Source: an uncultured Nitrospiraceae bacterium (GTDB lineage Bacteria > Nitrospirota > Thermodesulfovibrionia > Thermodesulfovibrionales > SM23-35). Taken from it: a stretch of 64,000 bases of DNA. Shown here piece after piece: positions 1 to 64,000 of this stretch. How positions within the stretch are numbered: position 1 is the first letter of the stretch; every line of letters begins with the position of its first letter. The position numbers and the translations under genes were made by a program. The notes under the pieces were generated by a model. The model saw nothing but the letters and a program-made list of their open reading frames with translations, searched no databases and was not told the DNA's origin. The DNA is taken from NCBI GenBank assembly GCA_963727775.1, contig CAVSHB010000003.1:526002-590001 (forward strand). The letters run 5' to 3'.

Positions 1-1477
1 ATAAAGTGAGGATTGGATTTACGGAGAAGAAGCTGACTGCATATGGGGGCTTCAGTTTATTGGCGGCATTCTTTGAAAAGGTCAAATTGAGAGGGATATT
101 GCAAGAGGTGATTCCGGTCCATGAGAGTTTGCCCAATGGAATGGGGATATACAGCAAGGTATTGGCGTACATACTTCTGATCTATGCGGGAGGCAGCAGG
201 TTTTCTCATCTGCTTTATCTTGGCTGGCAGGAGATTTTCACTGATCTTTTTGCAGTGAAGAGGCTTCCTCTAGCCTCGACGACATTGGGCAGGCTTTTCA
301 GGAAGATCAGGAAACTGAAGGATGTGGAAGAGATGTCGGAGGGGTTATGGGGATACTTGAAGAAATTGATTCCCTGGGAGGAGCTCAAAGAGGACTGGTT
401 GACGTTTGATTCTACAGTCCTTGAGAGATACGGCAAACAGGAGGGGGCAAAGAGGGGATATAACCCGAAGAAGAAGGGCCGTGGTAGCCACAGCCCGCTT
501 CTGGCATTTCTGAACAAGAGCAAATATGTGGTGCATCTGTGGAATCGTCCGGGCAATGTGATGTCATGGAATAATATCATTGGATTTTTCGAGTCCACAT
601 GGCAGAGGATCAGCGAGCATATTGATATTAAGGGTGTTATTGCGGACAGCGGATTTTATCTCAGGGAATTTATCGAGCTTTTGGAGCGGAGAAAATTAAT
701 CTATATCATAGCCGCTCGTCTGTACCATCCTTTGCAGAGAATGGTTTATGCACAACAAAATTGGCAGCAGATAGAGGATGGAATATGGATCACGGAGTTT
801 CTTTTTCAGCATGCGGATTGGATAACCGACAGGAGATTCATTGCAGTTCGGCAGGATATAAAGAAGAGACCGCACGCGATGGGAAAGGAGCTGTCTCTCT
901 TTGGAGATGAGTTTGATACAGGTAACTATCGTTATAGCGTATGGATAACCAATTCGCATGATCCTGCATATGAGGTATGGAAGCAGTGCAGGCCGAGGGC
1001 AAACGATGAAAACACTATCAAGGAACTGAAAGAGGATTTTGCGCTTGGTGGGTTCTCGATGAAGTATTTCTATTCAACAGAGGCGGCGATGCTTATCCGG
1101 GTATTCATCTACAATCTGTTTGTCCTGTTTCGACATCAGATACTGGGGCAGCAAGAAAAGATAGAACGCTTGAAGACCTTGCGGTATAAGTATTTTGTAC
1201 TCCCCGCTCATTTGGGATGGGATGGCAGGAAGCCTGTATTGCGAATATCCGTCTTTACGCAGAAAGTACGATCAAAACTGTTATACCTCTTTAACCGCAT
1301 AGGACAATACTTTCCGCCCGGTATCGGTATTTGCACTGCAGTTGGAAGATGACAATAAAATTCAAAAGGAGATGTGCCAAGAAACAGTGCAAAGATTAGC
1401 TTTGCTAACGCTAATTCCGATAATGCCTTGATGGGCTTGTATCTACAGGTATGTCTTTTCTATCTGCACTTTTCGGG
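1..1477 (+). mobile_element. IS1380-family insertion sequence (left end outside window)
   Basis: Contains the DDE transposase ORF. The probable right terminus CTGCACTTTTCGGG ends at about 1477; this is inferred because the left IR is not visible. Confidence 0.7.
6..1352 (+). CDS. IS1380-family DDE transposase (5' end probably off-window)
   Basis: Motifs LTAYGG, TFDSTV..YGKQEGA..GYN, IADSGF and RANDENTIKELKEDF. Confidence 0.88.
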   Translation: MRIGFTEKKLTAYGGFSLLAAFFEKVKLRGILQEVIPVHESLPNGMGIYSKVLAYILLIYAGGSRFSHLLYLGWQEIFTDLFAVKRLPLASTTLGRLFRKIRKLKDVEEMSEGLWGYLKKLIPWEELKEDWLTFDSTVLERYGKQEGAKRGYNPKKKGRGSHSPLLAFLNKSKYVVHLWNRPGNVMSWNNIIGFFESTWQRISEHIDIKGVIADSGFYLREFIELLERRKLIYIIAARLYHPLQRMVYAQQNWQQIEDGIWITEFLFQHADWITDRRFIAVRQDIKKRPHAMGKELSLFGDEFDTGNYRYSVWITNSHDPAYEVWKQCRPRANDENTIKELKEDFALGGFSMKYFYSTEAAMLIRVFIYNLFVLFRHQILGQQEKIERLKTLRYKYFVLPAHLGWDGRKPVLRISVFTQKVRSKLLYLFNRIGQYFPPGIGICTAVGR

Positions 1478-1888
1478 TTAAATGGGAGTATAAATAAATT
1501 AAGAAGAGCGAGCTTACCAAAAGTGGTGGTCTTGCTACTCTCGAACTCAGCGAGAAGGTTGTAAAGTCGTTAGGACGTAAGTTGTAGACGTAAAAGTCTT
1601 AAGCTGTATGTCTCAGGATGCACAATCTGCTGAGAGATGAGAGTAAGCAAGTACCACTTTTTTTATTCAGTGCAGGCTACTCCCATATCAAAAACAAAAA
1701 ACTCACGCTGCGAGAGTTGCAAACTGTTACAAACCTGAACCCGACTAAAACAAGACACTGCTCTGGAAAAGCTTGTCTATCAGATTCTTATGATAGGAGG
1801 GAGTGAATATTCCTTTTTGCTCCATCGCCTTATAGTATTCATCAACAGAAATACCCCTCTCGAATTCTTTCAGGGTTAACTCGTAGGT

Positions 1889-3706
1889 TTAATATGGCAT
1901 AGCGAGAATTTCTGTGGAAAGGAATATGTAGACGGTTTTTTCGGGTTTGAGGCTGCCGACTCCTTCCTTATCTATCCTCTTAAGAAAATTGCCGAGATCA
2001 AGATAATCATGATCGTAAACTGAGATGAGATCGTGATTTAATTTCTGCTTTCCTGCATCAGAGAAGCTTCCCGGACCATATGATTTTCGCAGGACCTGGA
2101 TTTTCCTGATACAGAGATCTGTCAGGTCCTCGATGAACGGGATTTTTTCTGTAAGAGATTTATTGATTATTGTTCTTTTGATAGTATCGAGCAAGTCCTT
2201 ATGATCCATGGATTTGAAGAGATGAACACCTTTCATTATATAGATAGAAATAATCTCTTCTAAAATATCTATTGTCAGCACATCAAGACATTTGAACATA
2301 ATATGAAATATCTCATGGAAGTATTTCTCAAGATCCTTTAAGACAAAGATCAGCGATTCGCATTTCAGGATCTCAGTTCCGGAGAGACTCCGGGGCATAT
2401 AGACGCAAAGATTGTCAACGGGGAACCCAAGTTCATTAATGTTTCTCATGGATTTTATAAGGGTATCGAAATTTTTACGGTCCTCAATATAATCCTCCCA
2501 GTAGCGGCTTGCGATATCGGTGGAGAGATGATCATAGAAAATATTTACGTTTGCAAAATTCTCACGGAACAGATCGTGTTTCAACCGGAAAATACCCGCG
2601 ATCTCCTTCTTCATCTCCTGATAGGTAACTGCCGTCTCATGATACCGGCTGAAAAAGACAGAGATGTTGACACCGTCTCCGAGATGTTTGTTGACAAGTC
2701 TGATGTTCTTCTTCATCTCTTTAATGGAATAATAGACGCTTCCGTTCTTTATGCTTTTTCTTCCCTCATCATCAATGACCTCGGGCGACACTTCGAAAAC
2801 AGGCTTCATATCTCCCAATGAGACAAACAGTTCTTCATATAAATCCAGGAATTCTCCGTCAAGGAGTTCCCATGCGCCATAATTCAAATGGAATGTTTTT
2901 ATCAAAGATTGTTCTTCTTTCATAGCATTGAAAAGCGTCTTTATATAGTCCTTGTCATTCTCATAGCACAGATAAATCCTTCTCGTAAAATCCTTAAGGC
3001 GCTTCAGGTCTGCAACAACAGCATCGACGGATCTGTTCACCGGGGTACCCCTCGCACTGTGCGACCTGAAAGCTGTACAGCTACCGCCGCAATAACGGCA
3101 GCTATGAGCGCATCCCCTGCCGATGAATATGGGGACCCCAAGTTTCTTATCTATTGCATCAAGATATAATTGATGGTCGTAAAGATAAGTTAATTCACTG
3201 AAAGAAATGTCAGAGAGAGTTTCCTGATCAATAAAATAATTCACCTCATTGGATCGGATACCGGATGCACTTCTATAAATCAAATTCGGAACATCAGGAG
3301 GTTCTACGCCCTTCAATAAAAGTTCAATTGGCTTTTCGGGATCGCCCTTTATAACAAAATCCAGAAACCGGCACTTTTCGAGCAGGTTCTCGCCAAAGTA
3401 TCCGGCTGTGAATCCTCCGCTTAAGATTTTAATATCTTTATTGAAAGATTCAATCTGTTCACCAACCCGGAGGAAATCTTCTGCAGTCTCCTGCCAGTGA
3501 AGGATGACCCCGACATGTGTCGGTTGAAACAATTCCAGATAATGTTTTAAAATCTCACCTATTTCGGTTTCTTCGTAGACTGCCAGATTCACTATTTTTG
3601 CCGGGATATTTTTTTTGCTCAAGTAGTCACAAAGCCCGAAGCTCCCCATGGGGACATAAAAGAAATGTTCATTTGGACAGTTGATGATGAGAATTCTTGA
3701 TTTCAT
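1889..3706 (-). CDS. Cobalamin-binding radical SAM protein (frame continues past a TAA to 1745)
   Basis: N-terminal B12-binding-type domain (GGFTA, FVIKGDPE) and the CxxxCxxC motif GRGCAHSCRYC. Confidence 0.85.
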   Translation of the reverse strand: MKSRILIINCPNEHFFYVPMGSFGLCDYLSKKNIPAKIVNLAVYEETEIGEILKHYLELFQPTHVGVILHWQETAEDFLRVGEQIESFNKDIKILSGGFTAGYFGENLLEKCRFLDFVIKGDPEKPIELLLKGVEPPDVPNLIYRSASGIRSNEVNYFIDQETLSDISFSELTYLYDHQLYLDAIDKKLGVPIFIGRGCAHSCRYCGGSCTAFRSHSARGTPVNRSVDAVVADLKRLKDFTRRIYLCYENDKDYIKTLFNAMKEEQSLIKTFHLNYGAWELLDGEFLDLYEELFVSLGDMKPVFEVSPEVIDDEGRKSIKNGSVYYSIKEMKKNIRLVNKHLGDGVNISVFFSRYHETAVTYQEMKKEIAGIFRLKHDLFRENFANVNIFYDHLSTDIASRYWEDYIEDRKNFDTLIKSMRNINELGFPVDNLCVYMPRSLSGTEILKCESLIFVLKDLEKYFHEIFHIMFKCLDVLTIDILEEIISIYIMKGVHLFKSMDHKDLLDTIKRTIINKSLTEKIPFIEDLTDLCIRKIQVLRKSYGPGSFSDAGKQKLNHDLISVYDHDYLDLGNFLKRIDKEGVGSLKPEKTVYIFLSTEILAMPY

Positions 3707-3901
3707 AAGTCTAATGTTATGAGTTGTTGAACTGGCAATCCTACGCAGTATTATACCACCCGAGGGATACCCCTTAGAACCCTCGACGCAAATTTACTAC
3801 AGTAATAAAAGGTGGAAATTGGAATCATAATTTCTGCTTTGTTTTTCACTAAAAATGTAGCAGTATTAACAAAAAGTTAAACGCATAGAAAGAAGAGAGA
3901 A

Positions 3902-5236
3902 TTGCAATTACAAATTGATTTACCTGGGATAAAAGTACTTGACGATACTAAATTCAGGAACGGAAAGAAGAACAAACTACACCCTAATGACAGCATGTTT
4001 CATGATTGGTATCGTTTTGTTCTTTCTTTTCCCCCCCATTTAGTCCAGCATTACATACACAAATTCAATATCGATAAAAGCAAAGTAATACTGGACCCAT
4101 TCTGCGGGACCGGAACGACCATAGTAGAGTCAAAGCTCAATAGAATACCTGCAATCGGCATTGAAGCAAATCCGTTTGCACATTTTGCAACCTCTGTAAA
4201 GACCGACTGGAGCATTAAGGGAGAAGAACTTGAGGCAATGGCTCATGAGGTTGCATCTGAAGCAGTAGAGGAACTCAAGTGCGAAGGCATTCATGAAGCT
4301 CCTATTCTTGGAGGTAATGTCTCGGAACTCAATCTGAACACGGTTGACACAGACGCACAAAAACTACTCATCACAAACTCCATAAGTCCCCTTCCATTGC
4401 ATAAAACACTAAGACTGTTGAACATTCTTAAACGATACAAAGATCATCCATGCTTTAACCATGCGCTATTAGCGCTGGCAAATGCGCTGGTTTTTAAAAT
4501 AAGCAACCTCAAATTTGGGCCGGAGGTTGGAGTTGGCAAACCGAAATTGGATTATCCGGTTATTAGCTCCTGGTTAGGGGAAATCGCTAAAATCGCGAGA
4601 GACGTTGCCTCGATCGAAGGAAACGCGTACTCGCCATGCAGAGCAATTTTGGGTGATTCTCGCCAAATCAGCAAATTGCTTGACCATAACAGTGTTGATG
4701 TTGTGATAACATCTCCGCCCTATCCAAATGAAAAGGACTATACCAGAACAACGAGGCTGGAATCAGTCATATTAGGATTCATAAATAATTTGGAGGAGCT
4801 GAGAAAATTCAAAAAGACCCTAATTCGTTCAAATACCCGTGGAATCTATAAAGACGATGAAGATGATAAATGGGGTGAAAACAACGAAAGCGTTTTAAGG
4901 CTCGCTGAAATGATCGAAAGAAAAAGAATTCAACTGGAAAAAACTTCCGGTTTCGAGAAACTCTACAGTCGGGTTACTGTTCAGTATTTCGGGGGAATGG
5001 CTAAACATTTTGCCGATCTGCGCCATGTCTTAAAGAAGGGTGCGCTTTTGGCTTACGTTGTAGGCGATCGGGCTTCTTATTTTAAGGTAATGATTCGCAC
5101 CGGTAAACTGTTAGCAGAGATCGCTCAATCGTTGGGATATGAGTTGGCAGAAATCGAGTTGTTCCGCACGAGATTTGCTACTGCAACCTCATCTCAATTG
5201 AGAGAAGAGGTTGTTATCCTGCGTTGGCCTGGATAG
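3902..5236 (+). CDS. Amino (probably N4-cytosine) DNA methyltransferase, alpha motif order
   Basis: Motif I DPFCGTGTT precedes motif IV TSPPY. Confidence 0.88.
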   Translation: MQLQIDLPGIKVLDDTKFRNGKKNKLHPNDSMFHDWYRFVLSFPPHLVQHYIHKFNIDKSKVILDPFCGTGTTIVESKLNRIPAIGIEANPFAHFATSVKTDWSIKGEELEAMAHEVASEAVEELKCEGIHEAPILGGNVSELNLNTVDTDAQKLLITNSISPLPLHKTLRLLNILKRYKDHPCFNHALLALANALVFKISNLKFGPEVGVGKPKLDYPVISSWLGEIAKIARDVASIEGNAYSPCRAILGDSRQISKLLDHNSVDVVITSPPYPNEKDYTRTTRLESVILGFINNLEELRKFKKTLIRSNTRGIYKDDEDDKWGENNESVLRLAEMIERKRIQLEKTSGFEKLYSRVTVQYFGGMAKHFADLRHVLKKGALLAYVVGDRASYFKVMIRTGKLLAEIAQSLGYELAEIELFRTRFATATSSQLREEVVILRWPG

Positions 5237-5258
5237 GGAGGCTGATTGAAGAAGAACC

Positions 5259-5621
5259 GTGCAGAACCATCTAAGAACAACAGCACCCCAGATCGGCCAG
5301 GTGGAAACAGATGAAATTTATATCGGAATCGATAAGAGAGGAGCACACTACGTTCTCCCGGTTCAAGCTAAAGGCGGAACAGACAAGCTTGGAATTGTGC
5401 AATTTGAACAGGACTTGGCAGTCTGCCTCGCAAAATTTCCGAATCTGATATGTAAGTTAATTGCTGCACAATTCATGCGAGACAACATCATAGCTATTTT
5501 TGAACTGGAAGATTCCGAAGCCGGAATCGTCATAGTCTCAGAGAAGCACTATAGGCTTGTGCCGCCCGAGGAACTTTCCCCTGAAGATTTAAAGAAATAC
5601 AGTCTGCGTTCTGCTGATTAA
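5259..5621 (+). pseudogene. C-terminal fragment of a type II restriction endonuclease
   Basis: PD-(D/E)xK-like segment ETDEIY..PVQAK directly after the MTase. Only 120 aa, no clear start or RBS, appears to begin mid-domain. Confidence 0.6.
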
Positions 5622-5643
5622 GTTCGGTAATACAGACAAATTA

Positions 5644-5825
5644 ATGGTAAAAAAAAATGATTCAATTCTCGACCTGTTGGCCCTCTTTCCGTGGTGGGTT
5701 AGTGTTGCGTTATCTGGCAGTTCATATCTGATTCTGGAATACTTCATTCCCACAATTGAGTTTCAGCAAAAAGGGCCAGAAGACATGACATATATGCTTT
5801 TCAAAGGACTGGCTAACGCCGCGCT
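5644..5825 (+). pseudogene. N-terminal membrane segment of a truncated protein (resembles Mrr-type endonuclease N-termini)
   Basis: LLALFPWWVSVAL transmembrane start; the frame then runs into the antisense of the hicA remnant. Confidence 0.4.
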
Positions 5826-6027
5826 TAAGGTCGATCAGCATTTTTTAAAATGCTTTTCAAGACTTTTGGATGAAGGATATCTCCGGAATGGTAGGGTACC
5901 GTTACTCTCCTCCCAGATTTATTTTTATAAATTTTGGAGCTTTCACTTTGACGGCTAAGAAAGAACCCGGCTTTTTCTAAAGCCCTTATAATATCTGTGG
6001 GAGTTATTCGCGGGGCTTTTCACTCAT
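5826..6027 (-). pseudogene. hicA: Degenerate hicA toxin copy
   Basis: Near-copy of 9847-10074 with a 1-nt deletion near the start, GSH changed to ESS, and a 3' deletion. Confidence 0.85.
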
Positions 6028-6248
6028 ACCGCAACTTCTAAGGAAGTTAGGCTCACTGATTCGGCTTGCGGTATTTCTTCACCGGATGCAATCCGATCTT
6101 CGATATGAAGACGTATAGCATCCCTGACGTTTTTTAAAACCTCTTCATAGGTATCACCCTGGGTATAACAGCCTTGAAGTTCAGGGCAAAAGGCAAAATA
6201 TCCTTCTTCCTTTTTTTCTATCACTACCGAGAATCTATATCCAGCCAT
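6024..6248 (-). CDS. hicB: HicB-family antitoxin (copy 1)
   Basis: GYFAFCPELQGCYTQGDTYEE motif; differs from 10071-10295 by 2 aa. Confidence 0.9.
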   Translation of the reverse strand: MAGYRFSVVIEKKEEGYFAFCPELQGCYTQGDTYEEVLKNVRDAIRLHIEDRIASGEEIPQAESVSLTSLEVAV

Positions 6249-6375
6249 ATTACAAACCTCTACAAATATCTATATTTATTCTATAGAAAACCGAGCATAA
6301 AAAGAAGCAACTCAAAAAATCGCTTGAGACATCTGTATAGACACTTGGTTAAAATCGTTCACTGAAGAATCCTGC

Positions 6376-6437
6376 AAGTCCTTGAAAAATATGGTACCCC
6401 CTGCAGGAATTGAACCTGCGACACCAGGTTTAGGAAA
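6376..6437. repeat. att direct repeat (62 bp, includes the 3' 46 nt of tRNA-Arg)
   Basis: Identical to 11982-12043; identity ends at the anticodon loop. Confidence 0.93.
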
Positions 6438-6573
6438 TTCATCACGTAGAAATCAGTCTAATCCTTCCAAAAAGTCAAAGTAATTAACCGGTTGTAATTA
6501 AAAGAAAATCTCAATAGGGTTTGTTGATCCCTGTTGACGCATATCCGTGGAAATCAGCAGAAATTGATCTTCT

Positions 6574-6594
6574 ATGGACACCTATATGGACACC
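6574..6594 (+). promoter_or_regulatory. Putative integrase arm-type binding sites (ATGGACACC-N3-ATGGACACC)
   Basis: The same tandem motif occurs at 11931-11951, and a degenerate copy at 6325-6345. Confidence 0.65.
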
Positions 6595-6959
6595 CGATTG
6601 GTTAATGAAAAAATAGGACATGTTGCATGGAACAAATGCTATTGAGCCAAAGGAGCAGCCGGAAAGGGCAGTTTGCGAAGCTCTGCCCTCCGGCTGCCCT
6701 TTGCGTAGACCAGTTGAGCAATGTGAAGAACAAAAAAGAATTACACCATTAGAAGCAAAACCCGTTTGTTGGACTGATGCAAGGAAAGATTCACAAACAG
6801 TTATCGGCGCTGATGCAAGACCCAGGAAGCATGTTAGAAACAGAGAGGGATTAAAGTCACAAGCGCCGTGGTTACCAGGGAACAGATACTTTAAAGAGAA
6901 AAGTTTCTCTATAGCCCGATTGATTGGATACGAAAGTGCTTATAGACGGTGCCTTTTTA

Positions 6960-6989
6960 TTCGTACAGTGCTATGTAACACTGTACGAA
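6960..6989. other. Putative double-strand origin hairpin
   Basis: Perfect 11-bp stem TTCGTACAGTG/CACTGTACGAA with an 8-nt loop, 24 nt before the rep ATG. Confidence 0.6.
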
Positions 6990-7013
6990 AGTCCCATATA
7001 CGGGAATTTTCCC

Positions 7014-8195
7014 ATGTTTGATACCTTGGGTTTTTACATTCGCATAACCGAGGCTGATTACAAGAAATTGCTCCGTCAAGGCACTATGACGGCACGTCAA
7101 AACATGAAAACAGATTTTTTGGAATTTTGCTATACGAACTTTAAAACATCTCACTCGTACGATTATCAAGTCCAGTGGCGCATTGATAACAAACATTATG
7201 AAACGTCTGATAAGGGCAAGGGTTGCATACAAGTAACTGGAGAGCCTTATTTAAGGCTTGAATTCTCAGCGCCAAAGATTTTACTTGGACATAACGTTGA
7301 TTCTATAGATCAGGAATCAATGCTTGAAGCTTGTTTAATGGTCCAGAATATGTTTGAAGCAATGACCGGCGTTATTCTGCCAAGGCCCGGTGAATGGTTC
7401 CTATATCGAATGGATATCTGTGCTAACTATATTTTTAATTCTCTGTCTGAGGTTCCTGCCTATATTCGATATCTTCAGCGTCTTGATTATCCCCGTAGGC
7501 TTCCGTCACTTTACAAAGATAAGGGTTTGTATTTTGCATCGAGGCATAACACCTTAAAGATTTATGCAAAAGGGCCTGAGTTCAAGGCTCACGATTTGTG
7601 CCGCTTCTCTCAAAATAAAAATACCACTGACAATGCTTTGTCTCTTGACGGTAAGCTCCTGCAGAGAAGAGCAAACAATATTTTAAGGTTTGAGGTAGAA
7701 TTAAAAAACCGATTGCGCTATTTGATAGCACAATGGGAATTTAAACATGAAACGCTTATACTAAAATTCAAGCATTGGCCTCAATTTTGCGATGCACTGG
7801 AAATAATTGACGGGTGCAAGGAAATGGAGATGGTTATGAAAAAGTTTTTGATAGGCGAAGAAACAAAGGTTATGAGGTCGGATGACGTAATGCAAAAACT
7901 GGAATCTATTTACGGTAGGCGTGCGGCGCGGAGTTATTTTGCTACTTATGTGCAGTTGGTTACTTTGGGGCAAGCTGAAGTAAAGAGACGGGTTCCTAAG
8001 ACGACATATTACAATGCGTGCAAGGCGTTTAGAGATTGTAATATCTCAATTATTGTATCGGATGTAAAGATCGATGAAAACTTTAAGGAATCTACGGAGT
8101 CTGGTTTATTCGGTAGGGGTTTTCCTTCTGACTTTTCGTTAGAGATGTCGTCGAAGAATAAGTATTATCAGATACCGTTAAATGTAGCGGCTTAA
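7014..8195 (+). CDS. Phage/plasmid replication initiation protein, gene II/X (Phage_CRI) family
   Basis: MFDTL start, LEFSAPK..GHN, YRMDICANY, LKIYAKGPEF, LRFEVELK, TTYY motifs; ends in VAA. Confidence 0.85.
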   Translation: MFDTLGFYIRITEADYKKLLRQGTMTARQNMKTDFLEFCYTNFKTSHSYDYQVQWRIDNKHYETSDKGKGCIQVTGEPYLRLEFSAPKILLGHNVDSIDQESMLEACLMVQNMFEAMTGVILPRPGEWFLYRMDICANYIFNSLSEVPAYIRYLQRLDYPRRLPSLYKDKGLYFASRHNTLKIYAKGPEFKAHDLCRFSQNKNTTDNALSLDGKLLQRRANNILRFEVELKNRLRYLIAQWEFKHETLILKFKHWPQFCDALEIIDGCKEMEMVMKKFLIGEETKVMRSDDVMQKLESIYGRRAARSYFATYVQLVTLGQAEVKRRVPKTTYYNACKAFRDCNISIIVSDVKIDENFKESTESGLFGRGFPSDFSLEMSSKNKYYQIPLNVAA

Positions 8196-8265
8196 AGGAA
8201 CGGCGTTAGAGATATTTGTCGAGTTCACCTCCTATGGAACGATTAGTTTGGCTGGATATGTTGTT

Positions 8266-9135
8266 TCATTTTAAGATATCAGGATTGTGGTCTATAAAGT
8301 CTACAACATGTTTGATTGTACGGGCATAACCGATTCCAGGGCTGATATAGATGTCAAGAGTCTTAATCAGTTCTTGTATTGCCTCTAACGGATTTACTCC
8401 CATTATAGCGATATTACCGTGCTTCCGCATCTCAATGATGTAATCGCTGAGTTCTTTTAACCCTTTTGATATGCCACCTTCGCGATTTGTGATTATCCCA
8501 ATAACTTCACCTTGTTCGTTCAACAGTGCTCCGCCTGAGTTTCCCTTGTTGACCGGCGCTTCAATGCAAATGATGCTTTGGTTGTCAGTGATTCCAGAGA
8601 TCATTCCCTTGTGAGTAAGCATGGTAGGCGCATCAAGAGGATATCCACTGAAAACAATTTCCGATCCAACCGATGGAAGGGGCTTACCTCGAAGCAGGGG
8701 ATTGGGAATAATTGAGGATTTTGGCTTATGCAGAAGCTTGAGTATTGCGAAATCTGCGGAAATGGGAACGAGTGATTGAGGTAATGGATCGACAAGCTTG
8801 ATCGACCTCTCTGTTACCATCGGAGCAATGATCTGAGCAAGAATCACTTCTCCTGTTGCAAGAACAACAGAGATATCTGTCCCCAAAGTAATTTGGGCTT
8901 CTATTGGAGCCTTGCTCTTGTCAATATCCACTTTGCCGACCACGTGAAATGCTGTAATAACGTGCTCTGCATCGAGGAAAAAAGCAGTACCCGCTGAACT
9001 CAGTGAAGGCACGTTAACGCGGACTGCGTTTGCCCGCGATGAACTGATTGGTTGTGTTTCCGCGCATAACTCGCTCTGAATGAAAAGCAATAAAGGCAGA
9101 ACAAGCAATAATTGTTGCCACATTTTCATGGTCAA
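8266..9135 (-). CDS. Secreted trypsin-like serine protease
   Basis: Signal peptide and catalytic triad motifs TAFHV, DFAIL and GNSGG. Confidence 0.88.
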   Translation of the reverse strand: MTMKMWQQLLLVLPLLLFIQSELCAETQPISSSRANAVRVNVPSLSSAGTAFFLDAEHVITAFHVVGKVDIDKSKAPIEAQITLGTDISVVLATGEVILAQIIAPMVTERSIKLVDPLPQSLVPISADFAILKLLHKPKSSIIPNPLLRGKPLPSVGSEIVFSGYPLDAPTMLTHKGMISGITDNQSIICIEAPVNKGNSGGALLNEQGEVIGIITNREGGISKGLKELSDYIIEMRKHGNIAIMGVNPLEAIQELIKTLDIYISPGIGYARTIKHVVDFIDHNPDILK

Positions 9136-9160
9136 ATGACCTCCTGATTTATTTGAAAGT

Positions 9161-9742
9161 TTACGGCATAGCGTTTGGCTTATTAAAAGAACGAGAGACT
9201 ATTTTTTGTTTCCTTCCAATTATCAAATACAAAACGGAACCGATAAAGGGTAAAAAGGTAATTGAAAGTAGCCATATTATTTTATTTGAGTTGGTAAATT
9301 CATTCCTGAGAATATCTACTAATGCCGAAAACCAGATGAGAAAAAGTGAAAAACCTACAATTAAAAGAAATGCTAATGAGCGGAAAAATGATCTTGCTAT
9401 TGATTGACTATTGATAGATGACTTTGAAAATTTGGGTTGTATTAGAGGTAGGGGAATTTTCTTAGAGACGGAAACTTGAGCTTCATTACTGACTAAGGAA
9501 TTTGCCGCTTTTGATTCCGTTTGATTATTAATGAGCGATTCTTTTCTTTGAATATTGCTATAAGGCTGGTTCGTATGTTCACGGTATACATTAAGACGTG
9601 GAGTTTCGCGTGCCCGGGATTTCTTTTCGTTTGTACCGTAATAAACAGTATTTCCATTTTCATCGGTATATGAGGAAATTCCATCTTCTGAGAAACAAGG
9701 AGTTGAAAATAGGATAAGCAAAATTATGATTTTGTGGAACAT
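9161..9742 (-). CDS. Membrane protein: signal peptide, DUF4124-like segment and C-terminal PLDc_N-like two-TM domain
   Basis: SYTDENGNTVY segment; ALVDILR..KIIWLL..LPFIGSVLYLIIGR. Confidence 0.65.
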   Translation of the reverse strand: MFHKIIILLILFSTPCFSEDGISSYTDENGNTVYYGTNEKKSRARETPRLNVYREHTNQPYSNIQRKESLINNQTESKAANSLVSNEAQVSVSKKIPLPLIQPKFSKSSINSQSIARSFFRSLAFLLIVGFSLFLIWFSALVDILRNEFTNSNKIIWLLSITFLPFIGSVLYLIIGRKQKIVSRSFNKPNAMP

Positions 9743-9846
9743 TTTATTAATTAAACAATGTCAAATGTTGGAAACAATACAATTATAGCAGATAGCATTT
9801 CAAACGTATAATAATAAAATCATTAAACTTTTCTATACAAATAGGT

Positions 9847-10074
9847 TTAGATAAGATGCTTAAGGTCTTCTATTCTTAGGTCAGCATCTTTTAATATACT
9901 TTTCAAGACTTTGGGATGAAGGATATCTCCGGAATGATAGGGTACCGTTACTCTCCTGCCAGATTTATTTTTATAAATTTTGTGGCTTCCACTTTGACGG
10001 CTAAGAGAGAACCCGGCCTTTTCTAATGCTCGTATAATATCTGTGGCAGTTACTCGCGGGAGCTTTTCACTCAT
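9847..10074 (-). CDS. hicA: HicA-family mRNA interferase toxin
   Basis: LEKAGF..RQSGSH..VTVPYH motif. Confidence 0.92.
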   Translation of the reverse strand: MSEKLPRVTATDIIRALEKAGFSLSRQSGSHKIYKNKSGRRVTVPYHSGDILHPKVLKSILKDADLRIEDLKHLI

Positions 10075-10295
10075 ACCGCAACTTCTAAGGAAGTTAGGCT
10101 CACTGATTCGGCTTGGGGGATTTCTTCACCGGATGCGATCCGATCTTCGATATGAAGACGTATAGCATCCCTGATGTTTTTTAAAACCTCTTCATAGGTA
10201 TCACCCTGGGTATAACAGCCTTGAAGCTCAGGACAAAAAGCAAAATATCCTTCTTCGTCCTTTTCTATCACTACCGAGAATCTATATCCAGCCAT
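10071..10295 (-). CDS. hicB: HicB-family antitoxin (short form, upstream of hicA)
   Basis: CPELQGCYTQGDTYEE motif; ATGA overlap with hicA. Confidence 0.92.
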   Translation of the reverse strand: MAGYRFSVVIEKDEEGYFAFCPELQGCYTQGDTYEEVLKNIRDAIRLHIEDRIASGEEIPQAESVSLTSLEVAV

Positions 10296-10415
10296 AATTA
10301 TCCTCCTGGAAATATTTACTTTATTTTATCAAATTTAAAATTTTTCTTGACAAAATAAAAATAGTATGCTTTAATTAGTACAAATGTAGTACGAATCTAA
10401 TGCGGGAGGTTTGGG

Positions 10416-10724
10416 ATGGCTTTGAAGAATTACTCAATTAGGTTAGATGAAGAAGAATATGAAAAGCTTAGAAAGTTTCTTAGCGATTATGGAGATCCTG
10501 ATCTTAACATCGGATATGTTATCAGGTCTTATATTAGCGACCTGAATAAGGTGTTGCCCAATATTAAGAAGTCAAGCCTGGGTATTAGAAATAATTTGGC
10601 TGTATGGAGTGCCGCTTTTAGACAGATGGGAAGAGCTGTGGATATCGAGGCCATTGTTAAGGGTGGATCGCTCATTGAACAAATAATGAGTGAAGCAAGA
10701 GAAGAAGGGAAAACAAAGAAATAG
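10416..10724 (+). CDS. Small putative ribbon-helix-helix regulator
   Basis: YSIRLDEEEYEKL N-terminus; GGAGG RBS; first gene ahead of xis-int. Confidence 0.5.
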   Translation: MALKNYSIRLDEEEYEKLRKFLSDYGDPDLNIGYVIRSYISDLNKVLPNIKKSSLGIRNNLAVWSAAFRQMGRAVDIEAIVKGGSLIEQIMSEAREEGKTKK

Positions 10725-10733
10725 TCTACCGTT

Positions 10734-10900
10734 ATGGCTAACAAGTTACTTACATATAAAGACGTTGCTGAAAGATGGCAATTGCCTGTAAATACTCTTC
10801 GTAATTGGGTAATGAAAAAAAGCTTGTGCCTGTAAAGCTTGGTAGTCTTGTCAGGTTTCATGAATCATACATTATTGAACTGGAACAAAAAGGAATTTAA
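10734..10900 (+). pseudogene. Excisionase-like HTH protein, frameshifted in an A7 run (not in ORF track)
   Basis: MANKLLTYKDVAERWQLPVNTLRNWVMKK, then in the shifted frame KLVPVKLGSLVRFHESYIIELEQKGI. One added A at 10815-10821 restores the frame. Confidence 0.75.
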
Positions 10901-10904
10901 ACAA

Positions 10905-12068
10905 ATGGGTATTTTCAAGAAATGGAATAAATCAGATAATCGTGAAGTCTACTATATTGACTACTACGATGAAAATGGTATTCGTCAAAGAGAATGCACC
11001 AGGTCGAGTTCTCATACCTTTGCAAAAGAACTCTTAACAAGAAGAAAAGATGAAGTAGGACAAAGAAAGAAGCTGCCTGAAAGATATACACCGAAAATTA
11101 AATTCACAGATTTTGTTGATAATGACTATCTCCCGATCCATGCCAAGGGCTCTAAGTATGAAGCCAATATTAAGGGTATCTGTAAAAAGTTAAAAAACTA
11201 TTTTGGTGATAATTTCCTGCATGAGATCAATTCCCGTATGGTGGAGATATACAAAAAAGAGCGCATGGTTAAGCGTGCAGACAATACTGTCAATAATGAA
11301 CTCAACACCTTAAGCGGTATTTTTACTAAGGCAATCGAATGGGGAAAGGCTCTAATAAATCCTGTGCATAAGGTTAAGCGGTTCAGGATCAAAGAGAGAA
11401 AGAGGATTTTGGATCATCATGAGCAAGAGGCGTTGATCATTGCAAGCGGTCAAGAGAAGAAGGCTCCATACCTGCAAAACATGGTTATTTTTGATTTATA
11501 TACCGGCCTGAGAAAAGAAGAACTTTTAAATGTGAAATGGTCTGACGTGGATTTTGAGAATAAACAGATACATGTACGGGCCGACATTGCCAAATACAAC
11601 AAAGATCGTTATATAGACTTAACAATCCAGGCTTTGACCGTTCTAAGGTCATTACCTAGAAGGCGTGAATATGTCTTTTGTGATAAGGGGGGGAAACCCT
11701 TTAAGAACTTCAGACGGTCTTTTGAATCTGCCGTTACGAGGGCTACATTGAAAGATGTAGTTATCCATGACCTGAGGAGGACATTCGGGTCTAATTGTGT
11801 CATGGCAGGCGTGTCGTTGGCTACAGTTCAAAAATGGATGGGTCATGCATCCATAAACACGACCATAAAGCATTATGGCCATTTAGCACAATCTTTCAGA
11901 AAGGAGGAAGTGAAAAAACTGGAAGGAAGGATGGACACCTGTATGGACACCTGGTTAAAAGACGCTACAGAAAAAGCTTGTAAGTCCTTGAAAAATATGG
12001 TACCCCCTGCAGGAATTGAACCTGCGACACCAGGTTTAGGAAACCTGTGCTCTATCCTACTGAGCTAA
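10905..12068 (+). CDS. Tyrosine integrase of the small element (reads through att into the tRNA antisense)
   Basis: TGLRKEE, HDLRRTFG, MGHAS..TIKHY motifs. Confidence 0.93.
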   Translation: MGIFKKWNKSDNREVYYIDYYDENGIRQRECTRSSSHTFAKELLTRRKDEVGQRKKLPERYTPKIKFTDFVDNDYLPIHAKGSKYEANIKGICKKLKNYFGDNFLHEINSRMVEIYKKERMVKRADNTVNNELNTLSGIFTKAIEWGKALINPVHKVKRFRIKERKRILDHHEQEALIIASGQEKKAPYLQNMVIFDLYTGLRKEELLNVKWSDVDFENKQIHVRADIAKYNKDRYIDLTIQALTVLRSLPRRREYVFCDKGGKPFKNFRRSFESAVTRATLKDVVIHDLRRTFGSNCVMAGVSLATVQKWMGHASINTTIKHYGHLAQSFRKEEVKKLEGRMDTCMDTWLKDATEKACKSLKNMVPPAGIEPATPGLGNLCSILLS

Positions 12069-12074
12069 GGGGGC
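11998..12074 (-). tRNA. tRNA-Arg (anticodon CCT)
   Basis: 77-nt cloverleaf: acceptor GCCCCCT/AGGGGGT, anticodon arm CAGGT-TTCCTAA-ACCTG, T-loop TTCAATT, encoded CCA. Confidence 0.96.
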
Positions 12075-12135
12075 ACGCGGGTTTACACGTTATTATACAT
12101 CAAAACGTGACAAAAACGTGATAACCCGGCAGACA

Positions 12136-13227
12136 CTATGCCCTATTCCGTCTGGCCTTACTTTTATCCTTTTTCTTATCCAAGACCGTCACGCTATCCC
12201 TGAGCGATTCAGGGCAATGATGTGCGTATCTCTGTGTCGTCGATATGTCTTTATGGCCCAAAAGCTTTGAGATTTTGAGAAGATCAACCCCAGCCTGTGC
12301 CAGTCTTGAAGCAAAGGTATGCCTAAGATCGTGAAAACGACAGTGAGCGATTCCGGACTCCTTAACGGCCCTCCTAAACGCCCTCTTAAGGGCATCGGCC
12401 TTGATCATGCCACTGTTCACATCGCAAAAAACACAACCTGACATGTTGCCTGCTTGAGCACGCCTTTTCAGGAGGTCATAGGCGGTCTTGTTAAGGGGGA
12501 TTGTCCTCATATTCGAGGCGTCCGACCCGTTTGATCCGCACCTTTTTGACCTTTGCTTGCGCGTCTTCTCCCTGCCAGTAGTAAGAGTTTTACCGAAAAG
12601 ATCGACTTGAGACCATTCCAACTTCAAAATCTCTTCCTGGCTGAGGCCAGTATTAAGGTCGAGCACGATAATGTCGGGAAGCTGATCGTTGAGTTTACCT
12701 TGGGCTGAACAGAGAAGCTTTTCCTCTTCTTCCCTTGTTAACCACCTGTCTATTTCGCCCGCTTTGAGCATGATTCTCTTTGCGTCTTTAATCGGGTTTG
12801 TCCTTGACCACTTTACGGTGTTAAAGGCGTGGCTCAGCAATCTCACCTCATTTAAGATGGTCGAGTCTGCTGCCCCCTCGTCCAGTCGCTTCTTTTTGTA
12901 GTCATCGACTAAGTCCGATGTTATGCTGCTCAGCGGCAATCCCGAAAAAAAGCTATTAAGATGAGGAAGAGCATCTTTCTTGCGCTCCAGAGTGGATGAT
13001 TTGTCCACAATCTTAGAAAAATATACCTCCATCATCTCATCAAAAGTTCTCCTTCTGGCTTCTTCGATATCGAACCACTTTCCTTCGATTATCAGCGTCT
13101 CGACCTTGGCCAGAATTTTCCTCGCCAGTTTTTCGTCAGTGGTTTCAGTGGAGCGGCGATACTGTTGACCGTTAACAGCAAAACGCATCCACCAGACCTT
13201 ACTGTCTTTACGCCTGTACAGTCCCAT
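12136..13227 (-). CDS. Tyrosine integrase of the right-hand island
   Basis: HDLRHTFAS and LGHKDISTTQRY motifs. Box I reads TGLSQEE (Ser where Arg is usual). AGGAGG RBS before the ATG at 13227. Confidence 0.9.
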   Translation of the reverse strand: MGLYRRKDSKVWWMRFAVNGQQYRRSTETTDEKLARKILAKVETLIIEGKWFDIEEARRRTFDEMMEVYFSKIVDKSSTLERKKDALPHLNSFFSGLPLSSITSDLVDDYKKKRLDEGAADSTILNEVRLLSHAFNTVKWSRTNPIKDAKRIMLKAGEIDRWLTREEEEKLLCSAQGKLNDQLPDIIVLDLNTGLSQEEILKLEWSQVDLFGKTLTTGREKTRKQRSKRCGSNGSDASNMRTIPLNKTAYDLLKRRAQAGNMSGCVFCDVNSGMIKADALKRAFRRAVKESGIAHCRFHDLRHTFASRLAQAGVDLLKISKLLGHKDISTTQRYAHHCPESLRDSVTVLDKKKDKSKARRNRA

Positions 13228-13318
13228 AACTATAATCCTCCTTTCCTGCCCTCCGTGGGGCATAGGGACCAACAAGGCTTGAAAACACCATGTTAAATTA
13301 TACAAGAAATCAAGCCCG

Positions 13319-13642
13319 TTAGCCCCTTTGTTTACCTAGAACTAAACTTTTCGCACGTTTAATAATGAGATTGACCTCGCCCACTTGCGAAGGCCTATCG
13401 GTTTGTTTCTTCCCTCCTTTCTGTCTGAGAATATCCGGTTTCTTTTGATCTACTCCGAAAGTTTTGTCTTTTATCCATTCTGTTAGAAGACGTTCAGGAT
13501 ATCTGACAGCTCTGCCTGAAAGCTTAACGAAAGGAATCTTTTTGGCAGAAGTCCATTTGCGAATGGTTATGAGTTCCACATTCAGCCAGTCGGCAACTTC
13601 TTCTGCGATCAGCATCCTTCCCAGATCTATCAGCACGTTCAT
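13319..13642 (-). CDS. Excisionase-like HTH DNA-binding protein
   Basis: AEEVADWLNV..TIRKW...IPFVKL..AVRY motif; directly upstream of the integrase. Confidence 0.8.
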   Translation of the reverse strand: MNVLIDLGRMLIAEEVADWLNVELITIRKWTSAKKIPFVKLSGRAVRYPERLLTEWIKDKTFGVDQKKPDILRQKGGKKQTDRPSQVGEVNLIIKRAKSLVLGKQRG

Positions 13643-13666
13643 ATTAATAGGAACCTCTAATAGATA

Positions 13667-14581
13667 TTACTTTCCGCTTTCCTCAAGCTTTGCAAAGAAC
13701 TGTTCGAGTCCACGTTGGATTTCACGCTTGCCCTCCGCTGTGATTTTTTCTTTCTTGGCATGCCGTGCAGTGAATATAAGTTCGTCATTTCGGACATTAA
13801 TACTGAACGAATTGTCTATTCTGCGGGGAGTTCTATTTACGGCGAGTAGCATGAAATATTTGATGGCGCTCTTTAACCCTTCGTTGTTGACAAACTCGAA
13901 GAACTTTTCACGGGATTCCGAGTTCTCAATATTTTCAAAAAGAGTAGCCATCATTTCAGCAGTTTTGAAGTCGATGAACTCTGCCTGAAGTTCAAACATA
14001 GAAGCCAGGGCTGGAGAAGCGTAGAGTACCCTGTATATCCTCATATACCGCTCAACGATCCTCAGGCAAAGGCCCAGTTCGGATGCAACCCGTTCAATGT
14101 CTTTTAATTCATTAAACAGTTCTCCTATTGCTCGGGTTTTCTCAACGACATTTAAATCTTCGCGCTGCAAATTCTCTAACAGAGCAAGAATCCGCATTTC
14201 ATTGTCCGATGCTTCCTTTACAACAACCGGTATCGATGATAACCCGGCAATTCTCGCAGCCCGAAGCCGTCTTTCTCCTGCAATGAGTTCGTATCTTAGG
14301 GGAGATACGGAAACTCGTCTGACCAAAACTGGTTGCAGGATACCTCTAATCCTAATGGACTCGGCAAGTGCTTTAAGCTTTTCCTCTGCGAAGAGCCTTC
14401 TGGGCTGCGATGGATTATGGGCTATCTGCTCAATAGGGATGAGCACCGTCTTCCCGTTCTCAGATGGTACTATATCTTTCTCCGGTTGTTGGAGACCGCT
14501 CCCATTATTCCCCAGAATCTTTTTCAAGGTTTCATCAGTCCGTTTTGAAAACAAGTTCCTAATTCCTTTTCCCATCGTCAT
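13667..14581 (-). CDS. parB: ParB/RepB/Spo0J partition protein
   Basis: NPSQPRR, GILQPVLVR, IAGERRLRAA and ENLQREDL motifs. Confidence 0.92.
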   Translation of the reverse strand: MTMGKGIRNLFSKRTDETLKKILGNNGSGLQQPEKDIVPSENGKTVLIPIEQIAHNPSQPRRLFAEEKLKALAESIRIRGILQPVLVRRVSVSPLRYELIAGERRLRAARIAGLSSIPVVVKEASDNEMRILALLENLQREDLNVVEKTRAIGELFNELKDIERVASELGLCLRIVERYMRIYRVLYASPALASMFELQAEFIDFKTAEMMATLFENIENSESREKFFEFVNNEGLKSAIKYFMLLAVNRTPRRIDNSFSINVRNDELIFTARHAKKEKITAEGKREIQRGLEQFFAKLEESGK

Positions 14582-15318
14582 ATCCTCCCTTCAATTATTC
14601 GTTCTTTAATAGATATTACTTATGGCTCGGAAATGAGCTTTTTGGAGTAATTCTGATACGTCGTCATCTATAACGGTCTGATATCTGATCTGACTTCCAA
14701 GGCAAAAGACGGGTGCAAATTCAGGGGTGTGCCGTTCCGCCGAAAATGACCCGGCGACATGATGTCTGAGAGCATTTGGGATCTCATTTTTCATAGACAA
14801 CATTATGTCGGAAATATGGTTTCAACCCTCAGGTTGCCCCTCAGGATACTCGTAAGGTCATTATCAACTCAAAAACGAGGAAGTTCTTTATAATTCAAGG
14901 TATTACAAGCTGACAGCAAAGCCCGACTATATACTATTTTGTCTTATCATTAAAAAGCGAAGCGTTATTGCCATCCAAAGCCACATACCAAGTTCTGTAA
15001 TGTATCTTTAGAAAATAAATTCACATCCTCAAGTTCTCATTCTCGCAGCCATCCCCACCGCCTTTCTTGCGCATGTTTTTCAGTATTCTGCCGGTCTTCA
15101 TTCTTGTGTCTCTGAATTCTTAGTCGAATGACAAATAACACATTCCCAAGCCATGCTTTCGCATTGAGTCACACACATCAATGGCGATATCTTGATGATC
15201 CATTCCTTTTCATCTTCTCTTACCAACATCATCCCCTATTAGCTGTCCTGATCATCACCTTCCTTAATATTGTTGTTTTCCTCTTAGCAGCGCTGAGCCT
15301 TTTGTAATATCTATATAG

Positions 15319-16059
15319 ATGGCTGAGATAACTAAGAGAGATATCAAGTTGTTTAGGGTTATGGCCCTCGGCGTTTCGAATCTGGAGATGATAATGTCAC
15401 TTCTCCCTGATTTGTTTGGAATCAAAATAAGCCGGTATGCCATAGAAAAACGGTTGTCGCTCCTCAGGGCAGACGGCTACATCATTAGCAGGAAATACAT
15501 GCGCCTAAAGCAGCATGGTCACAAAACTCTCTATTCACTGACGAAAAAAGCAGTAGTAGTTCTTACTTCTTTAGGACACCCGGTTGAGCGAATCCGCTAT
15601 GGCTTACCGGAAGACATCATGGCGTTGCATGAACTTGCAATTACAGAAACTCTACATACAATAGCTATGGAGGCGTCTCAAGGTCTCTATAACTTTGTAT
15701 CTACAGACTCCACGGTTTTAAAGCAGTTGCGCCAAAAATGGTCTGGAGATCTTATCCCCGACTTGCATCTGGAACTTTCCTTTAAGGATGGCAGGAAAAC
15801 AACCGTAAACGTGGAAATCGATATGGGGACAATCCTGCTGCATAAAATGCGCAACCGCCTTCGACTATTGTCTGCAGGTGACGATTTGGTGTTGGTGCTG
15901 TGTAAAGTGGAATCACGCATTAAAGGTCTCCGGGAAGCTTATATTTACAAGCCAGAGCTTGTTTATTTCGTGTTACAAGAGGATTTCAATAACGGAGGGT
16001 TTGGGAACACCAGACTCATGAACATCAACGGAGAAGCGATGCGCCTGAAATTGCATTGA
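15319..16059 (+). CDS. Replication-relaxation (Replic_Relax/MOBC-like) protein
   Basis: wHTH N-terminus (TKRDIKLF..RLSLL..GYI), HELAI, IPDL, VEIDMGT. Confidence 0.7.
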   Translation: MAEITKRDIKLFRVMALGVSNLEMIMSLLPDLFGIKISRYAIEKRLSLLRADGYIISRKYMRLKQHGHKTLYSLTKKAVVVLTSLGHPVERIRYGLPEDIMALHELAITETLHTIAMEASQGLYNFVSTDSTVLKQLRQKWSGDLIPDLHLELSFKDGRKTTVNVEIDMGTILLHKMRNRLRLLSAGDDLVLVLCKVESRIKGLREAYIYKPELVYFVLQEDFNNGGFGNTRLMNINGEAMRLKLH

Positions 16060-16291
16060 TAGAAAAACGACTGGCGTCGGGCTTGGATTTTCCGACATCA
16101 TGTCGTGATACATGAGTGGTGCGTGGTATTTGACCTTGGTAATTGGATTTAAGATCAGATAGAAGAGCACGAGTAATATCTTACTGAAGGCATAGGGTGG
16201 GATACTGCAATTTCAGAAGAGGAGGGTATGAGTGTGTCGCCCGTGATACCAACTTTCTAAGGTAGAGATATTCAGATCAAAGGAGAAAGCA

Positions 16292-16798
16292 ATGGAAAGG
16301 AGAATTCAGCAAATAAATGCGGACAAGAAGCTGAGCCATGAAACTCGTGTCAAAAAAGTGGCAGCAGCAATAAGACGAGACAAAGCACAGTTTCTGAAAA
16401 GATGTTATTTTTATCCATATTGGGTAATTGATGTTTGTGCAACAGAAAGAAAGAAATGTTATGCGGATCTCACTGTCTCGACCGACCTAATTAGTACGGA
16501 CGGCAAAACACAGGTTACGTATTTAAAAATTGAGATAGATGAATATAGTGATTTCAAAAGATTGATACGTAAAATGATGCGCATGACGGGCACCGGCATC
16601 GTACTAAGCGCAACGACTTACAGGATTAACAAATTATTAAAAGCGTACATTGCCTTACTTGGGAAAGAAAAGATGGTTGCTGATGGGATCTTCTTTGGCC
16701 TAATAAATGATTTTATCCGTGGTGGTCTCCTCGCGACGACCTTTTGGACCTTGGACGGGACGACATTGCATTTTCAACCGAAGCCAGAAACGGCTTAG
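16292..16798 (+). CDS. Hypothetical protein resembling the C-terminal half of the Replic_Relax-like paralogues
   Basis: YADL..KIEID and C-terminal FFGLINDFIRGGLLAT pattern. Confidence 0.45.
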   Translation: MERRIQQINADKKLSHETRVKKVAAAIRRDKAQFLKRCYFYPYWVIDVCATERKKCYADLTVSTDLISTDGKTQVTYLKIEIDEYSDFKRLIRKMMRMTGTGIVLSATTYRINKLLKAYIALLGKEKMVADGIFFGLINDFIRGGLLATTFWTLDGTTLHFQPKPETA

Positions 16799-17026
16799 GC
16801 TTCTCATCATGAACTTAAGGATTGATTCTGAGTCCGGTATGCAACTAATAAAACTGGAAGGAACATTGAGTTCATGCGTCGTGCCTGAGTGGACCGGTGA
16901 GCCAACTCTGTGCACAAAGAATAGGTGCGTGCCGCTCGTCAATGCTAACTTTTTTCTTTGATGTAGCATATGCTAAAATGTCTAAATCTCACAAAAATTC
17001 TTTAAATTTTGAGGGAAGTACTCAAG

Positions 17027-19378
17027 ATGAATGAAAAGCAAAAAAATGATGATTTTTACGAAAGGGAAGATTGGACGCTGTTCAGAAATCCCGAAACCTT
17101 ACCGCAGAAAGCCGGTGTCCGCTCATTTTATATCCCAAAACTTGTTGCCAAAGAACTTGCCGATAATGCCCTTGATTCAGCCGGTCCGGGTAGCAAATGT
17201 CAAGTAGGCCTCATTGACAATGGTTTTTTTATTGAGGATAACGGACCCGGCATAATAAAGAGCGACGAAGGTATTGCTCGCCTGTTCTCTATGAAAAGAC
17301 CTATGACGTCTTCAAAGCAATTCCGCTTGCCGACGCGTGGCGCCCTAGGAAACGGGTTAAGGGTCGTGACAGGAGCCGTCTTCTGTTCTAAGGGCAGCCT
17401 AAAGGTCTCAACAAGTGGCAGAGCTTTAGAACTTATGCCGAGATATGATGGTTCTACAGATTTCAAGAGGATAGGCTCGTTTGATGGTCAAGGGACGAGA
17501 ATTGACGTAACCCTGCCAGGATACGATACAGAGGATTGTCTACTCTGGGCGGAGTGGGCGATTGCATTTGCAGGAGGTGAGCATTACAAAGGTAATACAT
17601 CAGCACACTGGTACAGTTTGGAATCCTTCATTGAATTGCTCCGTTCTGCGCCAGAAGATAAGGAAGTTGCAGAATTTATAGCGGGATTTGACGGTTGCTC
17701 AGGAAAGAAAGCGGGGCAAATCGCAGGTAACCTCAGATCTAAGCCAACAAGATCTCTTACCGACGATGAGGCCAGACAGTTACTCCTAAATGCAAGGAGT
17801 GTCTCCAAACAAGTCAATTCCAAAAGACTTGGGTACGTGGGCAAGATTGGCGGATATACACTCCCTGAAAAAAAAGCGGGCTTATATAGGAAGGTTTCTC
17901 AGCATTACGGAATAGACTCAATCGTACCGTATATTGTGGAGGTATGGGCGAAGCCAAGTGAGGATTCTAACGTTCATTTTTTCGTGAACAGGACGCCTGT
18001 TGCTGCCTCATCTGAGTCATACTGCTTTTTCGACCAGGAAGAGAAGAAACTGACAGTGAATGGATGCAATCTTTACTTTACCGTCGAGGGGAAAAGGGAA
18101 ACAACTCTATTGATCAGCGTTATAACACCTTATATGCCTCTCACTGATGATAATAAGAAGCCAGATCTAAATAATATGCGCAAAGACATAGTAGCAACAG
18201 CTCAGAAAGCAACGAAGAAGGCATCAAGGCTGAAGAAAGACGCCTCAGATTCTGAAAAGGAAAAGAATCAGAAAGAAGTAATCCTTAGTAATCTTGACCC
18301 GGGCATTTCAAAGGCAAGCGATGAAGGACATTATAGATATTCTGAAAGACAATTATTCTATGTGCTAAGACCTTTGTTGATGGAAGTCAGCAAGGACCCC
18401 GACTTCAATTACTTTAAGAAGGTGATCGCCGCTCATGAAAAAGAAATCGGTCATGACTTGCCAGGCATTTACAGGGATGAAAGAGGGTCAATCTATATAC
18501 CGCACATAGGGCAGCGCATTCCCTTGGGCACCCTTAAGCTAGAAAAACATATCCATCAAAAATATCTTTGCAACAAAGCCTTATACATCGAAAAGGAAGG
18601 TTTTTTTGAAATACTGATAGCTGAAAAATGGCCTGAAAAACACGATTGTATTCTTCTCACCTCAAAGGGTTTTGCATCTAGAGCTGCTAAGGATTACTTA
18701 GACATGATAGGTGAGACCGAAGAGGAGATACTCTTTTTTTGCGTTCATGATGCGGATGCGTATGGAACTACCATCCACCAGTCCCTTAGAGAGGAAACGC
18801 AGACTCGAGCGAGCCGCAAAGTCTATGTCGAGAACCTTGGACTAGACCCGTGGGAAGGCATTCAAATGGAATTGCAGGTTGAAAGAGTCGAGGATAAGAC
18901 ACCGCGTGGCAATAAAAGAAAAAGAAAACCCGTGGCACAATATATAAAGGAGGAGTTCAAGGTACTTCCACCAGTCGACTATTACTGCAGCACTTGGGAT
19001 GATTGGTTACAGGACTATAGAATAGAACTTAATGCGATGGATACCCCCACATTTCTTCAATGGCTGAACAATAAGATGGTTCAGTATGGTAAGGGCAAGC
19101 TAATCCCTCCCACTGAAGTCTTGTCGGCAACCCTTAAGGAGGAGAGTACAACGCAACTAAACAGGGCATTATATGAGCAGATAAATGCAAAGCTGAAGAT
19201 TGATGAGAGAGTGGAAAAAGAAACGCGAAAGCTCCTTCCAAAGGTGTTGAGCGAAACTGAAACTTTGAGCAAAACTTTACCTGCGCTGATCGAGAAGGAA
19301 CTTTCAGAAAAGCAGTGGGAATCATGGAAAGATCCGGTAAAAAGACTGTCCTATAAATTAATAAAAAAAGTGCTCTGA
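17027..19378 (+). CDS. Fused type IIB topoisomerase (GHKL ATPase plus Topo VI-A/Spo11-like domain), Topo VIII-like
   Basis: ELADNALD, EDNGPGI and RGALGNGL (GHKL); RQLFY, IEKEG, TSKGF, HDADAYG and RIELNA (WHD/TOPRIM). Confidence 0.82.
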   Translation: MNEKQKNDDFYEREDWTLFRNPETLPQKAGVRSFYIPKLVAKELADNALDSAGPGSKCQVGLIDNGFFIEDNGPGIIKSDEGIARLFSMKRPMTSSKQFRLPTRGALGNGLRVVTGAVFCSKGSLKVSTSGRALELMPRYDGSTDFKRIGSFDGQGTRIDVTLPGYDTEDCLLWAEWAIAFAGGEHYKGNTSAHWYSLESFIELLRSAPEDKEVAEFIAGFDGCSGKKAGQIAGNLRSKPTRSLTDDEARQLLLNARSVSKQVNSKRLGYVGKIGGYTLPEKKAGLYRKVSQHYGIDSIVPYIVEVWAKPSEDSNVHFFVNRTPVAASSESYCFFDQEEKKLTVNGCNLYFTVEGKRETTLLISVITPYMPLTDDNKKPDLNNMRKDIVATAQKATKKASRLKKDASDSEKEKNQKEVILSNLDPGISKASDEGHYRYSERQLFYVLRPLLMEVSKDPDFNYFKKVIAAHEKEIGHDLPGIYRDERGSIYIPHIGQRIPLGTLKLEKHIHQKYLCNKALYIEKEGFFEILIAEKWPEKHDCILLTSKGFASRAAKDYLDMIGETEEEILFFCVHDADAYGTTIHQSLREETQTRASRKVYVENLGLDPWEGIQMELQVERVEDKTPRGNKRKRKPVAQYIKEEFKVLPPVDYYCSTWDDWLQDYRIELNAMDTPTFLQWLNNKMVQYGKGKLIPPTEVLSATLKEESTTQLNRALYEQINAKLKIDERVEKETRKLLPKVLSETETLSKTLPALIEKELSEKQWESWKDPVKRLSYKLIKKVL

Positions 19379-19755
19379 AGAGTTTAGCAGACTTCTGAAA
19401 AAATCTTTTTTTTCAGAGGAGAGTTTTCTTGGTCTTGAGATCCTCAAGTTCTGCAAGCAACCCGGGCATTTATTACGCACTTAAACATAGGTTTTGCCAA
19501 AGCCTACCTGATTGCGGTGCGGCCTCCTCGCTAACTTTGTGGATTGAGTGTCGTGCCGAAGCGATACTCCTTCATCACTTTTCAAGATCTTCTGGCATGC
19601 TTACCAGCCCGTCTGCGAAAAATAGGCTTTTATTCCTTTTACCATAGAAAACCCGCTTTCGATGCCTATCTTACATGAGTTAAAAGCAATGCAAACCCAC
19701 ACGCAGTGTATGTTTTTTCCCCCCGATAGCTAATATCCAGCAGCGGGGTAACATT

Positions 19756-20175
19756 TTGCAAAATGTTACCCCCTTCTATTTACAAGAGATAGTTGTGAGG
19801 GACTCCACACGCGTCTCTATATCCGAAGAAAAAAAAAATTTAAAAAATTATGGAAGGCGACTTGACATTCGTGTTCTCCCAAAAGATATATGGGTAAGGG
19901 GTAAGAAAGGAGGAGAACATGTTAACAGAAAACAAGCTTTTAACTATCTTGAGAGCCCCTACAAGAATCTTGATGAGGCAAAGCGTAAAAGGTTCCTGGT
20001 TATCCTTTTTAGAGCAGATGGCAAAGGAACCGAAGAGGACATCTCCAAAATCAAGATCGTAGGTGACGAGATTTTTTATGTCCAGGGCATTGAACCGAGG
20101 GAGGTAATGATAAAAACCATGATCAAAAAAGCCTGTAAGAAGGCAAAGGAGGAAAAGCAATATGATGACGTGTAG
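19756..20175 (+). CDS. Hypothetical protein
   Basis: Open frame overlapping the next gene; start uncertain. Confidence 0.45.
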   Translation: MQNVTPFYLQEIVVRDSTRVSISEEKKNLKNYGRRLDIRVLPKDIWVRGKKGGEHVNRKQAFNYLESPYKNLDEAKRKRFLVILFRADGKGTEEDISKIKIVGDEIFYVQGIEPREVMIKTMIKKACKKAKEEKQYDDV

Positions 20176-20578
20176 AAAAGCTGTTCAGGGATCTTTCTGG
20201 ATAGATGAGGAAATTACCGAGATATCCAAACCAGCGGTAGAGTTTTTGGGAATGGCAGGAAGGATGCTTTATACGAGCAAGAGCATGAGGAAGCCCACAA
20301 CCATATTCAATGCAAACATATTCAATAATCAGGCCAAGAAGATATGGTTCGGCGACTTAGAGATCGAAAGGGACAGAGAGGAATTATTGAAACTTTCTCT
20401 GAGGATAGGGCCTCTTTATATCCTTTATGAATCAGACGGAAGGTTTCTCGAACGGAAGCCATCGTCTGGCCTGATAAGAAGCAAAGCAGTAGTAATCGTC
20501 GAAAAAGGACAAATCCTGTGCACGAAGGATTTTGCCGAGAGAGTCCGCATACTAAAAGGAAGAATGGAAAATGGATAG
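20162..20578 (+). CDS. Hypothetical protein
   Basis: AGGAGG RBS; operon context. Confidence 0.6.
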   Translation: MMTCRKAVQGSFWIDEEITEISKPAVEFLGMAGRMLYTSKSMRKPTTIFNANIFNNQAKKIWFGDLEIERDREELLKLSLRIGPLYILYESDGRFLERKPSSGLIRSKAVVIVEKGQILCTKDFAERVRILKGRMENG

Positions 20579-20623
20579 GGATAATTTGGGAACTAATATT
20601 AACACCTTTTTTATGGAGGTATC

Positions 20624-21250
20624 ATGACAAAGAAAACCAAGACATATGTTCTCGATACAAGTGTCTTAATTAATGACCCGGATGTCTTTTACAAACTCGG
20701 AGACAGTCAGATAGTCATTCCGACGGCGGTCATCAAAGAGATAGACGGACTTAAAAGGAACCCCGACCCGGAGGAACCAAGGGCAAAGGCTGCGAGAAAG
20801 GTGTCCAGAATGCTTGACCGGCTCGGCAGTAGTCAGGATATCTCGACCGGGGCTAAAACCTATGCGGGATCCACTGTGAGAATAAGCACCAAATACCAGG
20901 TTATCGATGACCTTGCGAGCAATGCCGACAACAGGATAGTGGGCACGGCGATAAGACTGAAAGAAGAGACACAGTCCAATTTAATCCTCGTCAGTACCGA
21001 CGGCAATATGCGGAGTGTGACAAGATCATACGGGATTAAAGCGGAAAACTATCCGTTCTACCTCGGCGATGCATTCGACAGATCAAAAGCAAGCCTTCTT
21101 GAACAGCAAACTTCTTCGCTTGACTTATATCCGTTCTACCCGTCGAGGCATAAAATGAAACGCCTTAATAGAAGATTGACCTTTAAACAAAAGGCCAGAT
21201 TCGCGGTAGCACTGGCCATCATTATCGTTCTGTTCACTATAGTTCGATAG
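20624..21250 (+). CDS. PIN-domain protein (PhoH2-type PIN) with C-terminal hydrophobic anchor
   Basis: YVLDTSVL, VIKEIDGLK, ADNRI and LVSTDGNMR motifs. Confidence 0.82.
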   Translation: MTKKTKTYVLDTSVLINDPDVFYKLGDSQIVIPTAVIKEIDGLKRNPDPEEPRAKAARKVSRMLDRLGSSQDISTGAKTYAGSTVRISTKYQVIDDLASNADNRIVGTAIRLKEETQSNLILVSTDGNMRSVTRSYGIKAENYPFYLGDAFDRSKASLLEQQTSSLDLYPFYPSRHKMKRLNRRLTFKQKARFAVALAIIIVLFTIVR

Positions 21251-21671
21251 GAATATGACAGATCACCTATTGATCTCGGGTTGGATTATAGAGCTTGGGA
21301 GTGGAACATGGGAATTTTGTTGGGAAATATTAAAAAGAATAAGTAGGATCATCGATCGATCCGAACGCAGCCATCAGAAGGTAGGTAATCATGAAGATTA
21401 ATAGATTTTTCCTTTATATAGTTCTGAGTATAGTCTTGATATGTGCGGGCGCCGCGCTTGGTGGACAGCGCGGCGTACTGATGGGAGTGATCGCATCCGT
21501 TGTGCTTGCAGTGATTATGAAAAAGCAGAAGCCTCAATATAAGGAGGTGAGAATGACCGATGAAAGGACCAGATGCCCCTATTGCGCGGAAGAAATACTT
21601 GCAACGGCCAGGAAGTGCAAACATTGCGGCGAGTGGATCGGGAAAGCGGGGGGAAATAGCTCCAGTGCGGC

Positions 21672-22889
21672 TAGTGTCACGACAACCTTGTAATGTCGTA
21701 CAGAATGTGGTATATTTTCTTCATAATCAACATAGGAGGATTGGCTATGAAGAAATACATCGTGACACTTGCCGAAGACGAACGCGAAGCTCTTGGTGAA
21801 CTCACTTCCAAGGGCAAGCACAAATCACAAAAAATCCTCGACGCGCTGATTCTGCTTGGGTGCGATGAGGGCGGGTTCCAGACAAAACGTTCGACTAACG
21901 AAGAAATAGCGCGCGTGTTGAATACAAGCATGAGAAAAATTGACCGTGTCAAGAAGCGATTTGTCGAGGAAGGTCTTGATGTTGCTCTTAATGGCAGAAA
22001 AGGAAGCCGCATCTATGCTAAAAAGGCAGACGGAGATTTCGAAGCCCATTTGATTGCATTGAGTTGCAGTGAGCCACCCGAGGGTTTCGCGCGGTGGTCT
22101 CTGAGGTTATTAGCCGACAAGGTTGTCGAGCTTGACTACATAGGCAGCATCTCTCATGAGGCGGTACGCCGCATTTTAAAAAAAATGAAATCAAACCTTG
22201 GCAACACAAGGGGTGGGTAATTCCACCGGAGCAAACCGGCAGCTTTGTTGCGAACATGGAAATGGTGCTGGACGTTTACAAGCGTCCCATCGATCCAATT
22301 TATCCAGTTGTATGCATGGACGAATCTCCAAAGCAGTTGATCGCGGAGACAAAGGTCCCAATCCCTGCATCACCAGGGGAGGTGGCCAAACACGACTATG
22401 AATACAGGCGTTGCGGCGTATGCAATATTTTCCTTGCCTGTGAGCCATTGGCAGGAAAACGCATGGTCAAAATCACAGAAAGAAAAACCAAGGTGGACTG
22501 GGCTTGTTTTATACAAGAGATCGCCGGTCAATACGAAAGTGCAGAAAGGATAACGTTGGTGATGGATAACCTGAACACACACAACCCTGGATCGCTCTAT
22601 GAAGTGTTTGCGCCAGATAAGGCAAAGGCGTTGTGGGACAGGTTTGAGTTTGTGTATACCCCGAAGCACGGAAGCTGGTTGAATATGGCCGAGATAGAAT
22701 TGAACGTGCTTACGGGCCAGTGCCTGAACAGAAGAATCGACGATATCAAAATTGTTAGTAAAGAGGCAGTGGCATGGCAGAAATTCAGAAACAACAAAAA
22801 TGCGAAGATTAATTGGCAATTCACTGCCGAGGATGCCAGGATAAAACTATCTCGTCTCTATCCGACGCTTGAGAGTTGACGAGACACTA
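21672..22889 (+). mobile_element. IS630-family insertion sequence
   Basis: IRs TAGTGTCACGACAAC / GTTGACGAGACACTA; inserted at CTAG with TA duplication. Confidence 0.92.
21747..22879 (+). CDS. IS630 transposase, two frames joined by a -1 frameshift
   Basis: orfA HTH (RWSLRLLA), slippery TTTTAAAAAAAA near 22174-22185, orfB DDE (CMDES, MDNLNTH, SWLNMAEIE). Confidence 0.9.
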
Positions 22890-23448
22890 GAGCCGTAAGT
22901 AAGGGCATGAAAGACACGGGCTATAGTTGGATGGTGTTCAAGTTCAAGTTTTGGTGCCTGCTCGCCGCATTGTGGGCTCTCATTTATGAGATAAATGAAA
23001 CATTCATAAAGTTCGGTATAAGACTCGCAGACGGCAAGCACGATACAGTAATCGCCTGCATATTTATAGTGGTAGGTATTTTGGGACTCGTAGTGTTATC
23101 ACGTATTGCCGGGCAGTATTACGACGAGTAACAGTCCAATAAAATGTGTTTCGGCGACTTATCGACGAAAGAGACGGGGAGACGATCCGAGCAGTGGAAA
23201 TAGAAGATCAATTTCCCAAAATATGACATGTGGCCCATAGTGATAAAACCGCATATCGCTGCTATCAATCACTTTCCTAAAATGGTATATTTCTACCAGC
23301 AGAGACATCCCTTTACTACGTGATACACCCTGCGGTCCCTGTCGCAGGTCCATTGAAAGCGACCCACAGGGTCAAAGCCCTGTGGTGTCGCAATGAAGTT
23401 ATGTACGTATTATCCCAGAGTTTTGTAGTAGACAGCCTTGCTTCAGTT

Positions 23449-24531
23449 TCATGGAACAACAGTGGCAATCCCGCCTTCCTCTACCATAAGCCACTTGGTT
23501 TCCAGAAAACCTTTCTCACAGAAATTATATGTTGTAGTAAAAAAGACTCTATAATAGAGCTTGTGTATTTCCTCTTTCCTTTCAGCATCGTCAACTTTTT
23601 CTTTTTGGGCCTCGATATACTTGGTGAAACCGGCACGCAGGACGTCAATCCTTGCCGAATCAGGACAGATGATCATCGAAAGCCATTTGTTTGAATCATA
23701 AAGCGCACGCGCCTTTGCGGCAACAATATGTGGCTTCGTTTGCCCGTTGTCCAGTGTAACAGCCATATTTTTTATCCGCACTTCTTTCCCCGCGTTATAG
23801 GTAAGTCCCACATATAGGTCAGGGTAATGCATGTTTTTGGATCCTTGAGATTCTTCCATCAGGTAATTTCTGTCTTTCATATCGTATTCATAGATTAGCC
23901 TTCCTGCCTCGCGCTTGATGGTCTTTACAATAGAAACGACCTGTAACTCATGTGATAAAGTGTCCTTGCTGGGAAGAACATTCCTTATGTGTTCGGGATT
24001 AAATCCGTGTTTTTCTGCGAGTATTTGGATCGCACGGGGAGCAAGTACGTACAGGGCTCCCATCCCGTTGTCTTTGCTGCGTGGATAAATGCGGGATATG
24101 ATATAGCCTCCTCTCTTCAGTTTGGAGAGTCTTCCTATCAGCGCGCCATCCGACATATTTCTGCTGTAGCCTGTCTCTTTATCGTCGTAAGTTCCTTCCT
24201 CCCGTGATGGGAATTGCTTAAGATCATTCCTGATCTGGTCCCGCGCCGCTGGCCCGCTCGCCAGCGTGCGAAATATGTCAATATCCCTGGAAGTAGCAAA
24301 AGTTAATATCCTTTTCTTTTTTTTCTTCTTCCTTTTAGCAGGGATGTCAGTTAGCTCCGCCATCCTGGAAGCTATAACTTCGTCACTCGCGCCGATTTCG
24401 AACAAAATGTCACTGGTCGGGTCGGTCACCTTTCTGACAGTCTCTTTAATACCAACTCCTCCATTGTCCTTTGATGCATTCTCAAGAAAATCCCGCGTGC
24501 TGAAGTCTTCGTCTACTTTTTTAGTCGTCAT
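23449..24531 (-). CDS. Replic_Relax-like protein, paralogue of 15319-16059
   Basis: TSRDIDIF..RLSKL..GYIISR..HELQV..YPDL..VTLDNG; RBS before the ATG at 24531. Confidence 0.65.
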   Translation of the reverse strand: MTTKKVDEDFSTRDFLENASKDNGGVGIKETVRKVTDPTSDILFEIGASDEVIASRMAELTDIPAKRKKKKKKRILTFATSRDIDIFRTLASGPAARDQIRNDLKQFPSREEGTYDDKETGYSRNMSDGALIGRLSKLKRGGYIISRIYPRSKDNGMGALYVLAPRAIQILAEKHGFNPEHIRNVLPSKDTLSHELQVVSIVKTIKREAGRLIYEYDMKDRNYLMEESQGSKNMHYPDLYVGLTYNAGKEVRIKNMAVTLDNGQTKPHIVAAKARALYDSNKWLSMIICPDSARIDVLRAGFTKYIEAQKEKVDDAERKEEIHKLYYRVFFTTTYNFCEKGFLETKWLMVEEGGIATVVP

Positions 24532-24928
24532 TTTTGACTCTCCTTTCGTATCAAAATATATATAAATATTACAAACGGCCTTGAACTGAATTGACTCCCT
24601 TATTTTTTGCTGCACAGTGCCGCGCCGTTTTCGTTTTTTCTACCACCCCGTTACTGCACACCGTATCTGCTTTTTTGGTCAATGCCACAATTTAGAGTTT
24701 TTATTTTGAAAATCACGATTATTTCTGTGTGAGAAGGGATTCTGCGCTGTCCACATGATAATCCTCACCTCGAGCATATGGCCGACTGTGTTGGTAGAAC
24801 TGTTGCAAAAGCCAGTGCTGTTATCGCCTACATCGATAGCAGTAATAAGGCGGATATAAATAACCTTTTAATGGGTTCAACCAAACAAAGTCAGGATATT
24901 TTTGCATGCGGATTGGTAGAATATTTTT

Positions 24929-25408
24929 GTGAACCATGGTGTGAGGAAAATCATCTCCGGCGGTCAGACCGGTGCCGATAGAGCAGGCCTTGATGCGGCG
25001 ATAGACCTGGAGATAGATTATGGAGGGTCAATTACCAAAGGGAGAAGAACCGAGGACGGCACACTCCCTGAAAGGTACGATAAGATTACAGAACTGGAGA
25101 CCACAAGTTACCCGGCAAGGACGGAGAAAAACGTGGTGGATTCCGATGCCACGGTTATATTTACCTATACTGAGATAGGAGCCGGGTCTGCCCTTACCGT
25201 AGAATTGGCCAAGAACCACAATAAACCACATCTGCATATCAATCTTGAAAATATGAGAAACGGTGACGCCATTAAAGATGTCTCCGAGTGGCTTGATAAA
25301 GTAAAGCCGACAGTTCTGAATGTCGCCGGATCACGAGAATCCGGGGCGAATGGCATATACAACCGGGTTTATGGCATCCTGAAGGCAGTACTGAAAGATG
25401 ATGCATAA
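24929..25408 (+). CDS. SLOG-superfamily protein (putative molybdenum carrier / YpsA-like)
   Basis: KIISGGQTGADRAGLDAA, RTEKNV.DSDAT and LNVAGSRES motifs. Confidence 0.85.
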   Translation: MNHGVRKIISGGQTGADRAGLDAAIDLEIDYGGSITKGRRTEDGTLPERYDKITELETTSYPARTEKNVVDSDATVIFTYTEIGAGSALTVELAKNHNKPHLHINLENMRNGDAIKDVSEWLDKVKPTVLNVAGSRESGANGIYNRVYGILKAVLKDDA

Positions 25409-25585
25409 GGAAGAGTTCATTGCCCTCGTATGGCGGCTTGAGGAAATGCCGAGTCACACAGGTTATTGAAGTAGTATCCGGAAACAACAAAGTTTCGCTT
25501 AGACAATAAAGTTTCAACATTTGCGGATGTACATGTTGACAAACATGTTCCTTAGTGACTACAATAGCTACATAGGAGGTTTATT

Positions 25586-25870
25586 ATGATAACAGCTGGA
25601 ATTCGTGATCTGAAAAATCAATTACCTAAATATATCGAACTAGTCAAAAAAGGTGGGACGGTAATCGTCACCGACCGCGGGAAGCCCGTGGCTATTCTGC
25701 ATGACCTTTCCAACATCGAGGTTAACGCTGGGCAAGACGAGGTTCTTGCATCATTGGCTGCCGACGGCAAGGTGAGACTCCCTATGAGACCGGGTGGTAT
25801 CAGGAAATTCAAGGGCACAGTGATAAAAGGGAAGTCCATTTCTGAAACTATCGTTGAGGATCGCCGATGA
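25586..25870 (+). CDS. Phd/YefM antitoxin
   Basis: GIRDLKNQL..G.TVIVTDRGKPVA motif. Confidence 0.9.
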   Translation: MITAGIRDLKNQLPKYIELVKKGGTVIVTDRGKPVAILHDLSNIEVNAGQDEVLASLAADGKVRLPMRPGGIRKFKGTVIKGKSISETIVEDRR

Positions 25871-26301
25871 TATATTTTGACACAAGCGCTTTGGCAAAGA
25901 AATATTTCATAAATGAGAAGGGGCATGGTAAGATTCTTAAAATTCTGAAAGCAAATCCCCATAAGCTATTCTCATCTGCCCTGACTTACATTGAAGCACT
26001 TTCGGCACTTACCCGACGGAAACATGAGATCCGGGATTACGATGAAGCGATTATCACACTCAAAGATGACTGGGATGCATTCAGTGTGTGGGCTATCAGC
26101 GATGAAATCTTAACTTCAGCCGCAGGCCTGATAACGCGTCACCGTCTACGGTCTGCTGATGCAATCCACTTGGCTACCGCCCTCAGTATCAGGCAACATA
26201 TGAAGGAAACGCCTCTTTTTGTTTGCAACGACGCCGACCTCGGACAAGCTGCTGAGAAAGAAGGGCTTTCGGTTATTGATCCCGCAGTAGAAGAAAAATA
26301 G
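25867..26301 (+). CDS. vapC: VapC PIN toxin
   Basis: YFDTSAL, LRSADAIHLATA and CND motifs; ATGA overlap with the antitoxin. Confidence 0.9.
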   Translation: MIYFDTSALAKKYFINEKGHGKILKILKANPHKLFSSALTYIEALSALTRRKHEIRDYDEAIITLKDDWDAFSVWAISDEILTSAAGLITRHRLRSADAIHLATALSIRQHMKETPLFVCNDADLGQAAEKEGLSVIDPAVEEK

Positions 26302-26672
26302 CTTCACCTTTAGATTCAATCCACGGGCTGACAGCTCCCCTCAAAAAGTAAGAACTTTGACGTCATGGGCTTTTTGTTCGAAGTATATAAATCAACAGGT
26401 TAGGTTGTCCCTTTGTCGCGACTTTATTGTCTGCGGATAAGTAGTCAGATCGGCAACTGTAGCGGCCAGTGCGAGGTCTCCGGTCCAGGTTATTCGCGAT
26501 GAAGGATTTCTGGGTCTTCTCGAAGTACGTCGTTATCGCGAACACACACGGGGAGGGGACTATGTTTAGAGAACTCGTAGACTTCGATATGAAACTTCTT
26601 TCATTATTTACAAGAATTGTCTTTGCCCGCCCGTTGACTACAATGATAATATAAGTTATCATTGTAATAATC

Positions 26673-26957
26673 ATGAATGCTTTATACAAGCTAGCGTTCA
26701 GGAAATTTGTGAAGAAACAGAAGAGGGCTTTTCAACTTGCCATTGAAGATGAGATTTATGAGGTTATTAAGACCCCCCGATCTGGTGAGCAAAAGAAAGG
26801 TGATCTGGCGGGCTTAAGAGTTCATAAGTTCAAATTTCATGGGCAGGAATACCTTGTGGCATATTCAATCGAGGCACGAGACGTGGTGTTTTATATGATA
26901 GGTACTCACGAGAACTTTTACAGGGAGCTGAAGAGCTATCTGAAGGAGGAGGATTAG
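26673..26957 (+). CDS. RelE/ParE-family toxin
   Basis: GEQKKGDLAGLRVHKF..IGTHENFY motif. Confidence 0.85.
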   Translation: MNALYKLAFRKFVKKQKRAFQLAIEDEIYEVIKTPRSGEQKKGDLAGLRVHKFKFHGQEYLVAYSIEARDVVFYMIGTHENFYRELKSYLKEED

Positions 26958-26959
26958 AC

Positions 26960-27256
26960 ATGATAACAGCAGAGAAAGTTTACAAAGAAATCCTCGAAAT
27001 GCCTTTAAAGGAAAGGGAGAGGCTTTTTACAGTAATTGCACGGCAGGGCTTTGAGAAGGATACTTACACTCACGCAGAAGTGTTTGAAGACCTCAATGAG
27101 CCCTTTACGATAAAGGAGGCCGCTGAGTATTTCGACGTTGCGGAAATCACAGTCAGACGATGGGTAAAGGAAGGATCCCTTAAGTCGCGGAGGATAGGCA
27201 GGAGTATAGTGCTTAATCCCGACGATCTAAGGGATTTCAAGAGGTCAAGGAACTAA
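26960..27256 (+). CDS. Putative antitoxin with excisionase-type HTH
   Basis: FTIKEAAEYF.V..TVRRW motif; 2 bp after the toxin. Confidence 0.7.
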   Translation: MITAEKVYKEILEMPLKERERLFTVIARQGFEKDTYTHAEVFEDLNEPFTIKEAAEYFDVAEITVRRWVKEGSLKSRRIGRSIVLNPDDLRDFKRSRN

Positions 27257-27747
27257 ATTTCTCCGGGTCATCATATCCGAATAGCCAGTGATCTTTTGGC
27301 ACTCTTGCGTATTCCGGTTATTCCGTCGGGTCGTTTCAAACGGGCCGCTCGTACAGGGGCGTTCTGAATTGACCAGGATTATTTGATTACGACGCTCTCA
27401 TACGTGCAATATTATTGCGCCCTCCACCTGAAATCCCTCAGTGCGGACTTCTCGCCGAACGTGTTGAATTCCGAAAATAACTACCATCCTTTAGAGTTCA
27501 GTCCGTTTCTCGCTATCTTCCTGTAATTGACGGTGAAACCCTTAAAATAATGTAGACTTCATTAATCTCCATACCCCGCCGTCTCTGCGGCGGGCACCTT
27601 ACGTCGTCGGGGTGCAGGGCGTCGGAGCGAAGCGCAGACCCTTGCCGACCCACGGGGTCTAATACCCCGTGGTGTCGTGCCGAGCAAAGCGAGGTTTAGT
27701 TATTCAGAAATCAATACCGAGTAAATTGCGGTAAAAGAAAGAGTCGA

Positions 27748-28389
27748 ATGACCGATAAAGATAAATGGTTTAATCTCTGGCAGCCCCTTCTTATCGCGAT
27801 TACTGTAGCGGTTATCTCCGGTGTCGTGACTCATTTTATTTCGAAGGACCAGTGGCAATGGCAATTAAACGAAAAGTCCCTTGAAAACCGCTACGAGCTA
27901 CTTAAAGAAACCGCGTCTATATGTTCAAAATACCAAGAGGCGAGGGAAGGCGCGATCAGGTACGCAATTATATTCAAAGTCATGACTCAGGATATCCCTA
28001 AAACAGATACGGAGAAACTGCTGCAGATTGAGAAAAAGATGAATGATTTATATCCAGAAGTATATTCGTCGTATCTTGAAGCTAGCAAAATATTTCCGGA
28101 AATAAAGAGTCAGGTCGAAATAGTGAGAACCTTCTTTGGGCCGAAGACGAACGCAGCGTTAGCGAGGTATGTCAAGGTTACAAGTAAAATGCCGGATGAA
28201 TATTTAGACGAATACATTAAACAGCGAGGAGCTCATCTAAAAAAAGATAAAATCGAATTTGAAATGAAAGAGATTATCAGCAAGGTCGAAGAAGCGATGG
28301 ATGCAGCTCTATCTGAACTTCTCGCCTCCATGAGGGAAGAATTAGGTGTGCGCGAGAGCAAACCATGGTGCCGGATCATCCGAGCTTAA
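27748..28389 (+). CDS. Hypothetical protein with N-terminal TM helix
   Basis: 213-aa ORF, hydrophobic N-terminus, helical remainder. Confidence 0.6.
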   Translation: MTDKDKWFNLWQPLLIAITVAVISGVVTHFISKDQWQWQLNEKSLENRYELLKETASICSKYQEAREGAIRYAIIFKVMTQDIPKTDTEKLLQIEKKMNDLYPEVYSSYLEASKIFPEIKSQVEIVRTFFGPKTNAALARYVKVTSKMPDEYLDEYIKQRGAHLKKDKIEFEMKEIISKVEEAMDAALSELLASMREELGVRESKPWCRIIRA

Positions 28390-28626
28390 TAGACATTTCT
28401 CCCGTAATCTTTCAGACATTGCGTTTGGTTCTGCCGTAAATCTTCAGTCGCGATCCTTGCTTGATTTTGCGGTGTTGTCGGGTAGAAGTCACCGGCTCAA
28501 TAACTTCCGTAACACGCATAGGCGATTCGCTTATCATCATGGCAGATTTACTCCGGACTCGGTAATTGAATGTACTGTCCAGAGTGTGTTAGGGTAGTTC
28601 GAACGAATTGGAGAAAACTCCTTAAC

Positions 28627-29775
28627 ATGAGATATTTTTCAACGGATGAGTCGATTATAGAACGGGAAATGTCAGTGCTCGCGCTGATTGAAACAGTTCT
28701 CGCAATGTCATTTTCGATCTTTATTGCCATCAAGTATAGAGTCGTGGCTCATATTGTGTTTGGTATATCTATTGCTCCTTTTTTACTACTAAGAACTGAC
28801 ATGTCTACAAAGTTAGGAGTTTCTTGGTTCAAAAAAATGTTTTCTTTTGAGAACAAAATAATCAATAAAATACCTGTAAAGGGCACCAATTTATTTTCAG
28901 GTATCATACTATTTCTTTTAATACTTATCTTGGCTGCTGTATCTGCTTTGTTTGTTAGAGTGGTGGCAACGATTGTTACTCTGCTGAAATATCCCGTAGA
29001 AAGTATCACTTCTATTCCTTTAAATTGGTTCACCATAGCACTGGTTATGGACATGAAACATCCGCCTGAATTGTTACCGGGCCTTAATAGATATGGGGAT
29101 GATGCTGAATTGCGTTTTGTAACATGGCCATGGTTTTCTGGGTTATTCAAGGAAATCCTCAAGGGTCCGCCTGACAACAGAGAAACAGCTATAAGAGAAA
29201 CAATTCAATTATCTTTTGTGTCTTTTTTGTTTTACGGTTTTCTATATTTTCCCGCTCTTATTTACCGTTTTTCACTTAAAGCCACTTCGCTGATTTATTT
29301 ACCTTTTATTTGGATCATTGGCACCGGAAAGTCTAAAGACAATAATTTGAAATTAGTTTTGGATGATATTATGAAATCTCAGGTGGAGCGAATTAAACGT
29401 CTTTATGCAGTTTTCGTAATAATATTTCTAACTATAATTCCCTTCACGACATCTTTTTATTGGGAAAAAATAAGCGCTAACTGGCAAGGAAAATCTTTTA
29501 TAAAATATTTTTTCCTCATAGACGAAATCGACAGTTGGCATATAACAAGATTCGGTAGTTGCATTATTACATTTCTATTATTTTATTTTGCTGATAAGAT
29601 TAGTATCCGCGTTAATCACTATAATATTTCACGAAGTGAAATAATTAAACTTTTTTTCAGTATGGGATTCCGTATTCGTACTATAATGACCTTGTGGACA
29701 ATAGGCTGTGGGATACATATATTATACTCGTCAGTAGATTGGTCAACATTCCCTAAGATAAGATGGCTTCCTTAA
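28627..29775 (+). CDS. Multi-pass membrane protein of unknown function
   Basis: Many hydrophobic segments, AT-rich; start uncertain. Confidence 0.65.
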   Translation: MRYFSTDESIIEREMSVLALIETVLAMSFSIFIAIKYRVVAHIVFGISIAPFLLLRTDMSTKLGVSWFKKMFSFENKIINKIPVKGTNLFSGIILFLLILILAAVSALFVRVVATIVTLLKYPVESITSIPLNWFTIALVMDMKHPPELLPGLNRYGDDAELRFVTWPWFSGLFKEILKGPPDNRETAIRETIQLSFVSFLFYGFLYFPALIYRFSLKATSLIYLPFIWIIGTGKSKDNNLKLVLDDIMKSQVERIKRLYAVFVIIFLTIIPFTTSFYWEKISANWQGKSFIKYFFLIDEIDSWHITRFGSCIITFLLFYFADKISIRVNHYNISRSEIIKLFFSMGFRIRTIMTLWTIGCGIHILYSSVDWSTFPKIRWLP

Positions 29776-30176
29776 AAGTAATGGAAAAATGAGAAGCGGT
29801 ACTAAGATGGATAAGACAGCATTACAACGTAAAGTTGTCAACTTTGGCAATGGCTAGCCTGTCCTGGGCAGGCTCTTGCGACTGATCTGCCCTATCGAGA
29901 GTATGCATAGTATATTTCGGAATCAATGCGAAGGTTGATGATCTATGAGGATAAGTTGATGGCTAATTCTTATGAATATAAACCGATCAAATTCTGCGCT
30001 ACGCATATCGGGTTCAAACCTTCATTCTTCGCTTTAAATTAGAGTTACCAATACTTACGAATTCGGCTGTAACGAATGTCATGCTGAAATCACAATCCCG
30101 GCAAAACATTAGCTTATTATGATAATATTCCTGCAGATGAATGGAGACTCTGCAATCATTTGGGCAGCTTAATCTT

Positions 30177-32582
30177 ATGGGAACGAGCAAATATAATTTA
30201 GAGCAGCTTGGATGGTTCAACTTTGAGCAGCTTGTCTGCACCCTGTTGCGGCAAATAGTTGGCAATGGAATGTCAACTTTCAGCGGGTCAGTCGACGGAG
30301 GGCGCGATGCCACATTCATTGGCAAAGCCACTTCATATCCTAGTGAGACTGATTGTTGGAATGGGGAGTGGATATTTCAGGTAAAGCACCGTACATACAG
30401 CACCCGCGGGGCAAGTGCAGTCCGAGCAGAACTCAAGAAGGTTCTACCTGCCGAAATTACGCGTATCATCGAGAAACATGACTATGACTGCGACAACTAT
30501 GTAGCGATAACCAACTGCCCGCTCACGGCTCAAGACAAAGACGAAATACGAGAACTGATTTGGGCTGTTGATAACGATCTGAAGAACGTTGCAGTCCTGG
30601 GTGAATCGGACTTGCAGGAGTTGCTCGATTGTCATCCACGCGTCGTGTCTGCATTCCCGCAGATTCTTGGGCTGAGCCAATTACGCGAACTGGTTGAATG
30701 GGGTCTGCACCGTCGCTCACTTGAGTATCTGCTTGCGGCGCAGGCGGAGATAGCAACATTTGTTGCGACAAACCCGTATCTCAGCGCGATTGATCTATTG
30801 CACAAGCAGCACTTCTGTGTATTGTCAGGTCCTCCCAAGATGGGAAAAACATGCACCGCTTACGCTCTTGCAGCGTCGTTTGCGGCACTGTCCTATGAGG
30901 TATATGACTTACGAAATCAGCGCGACTTCTATGCCGCATATCAAGATAACGCAAAGCAACTGTTCATATGTGATGATGTCTTCGGGGATATTGCCCTACA
31001 ATCAACGCAAAGAGACGATTGGACAAGGGGCTTCCTTCGACTCTTGGGAAGCCTTGACCGTGACCATAAACTGGTGTGGACCGCACGTGAGTATATACTC
31101 AAGGAGGCTCTTTCATCATCACGTCTCAAGGAAGAGCGCCCAGCTCTCGTGAGAACAGACACAGTGACTGTTGCCGTCGATCGCCTCTCGCGATTGGAAA
31201 AGGCCATGATCCTTTACAACCATGCACGGGTGGCAAATCTTCCTTCAGATGTACGCGAATTCCTTCGCGGGAAAGCATGCCTCTCTATTACGGATCATCC
31301 CAACTACTCGCCTGAATCGATCAGGCAGTTGTGTACAGGTCGTCTTGTATCATTTTCTGAGTCCTCCGGTGGCGACCAAAAAACGCTCGCGAGTCAAGTC
31401 GCTGCATTTCTCTCCTCACCCGGCGATGCATGGAAGGCGGCATATCTTGCTGCAACAGCAGGCGAACGACTTCTTTGCACTGAGGTGATGGCTGCGGGGG
31501 GATCCATTCAAATGTCTCAATTACAGAAGAGGTATGAGAATGCAGTGCTTGGTGCACCGGGGTCATATAACTCCTTTGACACGAGTTTTTCCAATGCTCA
31601 CGGAACGTTCTTGCGCCGAAGAGCCCTTCGACCAGGAGACGATCTTGTTCAGTTCTATCATCCCAGTATGCGTGATCTACTCAGTGAGTTGATTCAAACG
31701 GATAGAGCGACTCGAATTGCGTACTTGAAGCAACTGGCGCTCAAAGAGTTGCCTGCAATTGCTCGGCCCTTGCGTAATACATCTTCTGGAGGATCAGAAG
31801 AGCATCGAATATCCATAACTGACATGGCCGATATTGAGGCACTGCGAGACCACCTGCATGAAGTACTTCTGCCCACGGCTGAGCTCTCGGACGCTCTTGC
31901 TGTTGTCACCGACCTTCATAACACTCTGATCCAAGGTAATGCAGCAACCGTAGGGAGAGCAGTAAGGGAGTCGCCTGACTATGGAAAGATATTCTGGATG
32001 ATTCTCGATTCTGTTGTCCCTTTTGTCTGCTCCCGACAGTTCTGGCAGAGGAATGCGGAGGTCGTATTTAGCCGCTATTGGCGCAGACTGTTTGAAGTTC
32101 TGCGCACTCTACTTCCGCTGGCATCTGTCGCAATAACCCCAGAGTATGTTCCAGAACTTCTTAGGAGATGCAGGGATGAGGGGTCTGTAGACTCTTGGGG
32201 TCTGATAGCAGCAGCACATGCAATTGTGCCAACTGTTGTTGAACAGTGCGTGGATATGCGAGAGCGGGAGACATGCAGGGTTTATCTTGTTGAGACCGTG
32301 AAACAGGCGATCCGTGAATCTGAATCACTGGATCTTGCCTCTGATTACAACGACTCGCAGCAATGGCATGATGAATATCAGTCGATTCCCGATGATTGCG
32401 AGGACTACGCCGGTCTTTTCCCAGATGATGAGGAAATCCCAGAAGTGGATGAATTGGCTCAATTGATCGAAGAGTATCCTCGTCTCGAAGATCAATCGGA
32501 TGAAGAACAAGACTACACTTCGTTGCGATCTTCCTCAACGTCATCAGATGGCGACATTCAACAGATATTCTCAGATCTGTAG
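30177..32582 (+). CDS. Mrr-like nuclease fused to a STAND-like (nSTAND3-type) NTPase; defence candidate
   Basis: FEQL..DGGRDA..FQVKH nuclease motif; Walker A GPPKMGKT; Walker B FICDDVFG; TAREYI. Confidence 0.72.
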   Translation: MGTSKYNLEQLGWFNFEQLVCTLLRQIVGNGMSTFSGSVDGGRDATFIGKATSYPSETDCWNGEWIFQVKHRTYSTRGASAVRAELKKVLPAEITRIIEKHDYDCDNYVAITNCPLTAQDKDEIRELIWAVDNDLKNVAVLGESDLQELLDCHPRVVSAFPQILGLSQLRELVEWGLHRRSLEYLLAAQAEIATFVATNPYLSAIDLLHKQHFCVLSGPPKMGKTCTAYALAASFAALSYEVYDLRNQRDFYAAYQDNAKQLFICDDVFGDIALQSTQRDDWTRGFLRLLGSLDRDHKLVWTAREYILKEALSSSRLKEERPALVRTDTVTVAVDRLSRLEKAMILYNHARVANLPSDVREFLRGKACLSITDHPNYSPESIRQLCTGRLVSFSESSGGDQKTLASQVAAFLSSPGDAWKAAYLAATAGERLLCTEVMAAGGSIQMSQLQKRYENAVLGAPGSYNSFDTSFSNAHGTFLRRRALRPGDDLVQFYHPSMRDLLSELIQTDRATRIAYLKQLALKELPAIARPLRNTSSGGSEEHRISITDMADIEALRDHLHEVLLPTAELSDALAVVTDLHNTLIQGNAATVGRAVRESPDYGKIFWMILDSVVPFVCSRQFWQRNAEVVFSRYWRRLFEVLRTLLPLASVAITPEYVPELLRRCRDEGSVDSWGLIAAAHAIVPTVVEQCVDMRERETCRVYLVETVKQAIRESESLDLASDYNDSQQWHDEYQSIPDDCEDYAGLFPDDEEIPEVDELAQLIEEYPRLEDQSDEEQDYTSLRSSSTSSDGDIQQIFSDL

Positions 32583-32985
32583 TTCCTATAAATAATGTAA
32601 GGTAACCGAAAGAATGGTGTCGGGGTAAGAGTTGTTCGGATGTTACGCCCTGGTGGGTATAAGTAGTCTGTTTCTTGAATCGTAACGAATGCGCATAGAT
32701 TGGGGCGCGGTCAATTCTTGTTTGTACTCCGCAGATTGGCAAGTCTTTTCAGAAGTCTCAGTTACTGTGAGAAATTTTTTTTGTTCAGTCCACCTGAAAC
32801 TCCGCAGCTGCGAGAAAACAAAAAAATAGAAAAGTTCTCCCCGAAACACGCAGCATGCAATTTCTGGAATCAGAGTGTCCTATTCATCGAACGCAGTCGC
32901 CAACTCCCGTCGGAGTGTGAGGGTTTCTTTGCAAAATTGATAAACTGAAGATCATCAGACTTTCCAAAGTCGCAACACAAAAGAC

Positions 32986-34329
32986 TCATTTCCCTCTCAT
33001 TCTGCTTATCAGTTTGGCTATTCCGCCGATAAGGCTTTTTGGCCTGAGTTTAACCTCTATCGCATCGATATCTTCCATGACGCCGTCTCTGTCCACGATG
33101 AAAGAGGCTGATTTTGCAATGGACAATACCTGGCTGGGATAGACACTTCTATGTCCCGTCATCAGAAAGCTTATGACACACGCTATTGCCGCATAAGGAG
33201 CCACCTGAGCTCCGAAAAGCTCCACAGCCATTAAACTTGCAGAAATCGGCGTATTCGCTGCACCTGCGAGGAGACTGACCATTCCTATTGCAGAAAATAT
33301 GTTTGGATCAAGCCCGAAGATCCTGCCAAAGAAGCTGCCGGAAGTAGATCCTATAAAAAAGATAGGCGTCACTATGCCACCGCTTCCGCCGAAATTAAGG
33401 GTAATCGAAGTAAATACCATTTTATAGAGGAAGGCTAACGCGGGAACCTCTCGACCTTCAAGGGCGCCTTTAATTGTATCCAGTCCAAGGCCTAAGTATT
33501 GTGGAGACAGCAGAAACGTCAGCAATACAAGGACACCACCTCCCAATATTCCCTTATATGGCATCCATATTTTTATTCTCCTGCTCAGATTCATAGAATA
33601 CTTCAAAATTTCAATGAACAGGAAAGAATAGAGTCCGAAAAATATGCCGCTTAAGCACACCTTAATAAAGAAAAGGCTACTAAAGACAGGGACAAAGTTT
33701 AGTTGGTGGTAGAAATAAGTTATTCCCAAACCGGAAGAAACTTGATAGCCCACAATACCTGCAACAAATGCTGGGAGTAGCACTTCGTACATCAAGCCGC
33801 CAACAAAGAGTACTTCAACGCCGAAAATGGCACCTGCGATAGGTGTCCCGAATACAGTGGCAAAACCCGCACTGATGCCGCATATAACCAGCTTCTTGCG
33901 GTCTCTGTTCCCAAACCTGAACAGGTCAGCAAATGCCGATGCAAGCCCTGCGCCTATTTGTGCACAAGGACCCTCCTTCCCTGCGGACCCACCAAGTGCA
34001 ATTGTTATAATCGTCGCTATAAGCTTTATCGGGACAACAAGCGGATTTATTTTCCCGGAACGTTTATGTACCGCTTCTATTACTTTTTCCGTACCATGTC
34101 CTTCTGCTTCGGGGGCAAGATATTTTACAATTAGACTGCTAAGGAATAACGCTGCTGGAAGCAAGATAAAATAAAATTTATAGCCGCTCGTAAATGTTAT
34201 ACCGAGACCTAATAGTTTCAGAAATATTGCTGTTGATAAGCCAACAATAACCCCTATACACGACGCCAGGATTACCCACTTGCTGACGCTGATAAATAGT
34301 ATCGAACCTTCTATAACTCTTCTTTTCAT
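32986..34329 (-). CDS. CLC-family chloride channel/transporter
   Basis: GHGTE, GSAGKEGP, FGTPIAG and GGIVTP motifs; many TM helices. Confidence 0.9.
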   Translation of the reverse strand: MKRRVIEGSILFISVSKWVILASCIGVIVGLSTAIFLKLLGLGITFTSGYKFYFILLPAALFLSSLIVKYLAPEAEGHGTEKVIEAVHKRSGKINPLVVPIKLIATIITIALGGSAGKEGPCAQIGAGLASAFADLFRFGNRDRKKLVICGISAGFATVFGTPIAGAIFGVEVLFVGGLMYEVLLPAFVAGIVGYQVSSGLGITYFYHQLNFVPVFSSLFFIKVCLSGIFFGLYSFLFIEILKYSMNLSRRIKIWMPYKGILGGGVLVLLTFLLSPQYLGLGLDTIKGALEGREVPALAFLYKMVFTSITLNFGGSGGIVTPIFFIGSTSGSFFGRIFGLDPNIFSAIGMVSLLAGAANTPISASLMAVELFGAQVAPYAAIACVISFLMTGHRSVYPSQVLSIAKSASFIVDRDGVMEDIDAIEVKLRPKSLIGGIAKLISRMRGK

Positions 34330-34719
34330 TTAGTACAATTTCTGTCAAACATTATATCTTGCAGTTTGCATTTCCTCGCCGCATTAGATTGTTTGCGCAC
34401 ACTTCCCTATGTGTAAAATTACTTTAATAATAATTTGTGAAAAGCACATTTCTACAGTATAGTTCTGTTAACCAAACTATTTTGACATTATTTTCGAGAT
34501 AATAGCATAAATATAGTGACTTCCATTTTGTTCCATGCGCACTCTTAACAAAGAGCTTGCCTCATTAACCCTTGTTAGACATCAGCTGGCCATATTTCCA
34601 TTAGATAGGGCATCTTTCCTTGCTTGTGAAGCTTTCTGTTACCGAGGTTTCCATTAATTTCAAGAAGTTACATATTGGTACCCTTCTTGCTGTTGGAAAT
34701 GCCGAAGGGGGGTGAAAAA

Positions 34720-34895
34720 ATGGCAAGAATATTACGTTGCTCTGACATGGGAGTTAAATGCGACTGGGTCAGTCGTGCAGCAACAGACGATGAGCTTTTA
34801 AGTTAGCAACAAAACATGCTGCGGATGTACACGGGATGAAAGAGATTCCAAAGGAGGTATGGGCTAAAGCGAAGGCAGTTATTAAAGATGAATAG
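34720..34895 (+). pseudogene. DUF1059-like small metal-binding protein, frameshifted (not in ORF track)
   Basis: MARILRCSDMGVKCDW..DELL, then in the shifted frame ATKHAADVHGMKEIP..KAVIKDE. Confidence 0.65.
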
Positions 34896-35074
34896 AGACA
34901 ATGGGGAGAGAATCAATTAAGTGATATCTAGCATCAGAAGTAGATAAAAGTGCAAAGGAGCGCTTGCTGCAGCAGTAAAAAAGGTTTGGCTTTGAGAAAA
35001 CTTTGAGTGGGTTGAAATTCAAACATTTAGGGTCTTGTAAACAACTTAAATTATTCAGTCAAAGGAGATTTAGT

Positions 35075-35569
35075 ATGAAAAAAGCATTTTTATTGATTGC
35101 GATTACCATGTTCCTGACTTTCTCGTTAGCAATTAACTTTGCCCAGGCCGCAGACCAGATGATGGAAAAAGGCGGCATGATGAAAGATGGCATGATGGGT
35201 AAAGACATGATGATGGAAAAAGGACAGATGATGATGGACAAAGGCAAGATGATGATGGACAAGGGCAGTATGATGAAAGACGGCAAGATGGATAAGGATG
35301 CGATGATGAAGCAAGGCGAAATGATGATGGAAGATGGCGAAATGATGACGAAGGAAAGCGGCATGATGATGGAAAACAAGAAAATGAAGCGGCACGGAAA
35401 GATGATGAAGAAGAGCGGGGACATGATGATGAAAGACGGAACTATGATGAAGGAAGGCAAGATGGATAAGAATATGATGATGAAAGAAGGTGGCATGATG
35501 ATGAAACAAGGCGAGATGATGATGAAGCAAGGCCAGAAGATGATGGATAAAGCCCAAAAGATGAAATAA
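35075..35569 (+). CDS. Exported methionine-rich repeat protein
   Basis: Signal peptide (..FAQA); mature part roughly one-third Met in MMMxKGx-type repeats; AAGGAG RBS. Confidence 0.88.
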   Translation: MKKAFLLIAITMFLTFSLAINFAQAADQMMEKGGMMKDGMMGKDMMMEKGQMMMDKGKMMMDKGSMMKDGKMDKDAMMKQGEMMMEDGEMMTKESGMMMENKKMKRHGKMMKKSGDMMMKDGTMMKEGKMDKNMMMKEGGMMMKQGEMMMKQGQKMMDKAQKMK

Positions 35570-35788
35570 GCTCGTGATTAAGTCTCTGAAGAAATATTAA
35601 AAGATTTCAATAGAGCAGGTTCTGATTTCGGGTACCCGAACCCCACTCACTCAAAGCAGGAGAGGGAGAGACTGGACAAAGTCCTCCCCTCCAAATATTA
35701 TTCCGGCCATATTGACTAAATTGAATTATATGAGAAAATTATATCATGAGGGGCTAATTATTAGGAATGTTGATCTTCATTTATTTAT

Positions 35789-35972
35789 AAGCAAAACCAC
35801 TGACAATGTCAGTGGTGGGGCGTGGGGGCGAAGGCTCCACACCTTTGGCGAACCGACGAGGTCGGTGAGCCTAATATGGAATTAATGACAACTCCTTAAT
35901 CAGGCGAGGCGGAGGACATTGTCCGTAGTCTCGCCGCACTGCAAGCCACCGACAAGGTCGGTGGTAGTTGAC
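35789..35972 (+). mobile_element. 184-bp non-autonomous IS200/IS605-type element, copy 1
   Basis: Subterminal hairpins ACCACTGAC-AAT-GTCAGTGGT and CCACCGAC-AAG-GTCGGTGG; ends GGTAGTTGAC; follows TTTAT; identical to 46378-46561. Confidence 0.8.
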
Positions 35973-36012
35973 TACTTATGACACTCAAAAGGAAAAATAA
36001 AGGAGGTATCAA

Positions 36013-36570
36013 ATGAAATACTCGACCTTATTACGAGCGCTCTTGCTTTCCGGACTCATTACCGGTGGTATCGTCTTTTCAGGCTGCATAGGAAAGTCGG
36101 ATGGGGCTCACAGCGTATCAGCGCCGGGTCCGATCAAGGTCTATTCTGCAGAAAAAGGGGGCTACGTCATGAGCGAAACTGATAATAAGAGCAATGAAGA
36201 ATGGAAAAAACTGCTGACACCCGAACAGTATCACATCCTGCGGGAAAAGGGAACCGAGCGGGCATTTTCCGGAAAATACGCAGACTTCCACGAGCATGGT
36301 ATTTATCGTTGCGCGGCCTGCGAGCTAGACCTGTTCAGGTCGGAAGACAAATTTGAGTCCGGTACCGGATGGCCAAGCTTCACGGCACCTATCGCCGCGG
36401 AGAACATTATCACCAAACCGGACAATACTCTTTTCAGTCATCGTACAGAAGTACTTTGCCATCGCTGCGGCAGCCATCTCGGCCATGTTTTTGACGATGG
36501 TCCCAAACCGACAGGGCTGCGCTACTGCATGAATTCGGCTGCCCTGCAATTCGTGGCAACCAAGAAATGA
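36013..36570 (+). CDS. msrB: Peptide-methionine (R)-S-oxide reductase, with lipoprotein-like signal
   Basis: [26 protein letters not shown] and RYCMNS motifs; FSGC lipobox-like. Confidence 0.96.
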
Positions 36571-36594
36571 TTCATCTGTCAGAGAGGAGGCATA

Positions 36595-37203
36595 ATGAAA
36601 ATGCTAATTACAGCGATGTTGGGACTTTCAGTCATCCTCATCGCAACTACCACAGTCATGGCTGCACCTAATCTTAAAAAGGCAACTTTTGCGGGAGGTT
36701 GCTTCTGGTGTATGGAGCACCCCTTCGATGAGATTCCCGGCGTGGTTTCGGTAACATCCGGCTACACTGGCGGGCAGAAAAAGAACCCTACCTACGAAGA
36801 GGTTTCGGCCGGAGGAACGGGGCACGCCGAGTCGGTCCAGGTCGTCTATGACCCGGAACGCGTCAGTTATGAGAAGCTCCTAAATGTCTTTTGGCACAAC
36901 ATCGACCCGACCGCTAAGGACCGGCAGTTCTGTGATTCCGGGCATCAGTATCGAAGTGCTATTTTTTATCATTCTGAGGAACAGCACGAGCAGGCTCTGC
37001 AGTCGAAGGCACTATTGGAAAAGAACAAGCCCTTCAAAGAACCAATCGTAACCGAGATTGTTCAGGCCACCGAGTTCTACCCGGCAGAGGATTACCACCA
37101 ACACTATTACAAGAAGAACCCGATCCGATACAAATACTACCGTTTTAGATGTGGTCGTGACCAAAGACTTAAGGAGCTGTGGGGCAATGCTGCAGGGCAT
37201 TGA
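36595..37203 (+). CDS. msrA: Peptide-methionine (S)-S-oxide reductase, with signal peptide
   Basis: FAGGCFWC, GHAESVQV.YDP and AEDYHQ motifs. Confidence 0.96.
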   Translation: MKMLITAMLGLSVILIATTTVMAAPNLKKATFAGGCFWCMEHPFDEIPGVVSVTSGYTGGQKKNPTYEEVSAGGTGHAESVQVVYDPERVSYEKLLNVFWHNIDPTAKDRQFCDSGHQYRSAIFYHSEEQHEQALQSKALLEKNKPFKEPIVTEIVQATEFYPAEDYHQHYYKKNPIRYKYYRFRCGRDQRLKELWGNAAGH

Positions 37204-37217
37204 TGGGATAGAATGAT

Positions 37218-37517
37218 ATGAAGAACCGAGTAACTCAGTCTTTGACTCTTTTTGTTTTGATGCTGTTTCTCTTTTCAGGTTATGGGGTTTCTCTCGCACA
37301 AGATGCTAAAACATCCGAGGTTATGTTCTATGTGAAATGATTTGACGTTGGCAAGGAGGCCCTGGAAGGGCTGAAGGGAGTGAAGAGAGTTGAAAAAGGC
37401 TTTCGCAACTTTAAAGAGATAAATACTGTTTATTATGATCCAGCAGTGATTACGATTGAAGAAATGGAAATAGCCTTAAAGAAGGCAACTACTTACCTGG
37501 AACAGTTAAGTAGTTAA
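37218..37517 (+). CDS. Putative exported selenoprotein (99 aa, TGA at codon 41), MsrA/HMA-like fold; not in ORF track
   Basis: Signal peptide, then EVMFYVK-U-FDVGKEALEGLKGVKRVEKGF..VYYDPAVITIEEME; SECIS-like hairpin at 37359-37371. Confidence 0.72.
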
Positions 37518-37559
37518 TAACGTAACTGTTCTCAATACAGGGTTAAATTCGCTCATATC

Positions 37560-37705
37560 CGTGAACTTTACCGACTTGTCATGAGGAACAATAAGAGAGA
37601 CCATGCCGCGCTCGACCAGTTCCTCCAGAGCACTGAGCACCGGCATCTGCTTCTGATCCTTCGCGATGTCGAGCCAAACGCAGGTGTCGACAAGTATTTT
37701 AAATA
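37560..37705 (-). pseudogene. N-terminal fragment of a PIN-like protein
   Basis: FKILVDTCVWLDIAK..LEELV..SLIVP, then truncated. Confidence 0.55.
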
Positions 37706-38036
37706 TGCTATTTAGTCCAAGATGCCTGAAGTACCTTGCGGCGACATGCCTGCCCCGGGGCCAACAAATGTATCATTTTGCTCATCTTCAGAATATTATC
37801 ATATCAAGTCCTTTTTTATAAAACTGTAGTTCTTTTTTCGCCCCAGTCATGACTTCCGCTTGCACCCCTCATACAGGCCAGGATGCAATGCGCTGATGAC
37901 AACTCTGAGGAGGTCGCAGTGCGATGACCACTTCCACCTGAAAACCCGCATCGTGGACATCGTGCCAAATATGTTGGGTTCCGAAAATAACTGTTACCAC
38001 AGTCCCAAACCCTTTGCTTGAACTGAAAATGGCGTT

Positions 38037-38909
38037 TCATAGCTTGAGACGCTCATGCTCCGCCAACAAATATCCTATGTAGCTTCGAATGAGGTTGCAG
38101 AAAAGGCGAGCTTCACTCGGTCCAATCGGAATTCCTTCGTTCAGATCTATCCCGTGTCGAATGCCTCCACCAGTTGGGGAGGATAGGAATCCATGCAAAC
38201 TCGTTACCCACTCAATAACGCGCTCCAAGGTGGAGCCTTTTGCCACTCGCTTCAGGTCTCTCACGATGTCGTTGAAATACTTGCCCCCTACTGCTTCACC
38301 ATCCAGCTCGATGCCACGGAAAGCGGTCGTCAATGATTCGAGCACCCAAAGGGATTCCTGAACGGCTTCACGATGGCGGCCCTCTGTCAGTAACCGCTCT
38401 GAACGCTCAAGGGACTGCTGAAAGATTTCGAGAGCCTGCTCGGCTATAGTCGGAGGCCGCTCAACGACTGGCACCGGTGTAGTTGTAATAGCTGAAGTCG
38501 ACTCACGAAGCAGCAGCACTGGTGGATTCAACTCGTAGCCTATCTCGTGCTTCCGACAAACGCTGTTGATCATTGCGACATCCGGAGCAAAGAGGTCTCT
38601 CTGTCGGAGTTCTTCGCAAGCATCGTAGAAGGCCTCAAGAAAGAGAGGTGCATTCTCTGCTGCCTGTGACATCGCGGACGACAGATCACTCTCTGCCCAG
38701 CCTTCGCTTGAGCTTCTAAAGTGGGTCTGGCCCGCCGATCTGGAGAAGGCCCCTTTGAAATGCTCAAGCATATACCAACGATTCCCTTGGGTCGTGACCT
38801 TCCGAATAAGTGAATCGAAGTCCCGGATGGCCTCGGGAGGAATTGCCTTATTCTTGTATCTGCCGTTCGGTGGTGGTTCGAATCGCCATGAAGGATCAAA
38901 TTTCAACAT
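38037..38909 (-). CDS. AbiJ-like protein with C-terminal HEPN-like region; defence candidate
   Basis: AVQESLWVLES..LHGFLS..GGGIRHG..EARLF pattern. Confidence 0.6.
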   Translation of the reverse strand: MLKFDPSWRFEPPPNGRYKNKAIPPEAIRDFDSLIRKVTTQGNRWYMLEHFKGAFSRSAGQTHFRSSSEGWAESDLSSAMSQAAENAPLFLEAFYDACEELRQRDLFAPDVAMINSVCRKHEIGYELNPPVLLLRESTSAITTTPVPVVERPPTIAEQALEIFQQSLERSERLLTEGRHREAVQESLWVLESLTTAFRGIELDGEAVGGKYFNDIVRDLKRVAKGSTLERVIEWVTSLHGFLSSPTGGGIRHGIDLNEGIPIGPSEARLFCNLIRSYIGYLLAEHERLKL

Positions 38910-38939
38910 AAGCTATCTCCAACATTATAGTCCACAGTC

Positions 38940-39031
38940 GGCGAACGATTGGCATCAGTGGCGCCAGCACTCCACCAGCAAAACAGAACCACGCTGATCG
39001 GCGTCCCATGCATACCGAAGTTAGAACGCAA
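38940..39031 (-). other. Integron attC-like recombination site
   Basis: Minus strand reads TTCTAAC..imperfect palindrome..GTTCGCC. Its first 12 nt complement GTTAGAACGCAA found at the start of the upstream gene. Confidence 0.72.
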
Positions 39032-39036
39032 CTCTC

Positions 39037-39642
39037 TCATTTCGAGGAATCTTGACTGTAATTCTTCATTTCTTCCAGCAGTTCGGACGCGATATCTGTT
39101 CGCCCCGCGATGAAGGCCACCTCTGCTGTTGATAGGAGCCCAATCGCGCCAGCAAAGGTAATGGTCTCGCCGATCTCCTCAGCCGTGTAGTTCGGGGTAA
39201 TGGAATCAACTGTAATGCGCCGGATGATTTGTAGCGCTCCACCATGAGTGAAATCATTCATCGCAGACCACGAGTTCTTTTTGACCTGAGCGAGCACGCC
39301 AATGTTGTACCCTTCGTGACCCTCAATATCTTCTACCAGTTCGGCAAAGGTCTTATCAATCTTGCCCTTCTGAAATTCTTTCAGTTCCGACTCGGACGCG
39401 CACTTCCCTAACCAAATTCCCCGGACATAGATCTCGAAGAGAGGACGGACGAGAGCCATCGCTGACCCGAACAGATTGCGGCGAATCAAGTGAACGATGG
39501 CCTCATGATGCTCAAGAGCCTGATGAAAGCAAGCTGCAGAGATCCGATTTCGGTCAGTAGCGGAGATATCGAGACCCTCAATTCTTTGAGCAAGCCGGGG
39601 AACCAAGGCTTCTGCCGATTTGAGCGATGCTTCACTAATCAT
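39037..39642 (-). CDS. Hypothetical (DUF5677/HEPN-like) protein carried as a gene cassette
   Basis: SAMALVRPLFE..RGIW and NDFTHGG motifs; cassette boundaries present. Confidence 0.65.
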   Translation of the reverse strand: MISEASLKSAEALVPRLAQRIEGLDISATDRNRISAACFHQALEHHEAIVHLIRRNLFGSAMALVRPLFEIYVRGIWLGKCASESELKEFQKGKIDKTFAELVEDIEGHEGYNIGVLAQVKKNSWSAMNDFTHGGALQIIRRITVDSITPNYTAEEIGETITFAGAIGLLSTAEVAFIAGRTDIASELLEEMKNYSQDSSK

Positions 39643-39810
39643 TGCGTTCTAACAAGTAATTATTTTTCTGTTCGAACCTATCCCCGTTCATTGTGCCACT
39701 ATGACTTAGGAAAGGCCAGCTTGTTTTCTTGTTTCAGTTTAAACTCATTTTGGCGTCAGATTTTCAAGAGAACTGTGTGATCTCTCTTGTTTCCTATGGG
39801 TTATCCAATC

Positions 39811-41052
39811 TCAGTCACCTTGTGCACTTGTTTTGTCATCTATCTCGACTACGTGAAAGTGCTTTTTGATCTTTTCAATAAGTACTTCGTCAACTCCTTC
39901 CGTTTTGTCTAGCCCGTAGATGTTACTAGAACGCCAGAAGTGGTCCTGGATTTTATGAGCAGTGCTCTGATTCACGCCTAAGATTTCTAGAAATACGTCG
40001 GAGTCACAACCAACAGGGTCGATCCGCTCGAGTAAGTCTTTACCTTGAAACACATTTTGCAGATTTCTTATCGTTGTAACAGAAAGGTCTAGCCCCGTAG
40101 GCCCAGTAAGAACAGAAAGAGGTTCTAATCTCTTCTCTATACGACCAAGCATATTAACTACATTATTTAGCATATCTCTAAGTTGATCCCCCTGTTCAAC
40201 AGTGTCACTCTTCATTGGCCAAGTTCCCAAGAATTCGCGAAAATCAATGTGGAAGGTATCGCTCAACAAAGTTCCTAATAACGAGTGTTTATAGCTCACC
40301 CTTACATCAAACGTGGTTACCGCGGAGGAATTATTAAAAAGATCCGGTCCTGAGCCGTAGAAAATGTGAAACACTTTGCTAGGTCCGAAGCACTTGATCC
40401 CTTGACTTATAACTGCAGGAGGAGCCTCTTTTCTCCAAGTCAACTCCGGAGTGAACTCGAATTTAACATCCTCCGCGGAGACCGTGCTTATGTTCTCTAT
40501 AACAAGAAAGAGCAAAGTGTGATGTTTAATCGTACAGTCAACGTTTAACAGCGGATTTACTGTTTGAGTTCGAGCTTGGATATCAGAAATCTCATAGTCT
40601 TCCATTGGATGAGATGCAAAGTTAAACCGCTTGTAGTAGCGTTTGGAATGGCGATCCTGATGAGGTCCTCTAAAGCTCTTAGGAATATATATGGCATATG
40701 CAGACCTGCCCACATTTAATGGGATTTGAACTATTTGTACCCCTTCTATCTTAGGAGCTATATTGCCATGCAAAATACTTTCGATCCACTCGCGCGTTAT
40801 GTCCATGTCAGCGACGCCCTGATCAACTGTTAAAGGTAGATGGCCTTGTTCTGCAATGCCATAAATTATAGTGCCGCCGTCAGAGTTCGCAAAAGCAGAA
40901 ACATCTTTTGAAAGCTCACTCATAGCACGGGAATTCCTAGATAAGGCATCACTTTGCTTGTAATCTAAATTGAGGTTTTCTTGAACTTGGTTAGTTATTA
41001 AGTTTTCAAGGTCGGATCTATATCTTGGCAATATGTTGCTCATCGTGGTCAA
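39811..41052 (-). CDS. Schlafen/AlbA_2-domain protein; defence candidate
   Basis: ENLNLDYKQ, KDVSAFANSDGGTIIYGI and PHQ..YYKR motifs. Confidence 0.85.
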   Translation of the reverse strand: MTTMSNILPRYRSDLENLITNQVQENLNLDYKQSDALSRNSRAMSELSKDVSAFANSDGGTIIYGIAEQGHLPLTVDQGVADMDITREWIESILHGNIAPKIEGVQIVQIPLNVGRSAYAIYIPKSFRGPHQDRHSKRYYKRFNFASHPMEDYEISDIQARTQTVNPLLNVDCTIKHHTLLFLVIENISTVSAEDVKFEFTPELTWRKEAPPAVISQGIKCFGPSKVFHIFYGSGPDLFNNSSAVTTFDVRVSYKHSLLGTLLSDTFHIDFREFLGTWPMKSDTVEQGDQLRDMLNNVVNMLGRIEKRLEPLSVLTGPTGLDLSVTTIRNLQNVFQGKDLLERIDPVGCDSDVFLEILGVNQSTAHKIQDHFWRSSNIYGLDKTEGVDEVLIEKIKKHFHVVEIDDKTSAQGD

Positions 41053-41601
41053 AAGATTAATTAAAAAAACTATACCATAATGTCGACTCTTCTGAAAATA
41101 GGCACCGGCTCTGACGATTAGTAATACTGAAAGAAAAAAGGCTACTCGGCGTCGGGCTGGATGCTTTTGTTGTACCCGCCTTTAATATTTTATGCTGTTT
41201 CTCTCTGATATGTGCCTCGGCCAATCACACTCTCAATCCTGTTAGCAATTCTTTTTCTAAAATCAGCCAGTTTGTCAGATTCCCAGTCAATGCAGTTATT
41301 GCTGTGGATCGGCTTTCAATTGTAACCACATCGGTGCCCACGCGTGACTTCCCCCAACGTCTTTAACAGGTTGGGTTGCCGTAATGATTCAAGACAGTGT
41401 GGGTCAAATTGAGCGCCGATACCGGATTAAACTTCGAAGCCGATCAACACACCTGCAAGGCAACACAATCAGGACGGGATGAAAGCTGAAGGATTTCATT
41501 ACAAATAAGCAGACAACGTTTCCGTTACAAATAGAGCCCGAATGGTTTGACATATCATTTGCAACGTGTTCGCTTCAGGTGCCTCTTTTTTTAGGCTTAA
41601 A

Positions 41602-42126
41602 TCATTTTTCCAAAGTAATCTTCCAGCCATTGTCAGCGAAAAACTCCTTTAGATTCATATGGGGAACATTAAATTCCCGGCAAACAGCTGGAATCTTGCT
41701 CCCAGACCTCCCACTCTCATTGCTCACAACGGTGAGCGTGGAGTAGTCTTCTACCAAACCAGGGGACTCTCGTTTTTCGATTGCAAGAGAAATCAGCCAA
41801 GGATCAGCTTCGTCGATTTCTTTAACATGACTAATAAGGTCTGGGAACTTTGCGAGTATCTTTTCAACCAGTTGAGTCTGTCTAGCCGTGACTGGATAGA
41901 AATAGGATTTTTTATTCTTTATCCACTGAGCCAAAAAATCTGGCTTAGTCGTTTTTGGACAAAGCTCTACGAATACAAACTCGTGAGATATTATCCTGCG
42001 GGCTGTGAAAAGGTTATCAATCGCCTTCCACATTTCGTCTGGCAATAGACCGAAAGAATAAACACGATTGAGTGTAATAAACACGCTTGAGTCAATACAG
42101 TAAATATTCTGGATGTTATCAAGCAT
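41602..42126 (-). CDS. DUF4411-family PIN-like protein
   Basis: IDSSVFI, ADPWLISLA, VVSNE and KIPAVC motifs. Confidence 0.82.
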   Translation of the reverse strand: MLDNIQNIYCIDSSVFITLNRVYSFGLLPDEMWKAIDNLFTARRIISHEFVFVELCPKTTKPDFLAQWIKNKKSYFYPVTARQTQLVEKILAKFPDLISHVKEIDEADPWLISLAIEKRESPGLVEDYSTLTVVSNESGRSGSKIPAVCREFNVPHMNLKEFFADNGWKITLEK

Positions 42127-43186
42127 ACATTAGATAATTGAGTTTTACCCCTAGAGCATCAGATGCCGTATTGTAGTCGAGCTTGTTGGCCTTTACAGCC
42201 TGTATGACTATGTCGTAGAACAATTGCCCTCGAGAAGTTCGTGCTCGTTCCACTGCTGATGCAGCGCCGCCACCTTTCTTGAGTTTTGGAAGTTTCCTAA
42301 CTTCGGCGAGAAGATCAAAAAATCGATCTCTTGATATGAAGGAGCGCTCTAGGTTTCGCCTGAGAATGACCTCTCTGCTTACTTTCAGTTTGTTGGCGTG
42401 GTAAGTGAGTTCTTCGATAGTTGTCGCCAGAGGAACAGCATCATCTGGAATCAAAAACTTTCCTGCAAAGTTATTGCAAGAAAACTCAAAAGACTGATTT
42501 GCATCTAAGTCATCAGGATAACAAATGCCTGAGCGCTCCTGAGCAATGTGGGCCAATTCGTGGAACAGCGAGAATATTCTAGCTGTATAGGGGTGTCCTG
42601 AGTTAAGAACTATACCGAATGGAAGCGTATCGGCCATACAGAAAGCTTGGACTTCTTCAAGTGGCAAACTGAATTGGAAGACGAGAATTCCAAAAATAGA
42701 TTCAATGCTGTTTCGCCATGTCTTGAATGCCTCGCTCGTATATTTAAAGGACTGTTGGTCGGAAACGGTTATAGCAAGCCGAGACCGAAGTTGCTCTGGC
42801 GAATGGGCTTCTTTTATCCAAGTGTATTTGCTTTCCCAATAATCCTTGCCCATCATGTCAGTAGATAAATCAAGATATTTGCGCGCTCTCCGTATGGCTA
42901 AAAGAGTTTCCTTAGAAAGCCCGGCGCTGGATAACCTCAAGTTCCGAAAATCGGATGGTTTTTGAGTAGCAGGGGGTGCCTTCGGTAAAAAGAACACAGC
43001 GAGTTGTCGCTTGTATTGCTTGGAAATCTCCTCCAGCTTTCCCCAAGGAATGTCATTACTGGAAGTAGTCTCCCATATTGCATACCTTTCTGGTTCTATA
43101 TCAAGACGCCTCGAAATCTCATCAATTGTATAGCCAGCCTCTCGCCTCGCCCATTCGAGAACTTTAGGGTTAATCCTTACGTCCAA
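42119..43186 (-). CDS. XRE-HTH plus ImmA/IrrE zinc metallopeptidase
   Basis: LEWARREAG HTH; FSLFHELAH; CNNFAGKFLIP. Confidence 0.9.
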   Translation of the reverse strand: MDVRINPKVLEWARREAGYTIDEISRRLDIEPERYAIWETTSSNDIPWGKLEEISKQYKRQLAVFFLPKAPPATQKPSDFRNLRLSSAGLSKETLLAIRRARKYLDLSTDMMGKDYWESKYTWIKEAHSPEQLRSRLAITVSDQQSFKYTSEAFKTWRNSIESIFGILVFQFSLPLEEVQAFCMADTLPFGIVLNSGHPYTARIFSLFHELAHIAQERSGICYPDDLDANQSFEFSCNNFAGKFLIPDDAVPLATTIEELTYHANKLKVSREVILRRNLERSFISRDRFFDLLAEVRKLPKLKKGGGAASAVERARTSRGQLFYDIVIQAVKANKLDYNTASDALGVKLNYLMYA

Positions 43187-43310
43187 TTATCTCTCCTATT
43201 GACTACAGTTAAACTCATAAGCGCTTGCGGTCCGGTGATGTACTAACCCAAGTTCGTCTATCCCTCCATTTTGATTAAAAAGCAGGAGTCTTAATGTTTT
43301 GGCATAATGT

Positions 43311-46271
43311 TTACTTCTGTCCACGTACAGAAGGTTCTCGACTTAACTTCATCCGGAGTACTTCAAGGGGCCCGCCAGCCATAACAATTGGCTTTGCCAA
43401 TTCCAGAACGTTTCTGGCGAACTTCTCATCGAGTTCCCGCCTCACGGCATCAGTATCGATTTCGTGCAGTGGCAAGAGTTTCTGGCTGCTCAAAGCATCG
43501 AACAACTTCACAGCTTCTGCAAGTTTCCCGGGCTCAAGCGCTGTTACGTCTAGGACAGGTAGAGATTGTAGTGCTAATTTGCCCACATTACCCCTTCCGG
43601 ATTGTTGCTTATTAGCGTGCCACCAATGCAGGAGCAGACCCAGCGACGTGTTTGCCCATAGAACTAGCGCCTTTTCCTGTGCAACAGATAAAAGACGAAT
43701 TGATAACCATGCGCGACCACCGATAGTTCTGCGAGGTGTGAATTGCATGCCAGTAGACTGACTATTGAACTGAAAGTCACGGTTAAAGTGACAATGTGAA
43801 GCGGTAGCCCAGACTTTTGCCACCTTGAGGTCGACAGATATCTGCTCTTTTGGTGCTGACCCGCGGCGTGGGATGCCTTCACAATCAGCATCAAATGCCA
43901 AGTTCCGCTCACTTTTCGCATTATGAGACCAAAGCACGGGATAAGTAGATGCACTATCCGGCTTTACTGGCGCGATGTCAAACGGCCCTCTTATGTCCCC
44001 GGTCGATGTATTACCATTGATATCTGCGTGGTAGGGGCCGATCTCTCCGATTGCCTCAACCGTTGTAATAGGGATTTCAACCGCTTCCGACGCATTCATA
44101 GTCGGCAACCAGACGCGCTTTTCATTTGCAAGTTGGTATGCGGACTGTGCCAAAGAAAGATCAGCAATTCGAGCCAGGTTCCAACCGCCAGAGGCAGGTA
44201 AGGGAGCATCCAATGCGTGGCCGATCCTCTCATCGCCAAAATGAAGTAGTGTGCCACCCACAGGCCCATCTTCAAGGCGGCGGAGATTCTTCACTTTTGT
44301 CAATCGACGGATTTGTTCCGCGATGCTTGCTCCGACTAGCGGAAATGCAGGGCGCTCATTAAGAATCGCAAACGTGGCCCGAGTGCTACCCGCGTTAGAT
44401 TTGCGACCTACGACTAGGCACTCAGCCATACCTGTATCGGCTGAAAACGACATGTCCTCGCTGCCTGCGCCTGCTATCGAGATTAGCACAAGATTGTTAT
44501 AATTCTTGGCCAGGAGCGTCCGTGAATCCTCCCAAGCTTCACCTGACATAAGACTTAGAGGCATGACAAGAGCCAACACGCCGTCCAGTTTCAGCTTACG
44601 ATCGGCGAGAACAAGAAAGACGGAAGCCTCGCCAGCGTTGCCGTGTGCACTCGTACCTTCTGTCAACCGCCGCATAGCCTTACCCATTAATTGCTGTTCC
44701 TCAGCGCTTGAACTGAAGGCAGCAAACATTGGATTAGGAATGCCAATCTTTTTCCCCTCATGCCCAGTGGCCCGAGTAAACGGCGGATTCATAATCACAA
44801 GGTCAAAGGATGCATGAGGAAGTGAACGCCAAGTTTCCTTCTCCGCCTCACCCATGCCATGGGCAGCCTTGGCAGTAATGGCAACAATATCGAGTTGCCC
44901 CTGCGGATCCAATAAGTCCAATGAGCCGAGAGCCATACCACCGTCCGGTTGCTTGCCGTAAGCTATGGTCAATATAGAGCTCTGCTCATACTTTACGGTT
45001 GGATGCGCACCTGCCAGCATCGATGCAGTCAGGTGTGCTGCTGCTGGCAATACATCGCAACCAATCAAGGCGTTAGCCATCATCTGAGGGTGAATCGCTT
45101 CAGCATCCCCACCACCAAGCTCATGCAGCTGACTCACTCGTTGGTAGGCGGTAGAAAGAAGAGTTCCTGTGCCACATGCAAAGTCCGCAATGCGAAGAGC
45201 CTTAACTTTCTCCGAACTTGACCACGACCCGCCCCCTGGCGGCACATCCGAGTTAATCGCTAATCCAGCCAGTAGAGCAGCTGATGCCGGAGTTGTATAG
45301 TAGGCCGCAAGGAACTTTCGATCAGCAATCAGTCGCTGGAAAACAGCACCGGTCAAATCATGAGACCGCATCAACCGATTCTGTAAAAGCTTATCAGCAG
45401 TTGCACATAGCCCCTCGATAAGCGGCTTACTCTCTGCTGTTGGAATCGCTTCGAGTATTCGACGCGCAATGTCAAATATGGGCCAATAGTTAACTTCAAG
45501 TATCTTTCTCCATTCGGCGAGGATGGTCGACTTACGAAGGCCACCACTTGAGCCTCGCAGTTGTTCGATCGAATTAACGCTTGAGAGTTCGCCTGGCCCA
45601 CCCGCTAGGCTCTCTTGGAACACGAATGCGTCAGCTAGGATGGTTGCAGCCATCCTACGTGTCTGGTCGCTGTCTTCTTGACGCAACTCTTCACTTATTT
45701 TGTGAATCGCACCCGGATGAGCCTTGGCCATTTCTTCTATCAAGCCTGCCGCCTCGCTAACACCGCTTACTAGTTGATTGGCAGCTTCGTCAACGATCTC
45801 GGGTGGAACTGACGCTGACTGTATAAGAATCGACAGGTCGGCGACGCTTCCAGAAATCCAACCAGAACGTGGCCAGCGAGAATAATCAGATAGCTTGCTG
45901 CCAGTATAGACTGCCATTTTTATATCATTAGCTTTTGCCAGTTCACGATGCAAGAAAGTCCCCTGCTTTGTTCGCAGCCTCACTGGCAAACAAACGGCTA
46001 TAGACGATAAGATAGTCCTTCCCGTATCACGCAACTGTAAACCAAGACGCGACACCGCATCGGATTCGACGGTAGTTGCTGGTAAAACTTCAGTTTCGAT
46101 GACGACAGGGGAAACATTTGGTTCCGTGACTAGGATATCGGGCTGACCATGACTGCCCTTCAACATGCTTGTATTTTCTGAGCTGACAGTATTAGAATCC
46201 CGCCAAGCGCGGCGTGTTTGTCTTAGAACCCCAGCTATAGTATCATTGATTGTATGTTCAGTCGTCGCCAT
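43311..46271 (-). CDS. Type IIG-like restriction-modification fusion (nuclease, N6-adenine MTase, TRD)
   Basis: PDIL..IETE nuclease motif; AYYT, DFACGTG and MNPPF MTase motifs. Confidence 0.82.
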   Translation of the reverse strand: MATTEHTINDTIAGVLRQTRRAWRDSNTVSSENTSMLKGSHGQPDILVTEPNVSPVVIETEVLPATTVESDAVSRLGLQLRDTGRTILSSIAVCLPVRLRTKQGTFLHRELAKANDIKMAVYTGSKLSDYSRWPRSGWISGSVADLSILIQSASVPPEIVDEAANQLVSGVSEAAGLIEEMAKAHPGAIHKISEELRQEDSDQTRRMAATILADAFVFQESLAGGPGELSSVNSIEQLRGSSGGLRKSTILAEWRKILEVNYWPIFDIARRILEAIPTAESKPLIEGLCATADKLLQNRLMRSHDLTGAVFQRLIADRKFLAAYYTTPASAALLAGLAINSDVPPGGGSWSSSEKVKALRIADFACGTGTLLSTAYQRVSQLHELGGGDAEAIHPQMMANALIGCDVLPAAAHLTASMLAGAHPTVKYEQSSILTIAYGKQPDGGMALGSLDLLDPQGQLDIVAITAKAAHGMGEAEKETWRSLPHASFDLVIMNPPFTRATGHEGKKIGIPNPMFAAFSSSAEEQQLMGKAMRRLTEGTSAHGNAGEASVFLVLADRKLKLDGVLALVMPLSLMSGEAWEDSRTLLAKNYNNLVLISIAGAGSEDMSFSADTGMAECLVVGRKSNAGSTRATFAILNERPAFPLVGASIAEQIRRLTKVKNLRRLEDGPVGGTLLHFGDERIGHALDAPLPASGGWNLARIADLSLAQSAYQLANEKRVWLPTMNASEAVEIPITTVEAIGEIGPYHADINGNTSTGDIRGPFDIAPVKPDSASTYPVLWSHNAKSERNLAFDADCEGIPRRGSAPKEQISVDLKVAKVWATASHCHFNRDFQFNSQSTGMQFTPRRTIGGRAWLSIRLLSVAQEKALVLWANTSLGLLLHWWHANKQQSGRGNVGKLALQSLPVLDVTALEPGKLAEAVKLFDALSSQKLLPLHEIDTDAVRRELDEKFARNVLELAKPIVMAGGPLEVLRMKLSREPSVRGQK

Positions 46272-46377
46272 GGCTTTCTTTACATTGCTTTATCATACCT
46301 TAACAAGCGAGCTTTCGGTTAAGAGTGTAGTACCACTCCTTTGTTATCGATATCGAGATTAACATAAATTTATTTAT

Positions 46378-46561
46378 AAGCAAAACCACTGACAATGTCA
46401 GTGGTGGGGCGTGGGGGCGAAGGCTCCACACCTTTGGCGAACCGACGAGGTCGGTGAGCCTAATATGGAATTAATGACAACTCCTTAATCAGGCGAGGCG
46501 GAGGACATTGTCCGTAGTCTCGCCGCACTGCAAGCCACCGACAAGGTCGGTGGTAGTTGAC
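46378..46561 (+). mobile_element. 184-bp non-autonomous IS200/IS605-type element, copy 2
   Basis: Identical to 35789-35972; same ATTTATTTAT upstream, different downstream flank. Confidence 0.8.
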
Positions 46562-46939
46562 TAGGCACATCTGCGTGTCTGTGGAGATTATAAAGAGTGG
46601 CTGAGCGTCAGTCAATAAGAAGTAGCGATTTCCGCGCACGGTCTGTCAGCCCTATTTCTTAAATGACTGTGTCCGTTGGAGGATGTTAAGAGAATAGATC
46701 AAAAAAGCGCAACTTCTTCACTAATGATTTCAGCATGTACTCCTCACAATAATCTAGGTGCTTCGAGATTTCAAGTGAGCAAGTCATTTCTGTGACGAAC
46801 ACCTTACAATCCGCACTTTTCAAAAGCTTCCCAATAGTGTAAGTTATTATCGATATCTACTATAGGAGGATGGCATGCAGATAACTCGCTCACGGGAAAG
46901 TAGGGCTCTGTTCCTGACATGTCTTAAGGTGCTGAAATA

Positions 46940-47695
46940 ATGGCGAAGGTCTTAGGAGAAACAGCACGATATGTAACGAAGCAGTCAGTCAAGAAACTGC
47001 AGAAGGTGTTCAGCTTTATTTTTCTTGTTATTTCTGGAACGGCTTTTGCCACCGGTTACTTAATAGGTGTGAAGAATACATTACTTGGAGTAATTCTGTC
47101 GGTCATGTTTGTTATTGTAGTTCCTTTTATTATAAAACGTGTCAACAGAACGATTGACGAATTGGAGACCGAGAGAATTAATTTCCGCAAAGGCGCAGTT
47201 GGTGAGGCCGTGATCGGATATATACTGGGAACCTTTCCAGACGAGTATCGTGTAATCCATGATTTGAGCACTCCCTTTGGAAATATTGATCACGTGGTTG
47301 TTGGACCCCGTGGCGCCTATGTAGTTGATACGAAGAATTGGAGAGGTGTTGTTACCGCTGACGGTAACGGAGAACTCCTGTGGAACGGGGAGCCCACAAA
47401 TAAGCATGAGGTCAAAAACCTCACTCGTACTATTATGAGCATTAAGGAAAAGATAAAAGTGCTTTGCGAAAAGGACCCTTATGTTCAGGGTGTATTTGCA
47501 TTTCCTTCCGCGCGTGTGGAAGCAAAATGGGGAACAACAGGACATGTCCATTGCATAACAGATGAGGGTCTTTACAAGTACATTGTGGAAAATAAAAAAG
47601 CTACCAAGCTAAGCGAGAAGGAAATAGATTCTGTATCAAGGGCCTTCCTTGCTTTGGCAAAAATGGACAAAGATTTTACTCGGGACAACGGTTGA
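46940..47695 (+). CDS. Membrane-anchored NERD nuclease-related protein
   Basis: Two TM helices; GAVGE..IHDL..NIDHVVVGP.G..VVDTKNW motif. Confidence 0.85.
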   Translation: MAKVLGETARYVTKQSVKKLQKVFSFIFLVISGTAFATGYLIGVKNTLLGVILSVMFVIVVPFIIKRVNRTIDELETERINFRKGAVGEAVIGYILGTFPDEYRVIHDLSTPFGNIDHVVVGPRGAYVVDTKNWRGVVTADGNGELLWNGEPTNKHEVKNLTRTIMSIKEKIKVLCEKDPYVQGVFAFPSARVEAKWGTTGHVHCITDEGLYKYIVENKKATKLSEKEIDSVSRAFLALAKMDKDFTRDNG

Positions 47696-47833
47696 TAGAA
47701 GCCTTAACTACCTAAAGATTTTCGTTTGAACCCCTCATAAAGATAGCAACGTTCAAACCTGTCGACTTCTGTGAGTTACGAACACCCTTGAGTCGTTTCT
47801 CATTCTATTATGAATGAGCCATTGAAGCTCTTC

Positions 47834-48238
47834 TTAAAACGGTTCTAAATCAGTGGTATCACGATCGTCGAGGTCGACATTACCAGCCGCGGCGGCTGCT
47901 ACCTCTCCTTCTCCCCGACGCGACGACAGGAACCTGACGGACTGCGCAACTACCTCGAACTTGCTCCTCTGCTGACCGTCTTTCTCCCACCTTCTTTCCA
48001 GAAGCCGTCCCTCTACAAGCGCCTGACTACCTTTATTAAGGTATTGACTACACGACTCCGCCTGCTTACCAAAAACAACGGCATCTATAAACAAGGTCTC
48101 CTCTTTCATCTCGTTCCCCTGCTTATACTTTGAGTTCACTGCTAGTCGCAAGGTGCAAACAGGCGTTCCCTGTGGGGTGTATCTGAGCTCCGTATCCTTT
48201 GTAAGGTTGCCAATGAGTATTACTTTGTTGAATGACAT
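47834..48238 (-). CDS. ssb: Single-stranded DNA-binding protein
   Basis: FNKVILIGNL..ELRYTP, VEGRL, acidic tail DLEPF. Confidence 0.95.
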   Translation of the reverse strand: MSFNKVILIGNLTKDTELRYTPQGTPVCTLRLAVNSKYKQGNEMKEETLFIDAVVFGKQAESCSQYLNKGSQALVEGRLLERRWEKDGQQRSKFEVVAQSVRFLSSRRGEGEVAAAAAGNVDLDDRDTTDLEPF

Positions 48239-48461
48239 CTATATACCTCCTGTTTAAGTCACTAAATAATCTCTACTCGTTTTACCTTGGTCGCAGCTAT
48301 GAGCTTATCTACCTGCATAGCCGTCAGGGCTTCGCTCAGGATCGCAAAATGACAAACATTTCCTCACAAGACTTCAGGCGCTGATTTCTGAAGAAGAGAA
48401 AGACGTATTCTAATTTCACTTGGCGTAGAGCAATACGTTTTTATGCCGAAAATAGAACGTA

Positions 48462-48731
48462 TTACCGGGTGCCTCCCGTAACCGCCTTTTCCTGCTTTAC
48501 CCGTTCATGCAGCCATACCTTGATCAGTGCTCCCCGGTCAACGCCTATCTTTCGCCTTATATCGTCTATCTCACTGACGAGAGCTTCCGACATATCGATC
48601 GTAATACGCACCTTTTTACCATGACGGTTAATCTCCGCCTTTGACATATCTATAAGTCCATGTATATCCTCGCCGGCGTCGAACCTGCGGTCAAACTCCT
48701 CCGCGCTTTCAGCCAGTCTTTTCTTCTTCAT
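48462..48731 (-). CDS. brnA: BrnA/CopG-like antitoxin
   Basis: AEEFDRRFDAGEDI..RITID..ALIKVWL motif; overlaps brnT. Confidence 0.78.
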   Translation of the reverse strand: MKKKRLAESAEEFDRRFDAGEDIHGLIDMSKAEINRHGKKVRITIDMSEALVSEIDDIRRKIGVDRGALIKVWLHERVKQEKAVTGGTR

Positions 48732-48981
48732 ACAATATCTCCTCCTTCCTTCTCGCCCTTCTGACGGAAATAATACGGATTTTACCCTTTCTTACGGTAT
48801 AGACTGCGGCCCATATTTTATCGTTAAGTTCTGCAATAATAATCCATCGGTTTTCAACCGGATGGTGCGCATGAATTTCAATACGATTCTCATCAAGCCA
48901 CAACCCTTTAGCCATTTCGAAATCTATCCCATGCTTCAGGCTGTTTGATCTGCCCTTTTCCTCATCCCATTCAAATTGCAT
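48709..48981 (-). CDS. brnT: BrnT toxin
   Basis: FEWDEEK..N..KHGIDF and IRIISVRRAR motifs. Confidence 0.92.
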   Translation of the reverse strand: MQFEWDEEKGRSNSLKHGIDFEMAKGLWLDENRIEIHAHHPVENRWIIIAELNDKIWAAVYTVRKGKIRIISVRRARRKEEILYEEEKTG

Positions 48982-49531
48982 ATATGTAATTATACAGTAT
49001 TTGTCCAATAATTGAACAGAATCTGCTCACAATCATTTTTCCGGAGAAAAAAAGCCAATTCATGTCGTACACGTAGCAATGAGAATATACAGAAATGTTT
49101 TTCGACCGGCCGGGCGCGCACGAACGAGAAAGGCGGGAAGGAAAAGAAAGGGAGCCTATAATGTAAAGCGAAAGAGGCTTAGCCTCTGGGACATGGTTTT
49201 GTGGCCAATAAAAAGGCCGGCTTTCAACTCACCCGACCTTTGTTCGATTTCGATTGCTGACTGATCTCTTAGTCAGACTTATTGTGGTAATACCAAGTAA
49301 TTTATTATTACATCTCCATAAAAAAATGCAAGACGTTTTTTATGCCTCGGCTTAACACAGACGTCTCAGACTGATTTTTCCGAGTGAGATATCTCATCCA
49401 CCTTCTACACAACATCAAGATCTCGCCCGTTCTGTTGATTCCCGGCAACTGCGACATGGTAGGTATTCCACATCCTTTGGTGACATTTTGATGACGAACT
49501 ATTTGTCTATGGGTTCTCATTATTTGCATGT

Positions 49532-49560
49532 TTGACAAGTGGACAATTGAGTGCTACAAT
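49532..49560 (+). promoter_or_regulatory. Sigma70-type promoter of the xre-RES operon
   Basis: TTGACA-N17-TACAAT. Confidence 0.7.
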
Positions 49561-49594
49561 ACAGTCAAATGACCGTATTAGAGGAGGTCCAATT

Positions 49595-50053
49595 ATGAAA
49601 AGCGCTGTGTTCGGAGAAGAGACACTAAAGAAAAAGGTTCTGTCTGTAATCAGCACAAAGACGGCTCCAAAGGGAAGCGGGGTGACTGTCACTATTCGTA
49701 CTTTTGTGAAGAAGGGCTTCCCTTTTCAGGCCGGAATTAACGTTAAGGCTCTGCTTGGACTTTCGGATAAGGAGATTGCCGAAACAATAGGGACCAGCGA
49801 AAAGACCCTGCAAAGAATGCGGAAGAAAAGGGCCCCTTTTTCAATGGTGGAGAGTGACCGGCTTTACCGTATGGCCCGCATATTTGCCCTTGCAAGTCAT
49901 GTAATGGGGGGCGATGATCTTGCCAGGCAGTGGCTGCGCGAGCCCCAGTATGGACTTGGCGAAGAAATCCCGATAGAAGTGATGAAGACTGAAGAAGGAG
50001 CAAAGGAAGTCGAGGAGCTTCTCTATCGAATTGAGTATGGGGTTCTTGCATGA
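49595..50053 (+). CDS. Xre/MbcA/ParS antitoxin
   Basis: ESDRLYR.AR..ARQWL..P..LG..P..LL.RIEYG motif. Confidence 0.9.
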   Translation: MKSAVFGEETLKKKVLSVISTKTAPKGSGVTVTIRTFVKKGFPFQAGINVKALLGLSDKEIAETIGTSEKTLQRMRKKRAPFSMVESDRLYRMARIFALASHVMGGDDLARQWLREPQYGLGEEIPIEVMKTEEGAKEVEELLYRIEYGVLA

Positions 50054-50528
50054 CGAGGTGTTATAGGATCGTCAAAAAAGAATCGAGTCAACAGCTTTTT
50101 CGGGTGAAGGTGCGGCGGAGCATCCCGGGCGATGGAACCATCGGGGCTATCGTGTTGTCTATGCCGCTGAAAGCCGGGCGCTGGCATCACTTGAAATTAT
50201 AATCAACATGGTAAGAGAAAGCACCGAGAGGTTTAGCTTTTCCCTTTTTACAATTACAATACCAGAGGGGGCTATGATTGCTCGGGTGGAAGTGGGCGAT
50301 CTGCCCTCTCGCTGGCGAGGAGCGCGACATTCGGATGCTACGAGAGATATAGGCACCAAATGGCTGAGAGAGGCGACGTCCGCCGTGCTTTCTGTCCCCT
50401 CATCGATCATACCGGAAGAAAGAGCTTATCTTCTAAACCCTATGCATCCTGATTTCCTGAAGATAAAGATAAGCGTGCCCGAACTTTTTTCTTTCGATTC
50501 GAGAATTTTAAACGCCCTTCTCGGATAA
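50050..50528 (+). pseudogene. RES-domain toxin, frameshifted in an A6 run near the 5' end
   Basis: One added A at 50074-50079 gives YRIVKKRIESTAFSGEG..GRWN..VYAAES..LE..VPS..LLNP.HPDF. Confidence 0.85.
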
Positions 50529-50941
50529 CACGGGTCTTACCTTACAATTTACCGCTATTACCTGTTCACAATCAACAATAAATGCACATTAGTTGTTATA
50601 CGGTCTCACTCGACGAAGTTGGTGAGTCAGACCGAGCCTTCAGCGATGTGTATGTGGACCCTATTCCCCGCTGAACTTAACAGTGTCAGCTCCTTCGATG
50701 AAGTCCGCGTCTATCACGATAGACAAGGGAACAAAAGAAGATCATCGAGACTTACGGACAGAATCCTGGCCTATCAAACAGGCGGATCGCAAAAAGGACA
50801 AAACAGAAGTGGGGTACTGTTCATAAAACCCTTTCACTTTTCAAGGCAGGAAAGCTTGATAGGGATGGGTTTTAGTATGGTCGTTTTCTCTGTTCATAAA
50901 AGGAGTGTTTTATGAATCTCAGGCTCTCAACCGTACATACC

Positions 50942-52129
50942 TTAATCTTTCAGCCATGCTTGGGCTGATTCCGAGAAAAACTTCTCAAGAGGGACACCGC
51001 CTTCGCCGACAATCAATGATTTTGCCTTGGGATATTTTGAGCGAAATACTTGCATGCCGGGCGTCTTCCCACTCCTGCCGCTCTTGACCTCCACTGCCCA
51101 CACATTCGAACCCCTTGTGATAACAAAGTCCACTTCTTTGTCGCCGTCTCTCCAGTAGGTAAGCCCATATGCTGTTCCGGAAAGACCATTGCAGAAATGC
51201 GCTCCCACGGCGTTCTCTACAAGCCGTCCCCATAATGACGCATCACCGACGGCCTCCTTGAATGTTTTTGAAGATAGCGCATTGATTAGTGCATTGTTCC
51301 AAAGAATAAGCTTGGGGCTGCTCCCTCGTTTTCTTACCTGGCCCTGAGAAAAAAGCTCTAGTCCGCTTACCAGAAAAGCAGACTCAAGCAGTCTGAGATA
51401 ATGGGCCAACGTTGTGGTGTTGCCGGCATCCTGAAGTTGTCCGAGCATCTTGTTATAGGAAAATATCCTGGCCGGGAATGTTGCAGATAGGGCAAACAGA
51501 TGCCGCAGCAGCGCAGGTTTAGTGATCTTTTGCATCTGCAGCACGTCCCGCGCAAGTACCGTTTCGATCAGGGAATCGGTGATATACTGTTTCCATTGCT
51601 GTTCATCATGAACAAATACGACGGCCCCCGGATATCCGCCGAAGTAAAGCCATGTTTTCAAGTCCCAACCGAAAGCGGAGGAACACTCATTAAATGACCA
51701 ATGAGGGCACCGAGTCAGGAAGAAACGGCCAGTCAGGCTTTCAGTGAGCCCCTCCTGAAGCAGTAATGCCGACGATCCGAGCGCCAGCAATCGAATATCC
51801 TTCCCTTCGCGTTGAGTTCGGTCCCAATGCAGCTTGAGGCTCTCGCTCCACCCTCTCACCTTCTGAATTTCATCAAGCACAAGGAATACCGTTTTTGCTT
51901 TAAGCAGTTGAAGCTCTGCGAGACGCCATTGAGTCTCGATCCATTCAGGGCCTGGAGGAAGAGGGCTGTCCGCCGAAGCATACACAGAAGGATAGGGGAG
52001 CTTCTTCATCACCTGTCTGGCTATGGTCGTTTTGCCGACCTGTCTGGGTCCGATAAGCACCTGAAAAACCGGAAGTCTTTTCTTAAGTGAAACTGCAAGT
52101 GACTTTACAATGGGCCGTTCAAATTCCAT
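50942..52129 (-). CDS. AAA_14 ATPase with DUF4143 domain
   Basis: GPRQVGKT, LDEIQ, GGYP, LVEN and EVDF..AVEVK motifs. Confidence 0.9.
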   Translation of the reverse strand: MEFERPIVKSLAVSLKKRLPVFQVLIGPRQVGKTTIARQVMKKLPYPSVYASADSPLPPGPEWIETQWRLAELQLLKAKTVFLVLDEIQKVRGWSESLKLHWDRTQREGKDIRLLALGSSALLLQEGLTESLTGRFFLTRCPHWSFNECSSAFGWDLKTWLYFGGYPGAVVFVHDEQQWKQYITDSLIETVLARDVLQMQKITKPALLRHLFALSATFPARIFSYNKMLGQLQDAGNTTTLAHYLRLLESAFLVSGLELFSQGQVRKRGSSPKLILWNNALINALSSKTFKEAVGDASLWGRLVENAVGAHFCNGLSGTAYGLTYWRDGDKEVDFVITRGSNVWAVEVKSGRSGKTPGMQVFRSKYPKAKSLIVGEGGVPLEKFFSESAQAWLKD

Positions 52130-52176
52130 AGTGAAAGCTTAACATCAAGAGAAAGCGCGTGTCAATAATACTCATC

Positions 52177-52198
52177 CATTGAGTAAAGTTACTCAATG
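52177..52198. promoter_or_regulatory. Operator-like inverted repeat upstream of the AAA ATPase gene
   Basis: CATTGAGTAA-AG-TTACTCAATG, next to a minus-strand TTGACA. Confidence 0.5.
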
Positions 52199-52253
52199 AT
52201 AACTAATTTACTTTTACTCTTTGATGTGTGCCAGTAGGTCGTTTGGCTGGCAG

Positions 52254-52379
52254 TTAAAGGTCCAGATACAAGGCATCAGGAAACGCCCACCGGATGAAGG
52301 TGCACTTGCCGGTGCCCCTCGGACCAAGCAGAAAAAAACTCTGCTTTGGTGCTCCAATAAAGCTGCTTATCAATTCCAT
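52254..52379 (-). pseudogene. N-terminal fragment of a second AAA_14 ATPase
   Basis: SFFLLGPRGTGKCT..ALYLDL, then stop. Confidence 0.65.
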
Positions 52380-53115
52380 ATTAAGTCCATTTTTGGAGTT
52401 ATCATATCCAAATATTATACCACCGTGACGATGGGGGCAGGAGATAATTGATAGTATGCTGGTATGCCGCATTCTTATTACTGTCGCAGAATTGTAGCAG
52501 ATTTTAGCTCTTTAGGCAGAAAATGCCGAAAGGACAGAAAATACCGAACGATAATGTCTTCTTTGAAATCAATACGTTATACCCAAATCGTTGCCAGTGG
52601 CCCTTCTGTCAAAATTGCCCGCTTCGCCCTTTCAAGGCGGCAACTACACACCATGGTGACTGTCACTACCTGGAGCGAGAACCTTTAGTGGTGCAGAAAG
52701 TACCTACATGCGGATACCAAGTTGACGATCACTATGGGCAAGGGACTTGTCTACGGGTCAGTGCTGGTTGACGATTGGCCTCCTTATGTGTACAGATGGC
52801 TTCGATGGAGAAAAGCGGGCTGGTGTGTCATGCCCACAAAAGAGTGGAATGCTAAGGGAATGCATCGACAAGTATTACGCTATGATGGAGCGAATCTCGA
52901 TGAGGTTGGGAAAGGCTTTTGAAAAGAAGGAATGAAGTTCTGAGGGATAGAGAAATTAGCCGCGTAGTGTTGCAGCCAACGCAGATTTTCAACTACTCTT
53001 GTGCTAAAGTCACATGTCAGTTTGCGGAACATCGTTGTATATTAATGAAAAGCCTGTTAAGAACAATGTATCATATGAATCATGCCCAGTAATTTAAATG
53101 CATTCAGAGTAAATA

Positions 53116-53364
53116 TTGAAGACATCAAGAACATCTCGAGTATTCGTCAGTTCCACCTTCAGTGATCTAAAGGGAAAGTGTAACGCACTTCAGGAAAGGG
53201 TATCCCCAAAGCTGCGGGAATTGTGTGAGCAGCATGGATGCCGATTCCAAGCTGTAGATCTGCGTTGGGGGGTGAGCCGGGAAACAGCCCTTGACCAGCG
53301 AGTCAATCGGATGTGCCTAGAGGAAGTTGAACGTTGCCAAAGGCTTTCTCCCCAACAAATATGA
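53116..53364 (+). pseudogene. DUF4062-like N-terminal fragment
   Basis: RVFVSSTFSDL..VDLRWGV..CLEEVERC, truncated. Confidence 0.72.
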
Positions 53365-53678
53365 ACCTAATAGACCATTTAAAAACAACAGGTGGTGCAG
53401 GAGAAAATATACACCTATTTATGGATCAATTCTACAAATATTTTGGTAGAGACCATAGGGTAATCCTGCACCATAAAATGGGGATAAAAGCAGTGGGTAA
53501 AATATTTGGGACAGCGGCTATGCCAATTGCTGAGAACCATATACTTGACGACTGGCAAGGGGGTATGCCCAACGGACCGCATGACAAGAATTTTTACAGG
53601 TTAGCGTGGGCGTATGATTTACATATGTTTATGGATGCCGTAAAATTTGCCGATGAATTTCTAAAGATTTGGGGATAA
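53361..53678 (+). CDS. Small His-rich hypothetical protein (DUF6915-like)
   Basis: HLFMD..HRVILHH..GI..ENHILDD pattern. Confidence 0.55.
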   Translation: MNLIDHLKTTGGAGENIHLFMDQFYKYFGRDHRVILHHKMGIKAVGKIFGTAAMPIAENHILDDWQGGMPNGPHDKNFYRLAWAYDLHMFMDAVKFADEFLKIWG

Positions 53679-54000
53679 GAATATATCTAAACGAAAATAT
53701 GAATAGAAAAACGTAAGAAGAATGTTCAAGTCTAAAAAGAAAGACAGATATACGGCTTTGGGCCACATCTGACAAGGAATATTTGTTAGACAAGGTTGAC
53801 ATAGAAACTGAACATACCTATTCATACAATTCGTCTCGTTAAAATTCAAATTCCTCAAACATTAAGACCTCCAATCAAATGAATGAATTGTGAGTGCATC
53901 CTCATTATGCAGTGCATTTCCTATAGGCATTGGCCACTATAAACCAAAAACTTTCCATTAATCAAACAAGACTGCAGTCAAAAAGTTATATAATCATACA

Positions 54001-54828
54001 GTGAAAATACTCTTTGTCACCGACTTGCATGGATCTCAGTGGAAATATGACCGACTGTTTGATGTTGCAACGGGGTTAGGGGTGCAGATCGTTGTCAATG
54101 CCGGCGATATGCTTCCCAAGGAAGGGGCTCTGTTACAACAAGATGATTTTATCACTTCATTTCTTGACCTATTCTTTGAGAAGTTTAATAATGCCGGAAT
54201 CTACTACCTCTGCTATCTTGGAAACGATGATCTTATGATCTTCGACCAGTTATTCGAAAAGGTTTGTGAGAAATACCGTTTTGTTGTCTCTCTTGCCCAG
54301 CAAAAATGTGACATCAGCGGTTACGAGTTTATAGGTATGAACTGGGTTGTCGATTATCCTTTTCGGCTTAAGGACAGATGCCGGGTGGATACCGACGACT
54401 ACGTATTCCAAAAACAACTGGGGACAGGCCTGCTGTCAACTCGAGAGGGATTTCAGGAGATTAAAGACTGGCCTGCCTACGCTAGATCACTGCCTACTCT
54501 CCATGATGAGTTGATCAATCTGGTGCGCCCCCAAAATATGTATAAAGCTATATATGTGATTCACATGCCACCCGCCAAACTGGGGCTGGATAAATGTTAT
54601 AGCGGGGTAGAAGCTGGATCGACAGCCGTTTATGACTTTATCAGAAAGAATCAGCCTCTTATGGCTTTACATGGACATATTCACGAGTCCCCTCAAATGA
54701 CTAACAAATGGTTCGCAGAACTTGGTAGAACAATCTGCATACAACCAGGTCAGCTTGATGATTTTACGTACGTGACGATTGATCTGCATACCATGCATTT
54801 TGAAAGACACAGTGAACGACACCGATAA
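54001..54828 (+). CDS. Calcineurin-like metallophosphoesterase
   Basis: DLHG, GD, GNDD, HMPP and GHIHE motifs. Confidence 0.9.
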   Translation: MKILFVTDLHGSQWKYDRLFDVATGLGVQIVVNAGDMLPKEGALLQQDDFITSFLDLFFEKFNNAGIYYLCYLGNDDLMIFDQLFEKVCEKYRFVVSLAQQKCDISGYEFIGMNWVVDYPFRLKDRCRVDTDDYVFQKQLGTGLLSTREGFQEIKDWPAYARSLPTLHDELINLVRPQNMYKAIYVIHMPPAKLGLDKCYSGVEAGSTAVYDFIRKNQPLMALHGHIHESPQMTNKWFAELGRTICIQPGQLDDFTYVTIDLHTMHFERHSERHR

Positions 54829-55094
54829 AAAAGGCATTATTCTTTTTAGAACATTGATAATCCCTATGCATTCTAAAGCTCCTCAAATCCTTAGAAGCGT
54901 TTTTAAGGTGCGTCCGCAATTCTCCAATTCATATATTACCGGGTGAAAGACGTCGTTGCCGTTAATGGGTCTTTCCAACGGTCTCAATTTCCTCCCTTGA
55001 AATGTGGAGCTGCACATTTCACTCGGAATATTCTCCATTTGTCTTATTTTGTTTCATTTTCTTAATGATATTTCTGAACGGTGGCATCTGCTGT

Positions 55095-56336
55095 TTACGA
55101 TTTCTTTTGCGGGCCGTCCAGACCAAGCTCTCCGCTGAGCACCTTAGCGACGAACCGATCACCCGAGGTCTGCGATGCAGCCAGTTTGCGTATGCGCTCG
55201 AATGTCTCACGCCCGTTACCGGCGTTTGCGGCAGCTTCCATGGTATAAAGGTAGGCATCTCTGATATCCGCAGAAGTAATTTCATAGCCATACCCCTCAC
55301 ACAACCATCTAAGCGCAGCTACCCCGGCTTCGACAGCAAAGTCCGGATGCGTAGCGGCCGCCTTCCTTGCGGCCCGTGTCAGCGTCCTGGGGTCACAGGG
55401 CGTCTTGTTGGCCAGTCCGATTGACTCGGCATACAGACCAGCGGATTTCGCAGAAGCAAACCACTTACCTTCTTCTCCGGGTGTGCTTTCAACGAGATCG
55501 TGCAGGATCTCACTGGCAGTCTTATGAGGATATTTCTTTGTAATGGCCCGAAAGGTCGCCAGATGCGATGTGCCTCGATTAGCGTCAAGTGAATACCGGG
55601 CATATGCTTCATCGTACATGCCACTCGAAAGAAGAATTGCCTCACAGGCCAGTGCAATTGCGCTCGAGGGCTCGTTGATTCCGTGGGAATCCTCTGCGTA
55701 ACGGATCGCCTCTGCATTTCTGCCCATAGCGCTCAGAGCCTTCACACCCCACTTCCTGTAATACCAGTTCTTGTGCGGCAAAAGTTCGAGAAGGGAGAGG
55801 GTTTCCTCATTTCGCCCGGCCTTGACGAGGGCGCTCAGACAGGCGGTCGTACCTTTGAAATAACCATGATGCCCAGAAGAAGGATTCCATGCCATCCGGA
55901 CCACTTTTATAAATGAATCCGCCCATTGTGACGCGCGGTCAGCGGTTGCACAGAGTTCTCCCCAATATTCGGGCAACAGCTCGATATATGGGATATCGTC
56001 TGCCTCGACCGCCTGCCAGAGGCGCTCCAGCCACCTGTCTCGCACAGAACTATCTGCCGGAGCACCGGCTATAATGGGCGCAAGTATCTCAATGGCATTG
56101 TTCACAGCCGATCCTATCGCACCCGATGAACTATCGACGTGGGCCAATGCAGGGGATAACCTTTCCAGAAACAACACAGCGCCTTCAGCAGCCAGGACCG
56201 ACTCTTTACGTACTGTTTTCTTTATCTCTGCCACAGCCTCTTTTACGCGTGCCAGGGCCGGCTGCGAGCGCCATCCGAAGGCATTCCGACGAAACCGCGC
56301 TACAAAATTCCATTTGTGAGTAGTTGATGAAGCCAT
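55095..56336 (-). CDS. Hypothetical all-helical protein
   Basis: Long Ala-rich ORF divergent from the XPB operon; no motif assigned. Confidence 0.7.
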   Translation of the reverse strand: MASSTTHKWNFVARFRRNAFGWRSQPALARVKEAVAEIKKTVRKESVLAAEGAVLFLERLSPALAHVDSSSGAIGSAVNNAIEILAPIIAGAPADSSVRDRWLERLWQAVEADDIPYIELLPEYWGELCATADRASQWADSFIKVVRMAWNPSSGHHGYFKGTTACLSALVKAGRNEETLSLLELLPHKNWYYRKWGVKALSAMGRNAEAIRYAEDSHGINEPSSAIALACEAILLSSGMYDEAYARYSLDANRGTSHLATFRAITKKYPHKTASEILHDLVESTPGEEGKWFASAKSAGLYAESIGLANKTPCDPRTLTRAARKAAATHPDFAVEAGVAALRWLCEGYGYEITSADIRDAYLYTMEAAANAGNGRETFERIRKLAASQTSGDRFVAKVLSGELGLDGPQKKS

Positions 56337-56850
56337 TTTATTTCCATCTTTCGTATTTAAGTTGAAATGAAACACACATTCGATATATTGCCTTGTTTTA
56401 TAAGGCTAATTGTGAGCAAGCTTTTGCAATACCGTATCAATAGAAGCTTTGCAGGCTTTTTTGCCCAGTATTTATCCATCTTAAAGGAGTCTTGGGATGT
56501 TAGTCGTTCCCAAATCCTTAGTCCACGCGGTTTTACTAATTTCAGTGCTCATAACCATTCGAAATTAAATATTAATAATGACCTTAATAGATTCTTTTCA
56601 ACTTTATTGCGAATGAATCTTTTATTTCTATTCTAACCAATTGACACCGTTGATGTCACACGGCATTCATCCCCTCAAGCGAGCTGTAAAAGGGGACAGG
56701 CTGGTTTTTCAAAGTTCCCGCACGATTGCTTCAAGAATGCCCTTGCCGGGCTGCCATAAGTCCCTTCCTAAATCAAAGGATCATGGATGCACTAATTGCA
56801 TTGGGCATGTATTTAGCGATACGAGGGTTTCTTAATGTAAAATAGATGCC

Positions 56851-58827
56851 ATGGAATTTCCTGTTCCCAGAACATATCGGGATTTATTGTGTACATTGGA
56901 TAAGGACGCCCTTTTATCCTTTATGAGGGGCTTTTTCAAGGGCGATCTTGCTACTGCCGACCTTTTTACAAACCGGATAAACGAAGATAACCTGATGAAC
57001 AGCTTCTTAGACAAATTTTCCTCTGCCTCATATATCAAAGGCATTCCGGATCAGATATCAAAGGATGAATTAAAGGCGTTAAGGGAGATTATCAGGAAAG
57101 GCGGTTTCCTGCGGCCTGGCGATAAACACTTCCCTGAAAAGAGCACAGTCGATGGCCTTGTAGAAAAAAAGCTTGCCTTCAGGAGCGATGGCGCTGACGG
57201 TCGCGGGGTTGCCGTGCCGCTCGAAATCTGCCTCGGGTTGCCATTTGATAAAAATGAGGAATACCGTTCACTCATGAGGGCGATGAACCGATATTCCTCT
57301 GACATAATCAAGCTCATGGCGCCTCATCTGGGGATTCCCCAATACAACAAGCTGCATAAGATCAGGCTTGCCGCAGTCGTTTATAAAAGGATTATCGAAA
57401 ACTACTCCCAGTATATCGGGTCGCTCACCGATCTGCAGAAAAAGATCATCAGGCATATATTCAGGCGCGGCGGCTTTGTTTCGAATGGAAACCTCGATGT
57501 ATGGGCCAAGGCCAACGGTATGAAAGAATCCGGAGGCCAGAGGAGTTGGTACGGAGGGGATTACTTTCTTGATTATATGAGCACAGCGTACAGAAGAAAA
57601 AAAGAAGATTTGTCCGACCTTGAAAAGGCGTTGTTGCACCCTGTCTTGTCCGGGGTAGTCTGCGTCTCATACAGAGAGACTTATGATAGCATATGGCATT
57701 ATTTCATCCCTGAAGAGGTATTCCCATTGCTGGCCGGGGACTTTTTCAGGGAGATGGATGAAAAGAGGGAAGTCGCAAGAAAAACAATGCGCGCTGCGGC
57801 CCCCGATGTTTTTGTCTCCTATTCCGGCAGAGTAGCAGAGGACCTTATCAAGGTCCAGATAGCTGCTGCATGCGGTCTGGTCGGATTTGTGAAGAACAAG
57901 CCCGAATTTAAGAAACGTTCGATATCCGACATTGCCGGGCTGTTGAATTCTGCTGAATGTTACGTGGAAAATCTGTTTAGGTTGTTAGGTTTTCACCCCA
58001 GCGGGATGAATATCATAAACTACAGTAGTTTTGATCTGCTCAAGTCATATCTATTCAAGTACGAATATGTCGTTTCTCTCCTTCCCATTTTGCAGCCTTT
58101 TCAGGGATGGGTGCATATGGATGGCCTCATTAAATATCTTCTCAATCATAGAGACCTCTACCGCTTTTCAGCATCACTTTCTGAAAACGTTATCGAGTCC
58201 GCGCTGAAAGACCTCGGCATGCTCGGCCTTTTGGATATTTCCCCTGACGGCAAGAGAGCGCAGGTCGCGCCCTTGTTGTCAAAGATGTTCGACTCTCCTC
58301 ACTTCAAATCCATAGGGGTAATTAAAGGAGACTCCCGGCCGCTTATAGTGCAGCCGAACCTTGAGCTGCTGATACCTATGAATACGGAAATAAAGGCGCT
58401 CAAGAAGCTCTCCGAATTCTCCGACCTGATCGTGCTTGACAAGATGCTCCACTTTGCCTTGTCGAAAAAAAGTCTTATGCGAGGACTGGATCTGGGATGG
58501 GATATAAAAAAGGTTATCACCTTCCTTTCGTCGATTTCCTCAAAGGATGTCCCCAAGACCGTTGAAAATTTTGTCGAGACGTGCTTAAACAAACGGGGCG
58601 AGGCGGTTGTGATGCCATCTTCGACCCTCATACATTGCAAGGGGCTCGGGCTGAAGTCAAAGATATTATCTATGCGGGGATTGAAGGCGGAAGGACTGGA
58701 GGGAGCTGATGACTATCTCTATATTTCCGCCCAGTCTCCTGGCGAAGTGCTCAGGATATTGAAAAAGCACGGGATCTTTGCCGAGCTGGCAGAAGAAGGA
58801 AAACAGGCAGACAGGAGTCGTAAATGA
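56851..58827 (+). CDS. Helicase-associated protein with C-terminal Helicase_C_3 (XPB-NTD/p52-like) domain
   Basis: PLIVQPNLELL..LSEFSD..LSKKSL.RGL..G..VITFL..S..VPKTV pattern. Confidence 0.75.
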   Translation: MEFPVPRTYRDLLCTLDKDALLSFMRGFFKGDLATADLFTNRINEDNLMNSFLDKFSSASYIKGIPDQISKDELKALREIIRKGGFLRPGDKHFPEKSTVDGLVEKKLAFRSDGADGRGVAVPLEICLGLPFDKNEEYRSLMRAMNRYSSDIIKLMAPHLGIPQYNKLHKIRLAAVVYKRIIENYSQYIGSLTDLQKKIIRHIFRRGGFVSNGNLDVWAKANGMKESGGQRSWYGGDYFLDYMSTAYRRKKEDLSDLEKALLHPVLSGVVCVSYRETYDSIWHYFIPEEVFPLLAGDFFREMDEKREVARKTMRAAAPDVFVSYSGRVAEDLIKVQIAAACGLVGFVKNKPEFKKRSISDIAGLLNSAECYVENLFRLLGFHPSGMNIINYSSFDLLKSYLFKYEYVVSLLPILQPFQGWVHMDGLIKYLLNHRDLYRFSASLSENVIESALKDLGMLGLLDISPDGKRAQVAPLLSKMFDSPHFKSIGVIKGDSRPLIVQPNLELLIPMNTEIKALKKLSEFSDLIVLDKMLHFALSKKSLMRGLDLGWDIKKVITFLSSISSKDVPKTVENFVETCLNKRGEAVVMPSSTLIHCKGLGLKSKILSMRGLKAEGLEGADDYLYISAQSPGEVLRILKKHGIFAELAEEGKQADRSRK

Positions 58828-60668
58828 AATATAATGATAAGCCTTCGTTTTTGGCAGACGCGGTAGAAGCATATTCCGCTGACGAGGTAAGGAAGTTTTC
58901 GAAACTAGCAGTAGATATTATTTCCACGGAGAAGGGCCCCTTCTGGGTCAGCGGGCATATCGAGCAGGTATCATCGCAGAGGAAATCGGACCTAGCGCCG
59001 ATGCTCGTCAAGCTCATGAAACACGCTGAAGCATCAGCGGCACTATACAATCATCTTGCCGAACCGGAGAAGGCCGCGGTGCAGGAGGCGGTCTCGGACA
59101 TTCATGGGGTACTCGACATCGCCGTATTCAGGGCAAAATACGGGAAGAGTCCTTATATGTCAAAAAAAGAGAAAGAATCGCGAAGCCTCCTGCCGTTATT
59201 TATTTACTACGGAGGCATCATTCCGCCGGATCTGAAGGAAGTCTTAAAACATTTTGTGCCGAAGCCTCCCATGGCAGAACCGTCTTTTGAGGAGAATCCG
59301 CAGGATAAAATAGTTGTTGGAGATGAGGAAACACCTCTTGTCAGGCATCTTACAGAGCCTGCTGCGCTCCATGATCTTTCCGTACTGCTTCACCTTGCCG
59401 GAAACAGCCGGTTGAGCGCAAGCAGCGCAACGGGATATATCACAGGAGCAGGCGCCTCCACAGTCCGTGAAGTCCTGCTGCATGGAGATTATTATCCCGA
59501 AGGTACTGAGGCGGAGGATAAATATGATGTGCAGATTGGGGAGCAGGGAATCCGTCCCTTTGCATGGTGTATGATCCTGCAGGCGGGCAAGCTCGCAAAG
59601 GTAGAGGGCGGCAAACTGCGGCTCACAAAAAAGGGACATGAGGCCCTCAACAAGGCGCCTCATACGGTATTAAAGGAATTATGGGAAAGCTGGCGTAGCA
59701 ATAAACTCCTGCACGAGATGAACAGGATAGATATCATAAAAGGTCAAAAATCCAAGGGAAATCCTCTGTATGCGGCTGAAGAGTGCAGAGAAGCGCTTGA
59801 GATTGCATTGTCTTATCTTACGATAGGCCAATGGATAGAGACAGATGAATTTTTCCGTTACTTGATAGCCCGGGGGCTCAGGTTCACTGTTGCCCGCGAC
59901 CCGTGGAAACTTTATATTTCCGATAGAGAGCATGGTAGCCTCGGTTACAACCATATTACCTGGAACCACATCGAAGGACGTTTTGGCAGGGCATTTCTCC
60001 TTGAATACGGCGCGACAATGGGTATTATCGACGTTGCCTTAGTGCCCCCTTGGGGCGCGGCCGATGATATCGGGAATCTCTGGGGAGCCGACGCATACTC
60101 CTGCCTGAGCAGATACGACGGGCTTATGTATCTGCGGTTGACTCCTCTGGGAACGTGGATACTTGGCAAAGCCGATACTTATTCGCCCGCTGTGTCTGAG
60201 AGTATTCACATCTTCACCATCCTCCCAAACCTCGAAATTGCGATGACATCTCACATGGCGGCCCCGGATAGGCTGTTCCTTGACCGGATAGCCGAACGAA
60301 AATCGGAGAGGGTATGGGAACTCTCGCGAAGCAAGATCGTTCAGTCGCTGGAAGCTAATACGAAATTCGGGGTGATAAAGGATTTTCTTCTCAGCCGAAG
60401 CGGAGAAAGAGAAATCCCCCAGACTGTGGAGGTCTTCCTGAACGACATTAAAGAACGTTCGGAAAAATTGAGTGACCGTGGCATGGGAAGGATCATAGAA
60501 TGCGCCGACGCGGATACCGCTATGCTTATGGCAAATGATCCTGATCTGAAGAAATTATGCCTGCCTGCCGGGGACCGTTCTCTGGTTGTCCCTTCAAAGA
60601 ACGAATCGGCCTTCAGAACCGCGCTGAGGAAGAAAGGGTATGTTGTGATAACGGAGAAAACAAGATGA
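58824..60668 (+). CDS. Second helicase-associated protein with C-terminal Helicase_C_3 domain
   Basis: ILPNLEI..FLDRIAE..WELSRSKI..IKDFL..S..IPQTV pattern; ATGA overlap with the previous gene. Confidence 0.75.
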   Translation: MKYNDKPSFLADAVEAYSADEVRKFSKLAVDIISTEKGPFWVSGHIEQVSSQRKSDLAPMLVKLMKHAEASAALYNHLAEPEKAAVQEAVSDIHGVLDIAVFRAKYGKSPYMSKKEKESRSLLPLFIYYGGIIPPDLKEVLKHFVPKPPMAEPSFEENPQDKIVVGDEETPLVRHLTEPAALHDLSVLLHLAGNSRLSASSATGYITGAGASTVREVLLHGDYYPEGTEAEDKYDVQIGEQGIRPFAWCMILQAGKLAKVEGGKLRLTKKGHEALNKAPHTVLKELWESWRSNKLLHEMNRIDIIKGQKSKGNPLYAAEECREALEIALSYLTIGQWIETDEFFRYLIARGLRFTVARDPWKLYISDREHGSLGYNHITWNHIEGRFGRAFLLEYGATMGIIDVALVPPWGAADDIGNLWGADAYSCLSRYDGLMYLRLTPLGTWILGKADTYSPAVSESIHIFTILPNLEIAMTSHMAAPDRLFLDRIAERKSERVWELSRSKIVQSLEANTKFGVIKDFLLSRSGEREIPQTVEVFLNDIKERSEKLSDRGMGRIIECADADTAMLMANDPDLKKLCLPAGDRSLVVPSKNESAFRTALRKKGYVVITEKTR

Positions 60669-61123
60669 AAAGGAAATCTATGGAAGACAGCGATGATCAA
60701 GTGGAGATAATGCCGGAAGATTTTTATTCTGATGCCGGGGAGAAGATAAAATTCAATTGGTTTTGCTACGAGTTATCATTGGGATTGTACGATGCGCTTA
60801 CAAGAAAAGTAGGGAAAAAGTTTGCAAAGTTTAATATTGGGGATAGGGCAATCACCGACTTTTCAATTTATTTTGCCAAATCGATGAAAAGTATTATCCT
60901 CGAAAAGCTTTCCGGCAAAATTAAGACTGTTTATTTCTCCCATAAAACGATTGAATCATTTTTCCCGAAGATCAGTGACAGAATGGTAAATGCCGTTCTG
61001 GATGTTATTGCAGAAGTTTGGGACGACCAACTCGGCACTTGTGAAGTCTGCCCTACTCGCTGCATCAGTGAAAAAGAGGTTTATTGTACGATGTTCGATG
61101 ACGGTCCCTATGGGAAGGATTGA
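60665..61123 (+). CDS. Small protein with C-terminal CxxCxxxC-x7-C cluster
   Basis: CEVCPTRCISEKEVYC; overlaps both neighbouring genes. Confidence 0.75.
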   Translation: MKRKSMEDSDDQVEIMPEDFYSDAGEKIKFNWFCYELSLGLYDALTRKVGKKFAKFNIGDRAITDFSIYFAKSMKSIILEKLSGKIKTVYFSHKTIESFFPKISDRMVNAVLDVIAEVWDDQLGTCEVCPTRCISEKEVYCTMFDDGPYGKD

Positions 61124-62835
61124 ATGCAAAGACAGCAATGAACTATAACCCTCGGAATCCCCTTATAATCCAGTCCGACATGACCATGCTGCTCGAAGTG
61201 GATTCGCCTCTTTATGAGGAGGTGAGAGACGCCATTGCCCCGTTTGCAGAGATCATAAAAAGCCCCGAGCACGTCCACACGTATCGCATCAACCCTATAT
61301 CCCTCTGGAATGCCGCTTCTTCAGGCGTCAACCCTGATGACGTCAGGGGAAGGCTCATCCGTTACAGCAGGTACGAGGTCCCTCATAACCTCCTTGTTGA
61401 AATCAGGGATATAATGGGCAGGTTCGGGAAGGTAAGGATCGAAGGGCATGATGAAGCCATGCTTAAGCTCGTCGCTGAAGACCCGCTCCTGATGGAACAG
61501 CTTTATCATACGGAGCATGTGAGAAATCTCCTTTTTGAAAGGATCGGCCCTGAGTCTGCCGTTTTTACTTCCGTCAATCGCGGCCTCATAAAACAGGCAT
61601 TGATCAAGGCAGGCTATCCGGCGGTAGATATTGCCGGTTATTCTGAGGGTCTTCCCCTCGACATTTCCCTGAGAGAAAACGACTTATTCAAAATCAGACC
61701 ATATCAAGTCATGGCGCGTGACGCATTTTACAAAGGCGGTTCTGCCCTTGGCGGCAACGGGGTAGTGGTCCTGCCGTGCGGGGCGGGAAAAACGGTCGTG
61801 GGCATAACTGTTATGGAGATGATCAAATCTCATTCACTGATACTCACCACCGGAATCACAGCGGTCAGACAGTGGAAGAGGGAACTTGTCGATAAGACAG
61901 GCATAAGTCCTGAGGACATTGGTGAGTATAGCGGCGAGGTGAAAGAGATCCGCCCGGTGACTCTAACAACATACCAGATATTGACCCACAGGAAAAGCCG
62001 TGAGCATGATTTCACACATTTCCGTGCTGTAAATGATCATCCGTGGGGGTTATTGATCTATGACGAAGTACACCTTCTGCCAGCCCAGGTTTTCCGGTTT
62101 ACCGCTTCTTTGCAAGCGATAAGGAGGCTCGGCCTGACCGCAACCCTTGTAAGAGAGGACGGTAGAGAGGGCAATGTCTTCTCCCTGATCGGCCCGAAGT
62201 GCTATGATGTTCCCTGGAAAGTGATAGAGAAACAGGGATGGATCGCAGAGGCTGAATGTTTTGAAATAAGGGTAGGGATTACAGGAGACACAAGATTCCA
62301 TTACGCATCCTCTGAAAAAAGACAGCGGTTTCGCATAGCGGCCGAGAATCCGGCGAAGACCCCGGTGATCCATAGGCTCATCTCAATGCATAAAGGCGAC
62401 CGGGTATTGATAATAGGACAATATCTCGAACAGTTGCAGGGAATTGCGGAAAGTATTGGCGCACCGATAATCACCGGGAAAACACCACAGGCCGAGCGTG
62501 AAGCCCTTTATCATCGGTTCAGGGAGGGCAACCTGTCCACGCTTGTGGTCTCCTCGGTCGCCAATTTCGCCATAGACCTGCCTGACGCGTCAGTCGCTGT
62601 CCAAGTATCGGGTAGATTCGGATCACGTCAGGAAGAGGCACAGAGACTCGGAAGGATATTGAGACCGAAATCAGACGGAAGGGGAGCAAGGTTTTATACC
62701 CTTGTGTCGAGGGACACGGATGAACAGGAGTTCGCTCTGAAAAGACAGCTCTTCCTCACGGAACAAGGGTACAGTTACACAATATTTTCCGAGGATGAAA
62801 TCGGTTCTTATCTGAAGGCTGGCCTGGACGTGTAA
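61120..62835 (+). CDS. xpb: XPB/Ssl2/Rad25-family DNA helicase
   Basis: NPLIIQSD..KSPEHVHTY N-terminal domain; LPCGAGKT, DEVH, LTATLVREDG and QRLGRILRPK motifs. Confidence 0.94.
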   Translation: MNAKTAMNYNPRNPLIIQSDMTMLLEVDSPLYEEVRDAIAPFAEIIKSPEHVHTYRINPISLWNAASSGVNPDDVRGRLIRYSRYEVPHNLLVEIRDIMGRFGKVRIEGHDEAMLKLVAEDPLLMEQLYHTEHVRNLLFERIGPESAVFTSVNRGLIKQALIKAGYPAVDIAGYSEGLPLDISLRENDLFKIRPYQVMARDAFYKGGSALGGNGVVVLPCGAGKTVVGITVMEMIKSHSLILTTGITAVRQWKRELVDKTGISPEDIGEYSGEVKEIRPVTLTTYQILTHRKSREHDFTHFRAVNDHPWGLLIYDEVHLLPAQVFRFTASLQAIRRLGLTATLVREDGREGNVFSLIGPKCYDVPWKVIEKQGWIAEAECFEIRVGITGDTRFHYASSEKRQRFRIAAENPAKTPVIHRLISMHKGDRVLIIGQYLEQLQGIAESIGAPIITGKTPQAEREALYHRFREGNLSTLVVSSVANFAIDLPDASVAVQVSGRFGSRQEEAQRLGRILRPKSDGRGARFYTLVSRDTDEQEFALKRQLFLTEQGYSYTIFSEDEIGSYLKAGLDV

Positions 62836-63210
62836 CTCACTGCCAGGCAACGGACCGGACTCTTGTTTTTGCCGTCTGCTCTCTGCGCTTTTTTTCAGCA
62901 GGGTGGGCATATTTCTCTTCACAAAAGAACTTGCCAGTGTAAAGTTCTCCGTTATGCAACCATACGTAACCCTGGTATTCTATGATGATCGGCGTGATCA
63001 ATGATGACTTTCTTGAGGATGGAGTCATTATCGGTATTTTGGAAATATATTTTATTTTCGCTATACCGCAACAGCAGATTGAAGCTTAACCGAAACAAAC
63101 ACAGCCTGCCGTTGTTGAGCGGCTGAGTTCGATGAAAAGGAGTCCTGATTCCCAAAATGGGTGCCGCGTGTGCCCCTCTTTTCTTATACTTGTTCAGTTG
63201 ATAATATCAC

Positions 63211-63239
63211 TTGACAGAGGTTAGCATAATTGCTAACAT
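63211..63239 (+). promoter_or_regulatory. higBA promoter with overlapping palindromic operator
   Basis: TTGACA-N17-TAACAT; palindrome GTTAGCA-TAAT-TGCTAAC. Confidence 0.75.
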
Positions 63240-63246
63240 TAAGAAC

Positions 63247-63577
63247 ATGAAATATACTATCGAGTATTTCCATGCGCGCGTCAAAGACGAGATCGAGAGC
63301 TGGCCCGATGGTATATTGGCTGATTATGCGCGGTTGGTGGAACTTTTGATGGAGTTCGGACCGACTCTGCGCATGCCGCATTCGCGTGCTATGGGCGGAT
63401 CAGGTACTTTTGAACTGCGGCCACGCAGCCGTGAAGGTATCGGACGCGCTTTATACTGTTATATTGACGGTCAACGCATTTTGATACTTCACGCTTTTGT
63501 AAAGAAAACGCAGGAGAATCCGGAGAAAAGAATTACGCCTTGCCCGGATAAGAATGAAGGAGGTACGAAATGGCTGA
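63247..63577 (+). pseudogene. higB: HigB/RelE (Gp49-like) toxin with a +1 indel near the 3' end
   Basis: LRMPHSRAMG..FELR..LHAFVKKTQ. Removing one A at 63526-63529 gives ELRLARIRMKEV. Confidence 0.8.
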
Positions 63578-63927
63578 TTTAAAATACAAACCCGTTTCGC
63601 ATGATCATGAGGCTTTCCTAAAAAAGCCTTGAAACGGAAAGAGTTCAGTAAAGCGTACGAGGATATGGAAGAAGAGTACCGTCTTACCCGAGAGATGCTT
63701 GCCGCTCGTTCCAAGTTCGGTCTCACTCAGGAAGCCGTTGCAGAGTTGATGGGGACGACAAAAAGTGCGGTATCGCGCTTAGAAGCTGCGGGCAAGCATG
63801 CTCCGTCTCTGACTACGCTCAAAAAGTACGCGCGCGCCGTCGGCTGTGGCTTGGAAGTAAGTTGGTTCCCAACGCTCGCCTGACCAAGCGCTCAACACGG
63901 GCCGCCAAAAAGCAGGCGGCCGGTTAG
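63570..63927 (+). pseudogene. higA: HigA XRE antitoxin with indels
   Basis: GLTQEAVAELMGTTKSAVSRLE HTH; frameshift in A6 at 63620-63625 and probably another near 63859. Confidence 0.78.
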
Positions 63928-63940
63928 CTTCGCGTTGCGT
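63878..63940 (+). other. attC-like site after higBA
   Basis: GCCTGAC-CAAGCGCTCAAC-ACGGGCCGCC..GGCGGCCG-GTTAGCTT-CGC-GTTGCGT imperfect palindrome. Confidence 0.6.
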
Positions 63941-64000
63941 TTTCGGTTAAGCTTCAATCTGCAGGTGCGGTGGAGCGAAAAAAGGAAAGATATTTTCGGT

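Follow-up and report, generated by a model that had tools for sequence, protein, structure and literature searches.

The msrB-msrA cassette and the small gene downstream

The stretch of DNA analysed here (the window, 64,000 nucleotides at its full length) carries, in this order, a gene for a Met-rich protein, msrB, msrA and a small gene whose product is referred to below as the mini protein, and all of these genes encode export-like N-termini. The features that enter the argument are the following:

35075..35569, + strand: gene for a Met-rich protein with a signal-like N-terminus (51 of 164 residues are Met)
36013..36570, + strand: msrB, with a lipoprotein-like N-terminus (TIGR00357, 187 bits)
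36595..37203, + strand: msrA, with a signal-like N-terminal stretch and a GCFWC motif (TIGR00401, 214 bits)
37218..37517, + strand: mini (seleno)protein gene, 99 codons, with the putative Sec at codon 41
37218..37298, + strand: putative signal peptide, residues 1-27, with probable cleavage after S-L-A and before Q28
37338..37340, + strand: TGA, the probable Sec41 at the start of helix 1 (from codon conservation, the predicted fold and alignment to MsrA)
37358..37372, + strand: SECIS-like hairpin of the bacterial type, with its GGA loop at 37364-37366, 23 nt past the TGA
37416..37418, + strand: Glu67, near-invariant (156 of 158 sequences)
37499..37500, + strand: site of a 1-nt deletion (GG, versus GGG in the paralogous copy)

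The mini gene begins with an ATG (37218) located 14 nt past the msrA stop codon (37201-37203), contains a single in-frame TGA followed by 58 sense codons, and ends at a TAA (37515-37517), which agrees with the frame that the initial annotation had described when it proposed a hidden selenoprotein gene at this locus. The encoded N-terminus combines a basic start with a hydrophobic stretch (11-residue hydropathy maximum 3.0) and homologues also have hydrophobic N-termini, from which we infer that the mini protein is exported via a signal peptide.

A second copy of the msrB-msrA-mini gene cassette, ~95% identical to that of the window, is present in the genome (G000:C1:809432-811040), and the mini gene is intact there. 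In the window copy the missing G at 37499-37500 converts the family C-terminus TYLGTVK to TYLEQLSS, altering residues at the end of strand 4, a change that may reflect decay by mutation or an assembly error. A third msrB-msrA cassette (L132:5487-6767, G000:C1 ~659.5-660.8 kb) is without a mini gene, and there the 5' end of the Met-rich gene and the start of msrB form a fusion. Other observations on these surroundings include a gene for a MerA/RclA-like flavoprotein that follows the second cassette and has a mid-gene in-frame TAG (L036:8775-10226), a frameshifted small gene upstream of the window's Met-rich gene (~34720-34895, + strand), which we take to be DUF1059-like, and a ClC-type chloride channel gene (32986-34329, - strand) that is divergent from the Met-rich and msr genes and has two near-copies elsewhere in the genome.

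The in-frame TGA and its downstream hairpin

A scan of GTDB genomes yielded 35 loci in Nitrospirota and Desulfobacterota-type genomes. Across the 34 in which the codon was covered, it was TGA in 33, CGA in one and TGG in none, and one locus also carries a Cys paralogue (of the 33 TGA loci, two are frameshifted further downstream and one is cut off by the end of its contig). With the addition of a phylum sample, 66 distinct DNA copies were available, comprising 46 with TGA, 15 with TGT or TGC, one with CGA, four unresolved fragments and none with TGG, while a second phylum sample (15 of 401 genomes) contributed a further ten TGA copies, one TGT copy, one Ser homologue and one fragment. The TGA is maintained across two phyla at ~50-90% protein identity, homologues are conserved in frame on both sides of it, and the part that follows it is under purifying selection (dS was measurable for 28 of 43 pairs, and the median dN/dS among these was 0.12).

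The initial annotation had proposed that Trp, Arg or Gly at this codon in homologues would indicate a simple nonsense mutation, and W does occupy the Sec position in 66 of 121 protein-database rows. However, because no DNA copy has TGG and the W protein P0025 is a letter-for-letter TGA read-through of locus L020, the database 'Trp' homologues are likely to be a gene-caller artefact, which is demonstrated for P0025. A second annotation artefact is represented by the 55-aa fragments that begin past the TGA and are labelled 'copper chaperone CopZ' or hypothetical, and their presence in databases bears out the prediction that standard gene callers would miss the full frame.

The hairpin, whose loop the initial annotation placed about 24 nt past the TGA, has a 6-bp stem, a GGA loop 23 nt past the TGA and a predicted energy of -7.8 kcal/mol, all of which satisfy constraints published for bacterial SECIS elements (a loop of 3-9 nt with a G, a stem of 4-16 bp, 16-37 nt from the UGA and at most -7.5 kcal/mol; PMC13188914). 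When the window sequence is considered by itself, folding of this region is not unusual (z = -0.74, with 40 of 200 shuffles folding equally well), and 7 of 11,998 random genome TGAs also pass a filter of a hairpin at or below -7.5 kcal/mol with a GG loop and 58 open codons. The single sequence is thus only suggestive, and it is the comparative data that decide. The stem and GG loop are found in 40 of 46 TGA genes versus 0 of 15 Cys genes. Synonymous positions in the hairpin are frozen in the TGA genes (GCC for Ala in 45/45, CTG in 45/46 and GGG in 43/46, with variable Gly and Val codons alongside) and free in the Cys genes. In addition, at the residue whose codon would begin with the second G of the loop, codons starting with G are used by 90 of 90 W proteins versus 26 of 70 Cys proteins. 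Covariation is weak and scarce, and the relatives compared are non-independent. In these comparisons the hairpin behaves as a Sec-insertion signal.

The machinery needed to read such a signal, for which a search had been suggested, was found complete in the host genome, which encodes selA, two selB genes, two TGA-containing selD genes and tRNA-Sec (selC). The two selB genes, the two Sec-containing selD genes and a gene for TsoB are located at G000 positions C3:368296, C1:1564881, C1:1546371, C4:188434 and C4:184829, with TsoB adjoining a VTT gene and one selD. Among genomes that bear the family, 26 of 30 have selA over the cut-off (27 when a broken copy is counted), versus 192 of 401 in the phylum sample. 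The three family-bearing genomes without selA include one with selB and tRNA-Sec (G322), one with tRNA-Sec (G218) and one that is 86% complete in which neither selB nor tRNA-Sec scores over the cut-off (G151). No match to the mini protein was found in five families without selA (133 genomes), and Cys versions occur in selA-positive genomes too.

It could be argued that the TGA is a nonsense mutation, or that the 55-aa piece is the real product, so that there is no selenoprotein at all. Databases do call this piece, and neighbouring genes are decaying, as illustrated by the frameshifted gene upstream of the Met-rich gene and the TAG in the second-cassette flavoprotein gene. Nevertheless, the retention of the TGA across two phyla, the Cys homologues, the in-frame conservation on both sides, a SECIS signature that tracks the TGA and the loss of strand 1 of the predicted fold from the 55-aa piece make this explanation extremely improbable. 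On the basis of the conserved TGA, the Cys homologues, a SECIS signature limited to TGA genes, purifying selection past the TGA and a full set of Sec machinery, the mini gene very probably encodes a selenoprotein, as first proposed.

This family is apparently new among bacterial selenoproteins. No family in NCBIfam 20.0 (June 2026) or Pfam matched the mini protein over its cut-off, a 2026 catalogue of 119 selenoprotein families contains no entry like it (PMC13188914), and a literature search for such a selenoprotein family found none. Clusters at 50% identity that match the family number 259 at E <= 0.001 and 113 at E <= 1e-10, and the bacterial selenoproteome would gain an apparently uncatalogued family whose members are truncated or misread in databases.

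A predicted fold between HMA domains and MsrA

The mature mini protein is predicted to form a domain of ~72 aa with a βαββαβ topology (pLDDT 94.6) that is about equally near to HMA/MerP proteins and to the N-terminal half of MsrA, in line with the description 'MsrA/HMA-like' that had been drawn from the sequence. Profile comparison aligns Sec41 with the catalytic Cys of MsrA, as had been noticed by eye, and an ungapped extension of the MerP alignment places it opposite the second Cys of the HMA CxxC motif. Glu67 has the same spacing to the YDP motif as Glu94 of MsrA and is also present in 15 of 29 HMA domains. By sequence alignment and spacing, the mini protein has counterparts of both the catalytic Cys/Sec and Glu94 of MsrA. 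Tyr93 (142/158) appears to lie one residue off MsrA Tyr134, as judged from the ends of the alignment range.

Other hallmarks of MsrA are missing. The window protein does not match the MsrA profiles (PF01625/TIGR00401), and among 71 members a single one does so at E 0.035. The G-C/U-F-W motif with its methyl-pocket Trp is replaced by x-U/C-Y/F-D (Asp in 150/158), the Tyr82 insert is lacking in profile comparison, and mature segments contain a single Cys/Sec and no second (resolving) Cys in 158 of 158 sequences. In contrast to MsrA enzymes of ~155-180 aa, Sec-MsrA included (PF01625, TIGR00401; for example, PDB 4lwj), the 72-aa mini protein has Asp in place of Trp53 and is without the Tyr82 insert, the C-terminal half and the resolving Cys. 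It is not a complete MsrA, and the substrate pocket is absent. Full-length Sec-MsrA genes with a G-U-F-W-G motif were observed at three loci of Desulfobacterota-type genomes (L133, L135 and L139), at least two of them with export-like N-termini.

A bolder and improbable reading of this resemblance holds that the mini protein is a working minimal methionine-sulfoxide reductase, in which Sec and the MsrA glutamate suffice within an HMA-sized domain of 72 residues, and also a living link showing that MsrA and HMA chaperones arose from one domain whose helix-1 Cys was put to use in binding metal or in reducing sulfoxides.

The similarity to HMA proteins could instead reflect function as an exported MerP/CopZ-like metal binder, which would use the single Sec together with Asp43, Glu67 and Asn69 to bind Cu(I), Ag(I) or Hg(II) and either limit metal-driven oxidation or pass the metal on. 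The predicted structure has the βαββαβ fold of ~70 aa that is characteristic of HMA/MerP/CopZ proteins, HMA domains are the top matches in both fold searches and in PDB sequence searches, all 71 aligned members weakly match NF041115, and of the 46 TGA copies, 9 have a MerA/RclA-like flavoprotein gene nearby and 8 a gene for a VTT membrane protein. Against this proposal, a CxxC or UxxU metal loop is absent from the family, the NF041115 scores of 26-27 bits are far from the cut-off of 95 (ordinary HMA domains score up to ~90), and a crude motif scan found a heavy-metal ATPase or HMA motif in just 1 of 369 neighbouring ORFs, the neighbours being Met-repair genes. In PF00403 no member scores over the cut-off, one of 71 reaching E 0.017. 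The mini protein differs from MerP/CopZ (PF00403) and from the UxxU metal-binding selenoprotein NF041115 in having one Sec/Cys and no GMxCxxC loop, in scoring far under their cut-offs and in lying outside metal-resistance neighbourhoods, and a role in metal binding is unlikely.

The mini protein also matches the C-terminal part (profile positions 140-202, 31.6 bits) of NF041383, the VPGUxxT thioredoxin-like (seleno)protein type 2, and this same part also matches MsrA. The NF041383 cut-off of 275 is not reached, the mini protein has neither the thioredoxin-like domain nor the VPGU motif, and, as far as limited searches indicate, it is a stand-alone domain, unlike NF041383.

Two further observations concern HMA domains. 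MerP-like proteins that begin with a signal-like sequence are encoded at four loci (L088, L090, L093 and L094) whose metal loop contains a single in-frame TGA (the loop reads UxxT or UxxA at three of these loci and CxxU at the fourth), and they may be additional selenoproteins with an HMA fold. No PF00403 match was obtained for the host genome or for any of 12 sampled members of its family, while all 8 genomes from other families in the same order have the domain.

Gene neighbourhood and proposed function

An msrA, msrB or msrP(-like) gene lies within 5 kb of 50 of the 61 Sec/Cys copies (36/46 TGA and 14/15 Cys), a count that includes many loci fetched with only ~1.6 kb of flank. Within 1.5 kb such genes accompany 29/46 TGA and 14/15 Cys copies, and ~0.4% of the host genome lies as close to an msr gene. 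The Cys copies are directly upstream of msrA or msrAB in 14 of 15 cases, an msrP-like gene is near 12 of the 46 TGA copies, and ten loci have msrP as their only msr gene. Genes that also recur around the 46 TGA copies encode a YHS (seleno)protein (14), Met-rich proteins (12) and cytochrome b (5). One cluster (L073, G087:C1:216000-235999) contains the family four times, twice with TGA, once with Cys and once as a broken copy, amid msrP, msrAB and Met-rich genes. By analogy with MrpX (PMC4436054), the window's Met-rich protein is likely to be a sacrificial oxidant sink. The mini protein probably belongs to a Met/oxidant-defence module. The initial proposal that it acts in extracytoplasmic Met-sulfoxide redox draws its support from the gene neighbourhood only.

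Histidine kinase genes are within 5 kb of 17/46 TGA and 6/15 Cys copies, often directly upstream, and the recurrent upstream kinases have a conserved periplasmic domain in common. This arrangement could mean that the mini protein assists the two-component system in sensing the redox state of the envelope. Such a role is very unlikely, since the kinase is missing from the majority of loci, including the two in the host genome, and operon regulation explains the co-location equally well. The sensor kinase at L004:1115-2593 and its ten relatives, which are encoded upstream of the Msr module, are candidate oxidant sensors whose conserved periplasmic domain contains a Met-rich motif.

The same selenoprotein might serve as an electron relay, binding to exported MsrA/MsrB to return their catalytic Cys to the reduced state, in the place that a thioredoxin-like domain occupies in Neisseria PilB. 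HMA docking faces have conserved lysines, and the mini protein likewise has conserved Lys on helices 1 and 2 (K46 in 114/158, K88 in 134/158). The position of the Cys copies upstream of msrA or msrAB is consistent with a relay, as is the finding that none of the thioredoxin-like or CcdA/DsbD families is present in more than two loci, and exported Msr enzymes require a periplasmic reductant (PMC6210582). Against a relay, the resolving Cys is missing in all 158 sequences, and the genome's third msrB-msrA cassette has no mini gene. MsrP is fed by a cytochrome and not by a thiol, so the ten loci with msrP only also speak against a relay, which we regard as possible and on the unlikely side.

The explanation we tentatively favour, at somewhat short of an even chance, is that the mini protein is an oxidant interceptor whose Sec/Glu centre resembles that of MsrA and which is re-reduced in trans, serving the protection of envelope methionine alongside MsrA, MsrB, MsrP and the Met-rich protein. 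It is preferred because of the neighbourhood, the single nucleophile where MsrA has its catalytic residue, the missing pocket and the ten msrP-only loci. SelB would read the UGA as Sec via the hairpin 23 nt downstream, a step with strong computational support, and the signal peptide would then direct export. In the predicted fold, Sec41 is at the N-terminus of helix 1, the site that the catalytic Cys occupies in MsrA, and Glu67, like MsrA Glu94, lies where the adjacent strand begins. The selenolate could attack a small oxidant (HOCl, chloramine or peroxide) or an exposed sulfoxide, forming a selenenic acid, with no involvement of a stereospecific MsrA pocket. Because there is no second Cys, the electrons for re-reduction would have to come from outside the monomer, through a partner thiol, dimer formation or a relay of the DsbD type, for which the genome's TsoB (a rhodanese-DsbD selenoprotein) is a candidate electron source.

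The family would link selenium to the protection of envelope methionine in Nitrospirota and Desulfobacterota. The predicted mini fold lies between HMA chaperones and MsrA, with its reactive residue at a position common to both, and its size of 72 residues and natural Cys versions offer an easy test of what an MsrA core does alone, as well as a route to learning how exported MsrA/MsrB are recharged without a thioredoxin partner in the operon.

Among known systems, a likeness is seen to MrpX/YedY (MsrP) of Azospira suillum, in which, according to the abstract, a periplasmic Met-rich protein and a Met-sulfoxide reductase scavenge hypochlorite (PMC4436054), since the window also combines a Met-rich gene and Msr genes with export-like N-termini. 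That abstract names no small Sec/Cys protein, and whereas the system it describes uses YedY and a sigma factor, the mini-gene loci have exported MsrA/MsrB and a two-component system that replace or join them.

Follow-up and report, generated by a model that had tools for sequence, protein, structure and literature searches.

The XPB helicase encoded in the window (the whole 64,000-nucleotide stretch of DNA analysed) is accompanied by two large proteins resembling the p52 subunit of TFIIH and by a small cysteine-rich protein. ORF calling of the window confirmed four same-strand genes at 56851-62835, listed in Table 1. We give slightly better than even credence to a reading in which A is the core partner, its clutch docking on the N-terminal domain of XPB, B is a second, dispensable partner, and C is a passenger. 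A preliminary description had proposed a single DNA-opening machine assembled from the four products, and that interpretation is partly supported overall. Here a single XPB comes with two putative p52-like partners, and the existence of natural variants that have or lack B (genomes G139, G188 and G208) makes both TFIIH-like regulation of a bacterial motor and the contribution of the second partner testable. A literature search, mostly outside the subscription journals, brought up no account of p52-like partners of a bacterial XPB.

Table 1. Genes of the XPB locus, in window positions
Gene	Position	Strand	Length	Product
A	56851..58827	+	658 aa	p52/Tfb2-like protein
B	58824..60668	+	614 aa	second full-length p52-like protein, distant paralogue of A
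C	60665..61123	+	152 aa	all-helical (model), C-terminal CxxCPxRC-x7-C; unnamed family
D	61138..62835 (ATG) or start at 61120 (TTG)	+	565 aa or 571 aa	bacterial DNA repair helicase XPB

By sequence, D is an intact bacterial XPB, a predicted DNA motor. It matches the NCBIfam model NF045503 at 823.5 bits (cut-off 610), contains the Pfam domains PF13625 (residues 15-142, 115.5 bits), PF04851 and PF16203, and has the N-terminal domain as well as intact Walker A, DEVH, RED and VI motifs. It is thus a full member of the bacterial DNA repair helicase family that includes M. tuberculosis XPB (PMC3353954). Its identity to the XPBs that accompany A is 80-81%, and only 50-62% to those that accompany B alone.

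The Helicase_C_3-type domain (PF13625) had been reported three times in the operon, and it is indeed present in A (residues 498-611, 51.6 bits), B and D. The copy in B (residues 470-580) scores 23 bits, under the cut-off of 34.2, and is confirmed by profile comparison and by fold. A profile of A finds the XPB N-terminus (E 6e-6) and yeast Tfb2 (E 1.6e-4), and HHalign aligns A with XPB over 162 columns at 97.9% probability; the corresponding value for B is 91.7%. On these alignments the C-terminal modules of both proteins are homologous to XPB residues ~5-165, the module of A (~490-650) comprising the clutch and a small C-terminal domain. A and B themselves align over 504 columns (99.75%) at 14% identity, as distant paralogues would. 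The N-terminus of A is ~130 residues longer than that of B, and an internal repeat within it reached a probability of only 28.6%.

The predicted structure of B (pLDDT 92.8) has a p52/Tfb2-like fold, its middle domain, clutch and C-terminal domain following one another as in p52. The model gave 19 Foldseek matches at E<=1e-3, the best to 8ebs_D (1.9e-8), on which B 150-602 superimposes onto residues 126-456 (Z 15.3, rmsd 5.9, 309 aligned); the middle domain of the model alone matches 6tru_D with Z 10.5. Residues 1-149 of the full-length model lie outside the alignment to p52, whose N-terminal domain spans residues ~1-120. The full-length p52 likeness of A rests on its HHalign alignment to B, the protein for which the fold was predicted. 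The Pfam Tfb2 family (PF03849) matches neither protein at E<=0.1; weak matches below cut-off occur in 2 of 20 A homologues scanned. Both large genes are thus p52-like, more fully than the preliminary description had claimed. Of the fold comparisons it had suggested, with p52, p8 and Bax1, that of B gives a match to p52; for C, Foldseek gave no match at E<=1e-3.

The closest known counterpart is the XPB–p52–p8 (Ssl2–Tfb2–Tfb5) module of TFIIH (PDB 6NMI, 8EBS, 8EBT, 6TRS, 7O4I). In both, XPB has its N-terminal domain and is accompanied by a partner in which a middle domain, a clutch and a small C-terminal domain follow in the same order, the clutch being homologous to the XPB N-terminus. Identity to p52 is 12%; TFIIH pairs p52 with the small p8, whereas the locus has two full-length p52-like paralogues; the four-gene operon contains no separate p34, p44, p62 or XPD gene and no gene for a small p8 subunit; and the bacterial locus is accessory and patchy rather than essential, its partner binding being putative. 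In the archaeal XPB–Bax1 helicase–nuclease, XPB is likewise encoded with a partner. However, Bax1 binds the thumb and HD2 regions of XPB (PMC13024598), whereas the p52-like partners would use its N-terminal domain. The Helicase_C_3–WYL proteins (PMC6789036) also place PF13625 in a large non-enzymatic protein, but A and B have no WYL match in Pfam. The earlier remark that no nuclease or WYL motif is evident stands, since a search of A, B and C against Pfam, NCBIfam and PADLOC gave no such family match at E<=0.1.

In TFIIH the p52 clutch pairs with the N-terminal domain of XPB as a pseudo-symmetric dimer (PMC6422496), and PMC7708078 describes activation and capping of the XPB ATPase by p52/p8. 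By analogy, the clutch of A would form a pseudo-symmetric dimer with the N-terminal domain of D and would set its ATPase rate. B could join via its final ~60 residues, a stretch with matches to p8 as well as to the p52 C-terminal domain: residues 545-605 weakly resemble the Tfb2 C-terminus (3dgp_A, Z 4.8) and the Tfb5-complex chain 3dom_B (Z 4.5). Pairing of this segment with the C-terminal domain of A would fill the p8 position; alternatively, A and B may exchange on XPB. The motor may be brought to DNA by the partners' helical N-terminal and middle domains. DNA opening by the module does not follow from the likeness to p52, since eukaryotic XPB translocates only within complete core TFIIH (PMC7708078).

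A more elaborate arrangement, to which we assign a low probability, is that the two paralogues heterodimerize through their p8-like C-terminal domains, with B in the place of p8 and its free clutch available to hold a second XPB. Such a two-motor XPB2–A–B assembly, if real, would be a living model for the origin of p52 and p8 by duplication of the XPB N-terminal module.

That A is the likely core partner of this XPB lineage is suggested by its distribution. Among 250 genomes of the phylum, A accompanies XPB in all three others that bear XPB (G139, G188 and G208). B was not found in these genomes, which are 99, 92 and 88% complete; between A and XPB there is either nothing or other cargo, such as a type III restriction–modification pair. 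The B family is large (451 homologues), and its members pair with XPB, stand alone or follow A. In 38 of 79 loci, XPB is no more than 300 bp from a B homologue, and one other XPB locus (L102) has two partners. Searches for B found none in 60 relatives of the host and, class-wide, one distant solo copy (G320) in 350 genomes. The idea of an obligate pair of activators is therefore disfavored: in three genomes A and XPB are retained with no B found, and genes of the B family are often the sole partner of XPB or lack it.

B may have a role independent of the motor, because no XPB lies near B in 14 of 38 well-flanked loci, nor within 7 kb of three plasmid copies that were inspected. A rival explanation, which we regard as rather unlikely, takes this further: only A would partner XPB, and B would be a hitch-hiker kept by linkage and working alone, perhaps binding DNA as a homodimer in defence islands. 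The persistence of A–XPB without B and the acceptance of unrelated cargo in the gap are consistent with this, as is the setting of the solo plasmid genes, which adjoin Wadjet, Hachiman and toxin–antitoxin genes and none of whose records is among the 35 that match XPB at E<=1e-60. Solo copies also retain clutch and C-terminal scores near those of XPB-adjacent copies. Solo copies in metagenomes may, however, have an XPB elsewhere in the genome, and the frequent position of B homologues directly beside XPB argues for a partner, as does the apparent age of the A–B tandem. B itself retains clutch and C-terminal scores typical of its family, which likewise favors a partner.

The tandem was at first taken for a one-off mosaic, since full-length A was found at none of the 79 fetched B loci and at none of the 42 with at least 2.5 kb upstream. 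Contig sizes and trees led us to revise this view. Comparison of 21 A rows with 119 B rows gave five cases in which an A and a B homologue have longest contigs of equal size (chance mean 0.18). Four of these, all metagenomic, have concordant sources and compatible sizes (2931, 4047, 17556 and 5849 bp); the fifth (P0254/P0124) is a demonstrable coincidence, and a further 12 A-like rows gave no match. Co-location is thus deduced from equal contig sizes, and the matches concern A and B homologues rather than XPB. The B proteins of the four records group together in a single clade (95%) and branch in the same order as their A mates, and pairwise identities of A and B fall in parallel from 85/85% to 37/42%. 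The A genes that lack B group in a clade of their own (100%), which falls within the A genes accompanied by B. The A tree is a quick IQ-TREE run and the B tree a FastTree, neither rooted by an outgroup test. Because of the shared contig sizes and the agreement between the A and B trees, the tandem is likely old, with loss of B in one lineage. The second partner thus seems co-inherited with the first in a lineage but was not found in three A–XPB genomes. Co-divergence is also expected of linked genes that do not interact.

Gene C ends, as had been described, in a four-cysteine motif (C126-x2-C129-x3-C133-x7-C141), the four positions being conserved in 91, 91, 91 and 90 of 91 aligned homologues. 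The proposal that C is the Fe–S/Zn subunit of a four-product DNA-opening machine with two activators seems to us very improbable. The compact gene order, with two ATGA overlaps, and the conserved cysteines are in its favor; the C–XPB junction is bridged by contigs from two studies, though only in relatives ~92-94% identical, and a loose link to DNA motors is provided by two genomes in which C precedes a SNF2 helicase. The C family (134 homologues) is mostly stand-alone in archaea and bacteria. XPB, A or B was found beside C in none of 18 other genomes within the fetched flanks, an outcome that the preliminary description had itself named as refuting its proposal, and only 2 of 10 C-bearing genomes checked genome-wide have a PF13625 match. 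In G208, C and A–XPB are on different contigs. There is no equal-contig-size match between C and A or B; C accompanies IS66 transposases in three loci, and its GC content is 39.7%, versus 47-51% for A, B and D. It follows from the gene neighborhoods that a four-subunit machine with an Fe–S subunit is unlikely, and C is likely an unrelated passenger.

The p8 fold is alpha/beta, whereas the model of C (pLDDT 86.6) is helical. Its best match in a wide fold search, lambda Q (Z 7.4), lies within the background for helical proteins, and the ESM Atlas gave no usable match. Identification of C with p8, with Bax1 or with a radical-SAM protein, the last suggested by a JGI label, was set aside, with no family match and no clear fold match.

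Coupling of all four genes by overlapping stop and start codons had also been claimed. ATGA overlaps are present at A/B and B/C, but C and D overlap only if D starts at TTG 61120. There is probably no overlap, since in the three XPB homologues closest to D the start codon corresponds to ATG 61138, 14 bp past the C stop. Such overlaps in any case say little in favor of a complex, since in G188 and G208 unrelated cargo in the A–XPB gap is coupled in the same way. Among the contig pieces listed for sequencing runs, none bridges the A–B or B–C junction and none contains a joint skipping B–C; the listed runs include no RNA run. A promoter and terminator scan of the locus gave nothing interpretable.

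The biological role may be accessory processing of damaged or unusual DNA, for which we consider the chances about even. Anti-phage or anti-plasmid defence, in which XPB and A, with or without B, would sense or unwind foreign DNA, is compatible with the binding model and possible, though we think it somewhat unlikely; some other role is less probable still. In favor of defence, XPB is sparsely distributed (a single one of 301 genomes in the host's order, 3 of 64 in a second order), and the host has a canonical UvrB. The XPB gene is at one end of a region with many integrases and toxin–antitoxin pairs, a STAND NTPase, and Schlafen and NERD genes, as the preliminary description had noted of its defence and toxin–antitoxin neighbors, and restriction genes lie inside the operon in G188. 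The copy in G139, however, has no such cargo; PADLOC 2.0.0 models match none of A, B and C, and D only in helicase stretches; and no nuclease or other effector domain was found in Pfam or NCBIfam. Viral contigs contained no relatives of A, B or C. Accessory repair genes, moreover, are also carried in islands.

The locus recurs on contig C2, but as a contig-end overlap of 11.4 kb at 99.2% identity; true duplication of the operon is most likely ruled out by this overlap, the two copies differing at 2 positions across the 5,985-bp operon.

Four open reading frames, A to D, lie on one strand where the preliminary description had placed them. ATGA overlaps couple A to B and B to C, as that description had it; the further overlap between C and D, which depends on a TTG start of D, is doubtful because the closest homologues of D begin at a codon matching the downstream ATG. 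D is, by sequence, a bacterial XPB, scoring 823.5 bits against NF045503 (cut-off 610) and retaining Walker A, DEVH, RED and motif VI. The PF13625 domain reported in A, B and D was recovered in each (51.6, 23 and 115.5 bits), the match in B falling below the cut-off. Searches of Pfam, NCBIfam and PADLOC found no WYL or nuclease family in A, B or C, upholding the earlier impression. An apparent second copy of the operon on another host contig, C2, was rejected as an overlap of contig ends: the last 11.4 kb of the window, at the end of its contig C3, repeats C2:1-11428 at 99.2%, with two differences inside the operon.

Features of the window and their positions
Feature	Position	Strand	Remark
Gene A	56851-58827	+	658 aa
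Gene B	58824-60668	+	614 aa
Gene C	60665-61123	+	152 aa
Gene D	61138 (ATG, homologue-matched) or 61120 (TTG) to 62835	+	
Contig-end overlap with C2	52580-64000		
Divergent gene	55095-56375	-	426 aa
Antitoxin-like gene	after 63582		119 aa on C2
Converging integrase genes	10839-13305		around tRNA-Arg
tRNA-Arg	~11998-12074	-	
Repeat of tRNA-Arg end	6328-6437		89%
Direct repeats	35779-35974 and 46368-46563		196 bp, identical
Repeated element	27558-27704		~150 bp

The proposal of two p52-like partner genes was borne out, for A by a profile match to Tfb2 and for B by predicted fold. Among solved structures, the A profile finds the N-terminus of human XPB at E 6e-6 and the Tfb2 of yeast at E 1.6e-4, so that A is p52-like as judged from profiles; the B profile finds the XPB N-terminus only, and weakly (E 0.03). 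Both score below the cut-off of Pfam Tfb2. In HHalign, A and B align over 504 profile columns (99.75% probability, 14% identity), and each carries a C-terminal module homologous to the first ~165 residues of XPB (97.9% for A, 91.7% for B). The predicted model of B (pLDDT 92.8, built from 90 sequences) is p52-like: a Foldseek search gives 19 matches at E<=1e-3, to TFIIH entries that include the p52/Tfb2 chains 8ebt_D, 7o4i_2 and 6trs_A. A second aligner places residues 150-602 on p52 residues 126-456 (Z 15.3, rmsd 5.9, 309 residues), the middle domain alone on p52 (Z 10.5), and residues 459-549 on the XPB N-terminal domain (Z 12.9, rmsd 2.1); for the 60 C-terminal residues, the likeness to the Tfb2 C-terminus/Tfb5 complex is weak (Z 4.5-4.8). 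Residues 1-149 are left unmatched by the p52 alignment, and one B homologue gives a weak hint of a SAP-like start (E 6e-4).

XPB is an accessory gene in this phylum, occurring in the host alone among 301 genomes of its order and in 3 of 64 genomes of another order. PF13625 matches were found in 3 of 250 other phylum genomes (G139, G188 and G208), and in all three A stands upstream of XPB, A being 54-57% and XPB 80-81% identical to the host proteins; B was not found in them. The A-XPB gap is 33 bp in G139, and is occupied by two genes without a name in G208; in G188 it is filled by a type III restriction-modification pair together with two further genes, one of pRiA4b-ORF3 type and one small. 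Because this cargo overlaps the A stop in G208 and the XPB start in G188, codon overlap here is no mark of a subunit. In unrelated loci, too, the partner-XPB gap repeatedly takes cargo (L021:7924-15085, L040:1746-2482, L054:9878-16753), comprising restriction-modification, toxin-antitoxin and transposase genes, the labels in the latter two loci being read from sequence.

B was followed through 79 metagenome loci taken from the best 80 of at least 549 confirmed, a sample that includes several near-duplicates and leaves the closest B homologues outside it. XPB lies on the same strand in 41 of these loci, within 300 bp in 38, and on the opposite strand in two more; it is absent from 14 of the 38 loci with both flanks of at least 1.5 kb. 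Neither full-length A nor C occurs in any of the 79. Two of five inspected plasmid copies of B are coupled to XPB; the other three lie near Wadjet, Hachiman or transfer genes. Two of these three, solo homologues on conjugative plasmids, stand directly upstream of a Wadjet operon in Cupriavidus (L127:6587-15611) and beside Hachiman in Polaromonas (L125:6764-13373), and such copies are candidates for a defence-associated role without XPB.

The absence of A from the 79 loci had suggested that the A-B tandem is a one-off mosaic, a reading dropped in the light of contig pairing and trees. Five of 21 A records match one of 119 B records in longest-contig size (chance mean 0.18). One match, P0254/P0124, was discarded, as the sources differ and it is too long to fit, and 12 further A-like records, mostly distant or partial, gave none. 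The four pairs are P0243 (A, 85%) with P0122 (B, 85%), P0396 (61%) with P0123 (72%), P0242 (47%) with P0126 (52%), and P0244 (37%) with P0135 (about 41%), so that identities of paired A and B run in parallel. In quick trees, the branching order of these pairs and the window copy is alike for A and for B, a co-divergence also expected from linkage alone; A genes without B form a nested clade (100%). We infer that the tandem is old and that B was lost in one lineage, co-location being read from equal longest-contig sizes. Co-conservation of the second partner, on which the preliminary description made its reading depend, is likely for these four records and is not seen in G139, G188 and G208. 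Another two-partner XPB locus is shown by L102:5420-12473, where XPB, B, a 776-aa SWIM-finger/PF13625 protein and a protein of 353 aa related to the N-terminal half of the partners form one run. A tandem of two full-length B homologues occupies L050:143-3804, on a contig too short to reveal any XPB.

Gene C is independent of XPB, A and B. Its 134 homologues conserve CxxCPxRC-x7-C, and metal binding is therefore plausible from sequence; the predicted model is helical, with no clear fold match in structure searches. C occurs in 18 other genomes (7, plus 3 of 250 phylum genomes, plus 8 more among 301 archaeal genomes), and in none do the fetched flanks (<1.5 kb to 8 kb) hold XPB, A or B, contrary to the co-conservation that the preliminary description would require. 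A genome-wide check of 10 C-bearing genomes found a PF13625 match in two, on contigs other than that of C, and no A-C or B-C records share a longest-contig size. The GC content of C is 39.7%, against 47-51% for A, B and D. Two studies have contigs from relatives, ~92-94% identical, that span the C-XPB junction, so the arrival of C is no younger than that split. C adjoins IS66 transposases in three loci (L007, L008, L009), where it overlaps the transposase gene starts; in L009 a DruA-domain gene flanks C on the side away from the transposase. In two phylum genomes a SNF2 helicase gene (1,385 aa) follows it after ~80 bp (L110:5501-10282, L111:326-5020). In methanogen-group archaea C stands alone, and in three archaeal genomes (L130, L131 and L136) it has a common chromosomal neighbourhood, with one and the same gene upstream, which suggests a settled housekeeping position there.

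Of the TFIIH-core-like machine first envisaged, two p52-like partners, likely co-inherited, survive; a metal-binding subunit is unlikely. Passages of PMC6422496 describe the p52 clutch as homologous to the XPB N-terminal domain, the two forming a pseudo-symmetric dimer, and p8 as bound by the p52 C-terminal module; passages of PMC7708078 state that p52/p8 both activate and cap the XPB ATPase and that XPB translocation requires full core TFIIH. By analogy, the locus would work like the XPB-p52(-p8) lobe, A docking on D as p52 does on XPB. Unlike TFIIH, the operon has no gene for p8, p34, p44, p62 or XPD. Since XPB has one N-terminal domain, two partners must swap or join in some other way; the simplest joint use would pair A with B through p8-like tails, B taking the place of p8. 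The locus belongs with the XPB-p52 systems, as a version in which two full-length partners, whose binding is proposed by analogy, were likely inherited together. In the literature listings searched, no account of p52-like partners for a bacterial XPB was found.

An accessory function in processing DNA that is damaged or unusual has, in our estimate, an even chance of being the role; the host encodes a canonical UvrB. Defence is judged less likely: the patchy spread and island neighbours speak for it, against which stand the lack of an effector domain in Pfam and of a defence model match in PADLOC. The 50 kb upstream of the operon hold integrases, transposases, several toxin-antitoxin pairs, and STAND NTPase, Schlafen and NERD genes; downstream, read on C2, a toxin-antitoxin pair comes first, with core genes and tRNAs after it. 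The antitoxin-like gene is broken in the window copy, probably through a contig-end error. The divergent 426-aa gene has no Pfam, NCBIfam or PADLOC match and is absent from the other XPB or B loci compared. The tRNA-Arg/integrase region, after which ParB and Toprim/ATPase genes come, is an integrated element. Between the direct repeats lie 10.4 kb that encode MsrA, Schlafen and IrrE-like/DUF4411 proteins and a methyltransferase-like protein of 986 aa. The ~150-bp element, possibly a miniature transposable element, recurs about 19 times elsewhere in the genome, mostly at 94-99% identity.
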